Position numbers and translations under genes: made by a program. A stretch of DNA of 64,000 nt from an uncultured Chloroflexia bacterium (GTDB lineage: Bacteria; Chloroflexota; Limnocylindria; QHBO01), in NCBI GenBank assembly GCA_963814375.1, contig CAWFCQ010000008.1, forward strand, positions 224,001-288,000, in the 5' to 3' direction. A model generated the notes under the pieces. It worked only from the letters and a program-made list of their open reading frames with translations. It made no database searches and was not told the DNA's origin. Positions 1 through 64,000 of this stretch are shown piece by piece. Position 1 is the stretch's first letter. Each line of letters begins with the position of its first letter.

Positions 1-476
1 GGTGGCGGGGTGGATGGCATCCGCCGATGCCACGGCGCGGATCGCCGCCTCCCGCTCCGCCAGCTGCGAGTTGAGCGAGACGGCCCAGGCGCCGAGCCCG
101 ACGGCGGCAGCGAGCCCGACGGCGGCAACCGCGGCGGGCAGCGGCCCGATCTGCCACCACGCGCGACGAGCTCCGGCTCGGGCTCGGGACCGGCGACCAC
201 GGGCGCGGCGGCCGGTCGATGCTCCTGCGGTGTGGCCGCGACGGTCGCCATCAACCGCCCGCGCAGCGCCGGCGTCGGTGCCACCGGCGCCAGGGTCGTC
301 GGGATCGCCGATGCGGCCTCGAGGAGCGCCCGCAGCTCGGTGTGCGGTCGAACGCACGAAGCCAGGTGCAGGCTGATGGCGCGCTCGTCCTCGGGCGGCA
401 GCGCGCCGACGGCGTAGGCCGCGCCGAGCTCGTCGACCTGGTCGCAGTCCGGCAGGCGAGTCATATCTCCGCCCAT
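1..476 (-). CDS. Anti-sigma factor, RskA-like (N-terminal zinc-binding-like motif plus TM helix); 3' end runs off the window
   Basis: Not in the ORF track. Manual translation: M(GGDM)TRLPDCDQVDELGAAYAVGALPPEDERAISLHLASCVRPH...VAPTPALRGRLMA...TM segment. The ATG overlaps the sigma stop (TGATG); alternative ATG at 464. Confidence 0.8.
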   Translation of the reverse strand, partial: MGGDMTRLPDCDQVDELGAAYAVGALPPEDERAISLHLASCVRPHTELRALLEAASAIPTTLAPVAPTPALRGRLMATVAATPQEHRPAAAPVVAGPEPEPELVARGGRSGRCPPRLPPSGSLPPSGSAPGPSRSTRSWRSGRRRSAPWHRRMPSTPP

Positions 477-1081
477 CAGCGCGTCTCCTCGCTCATCGTC
501 GGCTCGCCGATGGGCAGCGGCGCGGCCGTCGATCCGGTGAGCCCCTCGCGCAGCTTGGCAAGCGCCAGGCGAAGCCGTCCGTTGGCCGTCCCGGGCGCAA
601 CGCCAGTGAGCTCGGCGACCTCGCGGTAGGTGTAGCCCTCGAAGTAGGCGAGCTCGATGGCGCGTCGCTGCTCCTCGGGCAGGCGGTCGATCGCGGCGCG
701 CATCTCCGTCGCCGTGGCGCGTCCGAGGGCCGCTTCCCAGGTCGGATTGGGACCGGTGCGGAGCATGGATCGCTCGTCGGCGTCATCGACGTCCACCGTG
801 ATGCGTCGTGCTCGGATGCGATCGATCGCCCGGTTGCGCACGACCGTCATGACCCATGCTCGCAGCGCGCCGCGCTCCGCGTCGAAGCGGTCGATCTTGC
901 GCCACACGGCCACGAACGCATCGTGCACGACATCCTCCGCTTCTTGCCGATCACCCACGACCCGCAGCGCGACCGCCAGCGCCGTGGCGGCGTGCATGTC
1001 GTACAGCTCACCCAGCGCCTCGGTCTGACCGGACCGGATCCGATCGGCCAGGCGAGCATCCGCGCGATCGGCGTCGATCAC
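476..1081 (-). CDS. ECF RNA polymerase sigma-70 factor (SigK-like)
   Basis: AEDVVHDAFVAVW, VVRNRAIDRIR, LPEEQRRAIELAYFEGYTYREVAE (regions 2 and 4); coupled to the anti-sigma gene. Confidence 0.93.
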   Translation of the reverse strand: MIDADRADARLADRIRSGQTEALGELYDMHAATALAVALRVVGDRQEAEDVVHDAFVAVWRKIDRFDAERGALRAWVMTVVRNRAIDRIRARRITVDVDDADERSMLRTGPNPTWEAALGRATATEMRAAIDRLPEEQRRAIELAYFEGYTYREVAELTGVAPGTANGRLRLALAKLREGLTGSTAAPLPIGEPTMSEETR

Positions 1082-1134
1082 GCCACGTTCACCAGCAGAA
1101 CGGCCCGAGCGGCCCGCCGCATCATCGGCGTCGC

Positions 1135-2017
1135 TCAGTCGCCGACCACGGCGAGCGCTTCCTCCGGCACGCCGAGCTCGGCGGCAAGCGCGGCCTTCAG
1201 CTCATCGGCTCCGGGTGAGGCGCCGGTCAGCAGGCTCACCGTGGCCGCCGTCGACGCCAGGAAGGCGCCCTGCCCGTTGGCAACCGTCCCGCCCTTCTCG
1301 CGTCGCCGCCTCCATGAGCGGCGTGGACGCTCGGGTCAGCACCAGGTCGAGCACGAAGCGCTCCTCAGGCAGAAGGTCGGCCGGGATCGGCGACTCGCCC
1401 TCGTCTGCGCCGATGCCGCTGGCGTTCACGAGGAGCTCGGCGCGCGCGAGCTCGGCCTCGATGATGGCGTCGTGCCATGGCCGCGCGCGCAGCTCCATGT
1501 GGCGGGCGGTCCGCGCAAAGTGGGCGACGAGCGCCTCAGCCCGATGCAGGTGCCGGTTCAGCACCGCCACCCGCTGGAATCCGGAGCCGATGAGCACCGC
1601 CACGACGGCTCGGGCCCCGCCGCCCGCGCCCAGCACGACCGCGTTGCGCGGCCATTTGCCCTTGACCCGTGGCAGGAGCGCCGCCAGCCCGGTGCGGATG
1701 CCGTCGGCATCGGTGTTGTGGCCTCGCAGCTTCCCCTCGGCGGTGACCATCACGTTCACCGCGCCACTGATGCGCGCGTCGTCGCTGAGCCCGTCGGAGA
1801 GTGGGGGAGCCTTCTCCTTGTGGGGCGACGCGATCAGCGCCCCGGCGAAGTCGGCGCCTCGGGCCTCGATCAGCGCATCGGCAAGCTGGTGGGGCCGGCG
1901 CTCCCAGCGCTCGATCGCGACCTCGCTGCCGGCCTGCTCCAGCGCGGCGCGCAGCACGCCCTCGAGGGCGGTCCGGGCGAGCGGATGACCGATGATCGGG
2001 AGTCGCGAGGCAGGCAT
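1135..2017 (-). CDS. aroE: Shikimate dehydrogenase-family protein, divergent; apparent +1 frameshift at about 1303
   Basis: IGHP, PHKE, GAVN, GHNTD, VLGAGGGARA, LNR motifs. Removing one base at about 1303 restores the C-terminus EAAREKGGTVANGQGAF..., ending at TGA 1135-1137. Confidence 0.8.
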
Positions 2018-2089
2018 TCTGGGCACACTTCGGTCGTTCTGGAGGGTATGGTCGGCCAAGGTCGGCGAGGCGTCCGAGGCGAGGCTCCA

Positions 2090-2098
2090 TGCTATCAT
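2090..2098 (+). promoter_or_regulatory. Extended -10 promoter (TGcTATCAT) for tRNA-Ser/tRNA-Arg
   Basis: TGn plus TANNNT hexamer 11 nt before the tRNA 5' end. Confidence 0.5.
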
Positions 2099-2109
2099 CG
2101 GCCGCGATC

Positions 2110-2202
2110 GGAGAGGTCGCATAGTGGCCTAGTGCGGCGGTTTGCTAAACCGTTGAAGGGGGTAAACCTCTTCCGAGGGTTCGAATCCCTCCCTCTCCGC
2201 CA
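2110..2202 (+). tRNA. tRNA-Ser(GCT)
   Basis: GGAGAGG/CCTCTCC acceptor, anticodon arm GCGGT-TTGCTAA-ACCGT, long variable arm, TTCGAAT T-loop, encoded CCA. Confidence 0.96.
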
Positions 2203-2227
2203 GCGCCGCAGATCAGCGGTCTCGCGG

Positions 2228-2303
2228 GTGCCCGTAGCTCAGTGGATAGAGCGTCAGGTTGCGGACCTGAAGGTCGGAGGTTCGAGTCCTCTCGGGCACG
2301 CCA
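2228..2303 (+). tRNA. tRNA-Arg(GCG)
   Basis: GTGCCCG/CGGGCAC acceptor, D-loop AGTGGATA with the A20 Arg identity element, anticodon arm TCAGG-TTGCGGA-CCTGA (GCG at 2261-2263), CCA. Confidence 0.95.
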
Positions 2304-2325
2304 TCGCATCGTGACCAACGGATCG

Positions 2326-3156
2326 CTAACCGGGCGTCCCGTCGCGCTCCCTTTTCTTAGCGAAATGCTCTGCTTGCCATTCATACACGCCGGGCAGCCA
2401 TTCCCTGCCGAACGCGGCCGATGGGCCGATGCGCGGGTCATCGGGAGCGCGGCCGTCACGCAGGGCATGCACGTACGCGCGATCCAGGTCGATCCGTGCG
2501 CGCACCTGATCAGCTCCGCCGACTGACCCGTGACCTGGGATGACAATCTCAACGTCGTCCGCCACATCCTCGAGCAGCCGCAGTCCAACGAGGTAGTCCT
2601 CGATCGGATTCGCGGCGTCCAGGTCGGGGAACGGAATCAGGATGTCGGACAGCATGTCGCCGGCGACGAGAACGCCGCGCTCCTCGATCAATAGCGCCGC
2701 GTGGCCCTGGGCATGTGCCGGATGTTCGATGATCCGGACGTGAGGCCCATCCCAGGGAACCTGCGCTGTCTCGGCAGGCAGACCGGTGATGAGGCCGAAC
2801 AGGTCCATCGGTATCTCATCGGCGATTTCCGGCGGTAACCCCTCGGCGACGCGGGCCTTCCAGTCCGCGTCCGACAGCAGATCTCCCATGAAAGCCGCGC
2901 AGCGGGCTGTGCCGTATCGGGGCGCTTCGCCGAGTTCGGCGTGCCAGAGCACGTGGTCCCAATCAGGATGCGTTGAGAAACCCGCCACGACGGGCTGGCC
3001 CAAGTCGGACAGGTCGTTCGCGAGGCAGGCCATTTCGTCGCCCGTAATCCCCGGGTCGATGAGCAGCACGCCGGCCCGGCCTTGCACGACAACGGCGTTG
3101 TTCTGGAGTAACTCGCTCTGGTGGGTCAGCACACCTTCCGCGACCTGCGTCAGCAC
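2326..3156 (-). CDS. MBL-fold metallo-hydrolase
   Basis: LLIDPG, STHPDWDH, HAQGH, VAGDML, IPGHG motifs; GTG start at 3156 after a GGAG SD. Confidence 0.9.
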   Translation of the reverse strand: MLTQVAEGVLTHQSELLQNNAVVVQGRAGVLLIDPGITGDEMACLANDLSDLGQPVVAGFSTHPDWDHVLWHAELGEAPRYGTARCAAFMGDLLSDADWKARVAEGLPPEIADEIPMDLFGLITGLPAETAQVPWDGPHVRIIEHPAHAQGHAALLIEERGVLVAGDMLSDILIPFPDLDAANPIEDYLVGLRLLEDVADDVEIVIPGHGSVGGADQVRARIDLDRAYVHALRDGRAPDDPRIGPSAAFGREWLPGVYEWQAEHFAKKRERDGTPG

Positions 3157-3253
3157 GGGGCTCCTTCCGCTTGTGATTTGCAACTACTTGTCTAGCAGTA
3201 TCTCAATCGGGGCTCCAAACCCGGCACGACAAGCCACCTAACTCCCCAACTTT

Positions 3254-4730
3254 CTAGATCCAGCACCAACCTCGCGGCGGCGCGCCGCTGCTGGTCGTGT
3301 CGTCCGGCAGCGTCTGCTCGCCGCAATCGGTGAAGAGGATCCGCGCACGCCAGCCGTCGGGGTCCAAGCGGAAGCGCCACCAGGAAGGGCAGGTAGACCA
3401 CGAAGCTGCCGACCACGAGGAGCGCGTAAACCGCCACCGCAACCCGTCCGGCAAGCCGCTCCCACGCCCATGCCGCGAATGTGCCGAGCGCCAGGCACAG
3501 GAAAGGGATCGTCGGCAGCAGGTACCAGATGAACGTCTGGCTGCGCCCGCCCGAGAGAACGAGCCACGGCAGGTAGGTGGAGGCTGCCGCGGCCAGGATC
3601 ACCGGCTCGGGACGGGCCCACGCCCATCCTGACCGCCACCACGTGACGGCCAAACCCACGAGCGCCACCAGCCCGGGCCACCACACGAGCGGGTTTCCCA
3701 TGGCCAGGATCTCGCGATATGCGCCGTCCTCGTCGCTGAACCAGTACGCGACCGGGCGTTTCAGGAACGGCCACGACCACGGCGGCGACTGGTACGGGTG
3801 GTCGCCCGCGAGCTCGGTGTGGAAGTCGAGCATCGCGCGCTGGTGCTGCCAGATCCCGTTCCAGACCGATGCCGGATCCCACGGGGCGGCGATCAGTTCG
3901 CCCGGCATCCGTCCGGTATAGCTGGCGACGTACACCACCAGCGGCACGAGCCCCAGCAGCACGATCGACGGCAGCGCCTCCCGCCGGGAGGCGCCGGCCA
4001 CCCAGCGGCCCCAACCACCTTCGGGATCGATCTTCCGCTGCGCCGATATCTCCCACGCCACCACCAGGCCGATGACCGCCGGCGCCACGTACGCTCCCGA
4101 CCACTTCGTCGCCACCGCCGCTCCCAGGAACACGCCGGCGACAAGCCGCCAGGGACGTCCGAGGGCGAGGCGCGACCACCACGGCTGATCGTCGGAACGA
4201 TCCCGGTCGCGGTCGAGCACGATCGCCAGGACCGCCCCGACCACGAAGAGCGCGATGAACGCATCGAGCATCCCGACCCGAGAGTGAACGAGATGGAGGA
4301 AGTCGACCGCCAGGAGGATGGCCGCCGCGGCGGCGCCGACCGTGACCGCGATGCCCGACGCGAAGCTCCGAAGCAGGCGCCAGCCGAGGAGGTAGACGAG
4401 CGGCACGGTGATCGTGCCGGCCAACGATGCGGCGATCCGCCAGCCGAACGGCTCGTAGCCGAAGGCCGCGATGCCGGCGCCGATCAGCCACTTTCCGAGA
4501 GGCGGATGCGAGCGGCTGGCGAGATCGGTGATGCCGCACACGGCTTCGTTGCCGAAGACGTACCAGCACGCGTCGCGGGCATAGAAGATCTCGTCGAAGA
4601 CGAGCTCGACCGGGCGCCCCAGGCTGGCGAGGCGAAGCGCGCCAGCGGCAAGCGTGATGAGAACGAGAACGGCCGTATCAAGCCGGGACCAGCCGCGGCG
4701 GTCGCTCGAGGGCGGCGCGTCGTTGACGAT
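3254..4730 (-). CDS. Protein O-mannosyltransferase (PMT/GT39-like, lipid-carrier-dependent glycosyltransferase); probable ATC start; apparent +1 frameshift at about 3365
   Basis: In-frame VFDEIFY upstream of the track's start, HPPLGKWLI, SRVGMLD, ATKWSG, HPYQSPPWSWP, GNPLVWW. The alternative frame supplies the C-terminus ...PPRGWCWI*. Confidence 0.85.
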
Positions 4731-4826
4731 GATGCGACTCCCTCTCTGCCCGTGTCAGCGGCGAGCATGCGAACGGCGCCTGCCGCGGCAATGCTACCCA
4801 CTGGCGCATCCCGCGACGAGCGGGCG

Positions 4827-5267
4827 TCAGTGACGCGATGGCTGCCCGAGGGTGAGGTCGATCGCGCGCGCCACCAACTCCCAGCACGAGAGGGAGTCGC
4901 GTTTCGCCGGCTCGGCGCGCCACACCAGGTTGCGGTAGTGATCGGAGACCGTGGAGAGCCGCTCGCGGGCGAAGCCATTCGTCGGGCGCAGCCACGCGTC
5001 GTCGGCCGGGAGGCCGTGGCCCGGGACGAACTGGAACGAGATGTTATAGCCGGCGCAGCTGGTCACGACCGTGTAGGCGCTCTCCCACGACGGGGCGAGG
5101 CGATGGATCGTCCAGCCCGGGAGCCGCGCGCGTACCTCGGCACGCACCGCCGCGCGACCGACGTCCGGCGTCGACGGAATCGGGATGAGCAGCGCGATGG
5201 CGAATGCGGCGACGAGGGCCGCCATCACTATGCCCGAGCGGCGCACCCTGGCCGAGATGGTTTGCAT
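4827..5267 (-). CDS. Hypothetical membrane-anchored or exported protein
   Basis: 146-aa ORF with GGGAGG SD, basic N-terminus and hydrophobic segment; fills the gap between pmt and tadA. Confidence 0.65.
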   Translation of the reverse strand: MQTISARVRRSGIVMAALVAAFAIALLIPIPSTPDVGRAAVRAEVRARLPGWTIHRLAPSWESAYTVVTSCAGYNISFQFVPGHGLPADDAWLRPTNGFARERLSTVSDHYRNLVWRAEPAKRDSLSCWELVARAIDLTLGQPSRH

Positions 5268-5358
5268 GGAGCCTCCCGTGTGTGCAGGAAGCGTACCGGG
5301 CCTCTGCTAGACTCGCCCGACTGCCGCCACCGAATCCGTGGGGCCAAGAGGCGGACCG

Positions 5359-5799
5359 ATGAACTACGAACTCTTCATGGCTGAGGCGATTGCCGAAGCC
5401 AGGCGGGGGGCCGGAGAGGGCGAGGAGCCGATTGGCTCGGTCGCAGTCATCGACGATGCCATGATCGCGCGCGACCACGACCGGTCGGCCCTCAGCGAGG
5501 ATCCCACCGCCCATGCCGTGCTGCTGACCCTCCAGGCGGCCGCCCGCAAGCTCGGTCCCCGGCGGCTCTCGGAGGCAACGATCTTCGCCACGCACGAGCC
5601 GTGCGCGATGTGCGTGGGGGCGCTCGTCGAAGCGCAGGTGCGCGCGCTCGTGTTCGCCATCCCGGATCTGGAGCGCGGCGCGGCCGGAAGCGTCGTGCAG
5701 CTGGCCCGCCATCCCGCTCTCGCCCATCAGCTGTCCGTCGTGTCCGGCGTCCGCGAGTCGGAGGCGCGCCGGTTGGCCACCGAGTCCGCATCGGTCTAG
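5359..5799 (+). CDS. tadA: TadA-family tRNA adenosine deaminase homolog lacking the catalytic Glu (HAV)
   Basis: FMAEAIAEA, EEPIGSV, DPTAHAV, THEPCAMCVGAL, GAAGSV; position upstream of ffs-dnaX-ybaB-recR matches Bacillus tadA. Confidence 0.88.
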   Translation: MNYELFMAEAIAEARRGAGEGEEPIGSVAVIDDAMIARDHDRSALSEDPTAHAVLLTLQAAARKLGPRRLSEATIFATHEPCAMCVGALVEAQVRALVFAIPDLERGAAGSVVQLARHPALAHQLSVVSGVRESEARRLATESASV

Positions 5800-5814
5800 A
5801 CTCCCATCGGCCGC

Positions 5815-5904
<90 letters not shown>

Positions 5905-5931
5905 CGTCATCGGCCAATGCGCGGTTCGGCT

Positions 5932-6019
5932 GGAGAGGTCGCCTAGAGGCCTAGGGCGCGGCACTGGAAATGCCGTTCGGGGCAACCCGTCGTGGGTTCG
6001 AATCCCACCCTCTCCGCCA
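5932..6019 (+). tRNA. tRNA-Ser(GGA)
   Basis: Anticodon arm CGGCA-CTGGAAA-TGCCG, long variable arm, CCA. Confidence 0.96.
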
Positions 6020-6035
6020 GCTTCGATCACCGAGA

Positions 6036-6064
6036 TTGACCGATGCTCCCTACCGCCCTACCAT
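6036..6064 (+). promoter_or_regulatory. Sigma70-type promoter for SRP RNA
   Basis: TTGACC-17 nt-TACCAT, 7 nt before the SRP 5' end. Confidence 0.6.
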
Positions 6065-6071
6065 CGCGGCC

Positions 6072-6340
6072 GGTCGTGCTAGGCGGGGAACTAGCGGTGC
6101 CCTGTATCCGCAATCCGCTACAGCGGAGCTGAATTCCCGGTCGAGGCCCGCACCGTTCGCCCACCGTCACCGTGCCCGACGTCGAGAGTCGGGTCCCGCG
6201 CAGCGTTGGTCCGCGAACCCCGTCAGATCCGGAAGGAAGCAGCGGTAAGCGATCGCCATCGGGTGCCGCGGGAGAACCTGGCTGGAGCCGGGCGCGTTGG
6301 CGAGTGCGAGCTGGTGCGGTTCGACACCGGGTGCACGACC
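6072..6340 (+). ncRNA. ffs: Large (Alu-domain) bacterial SRP RNA
   Basis: 5' CGTGCTAGGCGGGGAACTAGCGGTGCCCTGTA resembles B. subtilis scRNA; helix 8 TCAGATCCGGAAGGAAGCAGC; termini GGTCGTGC/GCACGACC pair. Confidence 0.93.
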
Positions 6341-6405
6341 TACTCCAATCCCCATCCGCCGCCGGCGGATGGTGGCGTGCGAATCGGTGTACGGTAGCCC
6401 TCCTC

Positions 6406-8041
6406 ATGCCCGCAGCCCAGCCCGTTCCCGTTGTCGAGCCCACGGCGCCGGCCGCACCGCATCGCGCACTGTACCGGCGCTTCCGCGCGCAGCGATTCGC
6501 CGAGCTGGTCGGCCAGGACCCGATCGTCGCCACGCTCCAGCGGGCTGTCAGCGGCGACCGGCTGGCGCACGCCTACCTGTTCGTCGGCCCTCGGGGGACG
6601 GGCAAGACGTCGACGGCTCGAATCCTCGCCAAGGCGATCAACTGCACCAACCTCGGCGCCGACGGCGACCCGTGTGACGCCTGCCCAGCATGCGTCTCGA
6701 TCCGGGACGGACGCGCGCTCGACGTTATCGAGATCGACGCCGCCAGCCATGGCGCGGTCGAGGACGCCCGCGAGCTCGTGATGCGGGCGCTGACCTCGCC
6801 AGCCGAGCTCCGCCGCAGGGTCTACATCATCGACGAGGTTCACATGCTCAGCGCGCACGCTTTCAACGCGTTGCTGAAGCTGATCGAGGAGCCGCCCGAC
6901 CACGTCGTCTTCATCCTGGCCACGACCGATACCCACAAGGTGCCGGCCACGATCATCAGCCGCACCCAGCGCCACGACTTTCGCCGGCTGGCCGATGCGA
7001 CCATCGTCGCCAAGCTGAGCCGCATCGTCGCCGCGGAGGGAGCCGAGGCCGATGACGACGCCCTGGCCCTCGTCGCGCGACTGGCCGACGGCGGCATGCG
7101 AGACGCCGAGTCGATCCTCGACCAGGTGCTCGCCTTCGCCGACGGGCGTCTCACCGCCAACGACGTGCGCGAGGCCGCCGGGCTCGCCGATGACGCCGAC
7201 ATCTCGGCGCTGGTCGACGCCTATCGTCGAGGGCGACGCGCCCGCAGCGCTCGACCGGGTCGCCGGACTGGCGGACGCCGGTCGCGACATGGCCCAGGTA
7301 GCCGCGCAGGCGGAGGGGGAGGCTCGACGACGCCTGCTCGCATCGGCTGGCGATCCGCCGGCGGCGCGACGCCTCGCGACCGTGCTGCGCGCCGTGGCCG
7401 AAGCCGCGGGGGAGGGCGCCCGCGAAGGACGCGCACGCCTGCTGCTCGAGCTGCTGGCCGTCGAGCCGGCCGGTGGCCTGACCGCATCCCCAGCGCCGTC
7501 ACGTCCCGCGGCCGCACCCGCCACCGCAACGGCGGCCGCGCCGGTGGCGGCCAAGCCAGCCGCGCCGGACGTGCCTGCACACCCGGCTGAACCGGAACGC
7601 GCTCCGGCGGAGGAGCCTCTGCCAGAGCCGATCGCATCGGCCATCGACGCGGCGGTGGCAGTCGGCGCCGGTGATATCGAATCGCTGCGGGCGCACTGGG
7701 CCGAGGTGGTCGATCGCGCCAGCCCGGTCATCAAGCCGCTGCTCAAGGAGTGCCGCCCGGTCGCCCGGGACGGCGTTCGGCTGACCCTCGCCTTCCCCGA
7801 AGGTCGCGAGTTCATGCGCTCACGAATCGCACAGCGATCCGGCGCGATCGAGGCGCTGCTGACCGACATGTTCGGCGGCACCTTCGCGATAGAGTGCGTC
7901 GCCACCAACCTCGAGCTCGAGCCTCTGACGGTCGAGCAGGCGGTGGGCACATCACCAGACGACCCGGAGGCACGCGCCCTTCTCGAGGGCGTGCTCAAGA
8001 TCACCGGCGGCGAGCTCGTCGACGCTCCCGAGGTGCGCTGA
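6406..8041 (+). CDS. dnaX: DNA polymerase III subunit gamma/tau; apparent +1 frameshift at about 7222
   Basis: ALYRRFR, GPRGTGKT, zinc Cys cluster, IIDEVHML, SRTQ. Removing the T at 7222 joins ...LVDA to IVEGDAPAALD... and the tau C-terminal domain. Confidence 0.92.
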
Positions 8042-8076
8042 CGTCGCGCCCGCCACCCAAACCCAGAGGAGACTCC

Positions 8077-8403
8077 GTGAACATCGGTCAGATCACCAAG
8101 ATGGCGCAGCAGATGCAGACGCAGATGGTGCAGGCCCAGGAGGAGCTCAAGCAGACGACGCTCGAGGCCAGTGCCGGCGGAGGCGCCGTCCGTGTGGTCA
8201 TCACCGGTGCCCAGGAGGTCCGCAGCGTCGAGATCGATCCTTCGGCGGTGGACCCGTCCGAGGTCGAGATGCTCCAGGACCTGGTGATGACCGCCATCAA
8301 CGAGGCGATCGCGCGCAGCAAGGAGCTGGAGCGCGAGCGGATGGCCGGGATCGCCGGAGGGATGGGCCTGCCCGGCATGCCCGGCCTGCCGGGGCTCGGC
8401 TAG
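8077..8403 (+). CDS. ybaB: YbaB/EbfC nucleoid-associated protein
   Basis: AQQMQ...ASAGGGAVRV...EMLQDLVMTAINEA; GTG start after GAGGAG; between dnaX and recR. Confidence 0.93.
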   Translation: MNIGQITKMAQQMQTQMVQAQEELKQTTLEASAGGGAVRVVITGAQEVRSVEIDPSAVDPSEVEMLQDLVMTAINEAIARSKELERERMAGIAGGMGLPGMPGLPGLG

Positions 8404-8408
8404 GCGAC

Positions 8409-9020
8409 GTGGCCGGGCTCATCGCGCCGGTCGCGCGCCTCATCGACGAGTTCAGCAAGCTGCCCGGAGTCGGCACGAAGACGGCCCAGCGCCTCACGTA
8501 CCACGTCCTCCGTTCGTCGACCGATGACGCCCGCGCGCTCGCGGCCGCGCTCGTCGCGATCAAGGAGGACGTCGCCTACTGCAGCGTGTGCTGCAACATC
8601 ACCGAGGCCGGTGTCGATCCCTGCGATCTATGCGCCGATCCGCGCCGGGATGCCCGTCGCATCTGCGTCGTCGAGGAGCCCCTCGACGTGCTCGCCATCG
8701 AGCGAACGAATGAGTTCCGTGGCCGCTACCACGTGCTCCATGGGGCGATCAGCCCGATCGATGGGATCGGGCCGGAGCGCCTCCGCACCCGCGAGCTGAT
8801 CGGCCGCGTGGCCGAGGGCGGGGTGGACGAGGTCATCCTCGCGACCAACCCGAATCTCGAGGGAGAGGCGACCGCGATGTATCTCGCCGATCTCCTCGCG
8901 GCGCACGTACCGTCGGTGACCCGCATCGCGCGCGGGCTTCCGGTCGGCGGCGACCTCGAGTACGCCGACGATGTGACCCTCATCCGCTCGCTCCAGGGCC
9001 GCCGCGCCGTCGAGCGCTGA
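8409..9020 (+). CDS. recR: Recombination mediator RecR
   Basis: LPGVGTKTAQR, C4 zinc finger, ICVVE, YHVLHG, EGEATA, LEYAD. Confidence 0.97.
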   Translation: MAGLIAPVARLIDEFSKLPGVGTKTAQRLTYHVLRSSTDDARALAAALVAIKEDVAYCSVCCNITEAGVDPCDLCADPRRDARRICVVEEPLDVLAIERTNEFRGRYHVLHGAISPIDGIGPERLRTRELIGRVAEGGVDEVILATNPNLEGEATAMYLADLLAAHVPSVTRIARGLPVGGDLEYADDVTLIRSLQGRRAVER

Positions 9021-9031
9021 CGCCTGAACGG

Positions 9032-9484
9032 TCAGCCCCTGGCGCGCAGGGCTGCCTCGATCTCGTCCAGGTGCTCGCCCCGATGCTCGCCGCGGTCCGG
9101 GCTGATGGGGCTGTCAGGATCGCCGGGCCAGAGCCGGTCGAGAGGAAGCTCGGCCGCCTGAGCGTCGGTCTCCTCCGCGGTGCGCATCGCCAGCTCGGCT
9201 GCGGCCCTCGGCGCGATCGCATGAATCAGCGGACGCGTCGAGTCGTTCAGCCAGTCACCATCGGGCTCCTGGTCACCGGCGACCCAGGGCTCGCCGCGTT
9301 CGATCTTCCCGGCGAGGGTCTGGAAGCGAAGGTCCCAGTAAGCCATGTGTCCGAGCACGCCGGCCACCGTCCAGTACTCGTTCACCGGAGCCATGAGTGC
9401 CTCGTCGTCCAGGCCGTCCACCAGCGCCCGCAGCCGTTCTCGCTGGCGCGCGTTTGCCTCGATGTAGGGTCGTTCATCGGTCAT
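9032..9484 (-). CDS. DinB / maleylpyruvate-isomerase-N superfamily protein
   Basis: WTVAGVLGHMAYWD and C-terminal EHRGEHLDEI His motif. Confidence 0.8.
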   Translation of the reverse strand: MTDERPYIEANARQRERLRALVDGLDDEALMAPVNEYWTVAGVLGHMAYWDLRFQTLAGKIERGEPWVAGDQEPDGDWLNDSTRPLIHAIAPRAAAELAMRTAEETDAQAAELPLDRLWPGDPDSPISPDRGEHRGEHLDEIEAALRARG

Positions 9485-9538
9485 GCGCTCACCATACCGT
9501 CAGAGACGTCCTCGGCGGGGGACTGCCGTATGCCCCGA

Positions 9539-9568
9539 TTGACGCTTCACCATGCCAGCGTGTAGGAT
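9539..9568 (+). promoter_or_regulatory. Promoter for the 16S rRNA transcript
   Basis: TTGACG-18 nt-TAGGAT upstream of the 16S leader. Confidence 0.65.
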
Positions 9569-9708
9569 TCGTCTTCGCGTCGGCGTAAGCCGGCCGATTC
9601 ATCACGAACGGCGGCCACGGGCCGCGCCGCGTGGAGAGTCCGAGTAGGCCTCAAGAGGAGTGCTCGAATCGAACGAAGCCGAACCCGCGTCCGCGGATGA
9701 GGCAGAGT

Positions 9709-9754
9709 GGCTTACCAGCTGAAGAGTGACAGGAATCCACACGAGTCAGCGGGA
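9709..9754 (+). other. 5' arm of the pre-16S processing stem (pairs with 11458-11502)
   Basis: GCTGAAGAGTGACAGGAATCC is the exact reverse complement of GGATTCCTGTCACTCTTCAGC downstream of 16S; TCAGCGGGA/TCCCGCTGA also pair. Confidence 0.8.
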
Positions 9755-9820
9755 CAACGTCGAACTCTAAACCGGTGGAGCAGCACCAGAACGTCTGGGG
9801 CAAGACCACTGGTTTCGTTT

Positions 9821-11329
<1,509 letters not shown>

Positions 11330-11503
11330 GGGAGATATGTGGAGCCGGTTCGCCGGATCCACCGATCCCAGGTCGATCGGCCAGCTCACCGCAAGGACCG
11401 GTGCTCGAGGGAGCATCGGTGAATGAGCTGGACGCCCTCGAAGTCAGACGACCTGATTCCCGCTGATAACGCGGATTCCTGTCACTCTTCAGCCGCCAAG
11501 CCG

Positions 11504-11538
11504 AAGGCCGCCCTTTCGTTGGGGCGGCCTTTTCGTTT
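11504..11538 (+). terminator. Intrinsic terminator after 16S
   Basis: AAGGCCGCCC-loop-GGGCGGCCTT followed by TTCGTTT. Confidence 0.75.
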
Positions 11539-11592
11539 CTCAGAGCGGCTCGGCCCAGGGAACGTCCGTGGTCGACCGTCGGTGGCGGCGGG

Positions 11593-11778
11593 TCAGAGCA
11601 CCCCGATCCAGCGCACCACCGCGTAGACAACCACGGCGACGAGAATCGCGCCGACGATCCAGGTGCCACTACGGCGGGCGTTCTCGCTCACGGGCTGCCC
11701 GTAGGGATTGTCGACCCGCTGCCGGCTTTCCTCCCGCCGGGCATCGTTCTCGTGCCAGTCCTGCGGCGTCATCGTCAT
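11593..11778 (-). CDS. Small hypothetical protein with a C-terminal TM helix
   Basis: 61 aa, MTMTPQDW...WIVGAILVAVVVYAVVRWIGVL; TATGCT -10 box 6 nt upstream of the ATG. Confidence 0.65.
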   Translation of the reverse strand: MTMTPQDWHENDARREESRQRVDNPYGQPVSENARRSGTWIVGAILVAVVVYAVVRWIGVL

Positions 11779-11845
11779 GTCCCGAGCATACGACTCCGGT
11801 TCCGTCCCCATCGGCCGATCGGCTTGCGCGCCCGGTGATTCCCCG

Positions 11846-11854
11846 TGCTACGAT
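11846..11854 (+). promoter_or_regulatory. Extended -10 promoter (TGcTACGAT) for tRNA-Ile and downstream genes
   Basis: Identical TGCTACGATG also precedes tRNA-Ala. Confidence 0.55.
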
Positions 11855-11867
11855 GCCGCCTCCCGAG

Positions 11868-11944
11868 GGGCGTTTAGCTCAGCTGGTTAGAGCACTGCCC
11901 TGATAAGGCAGAGGTCTCTGGTTCGAGTCCAGAAACGCCCACCA
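11868..11944 (+). tRNA. tRNA-Ile(GAT)
   Basis: Anticodon arm CTGCC-CTGATAA-GGCAG, GGGCGTT/AACGCCC acceptor, ACCA. Confidence 0.97.
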
Positions 11945-11973
11945 CCTCACCTCCCTCGACCGATGGAGCGCCC

Positions 11974-12774
11974 GTGTCCTCAGACCCGGCCGGCACCGAG
12001 CCGATGACCGACGCGCGCCCGATGGGAGTCCTGGACGCACCGAACGACGGCCGCGCGCTGCACGCGACCATCAACGGCGTCGTCTATGCGCGGCATCCGG
12101 TTCGGACCCATCTCGTCACCGCCGCCGACGACGCCGCGCAGGTGGTCGGTCGCTACGCAGGCGCGCTCGGGGACGACGTGCGCCTTGTCGCGGTCAGCGA
12201 GCGCATGGTCGCGATCACGCAGGGCCGTTCCTATCCGATCGATGAGATCCAGCCGGGGCGGCTGGCGAGGTTCCTCGAGCGGTATGTGACGCGGCCCGGC
12301 TACGGCATCGGCCTGGGATCGGCGCAGACGATGCAGCTGGCGATCGACGAGGTCGGCGCGCCGAGGATCCTTCTGGCCGCCGCGGCATCGGCGGTGACGA
12401 AGCCCTTCGGCGTCCACGGCGTCTTCTACCGCGTGGCAGGACCGCAGGCGAAGGCGATCGACGGCCCGACGTCGTACACCATCCCGCCGTACAACAAGGC
12501 CGCCACGCTCGGGCCGAGCAGGCCCGACGACGCGGCGCGCGGCCTGGCTGCCGCGGTCGGCATTCCGGTTGCGATCATCGACGCCAACGACGCCGGCTGC
12601 GCGGTGCTCGGCGCCAGCCCGGGCGTCGATCGTCGCTTCGTCGCCCGTCTCTTCGCCGACAACCCGCTCGGACAGGCGCGGGAGCAGACCCCCATGTGCG
12701 TCGTGCGCGAGGTCGCCTGGCCGCCAGACCAGGATCTTCCCCCCGAGCCTCGTCGTCGGCTGACCCCACCCTAG
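11974..12774 (+). CDS. CofE-like (F420-0:gamma-glutamyl ligase family) protein
   Basis: PVRTHLV, VAVSERMVAITQGR, GVFYRVAG...AIDG, AIIDAND, DNPLGQ..EQTP; start uncertain (11974 or 12004). Confidence 0.72.
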   Translation: MSSDPAGTEPMTDARPMGVLDAPNDGRALHATINGVVYARHPVRTHLVTAADDAAQVVGRYAGALGDDVRLVAVSERMVAITQGRSYPIDEIQPGRLARFLERYVTRPGYGIGLGSAQTMQLAIDEVGAPRILLAAAASAVTKPFGVHGVFYRVAGPQAKAIDGPTSYTIPPYNKAATLGPSRPDDAARGLAAAVGIPVAIIDANDAGCAVLGASPGVDRRFVARLFADNPLGQAREQTPMCVVREVAWPPDQDLPPEPRRRLTPP

Positions 12775-12785
12775 GCGGTGCATCC

Positions 12786-13646
12786 GTGGCCAGCCCGACT
12801 GCTCGCCAGCTCATCCTGACGCTCTCGTGCCCCGATGGGCGAGGGATCGTGGCGCGAGTCGCGGGCCTCATTGCGGCCGGCGATGGAAACATCATCGACA
12901 GCCACCAGTTCGGCGATCCTGACGCGGGCCGGTTCTTCATGCGAATCCACTTCGACGCCGCCGGGCGGCCGCTGGAGGAGTGGCGCGCCACACTCGCGCC
13001 GCTGGCCGTCGAGCTCGAGATGACGTGGGAGCTCCATGACGTCGCCGTTCGCCCCCGCGTCCTGGTGCTGGTCTCGCGCGAGGGCCACTGCCTTAACGAC
13101 CTCCTCTACCGCTGGCGGACCGGGTCCATCGCCGGCGACGTCGTCGGGGTCGCGTCGCCGTACGCCGACTTCGCTGAGCTGGCGGCTGCCTACGGTGTGC
13201 CCTGGCACACGCTCCCCGGAACTGGCGCCGCGCGGGGCGAGCTCGACCGTGCGCTCCTCGACCTCGTGGACCAGGATGCCGTGGATCTCGTCGTCCTCGC
13301 CCGCTTCATGCAGGTGCTCGGCGACGAGGCGTGTGCCGCACTCGCCGGGAGAGCGATCAACATCCACCACTCGTTCCTGCCGTCGTTCAAGGGGGCCAGG
13401 CCGTATCGCCAGGCGCACGACCGCGGCGTGAAGCTCATCGGTGCCACCGCGCATTACGTGACCGAGGAGCTCGACGAAGGCCCGATCATCGAGCAGGAGG
13501 TGGCGCGGGTCGATCACGCGCACAGCGTCGCCGAGATGGCGCACAACGGCCGTGATGTCGAATGCGTCGCGTTAGCACGCGCGGTTCGCTGGCACGTCGA
13601 GCACCGCGTCCTGCTCCATGGGCGGCGCACCGTCGTCTTTCGCTGA
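12786..13646 (+). CDS. purU: Formyltetrahydrofolate deformylase
   Basis: ACT domain LSCPDGRGIVA, HCLNDLLYR, LARFMQVL, INIHHSFLPSFKGARPY, GATAHYVT, DEGPIIEQ. Confidence 0.96.
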   Translation: MASPTARQLILTLSCPDGRGIVARVAGLIAAGDGNIIDSHQFGDPDAGRFFMRIHFDAAGRPLEEWRATLAPLAVELEMTWELHDVAVRPRVLVLVSREGHCLNDLLYRWRTGSIAGDVVGVASPYADFAELAAAYGVPWHTLPGTGAARGELDRALLDLVDQDAVDLVVLARFMQVLGDEACAALAGRAINIHHSFLPSFKGARPYRQAHDRGVKLIGATAHYVTEELDEGPIIEQEVARVDHAHSVAEMAHNGRDVECVALARAVRWHVEHRVLLHGRRTVVFR

Positions 13647-13654
13647 CCAGCCGC

Positions 13655-14983
13655 TCAGGCCGGGTCGATAACCGAGAACAGCTGCCACGATCCGTCGAAG
13701 CCCTTCAGGGTCCTCCGGCCCACATCGGCGAAGGTGATGCCCGATCCGGCCACGAGGTCGCGCACCGTGCTCGAGACCAGGATCTCGCCCGCAGCCGCCT
13801 CGCCGGCAACTCGCGCGCCGATGTTGACGGCGATGCCGGCGACCTTGTCGCCGAGGACCTCGACCTCGCCGGTGTGCAGGCCGGCCCGCAGCCCGAGGCC
13901 GAGGTCCGCGACACCGGCCATGATGGCCCGCGCGCAGCGGATGGCTCGGGCCGGGCCGTCGAAGGTGGCGAAGAACCCGTCCCCCGCGGTATCCACCTCG
14001 CGACCGTCGAACCGGGTCAGCTCTCGTCGAATCGCTGTGTGATGCTGCTCGAGGAGGTCGCGCCAGCGGCGATCGCCCAGCGACGCCGCCATCTCGCTCG
14101 ACGTCACCAGGTCGGTGAACAGGATCGTCACGAGCACGCGATCGGGGCTGGCGGTCTCGCGCGTGCCGGTGAGGAACTCGCGGATCTCGGCGACGGTCGG
14201 CTCCGGGTCGAACCACGGAACGTGATCGGACCCGGGCAGCTCGACGTAGCGCGCGCCCGGGATGTGGCGTGCCAGGTACCGGCCGTTCTCGACGTGGCAG
14301 ACGCGGTCATCGGCGGCATGGATGACGAGGGTCGGGACGTTGACGGTGGGCACGACATCACGCACGTCGATCTCGAATGCCATGCGCATGAACGCCTCGG
14401 CCGCGCTGGGGGTCGCCGCGTTGAGCTGCACTTTGGCCCGCCAGGCGCGGGCCCACTCGAGGCCATTCACGCTCGGCGCGATCTGCCAGATCCCGGTCCC
14501 GCCACCCCAGCGGCCGGCAAGGCCGGCCATGTTCGCCTCGTGCTCCTCGACGGTGGCCTCGCCCCAGGGCCACTCCTCGTCGGTGCGCTCGCGCACCTCC
14601 CCGCCCTGAAGGATCAGCGCCGACGTGCGCTCCGGATGCGCGGCCGCGAAGAGAAGCGCCAGCGGCCCGCCCTCGGACTCCCCGATGATGGCGGCGCGCT
14701 CGCTGCCGACCGCATCCATGATCGCGCGGATGTCGTCCATCCGATCCTCGAGCGTTGTGGCGCCCGGTACCCGATCCGACATGCCGTACCCGCGTTTGTC
14801 GAAGAGGATGAGCCGGGTGAACTCGGCCAGGCGCTCGCAGTAGTGACGGAAGGCGGGCAGCTCCCAGTACACGTCGAGGTGTGTATACGAGCCCTGCGCG
14901 TAGACGAGATCGATCGGTCCATCCCCCACGACGCGGTACGCCACGTTGACGTCGCCGCTGCGGGCGAAGCGAACCTCGGTCAC
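13655..14983 (-). CDS. Alpha/beta hydrolase fused to an adenylate/guanylate cyclase domain (LipJ-like)
   Basis: FDKRGYGMSD, GESEGG nucleophile elbow, ILFTDLVTS, DTAGDGFFATFDGP, RAGLHTGE, VNIGARV; GTG start at 14983. Confidence 0.92.
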   Translation of the reverse strand: MTEVRFARSGDVNVAYRVVGDGPIDLVYAQGSYTHLDVYWELPAFRHYCERLAEFTRLILFDKRGYGMSDRVPGATTLEDRMDDIRAIMDAVGSERAAIIGESEGGPLALLFAAAHPERTSALILQGGEVRERTDEEWPWGEATVEEHEANMAGLAGRWGGGTGIWQIAPSVNGLEWARAWRAKVQLNAATPSAAEAFMRMAFEIDVRDVVPTVNVPTLVIHAADDRVCHVENGRYLARHIPGARYVELPGSDHVPWFDPEPTVAEIREFLTGTRETASPDRVLVTILFTDLVTSSEMAASLGDRRWRDLLEQHHTAIRRELTRFDGREVDTAGDGFFATFDGPARAIRCARAIMAGVADLGLGLRAGLHTGEVEVLGDKVAGIAVNIGARVAGEAAAGEILVSSTVRDLVAGSGITFADVGRRTLKGFDGSWQLFSVIDPA

Positions 14984-14989
14984 GCGACG

Positions 14990-15018
14990 AGGGTCACGGT
15001 CGCATCGGAGGCTGTCAA
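14990..15018 (-). promoter_or_regulatory. Promoter for the hydrolase-cyclase gene (probably leaderless)
   Basis: TTGACA-17 nt-GACCCT, 6 nt before the GTG. Confidence 0.5.
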
Positions 15019-15049
15019 GGCGCAGACGCGCTGGGCCGGATGCCCCGTT

Positions 15050-15058
15050 TGCTACGAT
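15050..15058 (+). promoter_or_regulatory. Extended -10 promoter (TGcTACGAT) for tRNA-Ala
   Basis: Same motif as before tRNA-Ile, 12 nt before the tRNA. Confidence 0.55.
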
Positions 15059-15070
15059 GGGCGTTCCGGT

Positions 15071-15146
15071 GGGGATGTAGCTCAGCTGGGAGAGCACCTC
15101 CTTTGCAAGGAGGGGGTCAGGGGTTCGAGTCCCCTCATCTCCACCA
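15071..15146 (+). tRNA. tRNA-Ala(TGC)
   Basis: GGGGATG/CATCTCC acceptor with G3:U70, anticodon arm CCTCC-TTTGCAA-GGAGG, CCA. Confidence 0.97.
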
Positions 15147-15398
15147 TCTCGATCCGCTCGCTTTCGCTGCGCGTCGGCGACCCAGCGTCGCGGCTGACCG
15201 CGGTTGCGTTCTCTGTGGACCCCGAACTGGGAAGGATTGCGACGCCGAACGGGGCTTGATATTCCTGACCGTCGTGGGTATCTCAGAAGACGTGCGCCAG
15301 ATGCAGGAGTCGACAACCGCGGCCGTATGGTCGGCTCGCCGAGAATAATCCCGCGATGGTTACCGATCCTGCGCGCTAGCTACCCGCCCGTGGTTCGG

Positions 15399-15427
15399 TT
15401 GACCGTGTTCGGGGCGGCTGGTAAAGT
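15399..15427 (+). promoter_or_regulatory. Promoter for the 23S-5S transcript
   Basis: TTGACC-17 nt-TAAAGT with TG extension. Confidence 0.65.
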
Positions 15428-15612
15428 AGGCGGGCTCTCGCGGGGAGACCGCCGAAGGTCATCCTCGCGATCGTTGCGCACAAGCCCCAGAGACGACCTC
15501 GGTCTTTCCGACCGCGCGTCTCGGCGCCTGCGCGACGGGCCTTATCAATCGAAGAGTGGAAGCATCGATTTCGTCGAGGATTTTCCGACGCGACCGCAGA
15601 CGTTTGTCGCCG

Positions 15613-15637
15613 CCAGCACCGTGCTAGCCGCGTGAAC
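15613..15637 (+). other. 5' arm of the pre-23S processing stem (pairs with 18719-18743)
   Basis: CCAGCACCGTGCTAGCCGCGTGAAC vs GTTCACGCGACTAGCACGCTGCTGG. Confidence 0.75.
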
Positions 15638-15642
15638 GCTGT

Positions 15643-18718
<3,076 letters not shown>

Positions 18719-18847
18719 GTTCACGCGACTAGCACGCTGCTGGATCGCGCTCGGAAGGTGGCCGCCGCGCCACCGTCCACGATGATTCGACGCTTCCACC
18801 CTTCGACGCGCCCGCTCAGCGGGCGTCGGTCGGCAATTGAAGATCTG

Positions 18848-18965
<118 letters not shown>

Positions 18966-19027
18966 TATTTCACGTAAATGCAAGCCCTGCCGGTTTCACC
19001 GGTGGGGCGCTTGCTATGCTCCGGGCC

Positions 19028-19750
19028 GTGGATCGCGTCTGCCCACTGCTCGGCCTGGCCGGCGATCGTCGCACGGCCGTGGATGGGGTCGACGGGGCGC
19101 ACCGTTGCCACGCCGATGAACCGCCGACGCCGCTCGATCGGAACCTCCAGGCGCAGCTCTGCCTGACGCCCGCGCACGAGCGCTGCGAGCGCTACCTCCA
19201 GTACCTCACGCGGACTGGAACGATGACGCCGGGCCGATCGACGCTGGCCGACGGACTCATCTCGACGCGCATGCTGCTTGCCCCGCAACCGCCATGGCGC
19301 GGCCTGGCCGGCACGGCGCGACGGCCTCGGCCCGCACCGCTGGTCGCGACCGGCGGCGCCGTGGTCCTGCTCGGTGTCGCGGGCGTGGCGCTCGCCAGCG
19401 GGCTGCTGGGGCGCGAGCCAGGCGCAGTCGCGATGAGCGCGAGTCCCAACCCAACCGATGGACCCACGCCGCTCCAGACACCTTCGATCGCCCCCACGCC
19501 GTCGCCAACCGCGACCCCGTTACCCACGCCGAGTCCGACCCCGCTTGCGACACCCGCGCCGACGCCAACGCCTGTCCCAGCCACGCCGGTACCGACGCCC
19601 GTCCCGGCTCAGACCTATGTCGTCGTCGCCGGCGACAACCTCGCCCTGATCGCCGACCGATTCGGGACGACGGTGCAGGCGCTCATGGCGGCCAACGGGC
19701 TCGAGAATCCGAACGTCATCACCATCGGGCAGGTCCTGATCATCCCCTGA
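19028..19750 (+). CDS. Membrane protein with an N-terminal Cys/His domain, TM helix, Pro/Thr linker and C-terminal LysM
   Basis: [45 protein letters not shown] is a canonical LysM domain. Confidence 0.88.
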
Positions 19751-19756
19751 GCGCCG

Positions 19757-20575
19757 TCAGAACGGCGGCTGGCAGGTCCGGCAGAACGTCGTCGCCTCGC
19801 GCCCTCCGATCTGGCGCAGCTCGCGACCGCAGCGCGGGCACGGCTCACCGCCGCGCAGATGGACCTTGAGGAACTCGCGATGCTGGGTCTGGATCTCGGG
19901 CGGCACGAGGCCGCGCAGCCGCTGCTGAGCATCGCCGAGGACCTCGCGCATCGCCACGTACAGCCGGCCGACATCGGCGTCGGAGATGGTGCTTCGCTTG
20001 CGAAAAGGCGCCAGCTGCGCCGTCCACAGGATCTCGTCGCTGTACGCATTGCCGATGCCCGCGACGAAGCGCGGGTTGCGCAGGAGCGGCTTCAGCTCAC
20101 CGGGGTGGCGGCGAATGCGCTGGCGGAAGAGGTCCAGCGTGAGCTCCGGATCGTCGGCGTCCGGCCCCATCTCGGGCCAGCCGGGGATGTCATCCATCCC
20201 ATCGGGGGCGACGAGGTACAGCTTGCCGAGCATCTCGCGGTCCACGTAGCGGAGGTCCTCTTCCCCGTCGAGGCCGATCTGGAGCCCGGTCCGCGCGCGG
20301 ACGCGCTCTCGGCTGGCGGTGATCCAGAATCGGCCGGCGAGCATCGGGTTGGCAGCCAGGATGCGATCGGGACGACCATCGCGCTCGAACGGCAGCATGA
20401 GGAACTTGCCGCGACGTCCAGCGGCGCCGATGACGCTGCCGACCAGCCCTTCCAGCTCCTCCGGCGTGGCCCGCACCAGAATCGGTGCCGGCGCGGCCAC
20501 GCGTAGGACGCGGCGGCCGACGATGCGTCGGCCCAGCTCCTCGGCCACGACCGTCAGATCAGGCAGCTCAGGCAC
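19757..20575 (-). CDS. Fpg/Nei-family DNA glycosylase
   Basis: N-terminal PELPD, RRGKF, H2TH AGIGNAYSDEIL, C-terminal CPRC...FCRTCQ zinc finger. Confidence 0.93.
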   Translation of the reverse strand: MPELPDLTVVAEELGRRIVGRRVLRVAAPAPILVRATPEELEGLVGSVIGAAGRRGKFLMLPFERDGRPDRILAANPMLAGRFWITASRERVRARTGLQIGLDGEEDLRYVDREMLGKLYLVAPDGMDDIPGWPEMGPDADDPELTLDLFRQRIRRHPGELKPLLRNPRFVAGIGNAYSDEILWTAQLAPFRKRSTISDADVGRLYVAMREVLGDAQQRLRGLVPPEIQTQHREFLKVHLRGGEPCPRCGRELRQIGGREATTFCRTCQPPF

Positions 20576-20802
20576 GGCGCGGGGACCCCATTGGAGCGTA
20601 TGGTATGCTCTCGCGGCCGTGTGGCAGACAACCCCATAAGTCCGCGCGTGAGCGCGTCGTTCCCTTCGGCATGCGTAAAGGAGCACCGAGTCGTCCTAAG
20701 AGACAGCAGGCAGCACCTGACAGCGACGAACGGTGATGAACGCCCTCCACGCGGAGGGCGTTGTTGCTGTCGCGGACTTCATCGACAGGAGCGTATGTTC
20801 AT

Positions 20803-22948
20803 TTGACCGAAGAGACGAAGCAGCCGACCACGCGCGGTGACGACGACACAGCCGTGACCGTCGCGGAGCAGCCGGAGGCGCCGATCGCCGAGGAGACCGA
20901 TACGGCAGAGACGCCGACGGCAGAGGCGATCGTTGACCAGGCCGTCGAGGCCCCACCCGCCGACGCAAGCGAGCCCAGTGCGCCGGAGCCAGCCGAGGCA
21001 CCGGAGGCCGCAGAGGCACCGCAGGCGGCAGAGGCACCGCTGGCGGCAGAGGCACCACAGGCCGCCGACGACGTGCAGGCCGAGGCACCGGCCACAGAAC
21101 CGGCTCAGCTCGAGGTCGGCGAGGCCGTCCCGACATCCACCGACGAATCCAGCGCCGATGCCGCGGCGGATCCCGTGACCCCGCCGGCTGACGTGGATGA
21201 GACGGTTGCGGTGCCCGTCGAGGCACCGGACGCCGAGGCTCCGGCTGCGACGTCCGAGTCCTCCGAGTCCTCCGAGGCAGACGCTTCGGAACCGGTCGCT
21301 GAGCCACTTCCCGAGCCCACGACGATGGCCGAGTTCCTCGACCACCCCGACCACGAAGTGAAGAGCCTGAAGCATGGCGACGTGGTCGAGGGCACCGTGG
21401 TTCGCATCGACCCGGACGAGATCCTCGTCGACTTCGGCGGCAAGAGCGAGGGCGTCGTCAGCAACCGCGAGCTCATGAACCGACGGGGCCCGCGCGACGG
21501 CGAAGAGAGCCGCCCGGAGATCCAGGTCGGCAGCGAGGTGCTCGTCTACGTCCTCCAGCCCGAGTCGCCTGAAGGCCACGCAGTCCTGTCGCTCCGTCGC
21601 GCCGGTCTCGAGCGCAAGTGGCGCTCGATGCAGGAGCGCTTCGACGCCGGCGAGATCGTCGAGGCCCGCGTCATCGACCACAACAAGGGCGGCCTCATCG
21701 TCGACCTCGGGGTGCGCGGCTTCGTGCCGATCAGCCAGATCGTCGACTTCCCACGCCGCCCGCGCGATGAGCAGCCACGGGACGCCGCGCAGGAGATCGC
21801 GGAGAAGCTCCAGCCGTTCGTCAACCGCACCCTTCGCCTCAAGATCCTCGAAGTCAATCGCAAGGCGAACCGGCTCATCCTCTCGGAGAAGGTCGCCCTC
21901 TACGAGGAGCGCCGCGAGAAGCGCGACGAGCTGTTCAGCAGCCTCGAGACCGGCCAGAAGGTCACGGGCGTCGTCCGCTCGATCGCGCCGTTCGGCGTCT
22001 TCGTCGACCTCGGCGGGATCGACGGTCTCGTGCACAAGAGCGAGCTCTCCTGGAACAAGGTCAACAATCCGGAGACCGCGTACCAGATCGGCGACGAGGT
22101 AGAGGCCGAGGTCATCGACATCAACCACGAGCGTGGCCGCATCAGCCTCTCCATCCGCCGCCTCCAGCCCGATCCGTGGCAGGAGTCGGTCGCGAAGTAC
22201 AAGATCGGCGACGTCATCGATGGAACGGTCACGAAGCTCGTGAACTTCGGCGCGTTCGTCCGCGTCGAGGAGGGGCTCGAGGGCCTGATCCACATCAGCG
22301 AGCTCTCCCACCAGCGCGTGGCTCACCCGGGCGACGTCGTCCAGGAGGGGCAGGAGGTGAAGCTGCGCATCATCAGCCTGGACTCGGAGCGCCATCGGCT
22401 CGGCCTCAGCCTCAAGCAGGCCGAGGACCGCCCGGCGCCGGCGCCGCGCGAGGAGCGTCCGCGACGCGACCGTGCGCCACGGCGCGATCGCTTCGAGTAT
22501 CGGCCGGAGGATGCGACAGCCGAGCCGGAGGGCGGCATCGACAACACGATGGCCGCTGCCTTTGCCAGCTCCGGGCTCCTCGACCAGTTCCGCTCTTCCG
22601 ACGAGGAGCCGGCCGCTCCCGCCGAGCCCTCCACCGCCGAGGCATCGACCGCCGTGGCCGATGAGACCGAGCAGGTGACCGACGAGGACGCGCCAGCCGC
22701 CGAGCCCGAGGCGACCGCGGAGGTAGCCGCCGAGCCGGAGGCGACCGCCGAGGCAGCCGCTGAGCCAGCGGCCGAGGCCGAGGCGACCGCCGAGGCAGCC
22801 GACGAGCCCGCCGACCGCCGAGGCAGCCGCCGAGCCCGAGCCCGCGCCAGCGGCTGAGGAGGCGACCGCAGAGGCAGCCGCCGAGCCAGCCGCCGCCGAG
22901 GCCGAGACGACCGCCGAGGCAGCGACCGAGGACGAGCCGAAGGCCTGA
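20803..22948 (+). CDS. rpsA: 30S ribosomal protein S1 (4 S1 domains) with long acidic N- and C-terminal extensions; apparent +1 frameshift at about 22811 in the tail
   Basis: GDVVEGTVV, NKGGLIVDLGVRGFVP, FGVFVDLGGIDGLVHKSELSW, FGAFVRVEEGLEGLIHISEL. TTG start after AGGAG; the tail repeat pattern continues in the +1 frame to TGA 22946-22948. Confidence 0.9.
20990..21065 (+). repeat. Imperfect 18-bp coding tandem repeat (AEAP[E/Q/L]A)x4 in the S1 N-terminal extension
   Basis: Successive GCAGAGGCACC units at 18-nt spacing. Confidence 0.7.
22695..22940 (+). repeat. Imperfect coding repeats (EATAEAAAEP-like) in the S1 C-terminal tail
   Basis: GACCGCCGAGGCAGC recurs several times. Confidence 0.7.
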
Positions 22949-23159
22949 CCCGCGGCCATGTGGCCGCGCAACTGGCTGTCACGGACAAGGGGAGCTGCCC
23001 TCGGGCGAGCTCCCCTCGTCGCGTCTCCGGGCGGAACGATGATCGAAATCGTGCCGTCAACCGTATGAAAGGCACGGTACGAAAGGCGTGCCCGGCCGCA
23101 GCGGCCGGCCGCACAGGTGCCGTAAACTGCGAAGCAGACCACCACAGGGCCTGGCGACC

Positions 23160-25646
23160 ATGGATCGATTCGACAAGTTCACCGATCGAGCGCGGAAGGT
23201 GCTGACGCTCGCCCAGGACGAGGCGCAGCGCTTCAACCACAACTACATCGGTACCGAGCACCTCCTCCTCGGCCTCGTGCGCGAGGGTGAGGGCGTCGCG
23301 GCGCGCGTGCTCGAGAACATGAACGTCGAGCTGTCCAAGGTCCGCACCGCCGTCGAGTTCATCATCGGGCGCGGCGACCGGCCGGTGGTCGGCGAGGTGG
23401 GGCTCACGCCGCGCGCCAAGCGCGTCATCGAGCTCGCCATCGACGAGGCCCGACGGCTCGGGCACAACTACATCGGCACCGAGCACCTGCTGCTCGGCCT
23501 CGTGCGCGAGGGAGAGGGGATCGCGGCCGGCGTGCTCGAGAGCCTCGGAGTCAACCTCGACAAGGTCCGGCACCAGGTCATCCACGTCCTGAGCCAGTCG
23601 AGCAGCACCGCGCCCGCCCAGGAGACGAAGCGGCCGTCGAAGACACCGACCCTCGACCAGCTCGGCATCAACCTGACCGATGCGGCACGCGCCGGCACCC
23701 TCGACCCGGTCATCGGGCGCGAGAAGGAGATCGAGCGGGTCATCCAGATCCTCGGCCGCAAGACGAAGAACAACCCGGCCCTCATCGGCGAGCCCGGGGT
23801 GGGCAAGACGGCGATCGCCGAGGCGCTGGCCCAGCGGATCGTGGCCGGCGACGTGCCGGAGACCCTGACCGACAAGCGGGTCCTGACCCTCGACATCGGC
23901 TCGCTGGTGGCGGGCACGAAGTACCGCGGCGAGTTCGAGGAGCGGCTCAAGAAGATCATCGAGGAGCTGCGCAGCAGCCACGACAGCGTTCTCTTCATCG
24001 ACGAGCTGCACACGCTCGTGGGCGCGGGCGCGGCCGAGGGAGCGATCGATGCGGCGAACATCCTCAAGCCGCCGCTGTCGCGCGGCGAGCTCCAGTGCAT
24101 CGGCGCCACGACGCTCGACGAGTACCGCAAGTACATCGAGAAGGACGCGGCGCTCGAGCGCCGGTTCCAGCCCGTCATGGTCGACGAGCCGACGGTCGAC
24201 GAGGCCATCGACATTCTCTTCGGGATCCGCGAGCGCTACGAGGAGCACCACCACGTCAAGATCAGCGACGAGGCGCTGCGCTCCGCGGTCGACCTGAGCG
24301 TCCGCTACGTCGCGGATCGCGCCCTGCCCGACAAGGCGATCGACCTGGTCGACGAGGCGGGATCGCGGGTTCGCCTGCGCAACGCATCGGCGCCGGCGGA
24401 GATCAAGACGGCCCAGCTCGCGCTGGAGGAGGTCACGCAGCGCAAGGACGAGGCGATCGCCGGCCAGGACTACGAGGCGGCCGCCCGGCTGCGCGACGAG
24501 GAGGGGCAGGCCAAGGAGGCGATCGAGCAGCTGCGCGAGAAGTGGCACGCCGACCAGTCGAAGGAGACGCCGGTCGTCACCGACGAGGACATCGCCCAGG
24601 TCGTCAGCATGTGGACCGGCATCCCGGTCATCCGGATCAGCGCCGAGGAGTCGGAGCGCCTCCTGCACATGGAGGACGCCATCCATGGCCGCGTCATCGG
24701 CCAGCAGGAGGCGATCGCGACGATCAGCAAGGCGGTGCGAAGGGCGCGCGCCGGACTCAAGGATCCGAAGCGGCCGATCGGCTCCTTCATCTTCATGGGC
24801 CCGACGGGCACCGGTAAGACGCTGCTGGCGCGGGCGCTCGCCGAGTTCCTGTTCGGCTCGGAGGACGCGCTCATCAAGATCGACATGAGCGAGTTCATGG
24901 AGCGCCACAACGTGTCGCGCCTGGTCGGCGCCCCGCCCGGCTACGTCGGCTACGACGAGGGCGGCCAGCTGACCGAGGCGGTGCGGCGCAAGAGCTACTC
25001 GGTCGTCGTCCTCGACGAGATCGAGAAGGCGCACCCCGAGGTCTTCAACATCCTCCTCCAGATCCTGGAGGACGGGCACCTGACCGATGCCAAGGGGCGC
25101 CGCGTCGACTTCCGCAACACGGTCATCATCATGACCAGCAACATCGGCGCGCAGCAGATGCAGCGCGACTCGTCGATCGGGTTCCGCGCCGGCGCGGCCG
25201 GGGAGGCCGCCCAGGCTGCCGCGGACTACGACCGCATGAAGGAGAAGGTGCTCGGCGAGCTGAAGAACACCTTCCGGCCGGAGTTCCTGAACCGCATCGA
25301 CGCCACCGTGGTCTTCCGATCGCTCACCCGGGAGGAGATCCGCGAGATCGTCGACCTGCTCCTGAAGCGGGTGAAGGACCAGCTCGCCGGCCAGGAGATG
25401 GAGCTCCAGGTCACCGATGCGGCCAAGGACGCCATCATCGTCAAGGGCTACGACCAGGCCTACGGCGCCCGTCCGCTGCGGCGCGAGATCCAGAACCAGA
25501 TCGAGGATCCGCTGGCCGAGCGGATGCTGCAGGCGAGCTTCGAGCCGGGCGACACGATCATCGTCGACGCCGGCCCGGAGGGCGAGCTCACGATCGAGCG
25601 TGCCGCGCCGCCGGCGAAGCGCCAGGCCGCCAAGGCCGGGCGATAA
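23160..25646 (+). CDS. clpC: ATP-dependent Clp protease ATP-binding subunit ClpC
   Basis: Two Clp-N repeats ([13 protein letters not shown]), [11 protein letters not shown] middle domain, [17 protein letters not shown]. Confidence 0.96.
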
Positions 25647-25738
25647 GCGCCGCGTAAGGGCGCGGTAACCGGTCCGATGTCACGATAGACGCGGACCGCG
25701 TCCGAGTCGTCATCAACCAGCCCCGCCTGAGGCTCCGA

Positions 25739-27112
25739 GTGCCCGCCGTCAAGACCGCCTACCTGTGCCAGCAGTGCGGCGCAGCGTCGCCCAAATGGGC
25801 CGGTCAGTGCCCCGGCTGCGGAGCGTGGAACACCCTCGTCGAGACGGTCGCTGCCCCGAGCGCCTCCCGCAGCCGGCCATCGTCGGCGGCGCGTGCCATG
25901 GCGGGGCTCGCTGCGGTGACTCCCATCGGCGCCGTCACCAGCGCAGAGGCTGACCGGCTTCGCTCCGGGATCGGCGAGGTGGACCGCGTGCTCGGCGGAG
26001 GCTTCGTCCCCGGCTCGATCGCCCTCTTCGGCGGCGATCCGGGCATCGGCAAGTCGACGCTGCTGCTTCAGCTGGCGGGGCGGCTGGCGGAAGGCGGTGG
26101 CTCGGTGCTGTACGTCACCGGCGAGGAGTCCGCCGCACAGGTCCGTGGGCGTGCCGAGCGCATCGGCGCCGTGGTCGACGGGCTCCAGCTGGCGGCGACC
26201 ACAGATCTCGAGACCGCGCTCGCGGCGATCGACGCCAGCAAGCCGGCGCTGGCGGTGGTGGACAGCGTTCAAACGCTCACCAGCGCCGAGCTCAGCGGGC
26301 CGGCCGGCAGCGTGGGTCAGGTTCGCGAGGTGGCCGCACGCCTGGCGGAAGCGGCGAAGACGAGCGGCACCTGCGTCGCGCTCGTCGGCCATGTCACAAA
26401 GGAGGGAACGGTCGCCGGTCCTCGCACCCTCGAGCATCTCGTCGATGCCGTCATCTACCTCGAGGGGGAGCGGCTCGGCGCGACGCGCCTGCTCCGTGCG
26501 GCGAAGAACCGGTATGGCTCGACCGACGAGGTCGGGGTGCTCGAGATGCGTGGCGACGGCCTGGCCGAGGTGGACGACGCGAGCCGGTTCTTCCTCGAGT
26601 CGGACGAGTCGCCGACCGCGGGTGCGGCGATCACGATCGCCCTGGAGGGGACCCGGCCCCTGGCGGTCGAGATCCAGGCGCTCTGCGCGCCCGCTGGCTA
26701 CGGCTCCCCTCGTCGTGCGACCACCGGAATCGACGTCAATCGCGTCCTCATGCTGATCGCGGTGCTGGCCCGCCACGCCGGCCTGAACCTCACCGGCCAC
26801 GACGTGTACGTCAATGTGGCCGGCGGCCTGCGGATCGACGAGCCCGCCGCGGACCTCGCCGTGGCCACGGCCCTCGCCTCGAGCCTGCGTGAGCGACCGG
26901 TCGTCGCCGCCACGGTGCTGGCGGGGGAGGTTGCCCTCTCCGGACGCCTTCGCGCGGCCGCGCGCGCCGAGCGTCGCCTGCTCGAGGCCACGCGCCTCGG
27001 GTTCGATCGGCTCATCACGGGCCCGACCCGTGGCGGGGAGAACGACGGGCGGCGCGGGCTGGCGGTGGCCCGCGACATTCGCGAGGCGCTCGGCGTGGCG
27101 CTGGAGACCTGA
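25739..27112 (+). CDS. radA: DNA repair protein RadA/Sms
   Basis: C4 zinc finger, GDPGIGKST, KNRYG, Lon-like C-terminal domain. Confidence 0.97.
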   Translation: MPAVKTAYLCQQCGAASPKWAGQCPGCGAWNTLVETVAAPSASRSRPSSAARAMAGLAAVTPIGAVTSAEADRLRSGIGEVDRVLGGGFVPGSIALFGGDPGIGKSTLLLQLAGRLAEGGGSVLYVTGEESAAQVRGRAERIGAVVDGLQLAATTDLETALAAIDASKPALAVVDSVQTLTSAELSGPAGSVGQVREVAARLAEAAKTSGTCVALVGHVTKEGTVAGPRTLEHLVDAVIYLEGERLGATRLLRAAKNRYGSTDEVGVLEMRGDGLAEVDDASRFFLESDESPTAGAAITIALEGTRPLAVEIQALCAPAGYGSPRRATTGIDVNRVLMLIAVLARHAGLNLTGHDVYVNVAGGLRIDEPAADLAVATALASSLRERPVVAATVLAGEVALSGRLRAAARAERRLLEATRLGFDRLITGPTRGGENDGRRGLAVARDIREALGVALET

Positions 27113-27241
27113 CCCACCCCGTACGATCGTGGACGTCGTGAGGGGCGCGTGCTAAGGTGCACGCCGTCCGGGGCCCGGCCGCTTCATCTCACTTCATTCG
27201 GGCGGATCCCAGGCTGATCATCCACCGCACTCATCGGGAAC

Positions 27242-28294
27242 ATGAACCGCATCGTTCAGCTCACGGGTGCCCTCCTGGGCACCCTGTTCGGCTTCGCGCT
27301 GGGGCTGGCCCTCCTTCAGCGTGCCGGCGACCTCATCGAACCGGCCAATCGTCCGGCGTTTCTCACCGCGTTCGTGGTGGCGACGCTGCTGTTCGGCTAC
27401 CTCGCGATCCCGTACGTGACCATCTATCCGGTCCGGCGTGCGGTCGAGAAGCTGTCGGAGGCCGGCGCCGGCGAGTTCGCCCTCGGCGTTGGCGCGATCG
27501 TCGTCGGGCTCCTCATGGGCGTCCTCATCGGTGTGCCCCTCGCTCAGGTCGGAGGCACGCTGGGGTCGCTTGGCCCGCCGGTGGTCGCCATCTTCCTGGC
27601 GGCGATGATGCTCATCATCACGATGTCGAAGCGGGACGTCCTGCTTCCTGCCATCACCGGCATCGTGCCCGGCGTGCGACCGCGTGGGATGACGAACCGC
27701 GTCGTGATCGACACGAGCGCGATCATCGATGGCCGCATCGCCGATATCTCCGCCACCGGCTTCATCCTCGGGACGTTGATCGTGCCGCGGTTCGTGCTCG
27801 ACGAGCTCCAGCGCATCGCCGACTCACCTGACGCGATGCGCCGCAACCGCGGACGCCGCGGCCTCGAGATGCTCTCGGCACTTCAGAAGGACGCCGTCTC
27901 GCCGGTCGAGATCAGCGAGGCCACCTACCCCGAGGTCGCGGAGGTGGATGCAAAGCTGATGGCCTACGCGCGCGACAACGGCGCGGCAATCCTCACCAAC
28001 GACTACAACCTCAACAAGGTCGCGGATCTCCAGGGGATTCGCGTCCTGAACATCAACGAGCTTGCCAACGCCGTGAAGTCGGTGGTGCATCCTGGCGAGG
28101 AGATGAGGGTGCGCATCATCCAGGAGGGCAAGGAGACGGGGCAGGGCGTCGGCTATCTCGACGACGGCACGATGATCGTGGTCGAGGGAGGCGTCCGCTT
28201 CATGGACAAGGAGGTCCCGATCAACGTCACGCGCGTCCTTCAGACGGTCGCGGGGCGGATGATCTTCGCGCAGCCTCGCGGCGAGGCGGAGTGA
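27242..28294 (+). CDS. Membrane PIN/TRAM-domain protein (YacL-like)
   Basis: 4 TM segments, DTSAIIDGRI, RGRRGL, TNDYNLNKVA, QGVGYLDDGTMIVVE. Confidence 0.93.
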   Translation: MNRIVQLTGALLGTLFGFALGLALLQRAGDLIEPANRPAFLTAFVVATLLFGYLAIPYVTIYPVRRAVEKLSEAGAGEFALGVGAIVVGLLMGVLIGVPLAQVGGTLGSLGPPVVAIFLAAMMLIITMSKRDVLLPAITGIVPGVRPRGMTNRVVIDTSAIIDGRIADISATGFILGTLIVPRFVLDELQRIADSPDAMRRNRGRRGLEMLSALQKDAVSPVEISEATYPEVAEVDAKLMAYARDNGAAILTNDYNLNKVADLQGIRVLNINELANAVKSVVHPGEEMRVRIIQEGKETGQGVGYLDDGTMIVVEGGVRFMDKEVPINVTRVLQTVAGRMIFAQPRGEAE

Positions 28295-28310
28295 CGCGGC
28301 GCCCGGTCCG

Positions 28311-29510
28311 ATGAGCGGCTCATACGCGGCGATTCTTGTTGCGGCCGGGCGGAGCACGCGGATGGGCAGCGACAAGCTGTGGGCGGACCTGTGGGGACGC
28401 CCGACCTGGCGCTGGAGCCTCGACACGCTGCTCGCAGCGGCCGAGCTCGAGCGACTCGCGATCGCGGTTCCACCTGAACAGCTTCAACGGTTCACCGACG
28501 CGCTCCCGCCCTCGGCCGATCGATGCCTCGTCGTGGCTGGCGGCGAGGGGCGAGCCGACTCGGTGATCGCGGGCCTATCCGCGTTGAGCGCGGCCGGCCT
28601 GGCGGACGACACCCTCGTGCTCGTCCACGACGCTGCGCGTCCCGCCCTTACGCCAGAGCTCGTCGCGAGCGTCGCCGATGCGGCTGCGGCGTTCGACGGA
28701 GCGGTCGTCCCCGTCATCCCGGTCGTCGACTCCCTCAAGCGGGTACGGAACGAGCGCGTCGTTGCCCCGGTCGAGCGCGACGAGGTCGCGGCCGCGCAGA
28801 CGCCCCAGGCCGCGCGCCTCGGTGCCCTGCGGGCGGCGATCGAGGAGGCGCATGCGTGGGGCCGGCCGATCACCGACGATGGCGGAGCCCTTGCCGCTGC
28901 CGGGGTGCCGGTGCGGGTGGTCGCCGGCGACCCGGCCAACCGCAAGCTGACCGACCCGGCCGATCTCGTGACGATGCGTGCCGCGCTCGCGATGCGCGCT
29001 ACCGGCCTCGTGGCGGGGGCGCAGGCCGAAGCGGGCCACCGCGTCGGGATCGGCTTCGACGCTCACCGCCTGGTCGCTGGTCGGCCGATGGTCATCGGCG
29101 GCGTTGCCTTCACCGATGAGGCGCGGGGCCCCGAGGGCCACTCGGACGGCGACGCCGCGCTGCACGCCCTGATCGACGCGCTGCTCGGCGCGGTCGCGCT
29201 CGGTGACGTCGGAACGCTCTTCCCGGCCGGCGAGGCCTGGGCCGGAGCCGACTCGGCGGACCTCACCTCGCACGCGGTGCGGCGCCTGGCCGAGGGGGGA
29301 TGGCGCCCGTTCAGCGCGGCGCTCAGCGTCGTGATTCGCCGACCGGCGATCGCTCCGCGCCGCGACGACATCGCGGAGCGCATGGCCGCTCTGCTCGGGA
29401 TCGAGGCCGGCGCGGTCTCCGTCACGGGCACCACGTCCGACGGCCTCGGTTTCGCCGGTGAGGAGGGTCTTGCAGCCTGGGCCGTGACAACGGTCGAGCC
29501 GATCGCGTGA
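28311..29510 (+). CDS. ispDF: Bifunctional IspD/IspF (MEP pathway)
   Basis: AAGRSTRMG, VHDAARP, QTPQ, ITDD; then RVGIGFDAHRL, GHSDGD, GDVG. Confidence 0.93.
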   Translation: MSGSYAAILVAAGRSTRMGSDKLWADLWGRPTWRWSLDTLLAAAELERLAIAVPPEQLQRFTDALPPSADRCLVVAGGEGRADSVIAGLSALSAAGLADDTLVLVHDAARPALTPELVASVADAAAAFDGAVVPVIPVVDSLKRVRNERVVAPVERDEVAAAQTPQAARLGALRAAIEEAHAWGRPITDDGGALAAAGVPVRVVAGDPANRKLTDPADLVTMRAALAMRATGLVAGAQAEAGHRVGIGFDAHRLVAGRPMVIGGVAFTDEARGPEGHSDGDAALHALIDALLGAVALGDVGTLFPAGEAWAGADSADLTSHAVRRLAEGGWRPFSAALSVVIRRPAIAPRRDDIAERMAALLGIEAGAVSVTGTTSDGLGFAGEEGLAAWAVTTVEPIA

Positions 29511-30241
29511 GCGAGTGGATCGGCGGGAGGCGCCCGGTGGCGGAGGCGCTGGCCGCCGGCCGCGAGGCACATCGGCTGCTGATCTCGGCATCGGCCAGGC
29601 CGTCGCCGGAGCTGCGAGCGATCACCGATGCCGCCCGCCGCCTCGGCCTGCCGACGGACCGCGTGCCGGCCGATCAGCTGACCAGGATCGGCGCGTTTGA
29701 CGGCCACCAGGGCGTGCTGCTGGAGGTGGGGGAGCGTCGGTTTGCCGACCTGCCCGAGATGCTGGCCACGTCGCGCGCGGCGGGACACGACCCCTTCGTC
29801 CTCGTCCTCGAGCATCTCCAGGACCCGACGAATTTCGGCACCCTCTTGCGCTCGGCCGAGGCCGCCGGGGTGGACGGCGTCGTCTTCCCGGAGCGGGGAG
29901 CGGCCCCGCTCAGCGCGGCCGCGGTCAAGGCCAGCGCCGGGGCCAGCGAGCACTTGCTGCTCGCGCGCCTGCCGACGATCGGCGACGCAATCCATGACCT
30001 GAAGACCGCGGGGCTGCGGCTCGTGGCCGCCGACCAGGAGGCGCCTGCATCGGCCTGGGAGAGCGACCTCACCGGCCCGATGGCGCTCGTCGTCGGTAGC
30101 GAGGGGAGCGGCCTCTCTGGCGCAACGAAGCGCCGATGCGACCTGCTCGTCAGCTTCCCGATGGCCGGGCGCGTGGCCAGCCTCAACGCATCGACGGCCG
30201 GCGCGCTGCTGCTGTTCGAGGTGGTCCGCCAGCGTCGCTGA
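29507..30241 (+). CDS. rlmB: 23S rRNA G2251 2'-O-methyltransferase
   Basis: HQGV, LQDPTNFGTLLRSA, KASAGA, VGSEGSG, SLNAS. Confidence 0.92.
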   Translation: MSEWIGGRRPVAEALAAGREAHRLLISASARPSPELRAITDAARRLGLPTDRVPADQLTRIGAFDGHQGVLLEVGERRFADLPEMLATSRAAGHDPFVLVLEHLQDPTNFGTLLRSAEAAGVDGVVFPERGAAPLSAAAVKASAGASEHLLLARLPTIGDAIHDLKTAGLRLVAADQEAPASAWESDLTGPMALVVGSEGSGLSGATKRRCDLLVSFPMAGRVASLNASTAGALLLFEVVRQRR

Positions 30242-30275
30242 GTCCGACCAACGGCGGGATACAATCGCCCGGCGC

Positions 30276-30350
30276 GCCGAGGTAGCTCAATGGCAGAGCA
30301 TCGGTTTTGTAAACCGACGGTTGTGGGTTCGACTCCCACCCTCGGCTCCA
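30276..30350 (+). tRNA. tRNA-Thr(TGT)
   Basis: Anticodon arm TCGGT-TTTGTAA-ACCGA; CCA. Confidence 0.96.
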
Positions 30351-30426
30351 TCGGTTGAGGGCCTTCGGAGCCTTCGATATACTCCGGCACTGGGCGGCGA
30401 CACACCACGCGCCGGCCGGACCGCAT

Positions 30427-30512
30427 GGGTAGGTTGAGCAGGTGGTGAGCTCCGCTGACTGTAGATCAGCCGTCTTTCGACTGTGGGGGTTCGATTCCCT
30501 CCCTGCCCACCA
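30427..30512 (+). tRNA. tRNA-Tyr(GTA)
   Basis: Anticodon arm GCTGA-CTGTAGA-TCAGC, variable stem GTC-TTTC-GAC, ACCA. Confidence 0.92.
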
Positions 30513-30658
30513 CGCTTCCCATCCGAAGAGCCATCGAGCCGGTCTCATGAACCTCGGCCTGCGACCGAGATTTGCCAAGATTGACCGATGGTTGCCCAGG
30601 ATCCGCTGATCCTGCGACACTGCGCGCATCCGCCGACCGCGGTGGCGCGCCGAGGCGG

Positions 30659-30734
30659 GCCCACGTAGCTCAGCAGGCAGAGCACTTCCTTGGTAAGGAA
30701 GAGGTCTCCGGTTCGAACCCGGACGTGGGCTCCA
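30659..30734 (+). tRNA. tRNA-Thr(GGT)
   Basis: Anticodon arm CTTCC-TTGGTAA-GGAAG; CCA. Confidence 0.96.
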
Positions 30735-30768
30735 GCACCCGTCGCGCCCGGTGTCATGGCCTTCGGAG

Positions 30769-31830
30769 ATGACCGCGACCTTGGATCTCAACGTCGTCCT
30801 GCCGTTCCTGAGCTCGGCGCTCTCGTTCGTGTTCGCGGCCATGGTCGCCGACCAGTGGATCCAACGCCGCCAGCCGTATCAGCTGGTGTGGGCGGTCGGC
30901 CTCCTCTGGTACGGGATCAGCGCCGGCACCGAGTTCCTCGGCAGCGCCTACGGCTGGAACGAGTCGCTGTACCGCGCGTGGTACCTGTTCGGCGCCTTCG
31001 GCGTGGCCTCCTACCTCGGCCTCGGCACGGTCTACCTGCTCAACCGCACGCGCTTCGGTTACTTCGTCGCCGTCTCGTTCGCCCTAGCCGCGCTCTTCAG
31101 CTTCCTGACCTCGGTCAAGTACGCGCGTGAAGGGACGCCGGCGTCGGATGCGACGATCGTCGCCGTGGTCGCCGTCTCGCTGCTCTCGGCGGTCGCCCTC
31201 GCCGTGGTGACCCGCTTCGCGCGCCGATGGGTGGGCCACACCACGGCCGGGATCCTCGTGGCCGCATCGGTCTTCGTTGCGTGGGCCACGCTGACCGTCC
31301 CGTTGGCGCCACCCGGATACGCCATCGATGGGATCGGCATCCCCGTCGGCTCAGCCATGCCGGCCGACCTGCGGATCCTGACGCCACCCTTCAACATCGT
31401 CGGCGCCTTCGCCCTCGTCTTCGGCGCCGTCTACTCCGCCTACATCTTCATGCCGAAGGCGCGGGTCATGCGGGTGACCACCGACGTCCCGGTGATCGGC
31501 GCCCTCGGCCGTGCGGTCGCCGTGGTCGTGAACTTCGTGGCCTCCATCCCCGGCGCCTGGCGCGCCTTCCGCGCCGGCACCCTCAACTCGCGGGTGCCGG
31601 CGACGCTGCTCATCGCGCTCGGCGGCTTCATTCCCGGATGGACGAGCGGCCTGAGCCGGTTCGGGGTGACCTGGTCGTTCTTCATCGGCGAGCTGATCGG
31701 GGTGGTGCTGATCTTCCTGGGGTTCCTCGTCAGCATCGAGGTCTTCAGCGACGTGCGGCTGCCGTTCACCCACATCGTGCTGCGCCGGCGTGACCGGGGC
31801 GCCTCGAGCGCTGCGACCGAGGGCGGCTGA
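30769..31830 (+). CDS. Hypothetical polytopic membrane protein
   Basis: About 353 aa with many hydrophobic helices and strong GC3 codon bias. Confidence 0.85.
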   Translation: MTATLDLNVVLPFLSSALSFVFAAMVADQWIQRRQPYQLVWAVGLLWYGISAGTEFLGSAYGWNESLYRAWYLFGAFGVASYLGLGTVYLLNRTRFGYFVAVSFALAALFSFLTSVKYAREGTPASDATIVAVVAVSLLSAVALAVVTRFARRWVGHTTAGILVAASVFVAWATLTVPLAPPGYAIDGIGIPVGSAMPADLRILTPPFNIVGAFALVFGAVYSAYIFMPKARVMRVTTDVPVIGALGRAVAVVVNFVASIPGAWRAFRAGTLNSRVPATLLIALGGFIPGWTSGLSRFGVTWSFFIGELIGVVLIFLGFLVSIEVFSDVRLPFTHIVLRRRDRGASSAATEGG

Positions 31831-31850
31831 CGGACCGACCGCGCCAAGCG

Positions 31851-31970
31851 CGCCGATAAATCGGACAGAATTTCACGCGGAGGACCGCTCTCGCGGCGCT
31901 TCGACCGATACATCGGACACGGGTTCACCGGAGCCGAGGCTCGTGTGAAGAAGTGACTCATCTATCGGTC
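31851..31970. repeat. Three CCGAT-NN-ATCGG palindromes at 52-bp spacing
   Basis: Motifs start at 31853, 31905 and 31957 (third degenerate); homologous in inverted orientation to 35765-35884. Confidence 0.75.
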
Positions 31971-32012
31971 AACGGGCTCACCCATCCGTCCGCGCCAAAG
32001 ACACTCGGCTCG

Positions 32013-32042
32013 TTGACTGCGACCGAGCGAGTCGGGTAAGAT
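32013..32042 (+). promoter_or_regulatory. Promoter for rpmG-tRNA(Trp)-secE-nusG
   Basis: TTGACT-18 nt-TAAGAT. Confidence 0.65.
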
Positions 32043-32140
32043 CACACGACCTCCCCCGGTCGCCAGGCTTATTTCAGTGTGGCCGCGGATCAGTTGGATT
32101 CGGCCGACGGGCGCGGGGGACGAAGTAGGAAACGAACCAC

Positions 32141-32305
32141 GTGGCAAAGGCCGAGAATCGAGCTGTGATCTCGCTGGCGTGCACCGTGTGCAAGGAGCGC
32201 ACGTACAGCACCCGGAAGAACAAGCGAAACGACCCGGGGCGCATGGAGCTGAACAAGTTCTGCCCGCGCTGCCGGCAGCACCAGCTGCACCGGGAAACCA
32301 AGTAG
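32141..32305 (+). CDS. rpmG: 50S ribosomal protein L33 (zinc-binding form)
   Basis: Manual translation: [54 protein letters not shown]. Confidence 0.96.
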
Positions 32306-32321
32306 CCGTCGCGTTCCGTGT

Positions 32322-32397
32322 AGGGGTGTAGCTCAATTGGTAGAGCACTGGTCTCCAAAACCAGCGGTTGCAGGTTCGAGTCCTGTCGCCCCTGCCA
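32322..32397 (+). tRNA. tRNA-Trp(CCA)
   Basis: Anticodon arm CTGGT-CTCCAAA-ACCAG; canonical position before secE. Confidence 0.97.
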
Positions 32398-32451
32398 CCT
32401 CACGGACGCATCGGCTCGCCATCACGCAGCCATAGGAAGAACCAAGCCATC

Positions 32452-32637
32452 GTGTTGACCGGCGTTCGCCGATACCTGGTCGAGAGCTGGGCCGAGCTCA
32501 AGAAGGTCGCCTGGCCGACTCGCGAGACCGTGATCCGCCTGACCCTCTTGGTCGTGGCCGTCTCGATCGCCGTGGGCCTCTACATCTTCGTGCTGGACAC
32601 CATCTTCAACAACGTGCTCGAGGCACTGCTCCCATGA
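32452..32637 (+). CDS. secE: Preprotein translocase subunit SecE
   Basis: [10 protein letters not shown] followed by a TM helix. Confidence 0.93.
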
Positions 32638-33254
32638 CCGACGACATCCAGCAGGAGACCCTGAACGAGGCGCGCGAAGCCGCGCGGCTCTCCCGTGAGG
32701 CACCGCGGCCGGGCGAGATGCCGGCCGGCGACGCGAAGCAGTGGTACGTGATCCACACCTACTCGGGCTACGAGAACAAGGTGAAGGCAAATCTCGAGCA
32801 CCGCATCGAGTCGATGGGCGTGGAGGACCAGATCTTCCAGGTCCTCGTCCCGATGGAGGAGGAGATCGAGATCCGCAACGGCCAGCGCCAGACGGTGAAC
32901 CGCAAGGTGTTCCCGGGCTACGTGCTGGTCGAGATGGCGATGAGCGACGAGTCGTGGTACGTCGTGCGCAACACGCCGGGCGTGACCAGCTTCGTCGGCT
33001 CGGGCAACCGCCCGCTGCCGCTGGACGAGACCGAGGTCAAGAAGATCCTCAAGCAGATGGGGGTCGAGACGCCGAAGTTCAAGGTCCAGTACTCCAAGGG
33101 CCAGAGCGTCCGGGTCAAGGACGGGCCGTTCGCCGAGTTCATCGGCACCGTGGACGAAGTCAACCCGGAGAAGAACAAGGTCAAGGTGCTCGTCAGCATC
33201 TTCGGCCGCGAGACACCCGTCGAGCTCGACTTCCTTCAGATCGAGAAGCTCTAG
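32634..33254 (+). CDS. nusG: Transcription factor NusG
   Basis: [26 protein letters not shown] domain [16 protein letters not shown]. Confidence 0.98.
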
Positions 33255-33308
33255 CAACCGAGACCGATACGGCGCCGATCGGGTCGACCGGGGCGCCGCC
33301 AGCAACGA

Positions 33309-33341
33309 GAGGGAGGGGCGCATCGGCCCCGTCCGGACCTC
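33309..33341 (+). promoter_or_regulatory. Putative L1-binding autoregulatory hairpin in the rplK leader
   Basis: GAGG-GAG-GGGC...GCCC...GA-CCTC asymmetric stem directly before the rplK SD. Confidence 0.35.
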
Positions 33342-33353
33342 GAGAGGAGACAC

Positions 33354-33782
33354 ATGGCGAAGAAGATCAGGGCGATGCTGAAGGTGCAGGCGCCCGCCGG
33401 CGCCGCCACCGCCGCCCCGCCCGTCGGGCCGGCGCTCGGCCAGCACGGCATCAACATCATGGAGTTCATCAAGGCCTTCAACGAGCGCACCGCCGATCTG
33501 CGCGGCTACGTCGTCCCGGCCGAGATCACCGTCTACGAGGACCGCTCGTTCACGTTCGTGACAAAGGCTCCGCTTGCCGCTGCGCTGCTCAAGCGCGCCG
33601 CCGGCGTCGAGTCGGGCAGCTCGCAGCCGAACCGCGACAAGGTCGGCCAGGTCACGCGCGCGCAGCTGCGCGAGATCGCGACCGTCAAGATGGCGGACCT
33701 CAACGCCAACACCGTCGAGCAGGCAATGAAGATCATCGAGGGCACCGCGCGCTCGATGGGCATCGAGGTCGCCCAGTCATGA
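33354..33782 (+). CDS. rplK: 50S ribosomal protein L11
   Basis: [18 protein letters not shown]. Confidence 0.98.
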
Positions 33783-34483
33783 CGCACGGACGCAAGTACA
33801 CCGAGGCGGCCAAGCTCGTCGAGCCCGACCGCCGCTACGAGATCGCCGAGGCAGCCGAGCTGCTGCCGAAGCTGTCGATCAGCAAGTTCGACGGTACCGT
33901 CGAGGCGCATCTGCGCCTGGGCGTCGATCCGCGCCACGCCGACCAGCTGGTGCGCGGGACGGTCGTTCTCCCGCATGGCACCGGCAAGGCATCCCGCGTC
34001 ATCGTCTTCGCCCAGGGCGAGAAGGCCCAGGAAGCGCTCCGCGCGGGTGCGGACGAGGTCGGCGGTGACGATCTCGTCAAGAGGATCGACGCCGGCTGGT
34101 TCGATTTCGACGTCGCCATCGCGACGCCCGACATGATGGGCACGGTCGGCCGTCTCGGGAAGAAGCTCGGCCCGCGCGGCCTGATGCCGAACCCGAAGTC
34201 CGGCACCGTGACCTTCGACATCGAGCGCGCCGTCGGCGAGATCAAGTCGGGCCGAATCGAGTTCAAGGTCGACCGGGCGGGGATCGTCCACGCACCCGTC
34301 GGCCGTGCCTCGTTCACGCCCGAGCAGCTGGCCGCAAACGTCGCCACGCTGGTGGACGCCATCAACCGGGCCAAGCCATCGGGCGCCAAGGGCACATACA
34401 TGCGCACGCTGACCCTGGCCCCGACCATGGGCCCGGGCGTGCGCGTCGACATCCCGTCGGCGCTCGCTGCGGCCAACGCCTAG
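33779..34483 (+). CDS. rplA: 50S ribosomal protein L1
   Basis: [30 protein letters not shown]. Confidence 0.98.
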
Positions 34484-34544
34484 GGCCGTCGCAGGACGGA
34501 TGTCGAGCGCATCGGCTAGGATGCGAACTCGACAACCGAAGAAG

Positions 34545-34625
34545 CCGAAGACCGCGATGTGCCCGGGTGAGACCCCCGGCCAATCGTCGGCGCTGTAACC
34601 ATCCAGACGCCGCGGCACGCGCAGG
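34545..34625 (+). promoter_or_regulatory. L10 leader (rplJ autoregulatory RNA)
   Basis: CCGAAGACCGCG...CGCGCAGG kink-turn-like frame in the roughly 250-nt rplA-rplJ spacer. Confidence 0.6.
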
Positions 34626-34732
34626 CACGAATGAACGACTCGCCTCACGGCGGTTCTCGTGTCGCGCACGCAGGACCGCCGTTTTGATTTGCCCGTAATC
34701 AGCTGCCTCAGGGAGGACGAGAAGAAGAACCG

Positions 34733-35269
34733 ATGCCGACCGATGTCAAGCGCCAGGCCGTCGCCGAGCTTGCGGAGAAGCTCCGCAGCAGCTCCGCCAT
34801 GGCCGTGGCCGACTACCGGGGCCTCACGGTCTCGGAGATGCAGTCGGTCCGGAGGACGCTCCGCGAGAGCGGCGTCCAGCTCACCATCGCCAAGAACCGC
34901 CTGCTGAAGATCGCCGCCGACGAGGCGGAGCGCGCCGAGCTCAAGCCGATGCTCACGGGGCCGACCGCCCTGGCCACGATCGACGGTGACGAGGCGGCCA
35001 TGGCGAAGGCGCTGGCCGATGCCTTCCGACCGTACTCCCGCACCGTCACCGTCCGCGGTGGCATGCTCGGCAGCCAGGCGATCGACGCATCGCAGCTGAC
35101 CCGGCTGGCGACGCTCCCGTCGCGCGAGGTCCTGCTCGGCAAGATCGCCGGCGGGATGGCCGCACCGCTGACCGGCATGGCCGGCGTGCTTGCCGCGAAC
35201 CTGCGCAACCTCGTGGGCGTTCTCAGCGCCGTTGCCGACAAGAAGCAGCAGACCCAAGACGCGGCCTGA
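34733..35269 (+). CDS. rplJ: 50S ribosomal protein L10
   Basis: [19 protein letters not shown]. Confidence 0.97.
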
Positions 35270-35303
35270 CGGTCGCCAAGCAACCACAGGAGAACCGATA
35301 CCG

Positions 35304-35702
35304 ATGGCGACCAAGACCCTGGACAAGGACCAGATCCTCGAGGCGATCGACACGATGACCGTCCTCGAGCTGAGCGAGCTGGTGAAGGCCTTCGAGGAGC
35401 GCTACGGCGTGACCGCGGCCGCCCCGGTTGCTGCCGCTGCCGCCCCCGCCGCGGGTGGCGACGGTGCAGCCGCCGCGGCAACCGAGGAGCAGACCGAGTT
35501 CGAGGCGCTCCTGACCGATGTCGGCGCCAACAAGATCCTCGTCATCAAGGCCGTCCGCGAGCTGACCGGCCTGGGCCTCAAGGAGGCCAAGGACCTCGTC
35601 GACGCCGCCCCCAAGGCGGTGAAGGAGGGCGTCACCAAGGAGGAGGCCGAGGCGGCCAAGGAGAAGCTGGCAGAGGCCGGCGCGACCGTCGAGGTCAAGT
35701 AG
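35304..35702 (+). CDS. rplL: 50S ribosomal protein L7/L12
   Basis: [31 protein letters not shown]. Confidence 0.98.
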
Positions 35703-35720
35703 CTCCCACTTCCGCGAACC

Positions 35721-35752
35721 GGGCCGGCCCACTGGGGCCGGCCTCTTCGTTT
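35721..35752 (+). terminator. Intrinsic terminator after rplL
   Basis: GGCCGGCCC-ACTG-GGGCCGGCC followed by TCTTCGTTT. Confidence 0.7.
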
Positions 35753-35764
35753 CCGCCTGTGCGG

Positions 35765-35884
35765 GACCGATAGATCGGACGAAATCGCACGCGAAGCCCT
35801 GATCCGGTGACATCGCGACCGATAGATCGGACCAAATCGCACATGAGCTCGTGGTCCGGTGAAATCCTGACCGAAGGATCGGAC
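35765..35884. repeat. 52-bp tandem repeat (about 2.3 units) built on GACCGATAGATCGGAC
   Basis: Units start at 35765, 35817 and 35869. Confidence 0.85.
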
Positions 35885-35955
35885 AGGTCATTTCGCTATT
35901 CGACGGACCTACGGGAGACCGCGACCGTCCGGCGCGGATGCCCCGACCGCTTCAG

Positions 35956-35983
35956 TTGACGAAGCGGTCGAGCGTGATATAGT
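35956..35983 (+). promoter_or_regulatory. rpoBC promoter
   Basis: TTGACG-16 nt-TATAGT with TG extension. Confidence 0.7.
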
Positions 35984-36032
35984 TTCCGTTCGCGTGTCCG
36001 CGCCTCACCCTGCCTTCCTCCAGGAGTACTGA

Positions 36033-39512
<3,480 letters not shown>

Positions 39513-39636
39513 TCGCGGCGCGGCGCCGGCGGGGCGTCGCGCAAGAAAGCCATCGGTCTATCTCAGCCCGGGCCTGGTCAGCCCGCGGTCAACCCGAGCC
39601 ACGGGCGGCGCGCAGCCGCAGGAGTCGTAGCAGCTC

Positions 39637-44106
<4,470 letters not shown>

Positions 44107-44126
44107 AGCTCCCAGCGATCCGACGC

Positions 44127-44158
44127 GAAGGGCGGCCTCATGGCCGCCCTTCCTCTTG
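44127..44158 (+). terminator. Terminator hairpin after rpoC
   Basis: GAAGGGCGGCC-TCAT-GGCCGCCCTTC then CTCTT. Confidence 0.65.
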
Positions 44159-44187
44159 GGCGCCTCACCGGCGGCCATCGGTCTCGA

Positions 44188-44334
44188 AGCGCCCACATTC
44201 ACATGGAGTGGGCGTTGACCGGTGAGATTCGCCCTCGAGCGTCCGGATTCACATCGGGTGGGCGCCAACGGCCCGTTCGGGCCGTTCGAGCGATTCCAGG
44301 GCTGCTACGGCCCACGTGGTGTGAATCCGGACGC
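44188..44334. repeat. Direct and inverted repeat cluster (ATTCACA...GTGGGC)
   Basis: ATTCACAT at 44197 and 44247; 44239-44263 matches the reverse complement of 44310-44334 at 22/25. Confidence 0.7.
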
Positions 44335-44355
44335 CTCAACTGCAAGGGCCCTCGA

Positions 44356-44385
44356 TTGACACTGAGCACCGTGCTTCCGTATACT
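44356..44385 (+). promoter_or_regulatory. str operon promoter
   Basis: TTGACA-18 nt-TATACT. Confidence 0.75.
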
Positions 44386-44554
44386 TCGCAGCCGGTGTCC
44401 CGCCCGCGGGACGCCTTCGTGTGTGCCCCCGGCATGAGCCGAATGCTTGGCCGATTGGGCAGCCCATACCGGCCTCCCTGCCGGATCACCATGGGCGCCA
44501 TCGGGGCCATCGATTCACTCAGTAGCAGCACGCGATACGAACGCGAGGTTCTCG

Positions 44555-44974
44555 TTGCCAACGATCAGCCAGCTGGTCCGCAAGGGTCGAAAGCCGGCCG
44601 TCAAGAAGGTGAAGGCTCCGGCGCTGCGCCGTACGCTGAACACCCTCAAGCAGACCACGTCTGAGGGACGCGGCGCGCCGCAGCGGCGGGGCGTCTGCCT
44701 GCAGGTCATGACGCGCACCCCGAAGAAGCCGAACTCGGCGCTTCGGAAGGTGGCGCGCGTCCGGCTGACCAACGGGATGGAGGTCACTGCCTATATCCCG
44801 GGCGTCGGTCACAACCTCCAGGAGCACTCGATGGTCCTCGTCCGTGGCGGTCGCGTGAAGGACCTTCCGGCGGTGAAGTACCACATCATCCGTGGCACCC
44901 TCGACGCCGCCGGCGTCCGCGATCGCCGGCAGAGCCGCAGCAAGTACGGCGCGAAGTCGCCGGGCAAGAGCTAG
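44555..44974 (+). CDS. rpsL: 30S ribosomal protein S12
   Basis: TTG start [30 protein letters not shown]. Confidence 0.98.
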
Positions 44975-44978
44975 ACCG

Positions 44979-45452
44979 ATGCCACGACGTCCCACCATCG
45001 CGCGCAAGACGAAGTACGCCGAGCAGCTGACCGGCACGGCGCTGACGCTCGACCAGTTCACGAACAAGCTGATGCACGGCGGCAAGCGCCACCTGGCGCA
45101 TCGGATCCTCGAGGGTGCTCTCGCTCGCTGTGAGTCCCAGGCGGGCCGCGCCGGCGTCGAGGTGCTCGAGCAGGCGCTGCGCAACGCGATGCCGCTCATC
45201 GAGGTCAAGCCCAAGCGCGTCGGTGGCTCGACCTACCAGATCCCGGTCGAGGTCCGCGCCGACCGTCGGGTCAGCCTCGGCATGCGCTGGCTCATCGAGT
45301 CCGCTCGCAAGCGCAACGGCAAGAGCATGTCCGACAAGCTCGCGGCCGAGCTGATGGATGCCAGCAACGGCATCGGCGCGGCCGTGAAGCGACGCGAGGA
45401 CACCCACCGCATGGCGGAGGCGAACCGCGCCTTCAGCCACTTCAAGTGGTAG
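44979..45452 (+). CDS. rpsG: 30S ribosomal protein S7
   Basis: [24 protein letters not shown]. Confidence 0.98.
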
Positions 45453-45456
45453 GCCG

Positions 45457-47569
<2,113 letters not shown>

Positions 47570-47602
47570 TAACGCAAACGTAGGAGCGACGAAGGACCAA
47601 TC

Positions 47603-48808
47603 ATGGCCAAGCAGAAGTTCGACCGCAGCAAGCCGCACGTGAACGTCGGGACCATCGGTCATGTCGACCACGGGAAGACGACGCTGACCGCGGCGATCAC
47701 CAAGTTCCTGTCACTCTCGGGCGGTGCGGACTTCCGCGCCTTCGACCAGATCGACAACGCCCCCGAGGAGCGGCAGCGCGGCATCACGATCGCCATCAGC
47801 CACGTCGAGTACCAGACGGCGAACCGCCACTACGCGCACGTCGACTGCCCGGGTCACGCGGACTACATCAAGAACATGATCACCGGCGCCGCGCAGATGG
47901 ACGGCGCGATCCTGGTCGTGTCGGCCGCCGATGGCCCGATGCCGCAGACGCGCGAGCACATCCTCCTGGCCCGACAGGTCGAGGTGCCGAGCCTCGTCGT
48001 CTACCTCAACAAGGTCGACATGGTCGATGACGAGATGCTCGTCGACCTGGTCGAGATGGAGGTGCGCGAGCTCCTCACCAAGTACGAGTTCCCCGGCGAG
48101 GACATCCCGGTCATTCGCGGCTCGGCCCTCAAGGCCCTCGAGTCGACCAGCGATGACCCGGAGAACGCCGACTACGCCTCCATCAAGGAGCTGATGGACG
48201 CCGTCGACTCCTACATCCCGACCCCGGCCCGCGAGACCGAGAAGCCCTTCCTCATGCCGATCGAGGACGTCTTCGGCATCAAGGGTCGCGGCACGGTCGC
48301 CACCGGCCGCATCGAGCGCGGCGTCGTCAACACCGGCGACACCGTCGAGCTGGTCGGCATCCACCAGGACAAGGCTCGCCAGCTGGTGGTGACCGGCGTC
48401 GAGATGTTCAAGAAGACCCTCGACACCGGCGAGGCCGGTGACAACGTCGGCCTCCTCCTGCGCGGCATCGAGCGCGACGAGCTCGAGCGCGGCCAGGTGC
48501 TGGCCAAGCCCGGCACGGTCAAGCCGGGCACGAAGTTCAAGGCCGAGGTGCTCGTGCTCTCCAAGGAGGAGGGCGGCCGCCACACGCCGTTCTACGCCGG
48601 CTACCGGCCGCAGTTCTACCTGCGCACCACGGACGTGACCGGCGCGATCATCCTGCCCGCGGGCGTCGAGATGATCATGCCGGGCGACAACGTCAACATC
48701 GACGTCGAGCTGATCACCCCGATCGCCATCGAGCAGGGCCAGCGCTTCGCGATTCGCGAGGGTGGCCACACCGTCGGCGCGGGCGTGATCACCGAGGTCG
48801 CCGGCTAG
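47603..48808 (+). CDS. tuf: Elongation factor Tu
   Basis: [28 protein letters not shown]. Confidence 0.99.
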
Positions 48809-48814
48809 CCCGCC

Positions 48815-49123
48815 ATGGCAAAGCAGCGCATTCGCATCCGTCTCAAGGCGTACGACCACAAGCTGCTCGACCAGTCGGCCGAGCAGATCGTGGAGACCGC
48901 GCAGCGGACCGGCGCCGACGTCGCCGGCCCGGTCCCGTTGCCGACCCGTATCGAGAAGTACACCGTCATTCGCGGCCCGTTCGTCCACAAGGACGGCCGG
49001 GAGCAGTTCGAGATCCGGACCCACAAGCGCCTCATCGACATCATCGACCCGTCCACCAAGACGGTCGATGCCCTGATGCGACTGTCGCTCGCGGCCGGCG
49101 TCGATATCGAGATCAAGATGTGA
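48815..49123 (+). CDS. rpsJ: 30S ribosomal protein S10
   Basis: [27 protein letters not shown]. Confidence 0.98.
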
Positions 49124-49193
49124 ACTCCCGCGGATGGGCCGCATCGGTCCATCACGAGGGCGTTCCGCCATCAGTGAGAGGAACACCAGAGAA

Positions 49194-49817
49194 GTGCCGG
49201 CAGGATTGATCGGAAGGAAGCTGGGGATGACCCGCATCTTCGTGGACGACGGCAGCGTCGTCCCGGTGAGCGTCATCGAGGCGACCCCGAACACCATCAC
49301 GCGACTCCGCACCGTCGAGCAGGACGGCTATACGGCCGTGCAGCTCGGGAGCGGCAGCGCCCGCCGCGCGACGAAGCCGGTCGCCGGCCAGTTCAAGCAC
49401 CTCCCCAAGGACCAGCAGAAGCCGAAGGCGGTGCGCGAGTTCCGCCTCGAGGCCACCGACGAGTACGAGGTCGGGCAGCAGCTCGGCGTCGACCTCTTCG
49501 AGGCCGGTGAGCTGGTGGACGTCACCGGCGTGAGCAAGGGCCAGGGGTTCACCGGCGTCATCGCCCGCCACAACTTCCGCCGCGGGCCGAAGACGCACGG
49601 GTCGGACCATCATCGCGCGCCGGGCTCCATCGGCGCCGGCACCTACCCCGGTCGAGTCTGGAAGGGCACGCCGATGGCAGGGCACATGGGTGACGAGCGG
49701 GTCACGGTCAAGAAGCTCAAGGTCGTGAGGGTCGATCCGGAGCGCAACCTCATCCTGGTGAAGGGTGCGGTGCCCGGGGCGCGCAACGGCCTGCTGCTCG
49801 TGCAGAAGGCGAAGTAG
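49194..49817 (+). CDS. rplC: 50S ribosomal protein L3
   Basis: GRKLGMTR, DGYTAVQLG, HRAPGSIG, KGAVPG. Confidence 0.97.
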   Translation: MPAGLIGRKLGMTRIFVDDGSVVPVSVIEATPNTITRLRTVEQDGYTAVQLGSGSARRATKPVAGQFKHLPKDQQKPKAVREFRLEATDEYEVGQQLGVDLFEAGELVDVTGVSKGQGFTGVIARHNFRRGPKTHGSDHHRAPGSIGAGTYPGRVWKGTPMAGHMGDERVTVKKLKVVRVDPERNLILVKGAVPGARNGLLLVQKAK

Positions 49818-49820
49818 ACG

Positions 49821-50468
49821 ATGGCCCAGAAAAAGCCCACGGCCAGCACCACGGCCACGATCCTCAAGGCGGACGGCAAGGAGGCAGGGTCGGTGGACCT
49901 TCCCGAGACGCTGTTCGCTGCACCGATCAACGAGAGCCTCATCCACCAGGCCGTGCTGCGGCAGCTGGCGGGTCGCCGCATCGGCACCGCCGACACGCTG
50001 ACCCGCGGCGAGGTGCACGGCGGCGGCAAGAAGCCGTGGCGCCAGAAGGGCACCGGCCGCGCCCGCCAGGGCACCAAGACGGCCCCGCAGTGGGCCGGCG
50101 GCGGCGTGGTCTTCGGCCCGCACCCGCGCAGCTACGAGCAGCGCATGCCACTGAAGATGCGTCGCAGCGCCCTGCGCGGCGTGCTCAGCGCCAAGCAGGC
50201 CGACGGCGCGCTCCGTGTGGTCGAGGGCTTCGACCTCGGCGAGATCAAGACGAAGGCGATGATCGAGCGGCTCTCGGCGTGGGACGCGGGCGGCAAGGTG
50301 CTGCTCGTGCTCAACAACCGCGACGAGGCGATCGAGCGATCCGCTCGCAACCTGCGCGAGGTGCGCATCATCCTCGCCGACAGCCTCAATGTGGTCGACC
50401 TGCTCGAGGCCGACACCGTGGTCTTCACCCGCGAGGCGCTTGACCGTGCGCAGGAGGTGTACGCGTGA
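49821..50468 (+). CDS. rplD: 50S ribosomal protein L4
   Basis: KKPWRQKGTGRARQG, GGGVVFGP. Confidence 0.98.
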   Translation: MAQKKPTASTTATILKADGKEAGSVDLPETLFAAPINESLIHQAVLRQLAGRRIGTADTLTRGEVHGGGKKPWRQKGTGRARQGTKTAPQWAGGGVVFGPHPRSYEQRMPLKMRRSALRGVLSAKQADGALRVVEGFDLGEIKTKAMIERLSAWDAGGKVLLVLNNRDEAIERSARNLREVRIILADSLNVVDLLEADTVVFTREALDRAQEVYA

Positions 50469-50761
50469 CCGCGATCAACCTGCACGACGTGCTGCTGCGC
50501 CCGGTGATCAGCGAGAAGAGCACGCTCGAGACCGAACGCAATAACTACACCTTTGCGGTCGCGCGCGATGCGAACAAGTTCCTCATCAAGGCCGCCGTCG
50601 AGGCGGAGTTCAAGGTGACCGTGCTCGGCGTGCGGGTCATCAGCGTGCGGCCCAAGCAGAAGCGTCGCGGCCGCAAGACCATGGGCACGGTGCCCGGCTG
50701 GAAGAAGGCCGTGGTGACGATCGCGCCCGGCGACAAGATCGAGCTCTTCGAGGCCGTGTGA
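50465..50761 (+). CDS. rplW: 50S ribosomal protein L23
   Basis: [15 protein letters not shown]. Confidence 0.96.
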
Positions 50762-50763
50762 CG

Positions 50764-51597
50764 ATGCCACTTCGCAACTACCGACCGACTTCGCCCGGCC
50801 TGCGCCAGATGACGCGCTCGACCTTCGAGGAGATCACGAGCGACACGCCGCACAAGCCGCTCACGGAGCGGCTCGTCCGCCACGCCGGCCGCAACAGCCA
50901 GGGCAAGCTGACGGTTCGCCACCAGGGCTCCGGCCACAAGCGTCTCTACCGGGTCATCGACTGGAAGCGCGACAAGGCCGGCGTGCCCGCCCGCATCGCG
51001 ACGGTCGAATACGACCCGAACCGATCGGCGCGGATCGGCCTGCTCCACTACGCCGATGGCGACAAGCGCTACATCCTCCTGCCGCATGGCCTGGGCGTCG
51101 GCGACACCGTCGCTTCCGGCCCCGATGTCGAGGCGCGGACCGGCAATGCCCTGCCGCTTGCCCGCATTCCGCTCGGCACCCAGGTCCACAACGTGGAGCT
51201 CGTCGCCGGACGCGGCGGTCAGATCGTGCGGAGCGCCGGCAGCAGCGCGCAGCTGCTCGCCAAGGAAGGCAACTTCGCGACGATCCGCCTGCCGTCGGGC
51301 GAGGTCCGTCGCGTGCGGATCGAGTGCATGGCCACGGTCGGCCAGGTCAGCAACCTCGACCACGAGAACCAGAAGATCGGGAAGGCCGGTCGCGCACGGC
51401 ACATGGGCAAGCGCCCGACGGTCCGCGGCTCGGCCATGAACCCGCGCGACCATCCGCACGGTGGTGGCGAGGGCAAGCAGCCGACCGGCATGCCGCCCAA
51501 GACCAAGTGGGGCAAGCCTGCCATGGGGCTGCGCACCCGCGTCAAGAAGAACAAGAGCAGCAAGCTGATCGTCCGCCGTCGGTACGGGCGGGGTTAG
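50764..51597 (+). CDS. rplB: 50S ribosomal protein L2
   Basis: [28 protein letters not shown]. Confidence 0.98.
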
Positions 51598-51607
51598 GAG
51601 CCGATAG

Positions 51608-51895
51608 ATGAGTCGTTCCGTCAAGAAGGGACCCTTCGTCGACGCGCGCCTGCTCGGCCGCATCGACGATATGAACAAGCGCAGCGAGCGCAAGGTGCTG
51701 AAGACCTGGTCGCGGGCAAGCGTGATCTTCCCGCAGATGATCGGGCACACGATCGCCGTCCACGACGGCCGTCGCCACGTGCCGGTCTTCATCTCCGAGA
51801 ACATGGTCGGGCACCGCCTCGGCGAGTTCGCGCCAACGCGCACCTACCGCGGGCACACGGGTCGAGCCACCGAGCGCTCGACGACGCTGAAGTAG
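51608..51895 (+). CDS. rpsS: 30S ribosomal protein S19
   Basis: [27 protein letters not shown]. Confidence 0.98.
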
Positions 51896-51903
51896 GCCAG
51901 CCG

Positions 51904-52245
51904 ATGCGTGTCTCCGCCACGGGAAAGTACATCCGCATCAGCTCCCGCAAGGTGCGGCTGGTGACCGACCTCATCGCCGGCAAGCCGGTCGAGGAGGCAG
52001 CGGCGATCCTGCGCTTCCTGCCGAACGCGGCAGCGAAGGACGTGGCCAAGGTGCTGAAGAGCGCCACCGCCAACGCCGAGAACAACTACAACCTGTCGGC
52101 CGACGAGCTGCGCGTGGTGAGTGCGGTGGCCAACGAGGGACCGACCCTGAAGCGTGGGCGACCGCGCGCACAGGGCCGCTACTTCCAGGTGCTCAAGCGA
52201 ACCAGCCACATCACCGTCGCCGTGGCTGACCGAGAGGAGTCGTAA
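51904..52245 (+). CDS. rplV: 50S ribosomal protein L22
   Basis: [22 protein letters not shown]. Confidence 0.97.
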
Positions 52246-53475
52246 ATGGGTCACAAGGTTCACCCGTACGGCTTCCGGATCGGCATCATCAAGCCCTGGC
52301 TGGCGAAGTGGTACGCGGACCGCGACTACGCGACCCTGCTCCAGGAGGACATGCGGATCCGGGAGCTGGTCGCACGCCAGCTGTCGAACGCCAGCGTCAG
52401 CCAGGTCGAGATCGAGCGCGGCATCAACCACGTCACCGTGACGGTGCACACCGCCAAGCCCGGGATCGTCATCGGCAAGGGCGGGGCGAACGTCGAGGCG
52501 CTGCGCACCAACGTCGGCAAGCTGACGGACAAGAAGGTCAAGCTCGAGATCAAGGAGATCCTGCAGCCCGAGCTCGACGGCATGCTGCTGGCCCAGAACG
52601 TCGCCGGTCAGCTCGAGCGCCGAATCGCGTTCCGCAAGGCGATCAAGCAGTCGATCCAGCGCACGATCAAGGCGGGCGCCAAGGGCGTGAAGATCCAGGT
52701 CTCGGGTCGCCTCGGCGGCTCCGAGATGAGCCGGACCGAGTGGGACCGCGAGGGTCGCATCCCCCTCGGCACCCTGCGCGCCGACATCAGCTACGGCGTC
52801 GTCCATGCGCATACAACCTACGGACGCATCGGCGTCAAGGCGTGGGTCTACCGTGGCGAGCAGCTCGGCGATCGACCGGGCAGCGCTCGGACCGAGCCCC
52901 GCGCCGCGCGCCGTGGGGCGGCGCCGACGCGCACGCGAGCCGCAGGCCGTGAGTCGGGCCAGGCTGCCGAGGCGGCTGGGGCCACCGCAGCGATCGAGCC
53001 GATGACGGCGACGCCGGAGGCAGTGGCCCCCGTGACCGCCGCGGCCGAGGCACCGCCGATCGATGCAGCTCCCATCGCGGCGCCGGCCGCCGCGGAGCCG
53101 ATGCTCACACCGACCGACGTCTCCGACGAGACGCCAGCGGCCGTGGCCGAGCCGGTGGAGAGCGCTGCCGCCGAGGCGGAAGTCCCCACGGCGGAAGTCG
53201 CCGTCGCGGAGGTCGCTGCCGAGGCTCCGGCCGAGGAAGCTGTTCCGGCTGCCGACGCGCCGACCGCCGCTCCGGCACGCAAGCCGCGGACGAGGACGGC
53301 GAAGGCCGAGACGGCGGCGAAGGCCGAGAAGCCTGCCCGGGCCGAGAAGGCGACGAAGGCCGAGAAGCCGCCGACCACGCGCAAGCCGCGTGCAGCCAAG
53401 GCGGCTGTGCCCAAGGCATCCGAGGCGAGCGCACCCGAGGCAGCAGCCGACGAGCCCAAGGGCGAGGAGTCCTGA
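52246..53475 (+). CDS. rpsC: 30S ribosomal protein S3 with a roughly 200-aa low-complexity C-terminal extension
   Basis: [39 protein letters not shown]. Confidence 0.97.
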
Positions 53476-53478
53476 CCG

Positions 53479-53907
53479 ATGCTGATGCCAAAGCGGGTCA
53501 AGCACCGCAAGGTCCAGCGTGGTCGCCGTGCCGGTCTGGCGAAGGGCGGCACCACGGTCAGCTTCGGCGACTTCGGCCTGATGGCCGAGGAAGTCTGCTG
53601 GCTGACCAGCCGCCAGATCGAGGCCGCTCGCCGCGCCATGACCCATCACATCAAGCGTGGTGGCCGCGTGTGGATCCGGGTCTTCCCGGACAAGCCGGTC
53701 ACGAAGAAGCCAGCCGAGGTCCGGATGGGCTCGGGCAAGGGCGCGCCGGACCATTGGGTCGCGGTGGTCAAGCCCGGCCGGGTCATGTTCGAGATGTCGG
53801 GCGTGTCGGAGCAGATCGCCCGCGAGGCGATGCGCCTCGCCGGCCACAAGCTTCCGATCACCACGCGGTTCGTCATGAAGGAGGGCCTCGAGCATGGACA
53901 TCAGTGA
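53479..53907 (+). CDS. rplP: 50S ribosomal protein L16
   Basis: [23 protein letters not shown]. Confidence 0.98.
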
Positions 53908-54121
53908 GGTTCGAGCCCTCTCGGACAAGGATCTCGAGGGCGCGCTGCGAGACGCGAAGCAGGAGCTATGGAAGGTCCGCTTCGACCTCGCCACGCGACA
54001 GGAAAGCAACTACAGCAGGCTGCCGGCGACCCGCAAGCGGATCGCCCGCATCCTCACCGTGATGACCGAGCGTCAGCACGCGGCCGAAGCGGCCGCCGCT
54101 GATGCCGAGAAGGCCAGCTGA
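53894..54121 (+). CDS. rpmC: 50S ribosomal protein L29
   Basis: RKRIARILT; operon position. Confidence 0.93.
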
Positions 54122-54405
54122 TGCAGGGCAAGCGAAGAAGCAAGGTTGGACGCGTCGTGTCCGACAAGATGGACAAGACCGTCGTGGTCAGCGTCGAGCG
54201 GCTGCGGAGGCACCCGATCTACAAGCGGGTCGTCCGCCTCAGCAGCAAGTTCAAGGCTCATGACGCCGAGAACACGGCACGCGTGGGAGACACCGTGCGG
54301 ATCGAGGAGAGCCGCCCGCTCTCCCGCGAGAAGCGCTGGACCGTGGTCGAGGTCGTCGCGCGCGGCTCCAGCGAGGAGCTGATCGACGGGACGGAGCAGG
54401 CATGA
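54121..54405 (+). CDS. rpsQ: 30S ribosomal protein S17
   Basis: [20 protein letters not shown]. Confidence 0.97.
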
Positions 54406-54770
54406 TCCGGAAGCAGAGCAGGCTGCGCGTGGCCGACAACTCCGGCGCGCGAACGATTCAGTGCATCACCATCATCGGCCGCTCGACCAGCGACACGGCG
54501 ATGGTCGGTGATGTGATCGTCGCCAGCGTCAAGCAGGCCCTGCCGAACTCGGGCGTCAAGAAGGGTGATGTCGTGCGGGCCGTCGTGGTGCGCACCACCA
54601 AGGAGTACGGCCGCCCGGATGGCAGCCACATCCGCTTCGATGAGAACGCGGCGGTCCTCATCACCCCGCAGGGCAGCCCGCGCGGGACGCGAATCTTCGG
54701 GCCGGTCGCCAGGGAGCTGCGCGAGCGGAACTACATGAAGATCGTCTCGCTCGCCCCGGAGGTGCTCTAG
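54402..54770 (+). CDS. rplN: 50S ribosomal protein L14
   Basis: [26 protein letters not shown]. Confidence 0.98.
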
Positions 54771-55106
54771 ATGAACGTGCGAAGGGGCGACACCGTCCTC
54801 GTCCTGGCCGGCAAGGACCGCGGCAAGCGCGGCACCGTCGAGCGGGTCGAGAAGACGAAGCGAGGCTTCGGTGTCGTGATCCCCGGAATCAACATGGCGA
54901 AGCGCCACCAGCGAGCGCGCTCGCGGACGCAGACGGCCGGGATCATCGACATCCCGGTGCCGATCCACGTCAGCAACGTGCAGGTCATCTGCCCGCGATG
55001 CAACAAGCCGACGCGCATCTCGCACGGCCGGCTCGAGGGCGAGCATGCCCGCGGCACGCGCATCTGCAAGCAGTGCGGCGAGCAGATCGAGGTGACCTCG
55101 AAGTGA
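54771..55106 (+). CDS. rplX: 50S ribosomal protein L24
   Basis: [23 protein letters not shown]; CxxC...CxxC. Confidence 0.96.
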
Positions 55107-55759
55107 GCGCCAACGAGACGAAGACCACGCGCGCACGCCGCGCCGCGCCGACGAAGAGCAAGGAAGCCGCGTCGACCAACGGCGCGTCCGGCGGTGCGGC
55201 CTTCAGCCCGCCCGAGTACGCCGGGCTGCGGCGCCGATACCACGACGAGGTCGTGCCGGCCCTCCAGCGCGAGTTCAGCTATCCCAACCCGATGGACATC
55301 CCGCGGGTCGAGAAGGTCGTGGTCAACATCGGCCTGGGAGAGGCGATCGCCAACGCCAAGGCGCTGGACGCCGCGGTCGGCGACCTCGCCACCATCACCG
55401 GGCAGAAGCCGATCGTGACGCGCGCGAAGCGCAGCATCGCCCAGTTCCGGCTGCGGACCGGCATGCCCATCGGCGCCAAGGTGACGCTGCGCGGCCAGCG
55501 GATGTACGACTTCCTCGAACGCACGCTGGCGCTCGCGCTGCCCAGGATCCGCGACTTCCGGGGCATCCCGACGCGCTCGTTCGACGGCCGCGGCAACTTC
55601 AGCCTCGGGCTTCGGGAGCAGCTCGTCTACCCGGAGATCGACTACGACAAGATCGACCGCCTGCGCGGACTCGAGATCAGCATCGTGACGACGGCAAAGA
55701 CCGATGAGGAGGGGCGAAAGCTCCTCGAGCTCCTCGGCATGCCGTTCCAGAGCGCCTGA
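55103..55759 (+). CDS. rplE: 50S ribosomal protein L5 with an N-terminal extension
   Basis: [29 protein letters not shown]. Confidence 0.97.
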
Positions 55760-55797
55760 CGGCGTCATCGGCAGAGGAAGGACTCAAGCACGAACTG

Positions 55798-55983
55798 ATG
55801 GCAAAGAAGTCGAGCATCGCCCGGACCAAGCGCGGAACGCGCTACGCCGTGCGCGATCACAACCGATGCCAGGTGTGCGGCCGCCCGCGCGGCTACATGC
55901 GCCGATTCGCGATGTGCCGAATCTGCTTCCGGGAGCGTGCCCTGCTGGGCCAGCTGCCGGGCGTGACCAAGTCGAGCTGGTAA
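55798..55983 (+). CDS. rpsN: 30S ribosomal protein S14 (type Z, zinc-binding)
   Basis: [24 protein letters not shown]. Confidence 0.97.
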
Positions 55984-56093
55984 GGCTCGCAGAACCAATC
56001 GACGTCCGTCGTCGCTGACGGCCGCCATCAGCGGAAGGCGCCACCCGGGAACGCCGGGAGCGAACCGCCGCCGAGGAGACGAACGAACACCGA

Positions 56094-56492
56094 ATGAACG
56101 TGACCGATCCGATCGCCGACATGCTGACGCGCATCCGTAATGCGAGCGCAGCCCGGCACAAGGAGCTCAGCCTTCCATCCTCCCGGGTCAAGCGAGAGAT
56201 CGCGCGGATCCTGGCCGAGGAGGGCTTCATCGATGCCTTCGAGACGCAGCCCGACGACGTCCAGGAGCAGCTGACGCTGCGCCTGAAGTACGTCGAGGGT
56301 CGCACCCCGGTGGTGACCGGCCTGAAGCGCATCAGCAAGCCCGGTCTGCGGGTTTACGCTCGCAAGACCGAGATCCCGCGCGTGCTCGGTGGTCTCGGGC
56401 TATCCATTCTCTCCACCTCCCACGGGATCATGACCGGCGCAGACGCCCGGAAGCAGAATCTCGGTGGCGAGGTTCTCTGCTACGTCTGGTAA
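56094..56492 (+). CDS. rpsH: 30S ribosomal protein S8
   Basis: [32 protein letters not shown]. Confidence 0.98.
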
Positions 56493-56503
56493 GGAGCGAG
56501 CGC

Positions 56504-57052
56504 ATGTCACGAATCGGACGAATGCCGATTCCGCTCCCGGACGGAGTGGAGATCACGCAGGACGGGAGCACCCTCCGCGTCAAGGGCCCGCTCGGCCAGC
56601 TCGAGCGCCGGCTCCATCCGGAGATGCGCGTCGAACGCGAGAACGGGGAGCTGCGGGTCGTGCGACCCAGCGACGAGCCGCGCCATCGGGCGCTGCACGG
56701 CCTGACGAGGACTCTGGTCAACAACATGGTCACCGGCGTCACGAGCGGCTTCACGAAGAACCTGGAGATCAGCGGCGTCGGCTATCGCGCCCAGCTCCAG
56801 GGCTCCAAGCTGGTGCTGGCGCTCGGCTACTCGCATCCCGTCGAGGTCGACCCTCCGGCCGGGATCGAGTTCCGGGTGGAAACCCCGACCCGCCTCGGCG
56901 TCTTCGGCGCCGACAAGGAGCTAGTGGGGCAGATCGCCGCATACATCCGCTCGCAGAGGAAGCCCGAGCCCTACAAGGGCAAGGGCATCCGCTACGCGGG
57001 CGAGCAGATCCTCCGCAAGGCCGGCAAGGCCGGCAAGGTCGGGGGAGCGTAA
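56504..57052 (+). CDS. rplF: 50S ribosomal protein L6
   Basis: [22 protein letters not shown]. Confidence 0.98.
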
Positions 57053-57062
57053 GGACAGACCG

Positions 57063-57416
57063 ATGACGAACGCATCCCGCGACGCACTGCGTCGCAAGCG
57101 CCACGCCCGCCTTCGGCTCCGCATCAGCGGCAGCGCGGAGCGGCCGCGCCTGTCGGTCTTCCGCAGCGCGAAGTACATCTATGCCCAGGTGATCGACGAC
57201 CTCAGCGGACGGACGCTGGCTTCGGCGTCAAGCCGCGAGCCCGATCTCGCCGGCGAGACGCCCGTCGACGTCGCACGATCGGTCGGCCGCACGCTCGCTG
57301 AGCGGGCGAAGGCGGCCGGCATCAGCGCGGTCGTGCTCGACCGGGGCGGATACCAGTACCACGGGCGGGTCCGCTCGCTCGCCGAGGGCGCCCGCGAGGG
57401 CGGCCTCAACCTGTAG
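57063..57416 (+). CDS. rplR: 50S ribosomal protein L18
   Basis: [20 protein letters not shown]. Confidence 0.97.
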
Positions 57417-57435
57417 AGCGAGAGGAGACAAGCGC

Positions 57436-58026
57436 ATGGCACGGATCGATCCGTCCAAGCTCAACCTGGAGGAGAAGGTCGTCCAGATCAACCGGGTCGC
57501 CAAGGTCGTCCAGGGCGGCCGCCGCTTCAGCTTCAGCGCGGTGGTCGTCGTCGGCGACGGCAACGGCACCGTCGGCGCCGGGATCGGCAAGGCCGGCGAG
57601 GTGCCGGAGGCGATCCGCAAGGGCGTCGAGGACGCGAAGAAGCACCTGATCAAGGTGCCGCTCGTGGGCTCGACGATTCCGCACGAGGTGCATCGGCACT
57701 TCGGCGCGGCGCGCGTCATGCTCAAGCCGGCCAGCGCCGGCACCGGCGTCATCGCCGGGGGCTCGGTGCGCGCGGTCGTCGAGGTTGCCGGTATTCGGGA
57801 CCTCCTGAGCAAGGCCCAGGGCTCGACCAACCCGATCAACGTCGTGCGTGCCACGATCGAGTGCCTGACGGCGCTCCGGTCCGCCGACGCGATCGCCGCG
57901 CTGCGGGGCCGGACGGCCGAGGAGCTCCTCGGCAAGCGCGGCGCCGAGCTGGCCCGCACCCCGCACGAGGTGCCGGAGCGGCGCGAGCCGATGAACACCG
58001 GGTTCGGGGGTGGACGTGGCCGCTAA
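57436..58026 (+). CDS. rpsE: 30S ribosomal protein S5
   Basis: [28 protein letters not shown]. Confidence 0.97.
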
Positions 58027-58246
58027 GACACTGAAGGTCACCTGGGTCCGATCGACGATCGGGCACAAGGCGGCCGCGCGCGGCACCATCCGCGCGCTCG
58101 GCCTGCACCGGCTCCACCAGACCGTCGAGGTCGCCGACACGCCGATGATGCGCGGCATGCTGCGCCGCGTCGCCTTCCTCCTCGATGTCGAGGAGCCGGC
58201 AGGAACGCCCAAGGCGACATCGGCCGAGAAAGAGGAGACGAAGTGA
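58016..58246 (+). CDS. rpmD: 50S ribosomal protein L30
   Basis: [19 protein letters not shown]. Confidence 0.93.
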
Positions 58247-58905
58247 AGCTCCACGACCTGCACCCGGCTCCCGGGTCGCGCAAGCCGTCGCGTCGCGTCG
58301 GCCGCGGCCACGGCTCCGGGCGCGGCAAGACCGCGGGGCGCGGCACGAAGGGCCAGAAGTCGCGTGCCGGTGGCAACCTGCCCGCCTGGTTCGAGGGCGG
58401 CCAGACTCCGCTCCACATCCGCACACCGAAGCTGCACGGCTTCCGAAACCGCGGGCGCGTGGCCTATGCGCCGATCAACCTCTCCCGGCTGGGCGAGGTG
58501 GCGAGCGGAACGCTCGTCACGCCCGAGGTGCTGGCGCACGACGGCCTGATCCGCGACACGAGCCTGCCGGTCAAGGTCCTCGGGGTGGGGGATGCCCCCA
58601 AGGGCATCACGATCCACGCGCATGGGTTCAGCAAGAGCGCGCTCGAGAAGCTGACGGCGGCAGGCTGCACCGTCCAGCGCCTCAGCTGGCCTGACAACGC
58701 TCCCGTCGAGCTCGAGAAGCCGAAGCGCCAGCCGAAGGCGAAGCGCGGCGGCAAGGCGGGGAAGGCAAAGAAGGCAGCCGCAGCGGCAGATGCGGACGAG
58801 GACGACGAGGCCAGCGCGCCCGCCGAGGCATCGGCTGAAGGCGAAGCGCCCGCCACCGACGAGACCGAGACAACGCCAGAGGGCGAAAGCGAGTCCGAGG
58901 CTTGA
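58243..58905 (+). CDS. rplO: 50S ribosomal protein L15 with a C-terminal extension
   Basis: RVGRGHGSGRGKTAGRG, FEGGQTPL. Confidence 0.97.
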   Translation: MKLHDLHPAPGSRKPSRRVGRGHGSGRGKTAGRGTKGQKSRAGGNLPAWFEGGQTPLHIRTPKLHGFRNRGRVAYAPINLSRLGEVASGTLVTPEVLAHDGLIRDTSLPVKVLGVGDAPKGITIHAHGFSKSALEKLTAAGCTVQRLSWPDNAPVELEKPKRQPKAKRGGKAGKAKKAAAAADADEDDEASAPAEASAEGEAPATDETETTPEGESESEA

Positions 58906-60188
58906 TCGAGACGGTCGTTACCGCCTTCCGCGCGCCGGACATCCGGCGAAAGCTCCTCTTCACGCTCGGGATCCTGGCGATCTTCCGTGCGCTGACGAAC
59001 GTGCCGGTGCCGAACGTGAACACGGCCGCCCTGACGGACCTCTTCACGAACAACCCGCTGCTCGGGATCCTCAACATCTTCTCGGGCGGTGGGCTGGCGG
59101 CGGCGTCGATCATTGGCCTCGGGGTGAACCCGTACATCAACGCCAGCATCATCATGCAGCTGATGCGGGGCGTGATCCCGGCCCTCGAGGAGCTCTCGCG
59201 CGAGGGTGAATACGGCCGCAACCGGCTCAACCAGTACACCCGCATGCTGACCGTGCCGCTGGCGTTCGCCCAGGGCTACGGGATCAGCGTGCTGCTCAGC
59301 GCGAACGGCGTGATCCCGGCGAACCCGCTGTTCAGCGTGGAGACCCTCAGCCTGCTGCTCAGCTTCACCGCCGGAACGATCCTGCTCATGTGGCTCGGCG
59401 AGCTCATCAGTGAGAAGGGCCTCGGCAACGGCATCAGCTTCATCATCTTCGCCGGCATCGTCGGCAGCATCCCGCAGCAGATCGGCCCCATCCTCTCCGC
59501 ACCCGATGCGCTGACGCGGATCATCCCGTTCGTGATCGTGGCGATCGTCGTCATCGCCGCCGTCGTCTTCATCAACGAGGGCCAGCGGCGGGTGCCCGTC
59601 CAGTACGCCAGCCGCGTGCGCGGCCGCCGCATGTACCAGGGCCAGACCCAGTACCTGCCGCTCAAGGTCACGATGGCCGGGGTGATCCCGATCATCTTCG
59701 CCGTCAGCATCCTGCTCTTCCCGGCGCAGATCGCGACCTACTTCACCGCCAGCGACATCGACTGGGTGCGAAACACGGCCACCTGGATCAGTGAGAACCT
59801 CAACGGCACGAACAACATCCCGCTGTACGCGTCGCTGTACTTCGGGCTGGTGGTCTTCTTCACCTACTTCTACACGGCGTTCCAGTTCCGTCCCGACCAG
59901 ACCGCCGACTATCTGCGCAAGAACGGCGGCTTCATCCCGGGCATTCGTCCGGGCAAGCCCACCGAGCAGTTCCTGGCACGCGTCACGAGCCGCATAACGC
60001 TCGGCGGCGCGCTGTTCCTGGGCTCCATCGCGATCCTGCCGTACATCATGACCGCCTTCATCCCGGGCACCCAGAACCTCCAGCTGGGCGGCACGAGCAT
60101 CCTGATCATGGTCAGCGTCGTCGTCGAGACGATGAAGCAGCTCGAGGCCCAGATGATGATGCGGCACTACGAGGGCTTCATCAGGTGA
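58902..60188 (+). CDS. secY: Preprotein translocase subunit SecY
   Basis: LGVNPYINASII, GLGNGIS, FIPGIRPG, GGTSILI. Confidence 0.98.
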   Translation: MIETVVTAFRAPDIRRKLLFTLGILAIFRALTNVPVPNVNTAALTDLFTNNPLLGILNIFSGGGLAAASIIGLGVNPYINASIIMQLMRGVIPALEELSREGEYGRNRLNQYTRMLTVPLAFAQGYGISVLLSANGVIPANPLFSVETLSLLLSFTAGTILLMWLGELISEKGLGNGISFIIFAGIVGSIPQQIGPILSAPDALTRIIPFVIVAIVVIAAVVFINEGQRRVPVQYASRVRGRRMYQGQTQYLPLKVTMAGVIPIIFAVSILLFPAQIATYFTASDIDWVRNTATWISENLNGTNNIPLYASLYFGLVVFFTYFYTAFQFRPDQTADYLRKNGGFIPGIRPGKPTEQFLARVTSRITLGGALFLGSIAILPYIMTAFIPGTQNLQLGGTSILIMVSVVVETMKQLEAQMMMRHYEGFIR

Positions 60189-60886
60189 CCGATGGGACGG
60201 TCGGCCGCGTCGCGCCCGACGAGCGCCTGATCCTGCTGCTCGTCGGCGCGGTCGGTACCGGCAAGGGAACCCAGGCCAAGGCCCTCTCGCGCGAGCTCAA
60301 GCTGCCGCACCTCGCCTCGGGCAACCTCTTCCGTGCCGCGATGGCCGCCGGCACGCCCATCGGCGAAGAGGCGCAGAAGTACATGCAGCGCGGCGAGCTC
60401 GTGCCGGACGAGATCACGATCGGCATGTTCATGGACGAGCTCGCCAAGCCCCACGCCGCGCGCGGCGCGATCCTCGACGGCTTCCCGCGCACCGTGGGCC
60501 AGGCGACGGCGCTGGACGAGACCCTCCACGCCGTGGGCGAGGAGGTCGATCGTGTGATCTTCATCGAGGTCCCCACCGACGTCATCATCCGACGCGTCGG
60601 CGGCCGCTGGGTCTGCCCGACCTGCAGCACCCCGTACCACGAGACCGCCGACCCGCCGCGCGTGCCGGGCATCTGCGACAGGGAGGGCACGCCGCTGCGC
60701 CAGCGCGACGACGACCGGCCCGAGGTCGTGCAGGCCCGCCTCGACCGCCAGGTGCCGCCGATGCTCGGGGTGATCGATCACTACGAGCGGACGGGGATCG
60801 TCGAGCGAGTGGACGGCACGGCGCCGATCGACGCGATCACCGCCGAGATCCTGCGCCGAATGGGCGTCCCGTCACCCGAGCGATGA
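60185..60886 (+). CDS. adk: Adenylate kinase (zinc-lid type)
   Basis: GxxGTGKGTQ, GELVPD, LDGFPRT, CPTC...CD lid, QRDDD. Confidence 0.95.
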   Translation: MTDGTVGRVAPDERLILLLVGAVGTGKGTQAKALSRELKLPHLASGNLFRAAMAAGTPIGEEAQKYMQRGELVPDEITIGMFMDELAKPHAARGAILDGFPRTVGQATALDETLHAVGEEVDRVIFIEVPTDVIIRRVGGRWVCPTCSTPYHETADPPRVPGICDREGTPLRQRDDDRPEVVQARLDRQVPPMLGVIDHYERTGIVERVDGTAPIDAITAEILRRMGVPSPER

Positions 60887-61680
60887 CGAGGACCGGCGGC
60901 GCCAGCGCCGCGACCATCAAGCGTCCCGCCGAGATCGAGCGCATGCGCGCGGCGGGCACGATCCTGGTCGACATCCTCGACGTGCTGCGGGCCGAGATCA
61001 GGCCCGGGGTCAGCACCGGCGACCTCGACCGCATCGCCGCGGAGATGATCACCGACGCCGGCGCGGAGTCGTCGTTCCTCGGCTACGGCGGGAACCCACC
61101 GTTTCCCGGGGTGATCTGCGCCAGCATCAATGACGAGGTCGTCCACGGCATTCCATCGATGCGCCGTCGCCTCGCCGATGGCGACCTGGTCAGCATCGAT
61201 ATCGGCTGCATCGTCGACGGCTGGCATGCCGACTGCGCCCGCACCTGGCCCGTCGGCCGCGTGCCCCGCGAGGTCACCGAGCTCATCGACGCCACCCGGC
61301 GCGGGATGGAGGCCGGCATCGCGGCCGCCCGACCCGGCAACCGGCTGGGGGACGTCGGGCACGCGATCGAGTCGGTGGCGCACCTCCACGGCTACGGGAT
61401 GGTTCGCGCGTTCGTCGGCCATGGCATCGGCCGGGCCATGCACGAGGAGCCCCAGGTGCCGAACCACGGGCGTCCTGGCACCGGCCTGCTCATCGAGCCG
61501 GGAATGTGCTTCGCCATCGAGCCGATGTTCAACCTGGGCGGCGACGAGGTGTTCGTGGAGAACGACGGATGGACCGTTCGCACCGCCGATGGAGCCCTCT
61601 CGGCACATTTCGAGAACACGATCGCGGTGACCGACGACGGTGCCGTTCTCCTCACCGAGCGCCCCGTGGGCTCACCATGA
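60883..61680 (+). CDS. map: Methionine aminopeptidase type I
   Basis: SINDEVVHGIP, SIDIG, GHGIG..MHEEP, AIEPM, SAHFENT. Confidence 0.97.
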   Translation: MTRTGGASAATIKRPAEIERMRAAGTILVDILDVLRAEIRPGVSTGDLDRIAAEMITDAGAESSFLGYGGNPPFPGVICASINDEVVHGIPSMRRRLADGDLVSIDIGCIVDGWHADCARTWPVGRVPREVTELIDATRRGMEAGIAAARPGNRLGDVGHAIESVAHLHGYGMVRAFVGHGIGRAMHEEPQVPNHGRPGTGLLIEPGMCFAIEPMFNLGGDEVFVENDGWTVRTADGALSAHFENTIAVTDDGAVLLTERPVGSP

Positions 61681-61686
61681 CGCTTC

Positions 61687-61715
61687 TTGTGCCGGATCGG
61701 GCATCGAGGTATACT
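61687..61715 (+). promoter_or_regulatory. Promoter for the infA-alpha operon
   Basis: TTGTGC-17 nt-TATACT. Confidence 0.55.
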
Positions 61716-61802
61716 CCCCGTTCGGGGTCGCCGTGGCGCGGCGGCCTTTCCGTGTGTCAATCCCCATTCATTGATCGATGCTGAGACGAGGGTGCGTGCC
61801 GC

Positions 61803-62021
61803 TTGCCAAAGAAGGATGCAATCGAGGTCGAGGGTGAGGTCGTCCTCCCCCTGCCGAACGCGATGTTCAAGGTGCGCCTGGAGAACGGGCACGAGGTGCT
61901 CGCACACATCTCCGGGAAGCTGCGCCAGAACTTCATCCGCATCCTCCCCGGCGACACCGTCCGCGTCGAGCTCAGTCCCTACGACCTCACCCGGGGTCGC
62001 ATCACGTACAGGATGAGATGA
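61803..62021 (+). CDS. infA: Translation initiation factor IF-1
   Basis: [25 protein letters not shown]. Confidence 0.98.
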
Positions 62022-62131
62022 AGGTTTCTGCCTCCGTGAAGCCCCGCTGCGAGCGCTGCAAGGTCATCAAGCGCTCAGGCGTGGTGATGGTCATCTGCGT
62101 CATTCCCAAGCACAAGCAGCGGCAGGGGTAG
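62018..62131 (+). CDS. rpmJ: 50S ribosomal protein L36
   Basis: Manual translation: [37 protein letters not shown]. Confidence 0.97.
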
Positions 62132-62138
62132 CGGCATC

Positions 62139-62510
62139 GTGGCTCGTATCGCCGGCGTCGACATCCCCCGCGAGAAGCGGGTGATCATCGGCCTCACCTA
62201 TATCCACGGCATCGGCCTCACCTCGTCGAAGAAGGTCATCACCGCGGCCAACGTGTCGCCAGACACGCGCGTGCGCGACCTCACCGACGAGGAGGTCAAC
62301 CGCCTGCGGGAGATCGTCGACCGCCAGTACAAGGTCGAGGGCGATCTGCGTCGCGAGGTCAGCCTGAACGTGAAGCGGCTGATGGAGATCGGCTCCTACC
62401 GGGGCCTCCGCCATCGGCGCAACCTGCCCGTCCGCGGGCAGCGAACAAAGACGAACGCGCGGCAGCGCCGTGGGTCGAAGAAGACGGTCGGCGTCCGCCG
62501 CAAGAAGTAA
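62139..62510 (+). CDS. rpsM: 30S ribosomal protein S13
   Basis: [26 protein letters not shown]. Confidence 0.98.
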
Positions 62511-62522
62511 AACGGGAGTTCC

Positions 62523-62918
62523 ATGGTAGAGCGCAAGCGGGCTCAGCGCGGGAAGAAGCGCGAGCGAAAGAACGTTCCGGCTGGGCACGCGCATATCCAG
62601 TCGACGTTCAACAACACGATCGTCACGATCACCGACACCACCGGCAACGTCATCAGCTGGGGCAGTGCCGGCCTGGTCGGCTTCAAGGGCTCTCGAAAGA
62701 GCACCCCGTATGCGGCCGCCCAGACGGCCGAGCTCGCCGCGAAGCGCGCGATGGAGAACGGGATGCGCCAGATCGAGGTCTTCGTCAAGGGCCCCGGTGG
62801 CGGGCGCGAGCAGGCGATCCGCTCGCTCCAGTCCGCCGGCCTCGAGGTGACCGCCATCACCGACGTGACGCCGATCCCGCACAACGGCTGCCGCCCGCCG
62901 AAGCGGCGGAGGGTCTGA
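62523..62918 (+). CDS. rpsK: 30S ribosomal protein S11
   Basis: [27 protein letters not shown]. Confidence 0.98.
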
Positions 62919-62921
62919 GCC

Positions 62922-63548
62922 ATGGCCCGATATAACGACGCGGTCTGCCGCATCTGCCGGCGTGAGGGGCTGAAGCTCTTCCTCAAGGGCAGCCGCTGCT
63001 ACAGCCGCAAGTGCGCCTTCGAGCGCCGCAGCACGCCGCCCGGCATGAACACCATGCGCCGCCGCAAGGTGAGCGAGTACGGGCTCCAGCTGCGCGAGAA
63101 GCAGAAGGTTCGCAAGAGCTACTCCGTGCTCGAGCGCCAGTTCCGCAACTACTTCGAGAAGGCGGACCAGCGCAAGGGCGTGACCGGCGAGAACCTGCTG
63201 CGGATGCTGGAGATGCGCCTCGACAGCGTCGTCTTCCGGATGGGCTTCGCAACCAGCCGTGCCCAGGCGCGGCAGCTGGTGACCCACGGTCACTTCTCGG
63301 TCAACGGTCGGCCCACCAACGTGCCGAGCTTCGCGACCAAGATCGGCGACCGCATCGAGGTGCGCGACAGCCGCCGAGGCCGCGAGTACTTCAAGGTCGC
63401 CGGCGAGACGATGAAGGCGGCCCAGATACCTGAATGGGTGAGCGTCGATCCGGCCAAGCTGTCCGGAACCGTGCTCGCCGAACCGGCGCGCGAGCAGATG
63501 CCGCTCGAGTTCAACGAGCAGCTCGTCGTCGAGTACTACTCGCGCTAG
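62922..63548 (+). CDS. rpsD: 30S ribosomal protein S4 (zinc-binding form)
   Basis: [41 protein letters not shown]. Confidence 0.98.
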
Positions 63549-63564
63549 GAGTCAATCTCTTCCC

Positions 63565-64000
63565 ATGATCGAACTCGAGACCCCGCTTCAGCAGCAGCCC
63601 GCGCCGTCGCCCCGCATCGACGAGGTCCACGCCGAGGGCAACCTGAGCAGCTTCGAGGTGACCCCGCTCCAGGAGGGGTACGGCGTCACCCTCGGCAACG
63701 CCCTGCGCCGCGTGCTGCTCGGCTCCCTCGACGGCGCGGCCGTCACCAGCATCCAGATCGCCGGCGTCTTCCACGAGTTCAGCACGATCGAGAACGTCAA
63801 GGAGGACGTCACCCAGATCGTGCTGAACGTGAAGAAGCTTCGGCTTCGCTCGTTCGCCCGCCACCCGCTGACGCTCAAGCTGGTCAAGCGGGGCGCCGGC
63901 CCGGTGACCGCCGCCGACATCAACGAGTCCGCCGACGTGGAGATCGTCAATCCCGACCTCGTCCTGCTCACCCTCGACTCCGACTCGGGTTCGATCGAGA
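63565..64000 (+). CDS. rpoA: RNA polymerase alpha subunit (5' part; truncated by the window end)
   Basis: Manual translation includes [19 protein letters not shown] and [13 protein letters not shown]. Confidence 0.97.

What the first reader, a model, noticed from the sequence alone, without database searches (positions are those of the whole stretch)
5359..5799. Syntenic TadA with an ADAT3/Tad3-like Glu-to-Val substitution (HAV): a retained, probably non-catalytic tRNA deaminase
Seen: the motif reads DPTAHAV (GTG at 5518-5520) instead of DPTAHAE. The zinc ligands (His, PCAMC) are intact, and the ORF is full length with an SD-like GAGG and an upstream TGcTAGACT box (5305-5313). The usual GxN motif reads DHD and DxK reads DLE. 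Known: the HAE Glu is the catalytic proton shuttle of CDA-fold deaminases, and Val at this position marks the non-catalytic eukaryotic ADAT3/Tad3 subunit. The position before ffs-dnaX-ybaB-recR matches Bacillus tadA. Inference: this is an orthologous pseudo-enzyme, either kept for a new role (RNA binding, or the partner of an active deaminase in an ADAT2/3-like heterodimer) or caught in early decay after its substrate disappeared (see the tRNA-Arg finding).
Basis: partly seen in the sequence, partly recalled or inferred. Interest (0 to 1): 0.85.

Follow-up and report, generated by a model that had tools for sequence, protein, structure and literature searches.

The report
Dead TadA kept after inosine loss
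A soil Chloroflexota lineage stopped using wobble inosine to read arginine codons, yet has kept its tRNA deaminase gene, with the catalytic glutamate replaced by valine, under purifying selection, so the protein probably now does something other than editing.

Summary
Window 5359-5799(+) encodes a 146-aa TadA orthologue that reads DPTAHAV (GTG 5518-5520) and keeps its zinc ligands.

It is neither a sequencing error nor decay. All 25 orthologues from relatives in families f1 and f3 and 76 of 76 further Limnocylindria loci carry Val. That Val is written GTC 45, GTG 36 and GTT 3 times among 84 distinct genes. dN/dS is about 0.20, against 0.17 for neighbouring recR and 0.23 for ybaB.

The substrate is gone. 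The genome has tRNA-Arg(GCG) and no A34 tRNA. In 250 genomes of the class, HAV travels with GCG (f1, f3), HAE with ACG (f2, f5), and GCG without any TadA occurs in f4 and in three f2 genomes.

Seven other residues nearly invariant in HAE relatives also changed. The fold and the predicted homodimer are kept.

No HAE-type TadA partner exists in this assembly, so an ADAT2/3-like heterodimer is unsupported.

Best reading: a selected, non-catalytic pseudo-deaminase. Its actual role is inferred, not shown. A second, independent HAV lineage exists among Rhodothermus-like TadAs.

The parts
5359..5799 (+). tadA orthologue with HAV (146 aa plus stop): CDA fold, zinc ligands H52, C82 and C85 kept, catalytic Glu replaced by Val54
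5518..5520 (+). GTG codon for Val54, at the position of the proton-shuttle Glu (E. coli Glu59)
   Evidence: The alignment to E. coli-numbered TadA chains runs without gaps at offset +5. Val is invariant in 84 distinct orthologues, encoded GTC 45, GTG 36, GTT 3.
5305..5313 (+). TGCTAGACT, an extended -10-like box conserved upstream of tadA in relatives (probable promoter)
   Evidence: Not called by the scanner. Function is inferred.
5348..5351 (+). GAGG Shine-Dalgarno-like sequence, 7 nt before the ATG
   Evidence: AGAGGCGGACCGATG recurs in orthologues.
2228..2303 (+). tRNA-Arg(GCG), in the place held by tRNA-Arg(ACG) in HAE-bearing relatives. It is the replacement for TadA's substrate.
   Evidence: (70.6 bits)
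2110..2202 (+). tRNA-Ser(GCT), the conserved partner just upstream of the tRNA-Arg gene
5815..5904 (+). tRNA-Ser(CGA), 15 nt after the tadA stop. A TAGACT box overlaps the tadA stop codon.
5932..6019 (+). tRNA-Ser(GGA)
6074..6338 (+). SRP RNA (ffs), part of the conserved tadA-ffs-dnaX-ybaB-recR context
   Evidence: 177 bits
8409..9020 (+). recR, the neighbour used as the dN/dS comparator

Best explanation
This is the true orthologue of tadA in a Limnocylindria (Chloroflexota) genome whose lineage gave up wobble inosine. In the ancestor of families f1 and f3, and probably f4, the tRNA-Arg(ACG) gene became tRNA-Arg(GCG). CGA and CGG are read by tRNA-Arg(UCG) and tRNA-Arg(CCG). TadA then had no A34 substrate. 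Elsewhere in the class the gene was lost at that point (f4 and three f2 genomes). In f1 and f3 it was kept, but with the proton-shuttle Glu replaced by Val and with TadA's anticodon-loop contacts replaced (E. coli N46, the Arg matching S. aureus R94, the N-H pair near S. aureus N123, and F148/F149). Fold, zinc ligands, the pocket-lining DPTAHAV and GAAGS segments and the homodimer interface were retained. Purifying selection has been as strong as on recR and ybaB. Shown: orthology, the substitution, its conservation, purifying selection, absence of the substrate tRNA, and absence of an active TadA partner in this assembly. Inferred: that the protein cannot deaminate, and that it now acts as a zinc-holding homodimer that binds an RNA or nucleotide ligand in its conserved pocket without chemistry, making it a bacterial, partner-less counterpart of eukaryotic ADAT3. 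Its target is unknown.
For: Orthology and synteny. L152 has Ser(GCT)-Arg(ACG)-tadA(HAE)-Ser(CGA)-Ser(GGA). HAV is universal in the clade: 25 of 25 f1/f3 orthologues, 76 of 76 Limnocylindria loci, and the DPTAHAV pattern in f1 75/83 and f3 62/73 with reversed-pattern control 0. The 2 f2 hits are out-of-frame chance matches. Selection: median dN/dS is 0.04-0.29 over 3486 pairs of 84 distinct genes. On the same 45 loci tadA is 0.20, recR 0.17 and ybaB 0.23. Val54 is encoded GTC 45, GTG 36 and GTT 3 times. Twenty-five columns are invariant, including D48, P49, H52, A53, V54, E80, P81, C82, C85 and G107. Substrate gone: no A34 tRNA in G000. The GCG tRNA pattern is found in f1 75/83, f3 66/73 and f4 10/10. 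The ACG pattern is found in f1 0/83, in f3 2/73 (both not tRNA-like), in f2 57/82 and in f5 2/2. Relatives carry tRNA-Arg(UCG): 19 of 20 fetched places. CGA makes up 10% of Arg codons. Loss where GCG arose elsewhere: TadA HMM 0 of 5 f4 genomes that are 91-93% complete. The f2 genomes with GCG (G027, G074, G238) give only 41-47 bits, against 129-141 bits in ACG-bearing G029 and G039. Residues at least 85% conserved in 89 HAE relatives but changed in 15 HAV rows: N41, E54, Y76, R93, N122, H123, F143, F144. Roles of these residues: passages of PMC3711424. Fold: pLDDT 93.9, and Foldseek top hit B. subtilis TadA 7cph, TMq 0.92. Homodimer: score 0.77, best of 3 controls 0.00. The mark was reached by 20 of 30 proteins solved as pairs of one chain and 1 of 23 solved as single chains. 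The runs agree in at least 95% of contacts and partner pLDDT is at least 93. This may reflect memory of solved TadA dimers. Glu is essential: E59A is used as the inactivating mutation of E. coli TadA (PMC6506237). ADAT3 has Val at this site with zinc kept and anticodon pockets lost (PMC8216470).
Against: No activity, expression or binding data exist. The strict conservation of the zinc site and pocket lining is also what an active enzyme would show. The canonical RNA contacts are altered, which weakens 'RNA binding' as the specific role. Core pI (median 5.2-5.4, against 5.9 for HAE relatives) gives no sign of a basic RNA surface. f4 does without the protein, so whatever it does is dispensable in small genomes. 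G000 is only 89% complete, so a partner deaminase or an A34 tRNA could lie in the missing part. Two of 83 f1 genomes hold a canonical TadA as well (G210, G073). I read these as foreign contigs, but only G210 has a test behind that reading. NG86 dN/dS is crude at 70% GC with dS near 0.8.
Confidence: 0.7

Rival explanations
1. It is still an enzyme. The zinc site works with another proton shuttle, or on another substrate such as a free base, a nucleotide or another RNA position, so HAV marks a change of chemistry or target rather than loss of catalysis.
For: Zinc ligands and the whole DPTAHAV and PCAMC segments are invariant in 84 orthologues, and the loop R38-x-H40-x-R42 and G107-A-A-G are at least 90% conserved. 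Purifying selection is strong. G000 has no other CDA-fold gene for base salvage.
Against: No conserved acidic residue replaces the Glu. The neighbouring position 41 varies among D, Q and E. E59A abolishes TadA editing (PMC6506237). ADAT3, with the same Val, also keeps its zinc and is inactive (PMC8216470).
Confidence: 0.1
2. It is the non-catalytic half of an ADAT2/3-like heterodimer with an active deaminase encoded elsewhere in the genome.
For: The same Glu-to-Val change defines ADAT3/Tad3. A dimer interface is predicted to be intact. Many relatives carry a second CDA-fold gene.
Against: G000 has a single match to the protein at E<=10 and a single PF00383 match. In genus-g1 relatives, 4 of 4 second hits that lie elsewhere in the genome are cytosine deaminase, with the G017 copy checked against PDB at 1.9e-49. 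A fifth, next to tadA in G010, is another paralogue scoring 37 bits on the TadA model. HAE hits examined in f1 and f3 are guanine deaminase or other paralogues scoring 37-76 bits on the TadA model. No A34 tRNA exists for such a complex to edit.
Confidence: 0.05
3. It is a relic in slow decay: a gene made useless by the anticodon change and not yet lost.
For: The substrate tRNA is gone. Several TadA hallmark residues have drifted. f4 and three f2 genomes lost the gene outright.
Against: dN/dS is about 0.2, equal to recR and ybaB. Of 101 orthologous loci, 94 could be read from start to stop, giving 84 distinct ORFs of 142-173 aa. The other 7 were left out because the match did not begin at residue 1 or no stop was reached, so they were not tested for truncation. 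Val54 and the zinc ligands are invariant with synonymous codon turnover. The gene persists across two families that are only 51-62% identical in this protein.
Confidence: 0.03
4. The ORF is kept only because its DNA carries signals for neighbouring genes: the promoter of tRNA-Ser(CGA), or a leader of the tRNA/ffs cluster.
For: A TAGACT box overlaps the tadA stop, 15 nt before tRNA-Ser(CGA).
Against: Constraint is at the amino-acid level along the whole ORF: low dN with high dS, and synonymous turnover at invariant residues. The box lies at the extreme 3' end only, and in many relatives it sits outside the ORF.
Confidence: 0.02

Closest known systems
Bacterial TadA (tRNA adenosine-34 deaminase; solved for B. 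subtilis 7cph, S. aureus 2b3j, E. coli 1z3a)
   Same: Orthologous position before ffs-dnaX-ybaB-recR. Same fold (TMq 0.90-0.92). Gap-free alignment over about 135 residues. Zinc ligands H, C, C. TadA-like predicted homodimer.
   Different: The HAE Glu is Val. N46, the Arg matching S. aureus R94, the N-H pair and F148/F149 are replaced. There is no tRNA-Arg(ACG) in the genome. It scores 116.6 bits on the TadA model with cut-off 150, but the class's own HAE orthologues also score only 128-141, so the cut-off does not discriminate.
Eukaryotic ADAT3/Tad3, the inactive subunit of the ADAT2/ADAT3 wobble deaminase
   Same: Val at the proton-shuttle Glu position, zinc ligands kept, anticodon-loop recognition determinants lost, and retention under selection (PMC8216470 passages; PMC3239186 table).
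   Different: It has no N-terminal tRNA-binding domain (146 aa, one domain). No active ADAT2-like partner was found. It is predicted to be a homodimer of two dead subunits. No C-terminal capping of the zinc is predicted, since the model ends in a helix at 133-145. It arose independently within bacteria.
TadA-less decoding of CGN codons in Mollicutes (Yokobori et al. 2013, PMC3711424)
   Same: [quoted passage not shown] That paper proposes that weakening mutations in tadA come before its loss (abstract, passages and section 12 read).
   Different: This is a free-living, 70% GC, 2.5 Mb soil lineage, not a reduced AT-rich parasite. tRNA-Arg(CCG) is kept. The mutated tadA is not a transient step but has been held by purifying selection across two families.

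Membership tests
TadA (tRNA adenosine-34 deaminase) | H-A-E catalytic motif with the proton-shuttle Glu | tested here: not met
   H52-A53-V54. Val in all 84 distinct orthologues. Glu in 89 of 89 HAE relatives at that column.
TadA (tRNA adenosine-34 deaminase) | Zinc ligands His plus PCxxC on a CDA fold | tested here: met
   H52, C82 and C85 are invariant. Pfam PF00383 and PF14437. Foldseek TadA chains at TMq about 0.9.
TadA (tRNA adenosine-34 deaminase) | A substrate tRNA with A34, tRNA-Arg(ACG), in the same genome | tested here: not met
   No anticodon begins with A among 61 aragorn calls in G000. The ACG pattern is found in 0 of 83 f1 genomes. The assembly is 89% complete.
TadA (tRNA adenosine-34 deaminase) | TadA-specific anticodon-loop contacts: Asn before the HAE helix, Arg matching S. 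aureus R94, Lys of DxK, Phe-Phe of the C-terminal helix | tested here: not met
   N41 becomes D/Q/E, R93 is variable, F143 and F144 become A or S, and K becomes E or D at position 105. R69 and D103 are mostly kept. The roles of these residues are taken from PMC3711424.
TadA (tRNA adenosine-34 deaminase) | Orthology by position (tRNA cluster, ffs, dnaX, ybaB, recR) | tested here: met
   L152 shows the same order with HAE and tRNA-Arg(ACG).
TadA (tRNA adenosine-34 deaminase) | Score above the NCBIfam equivalog cut-off (NF008113, 150 bits) | tested here: inconclusive
   116.6 bits. HAE orthologues of the same class also fall below the cut-off at 128-141 bits.
TadA (tRNA adenosine-34 deaminase) | A-to-I activity on tRNA | not testable with these tools
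   Needs an enzyme assay or tRNA sequencing.
ADAT3/Tad3-type pseudo-deaminase | Glu of HxE replaced (Val) with zinc ligands kept | tested here: met
   The definition is taken from PMC3239186 and PMC8216470.
ADAT3/Tad3-type pseudo-deaminase | Obligate heterodimer with an active ADAT2/TadA-like subunit | tested here: not met
   G000 has a single CDA-fold gene. Paralogues examined in relatives are not TadA.
ADAT3/Tad3-type pseudo-deaminase | Extra N-terminal tRNA-binding domain | tested here: not met
   146 aa with a single domain covering residues 2-140.
ADAT3/Tad3-type pseudo-deaminase | Zinc pocket capped by the protein's own C-terminus | tested here: inconclusive
   The AlphaFold2 model ends in a helix at 133-145, with pLDDT 76 for the last block. 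No coordinates were inspected.

The most novel reading that the evidence does not exclude
A bacterial, partner-less analogue of ADAT3. After its lineage switched tRNA-Arg from A34 to G34, TadA was converted from a writer into a non-catalytic zinc-pocket binder. It may be a reader of the G34 anticodon loop (guanine is 2-amino-hypoxanthine, so it resembles the product) or of another RNA hairpin or nucleotide, with a new selected role in translation or RNA metabolism. The same Glu-to-Val route was taken independently by eukaryotic ADAT3 and by a Rhodothermus-like bacterial lineage (6 of 120 relatives). That would make Val a repeatable way to turn this fold into a binder.
Probability: 0.2. Interest if true: 0.85.

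Novelty: new variant of a known kind. Interest (0 to 1): 0.72.

Why it matters
TadA is treated as an ancestral bacterial enzyme and is essential in E. coli, and its loss has been documented mainly in reduced Mollicutes. This case shows a large, free-living, GC-rich soil clade (Limnocylindria families f1, f3 and f4) that abandoned wobble inosine for arginine. It also offers a natural experiment inside one class: where tRNA-Arg became GCG, tadA was either deleted or kept as a Glu-to-Val form under purifying selection.

That gives a tractable bacterial model for how a nucleic-acid deaminase becomes a pseudo-enzyme, the step that produced ADAT3 in eukaryotes. It points to an unknown second role for the TadA fold.

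There is a practical consequence too. Public pipelines name these proteins 'tRNA(adenine34) deaminase', so surveys that score tadA presence will wrongly infer I34 in this clade.

My four paper searches on this theme listed no report of a Glu-to-Val TadA in bacteria or of the tRNA-Arg switch in Chloroflexota. One review states that Thermotogae and Spirochaetes carry tRNA-Arg(GCG) (PMC8007984, passage read; not checked here).

Tried and rejected
No habitat or expression claim is therefore made.

5' UTR hairpin (window 5327-5341, CCACCGAATCCGTGG): RNAalifold on 34 leaders gave 0 pairs. These 34 were picked by eye from the 48 leaders, as those that showed the motif or a variant of it. A hand-drawn 6-pair helix was 78.8% paired, but covariation was no better than shuffles (51/500 for percent paired and 113/500 for covariation score). 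It is not claimed as a structure.

Charge as a proxy for RNA binding: core pI is 5.2-5.4 for HAV and 5.9 for HAE. The difference is too small to use.

NCBIfam cut-off as a membership test: it does not discriminate.

Second HAV lineage: the metagenome scan with P0166 returned 80 loci, all HAE, with best identity 59%. Its tRNA-Arg state could not be read.

tRNA-Arg(UCG) in G000: it was not found intact. Three 5' halves on contig C5 were examined. There were no Rfam hits, no Pfam family for the three adjacent about 400-aa ORFs, and those ORFs are not homologous to one another. This remains unexplained.

Aragorn's second tRNA-Arg(gcg), on C3, looks like a false call.

In one search a fourth comparator (the dnaX N-terminus) found 0 orthologues, because my coordinates were off, and the script stopped there. 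The three other genes had already printed.

In one search my regex mistyped the motif. It was replaced by alignment-based typing.

One row, P0021, has an odd residue at the column and was dropped before the tree.

The class tallies are pattern matches, not gene calls. The tRNA patterns have non-zero reversed controls, and some hits are not tRNA-like. Of the 10 f1 DPTAHAE hits I examined 7; G106, G115 and G121 were not examined. Of the 11 f3 hits I examined 4.

Unpublished genomes flagged by the tool are inside these tallies: G006; G109, G144, G178, G266 (f1); G089, G113, G128, G133, G256 (f2).

Supplementary files were not opened; Yokobori's supplementary tRNA tables might list further GCG bacteria.
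Full report
WHAT IS THERE.

Window 5359-5799(+) is an intact ORF of 146 codons. It reads DPTAHAV, with GTG at 5518-5520 as codon 54. PCAMC lies at 81-85, DHD at 39-41 and DLE at 103-105. GAGG sits 7 nt before the ATG, and TGCTAGACT lies at 5305-5313.

Pfam places the protein in the CDA-fold deaminases, and the best NCBIfam model is TadA (116.6 bits). It aligns without gaps to solved TadA chains. In E. coli numbering, query residue n equals residue n+5, so V54 sits on Glu59, H52 on His57, and C82/C85 on Cys87/Cys90.

An AlphaFold2 model built on 84 orthologues has pLDDT 93.9. Its nearest solved folds are TadA from B. subtilis, S. aureus, A. aeolicus and E. coli, at TMq 0.90-0.92.

Downstream lie tRNA-Ser(CGA), tRNA-Ser(GGA), SRP RNA, dnaX, ybaB and recR. 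This is the classic tadA neighbourhood.

WHOSE GENOME.

The window is C8:224001-288000 of a 2.52 Mb assembly in 8 contigs, at 70% GC, 89% complete and 4.5% contaminated. Record titles of the closest loci name MAGs of Chloroflexota, 'Candidatus Limnocylindria'.

THE SUBSTRATE IS GONE.

Aragorn on the whole assembly finds tRNA-Arg with anticodons GCG, CCG, CCT and TCT, and no tRNA of any kind with A at position 34. A second 'GCG' call on C3 does not look like a tRNA.

The real tRNA-Arg(GCG) lies in the window at 2228-2303, right after tRNA-Ser(GCT). In relatives with a normal TadA, a tRNA-Arg(ACG) sits in that same pair. In L152 the order is Ser(GCT), Arg(ACG), tadA(HAE), Ser(CGA), Ser(GGA).

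CGA makes up about 10% of arginine codons in 615 long ORFs of G000. Relatives read it with tRNA-Arg(UCG): 19 of 20 places fetched from genus g1 and family f3 genomes. G000 itself has no intact copy in its assembled part.

THE VAL IS OLD AND SELECTED.

All 25 orthologues from 24 relatives plus G000 in families f1 and f3 read HAV. The 5 from families f2 and f5 read HAE.

Of 80 loci returned from the species-representative genomes, 76 are Limnocylindria-type and all 76 read HAV. In the 46 of these whose flank holds a tRNA-Arg, it is GCG every time.

Eighty-four distinct orthologous genes are 142-173 codons long. These are the 94 of 101 loci that could be read from start to stop; the other 7 were left out and so were not tested for truncation.

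Val54 is invariant but encoded GTC 45, GTG 36 and GTT 3 times. The zinc ligands also show synonymous turnover.

Nei-Gojobori dN/dS has medians of 0.04 to 0.29 across dS bins, over 3486 pairs. On the same 45 loci, tadA gives 0.20, recR 0.17 and ybaB 0.23. This excludes a sequencing error and excludes neutral decay.

CLASS-WIDE PATTERN.

The sample was 250 genomes drawn evenly from the class, plus G000.

- The DPTAHAV coding pattern is found in f1 75/83, f3 62/73, f2 2/82, f4 0/10 and f5 0/2, with no hit of the reversed control. The two f2 hits are chance matches in unrelated frames.
- DPTAHAE is found in f2 56/82, f5 2/2, f1 10/83, f3 11/73 and f4 0/10.
- A tRNA pattern with anticodon GCG is found in f1 75/83, f3 66/73, f4 10/10, f2 9/82 and f5 0/2.
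- The same pattern with ACG is found in f1 0/83, f3 2/73 (neither tRNA-like), f4 0/10, f2 57/82 and f5 2/2.

The HAE hits inside f1 and f3 are mostly other deaminases. Of 11 examined:

- 4 are guanine-deaminase-like (G112, G158, G028, G183). G112 was checked against PDB and hit 1wkq at 7.5e-39.
- 4 are other CDA paralogues (G045, G193, G030, G157). The two I scored, G045 and G193, reach 75 and 59 bits on the TadA model.
- 1 is spurious.
- 2 are canonical TadA (G210 contig C6 at 149 bits; G073 contig C60 at 174 bits).

The G210 contig carries a second dnaX/recR only 70-74% identical in DNA to G000's, so I read it as foreign. For G073's 7.6 kb contig that is only a guess.

WHERE GCG AROSE WITHOUT HAV, TadA IS MISSING.

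None of 5 f4 genomes (1.0-1.4 Mb, 91-93% complete) has any match to the TadA model. The three f2 genomes with a tRNA-like GCG gene (G027, G074, G238) have only weak paralogue-level matches of 41-47 bits. Their ACG-bearing relatives G039 and G029, from the same genera, score 141 and 129 bits.

Within one class, therefore, the A34-to-G34 switch is followed either by deletion of tadA or by its retention as HAV. This parallels the Mollicutes, where tadA was lost and tRNA-Arg(ACG) gave way to GCG plus UCG (PMC3711424: abstract, passages and section 12 read).

WHAT ELSE CHANGED IN THE PROTEIN.

A search of 1.84 billion representatives gave 10,955 relatives. Among the best 150, a regex found 116 HAE, 26 HAV, 6 fragments without the motif and 2 misreads.

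In an alignment of 105 near-full-length rows (89 HAE, 15 HAV, 1 odd), several residues that are 85-100% conserved in the HAE set differ in the HAV set:

- N41 (99% in HAE) becomes D, Q or E.
- E54 (100%) becomes V.
- Y76 becomes F.
- R93 (97%) becomes variable.
- N122/H123 (85% and 93%) are lost.
- F143/F144 (89% and 92%) become A or S.

By the S. aureus TadA-RNA structure as summarised in PMC3711424, several of these sit in or next to anticodon-loop contacts: the Arg matching R94, N123, and the Phe of the C-terminal helix. R69 (S. aureus R70) and D103 (S. aureus D104) are mostly kept.

The HAV set has conserved residues of its own: MNYEL at the N-terminus, A29, A34, M35, V94, Q114, A116 and V128. 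In the 84-gene alignment, the pocket-lining segments D48-V54, E80-C85 and G107-G110, and the R38-x-H40-x-R42 loop, are invariant or at least 90% conserved.

On a tree with the motif column removed, 14 of 15 HAV rows form one clade (SH-aLRT 99). The fifteenth, P0037, sits among HAE proteins.

PARTNER OR NO PARTNER.

G000 has one match to the protein at E<=10 and one PF00383 match, and both are this gene. In relatives of genus g1, 4 of 4 second hits that lie elsewhere in the genome are yeast-type cytosine deaminase (the G017 copy hits PDB 1ysb at 1.9e-49). A fifth, beside tadA in G010, is another paralogue scoring 37 bits on the TadA model.

A homodimer is predicted with a TadA-like interface. 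The score is 0.77 against a best of 3 controls of 0.00. The mark was reached by 20 of 30 proteins solved as pairs of one chain and by 1 of 23 solved as single chains. The runs agree in at least 95% of contacts, and partner pLDDT is at least 93. Because TadA dimers are solved, this pass shows likeness, not binding.

HOW IT MOST LIKELY WORKS.

Shown: this is an orthologue of tadA without the proton-shuttle Glu, without its tRNA substrate and without an active partner in this assembly, held by purifying selection across two families.

From established knowledge: the Glu is required. E59A is the standard inactivating mutation of E. coli TadA (PMC6506237 passages). ADAT3 carries Val at this site, keeps its zinc, has lost the anticodon pockets and is inactive (PMC8216470 passages).

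Inferred: the protein no longer edits. The strict conservation of the zinc pocket lining, together with the changed RNA contacts, suggests a binder with a new ligand, acting as a homodimer. I cannot name the ligand. An RNA hairpin or a nucleotide are the obvious candidates.

f4's loss of the gene shows that the role is dispensable in streamlined genomes.

RIVALS.

- A still-active enzyme with another shuttle is possible but lacks a conserved acidic substitute.
- A heterodimer lacks a partner.
- Decay is contradicted by dN/dS.
- Constraint from overlapping DNA signals cannot explain amino-acid-level selection.

COMPARISON AND NOVELTY.

It works most like ADAT3: the same substitution, kept zinc and lost determinants. 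It fails two of ADAT3's defining features, the partner and the N-terminal domain. It is an orthologue of TadA but fails the catalytic motif, the substrate and the contact residues. I therefore file it as a new variant: a bacterial, homodimeric TadA-derived pseudo-deaminase.

Four literature searches listed no such case. Databases label the protein 'tRNA(adenine34) deaminase'.

A SECOND CASE.

Relatives of P0037 include 6 HAV proteins among 120 (112 HAE by regex; 2 more are HAE by eye). They lie within a group whose named members are Rhodothermus, Longibacter and Rubricoccaceae TadA. One of them, P0166, still scores 159 bits on the TadA model, and most keep the Asn, Lys and Phe contacts, so that event looks younger. 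Their contigs could not be fetched.

LIMITS.

There are no reads, no expression data and no biochemistry. The genomes are MAGs. The class tallies are pattern matches and include some unpublished genomes, listed under Tried and rejected. dN/dS is by a simple counting method at high GC.

Noticed in passing
G000 contig C5 (outside the window): 27897-27935, 29371-29409, 33227-33265, minus strand (L198 5898-5936, 7372-7410, 11228-11266): There are three exact copies of the first 39 nt of tRNA-Arg(UCG), running through the anticodon loop. Each has a similar upstream leader and is followed by a conserved non-tRNA stretch of about 70 nt. No 3' half and no intact tRNA-Arg(UCG) was found in G000. Relative G016 has one such chimeric unit as well as an intact tRNA. 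There are no Rfam hits, and the neighbouring about 400-aa ORFs are unrelated to one another. Possibilities are att-site remnants, a tRNA-derived small RNA, or an assembly effect. It remains unexplained.
   Followed up: partly
window about 6448-8041 (+), dnaX: The N-terminal and C-terminal parts of dnaX lie in different reading frames in this window (ORFs 6172-7590 and 7052-8041). In 5 of 8 relatives compared they are in one frame. Another long-contig MAG (L105) also shows a shift, L137 matched only a distant C-terminal piece in the same frame, and L140 gave no C-terminal match. This is probably an indel error of the assembly rather than a broken essential gene.
   Followed up: partly
window 5303-5313 and 5797-5804; same box in L002-L151: CTGCTAGACTC recurs upstream of tadA at variable distance, and a TAGACT box also sits about 10 nt before tRNA-Ser(CGA). 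In G000 that second box overlaps the tadA stop codon. It is likely the lineage's -10 promoter element.
   Followed up: partly
window 5327-5341 (+): CCACCGAATCCGTGG in the tadA leader recurs with variants in many genus-g1 relatives and can form a short hairpin. Covariation does not support a structure.
   Followed up: yes
proteins P0037, P0166, P0168, P0173, P0177, P0194: A second, independent Glu-to-Val (HAV) TadA lineage sits among Rhodothermus-like TadAs and keeps most other TadA hallmarks. It is known only from short assembled contigs, so its tRNA-Arg anticodon is unknown.
   Followed up: partly
window 11944-15071 (+): The rRNA operon is interrupted. About 3.1 kb with protein-sized ORFs (for example 11974-12774) lies between tRNA-Ile(GAT), after the 16S gene, and tRNA-Ala(TGC), before the 23S gene.
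   Followed up: no
G000 whole assembly: There is no other PF00383 (CDA-fold) gene. No RibD deaminase domain or cytosine or guanine deaminase was found in the assembled 89%, although many relatives carry cytosine or guanine deaminase.
   Followed up: partly
G000 contigs C4 (about 430-438 kb) and C8 (about 548-556 kb); C2 and C5: The same tRNA cluster (Leu, Leu, Val, Phe, Gly, Gln, Cys, Leu) appears at the ends of two contigs, and the Ala(GGC)/Ala(CGC) pair appears on two contigs. The cause may be duplicated regions, a second strain or an assembly artefact.
   Followed up: no
G210 contig C6 (L223) and G073 contig C60 (L224): Two family-f1 MAGs also hold a canonical HAE TadA. G210's lies beside a second dnaX/recR only 70-74% identical in DNA to G000's, so the bin seems to mix two related organisms.
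   Followed up: partly
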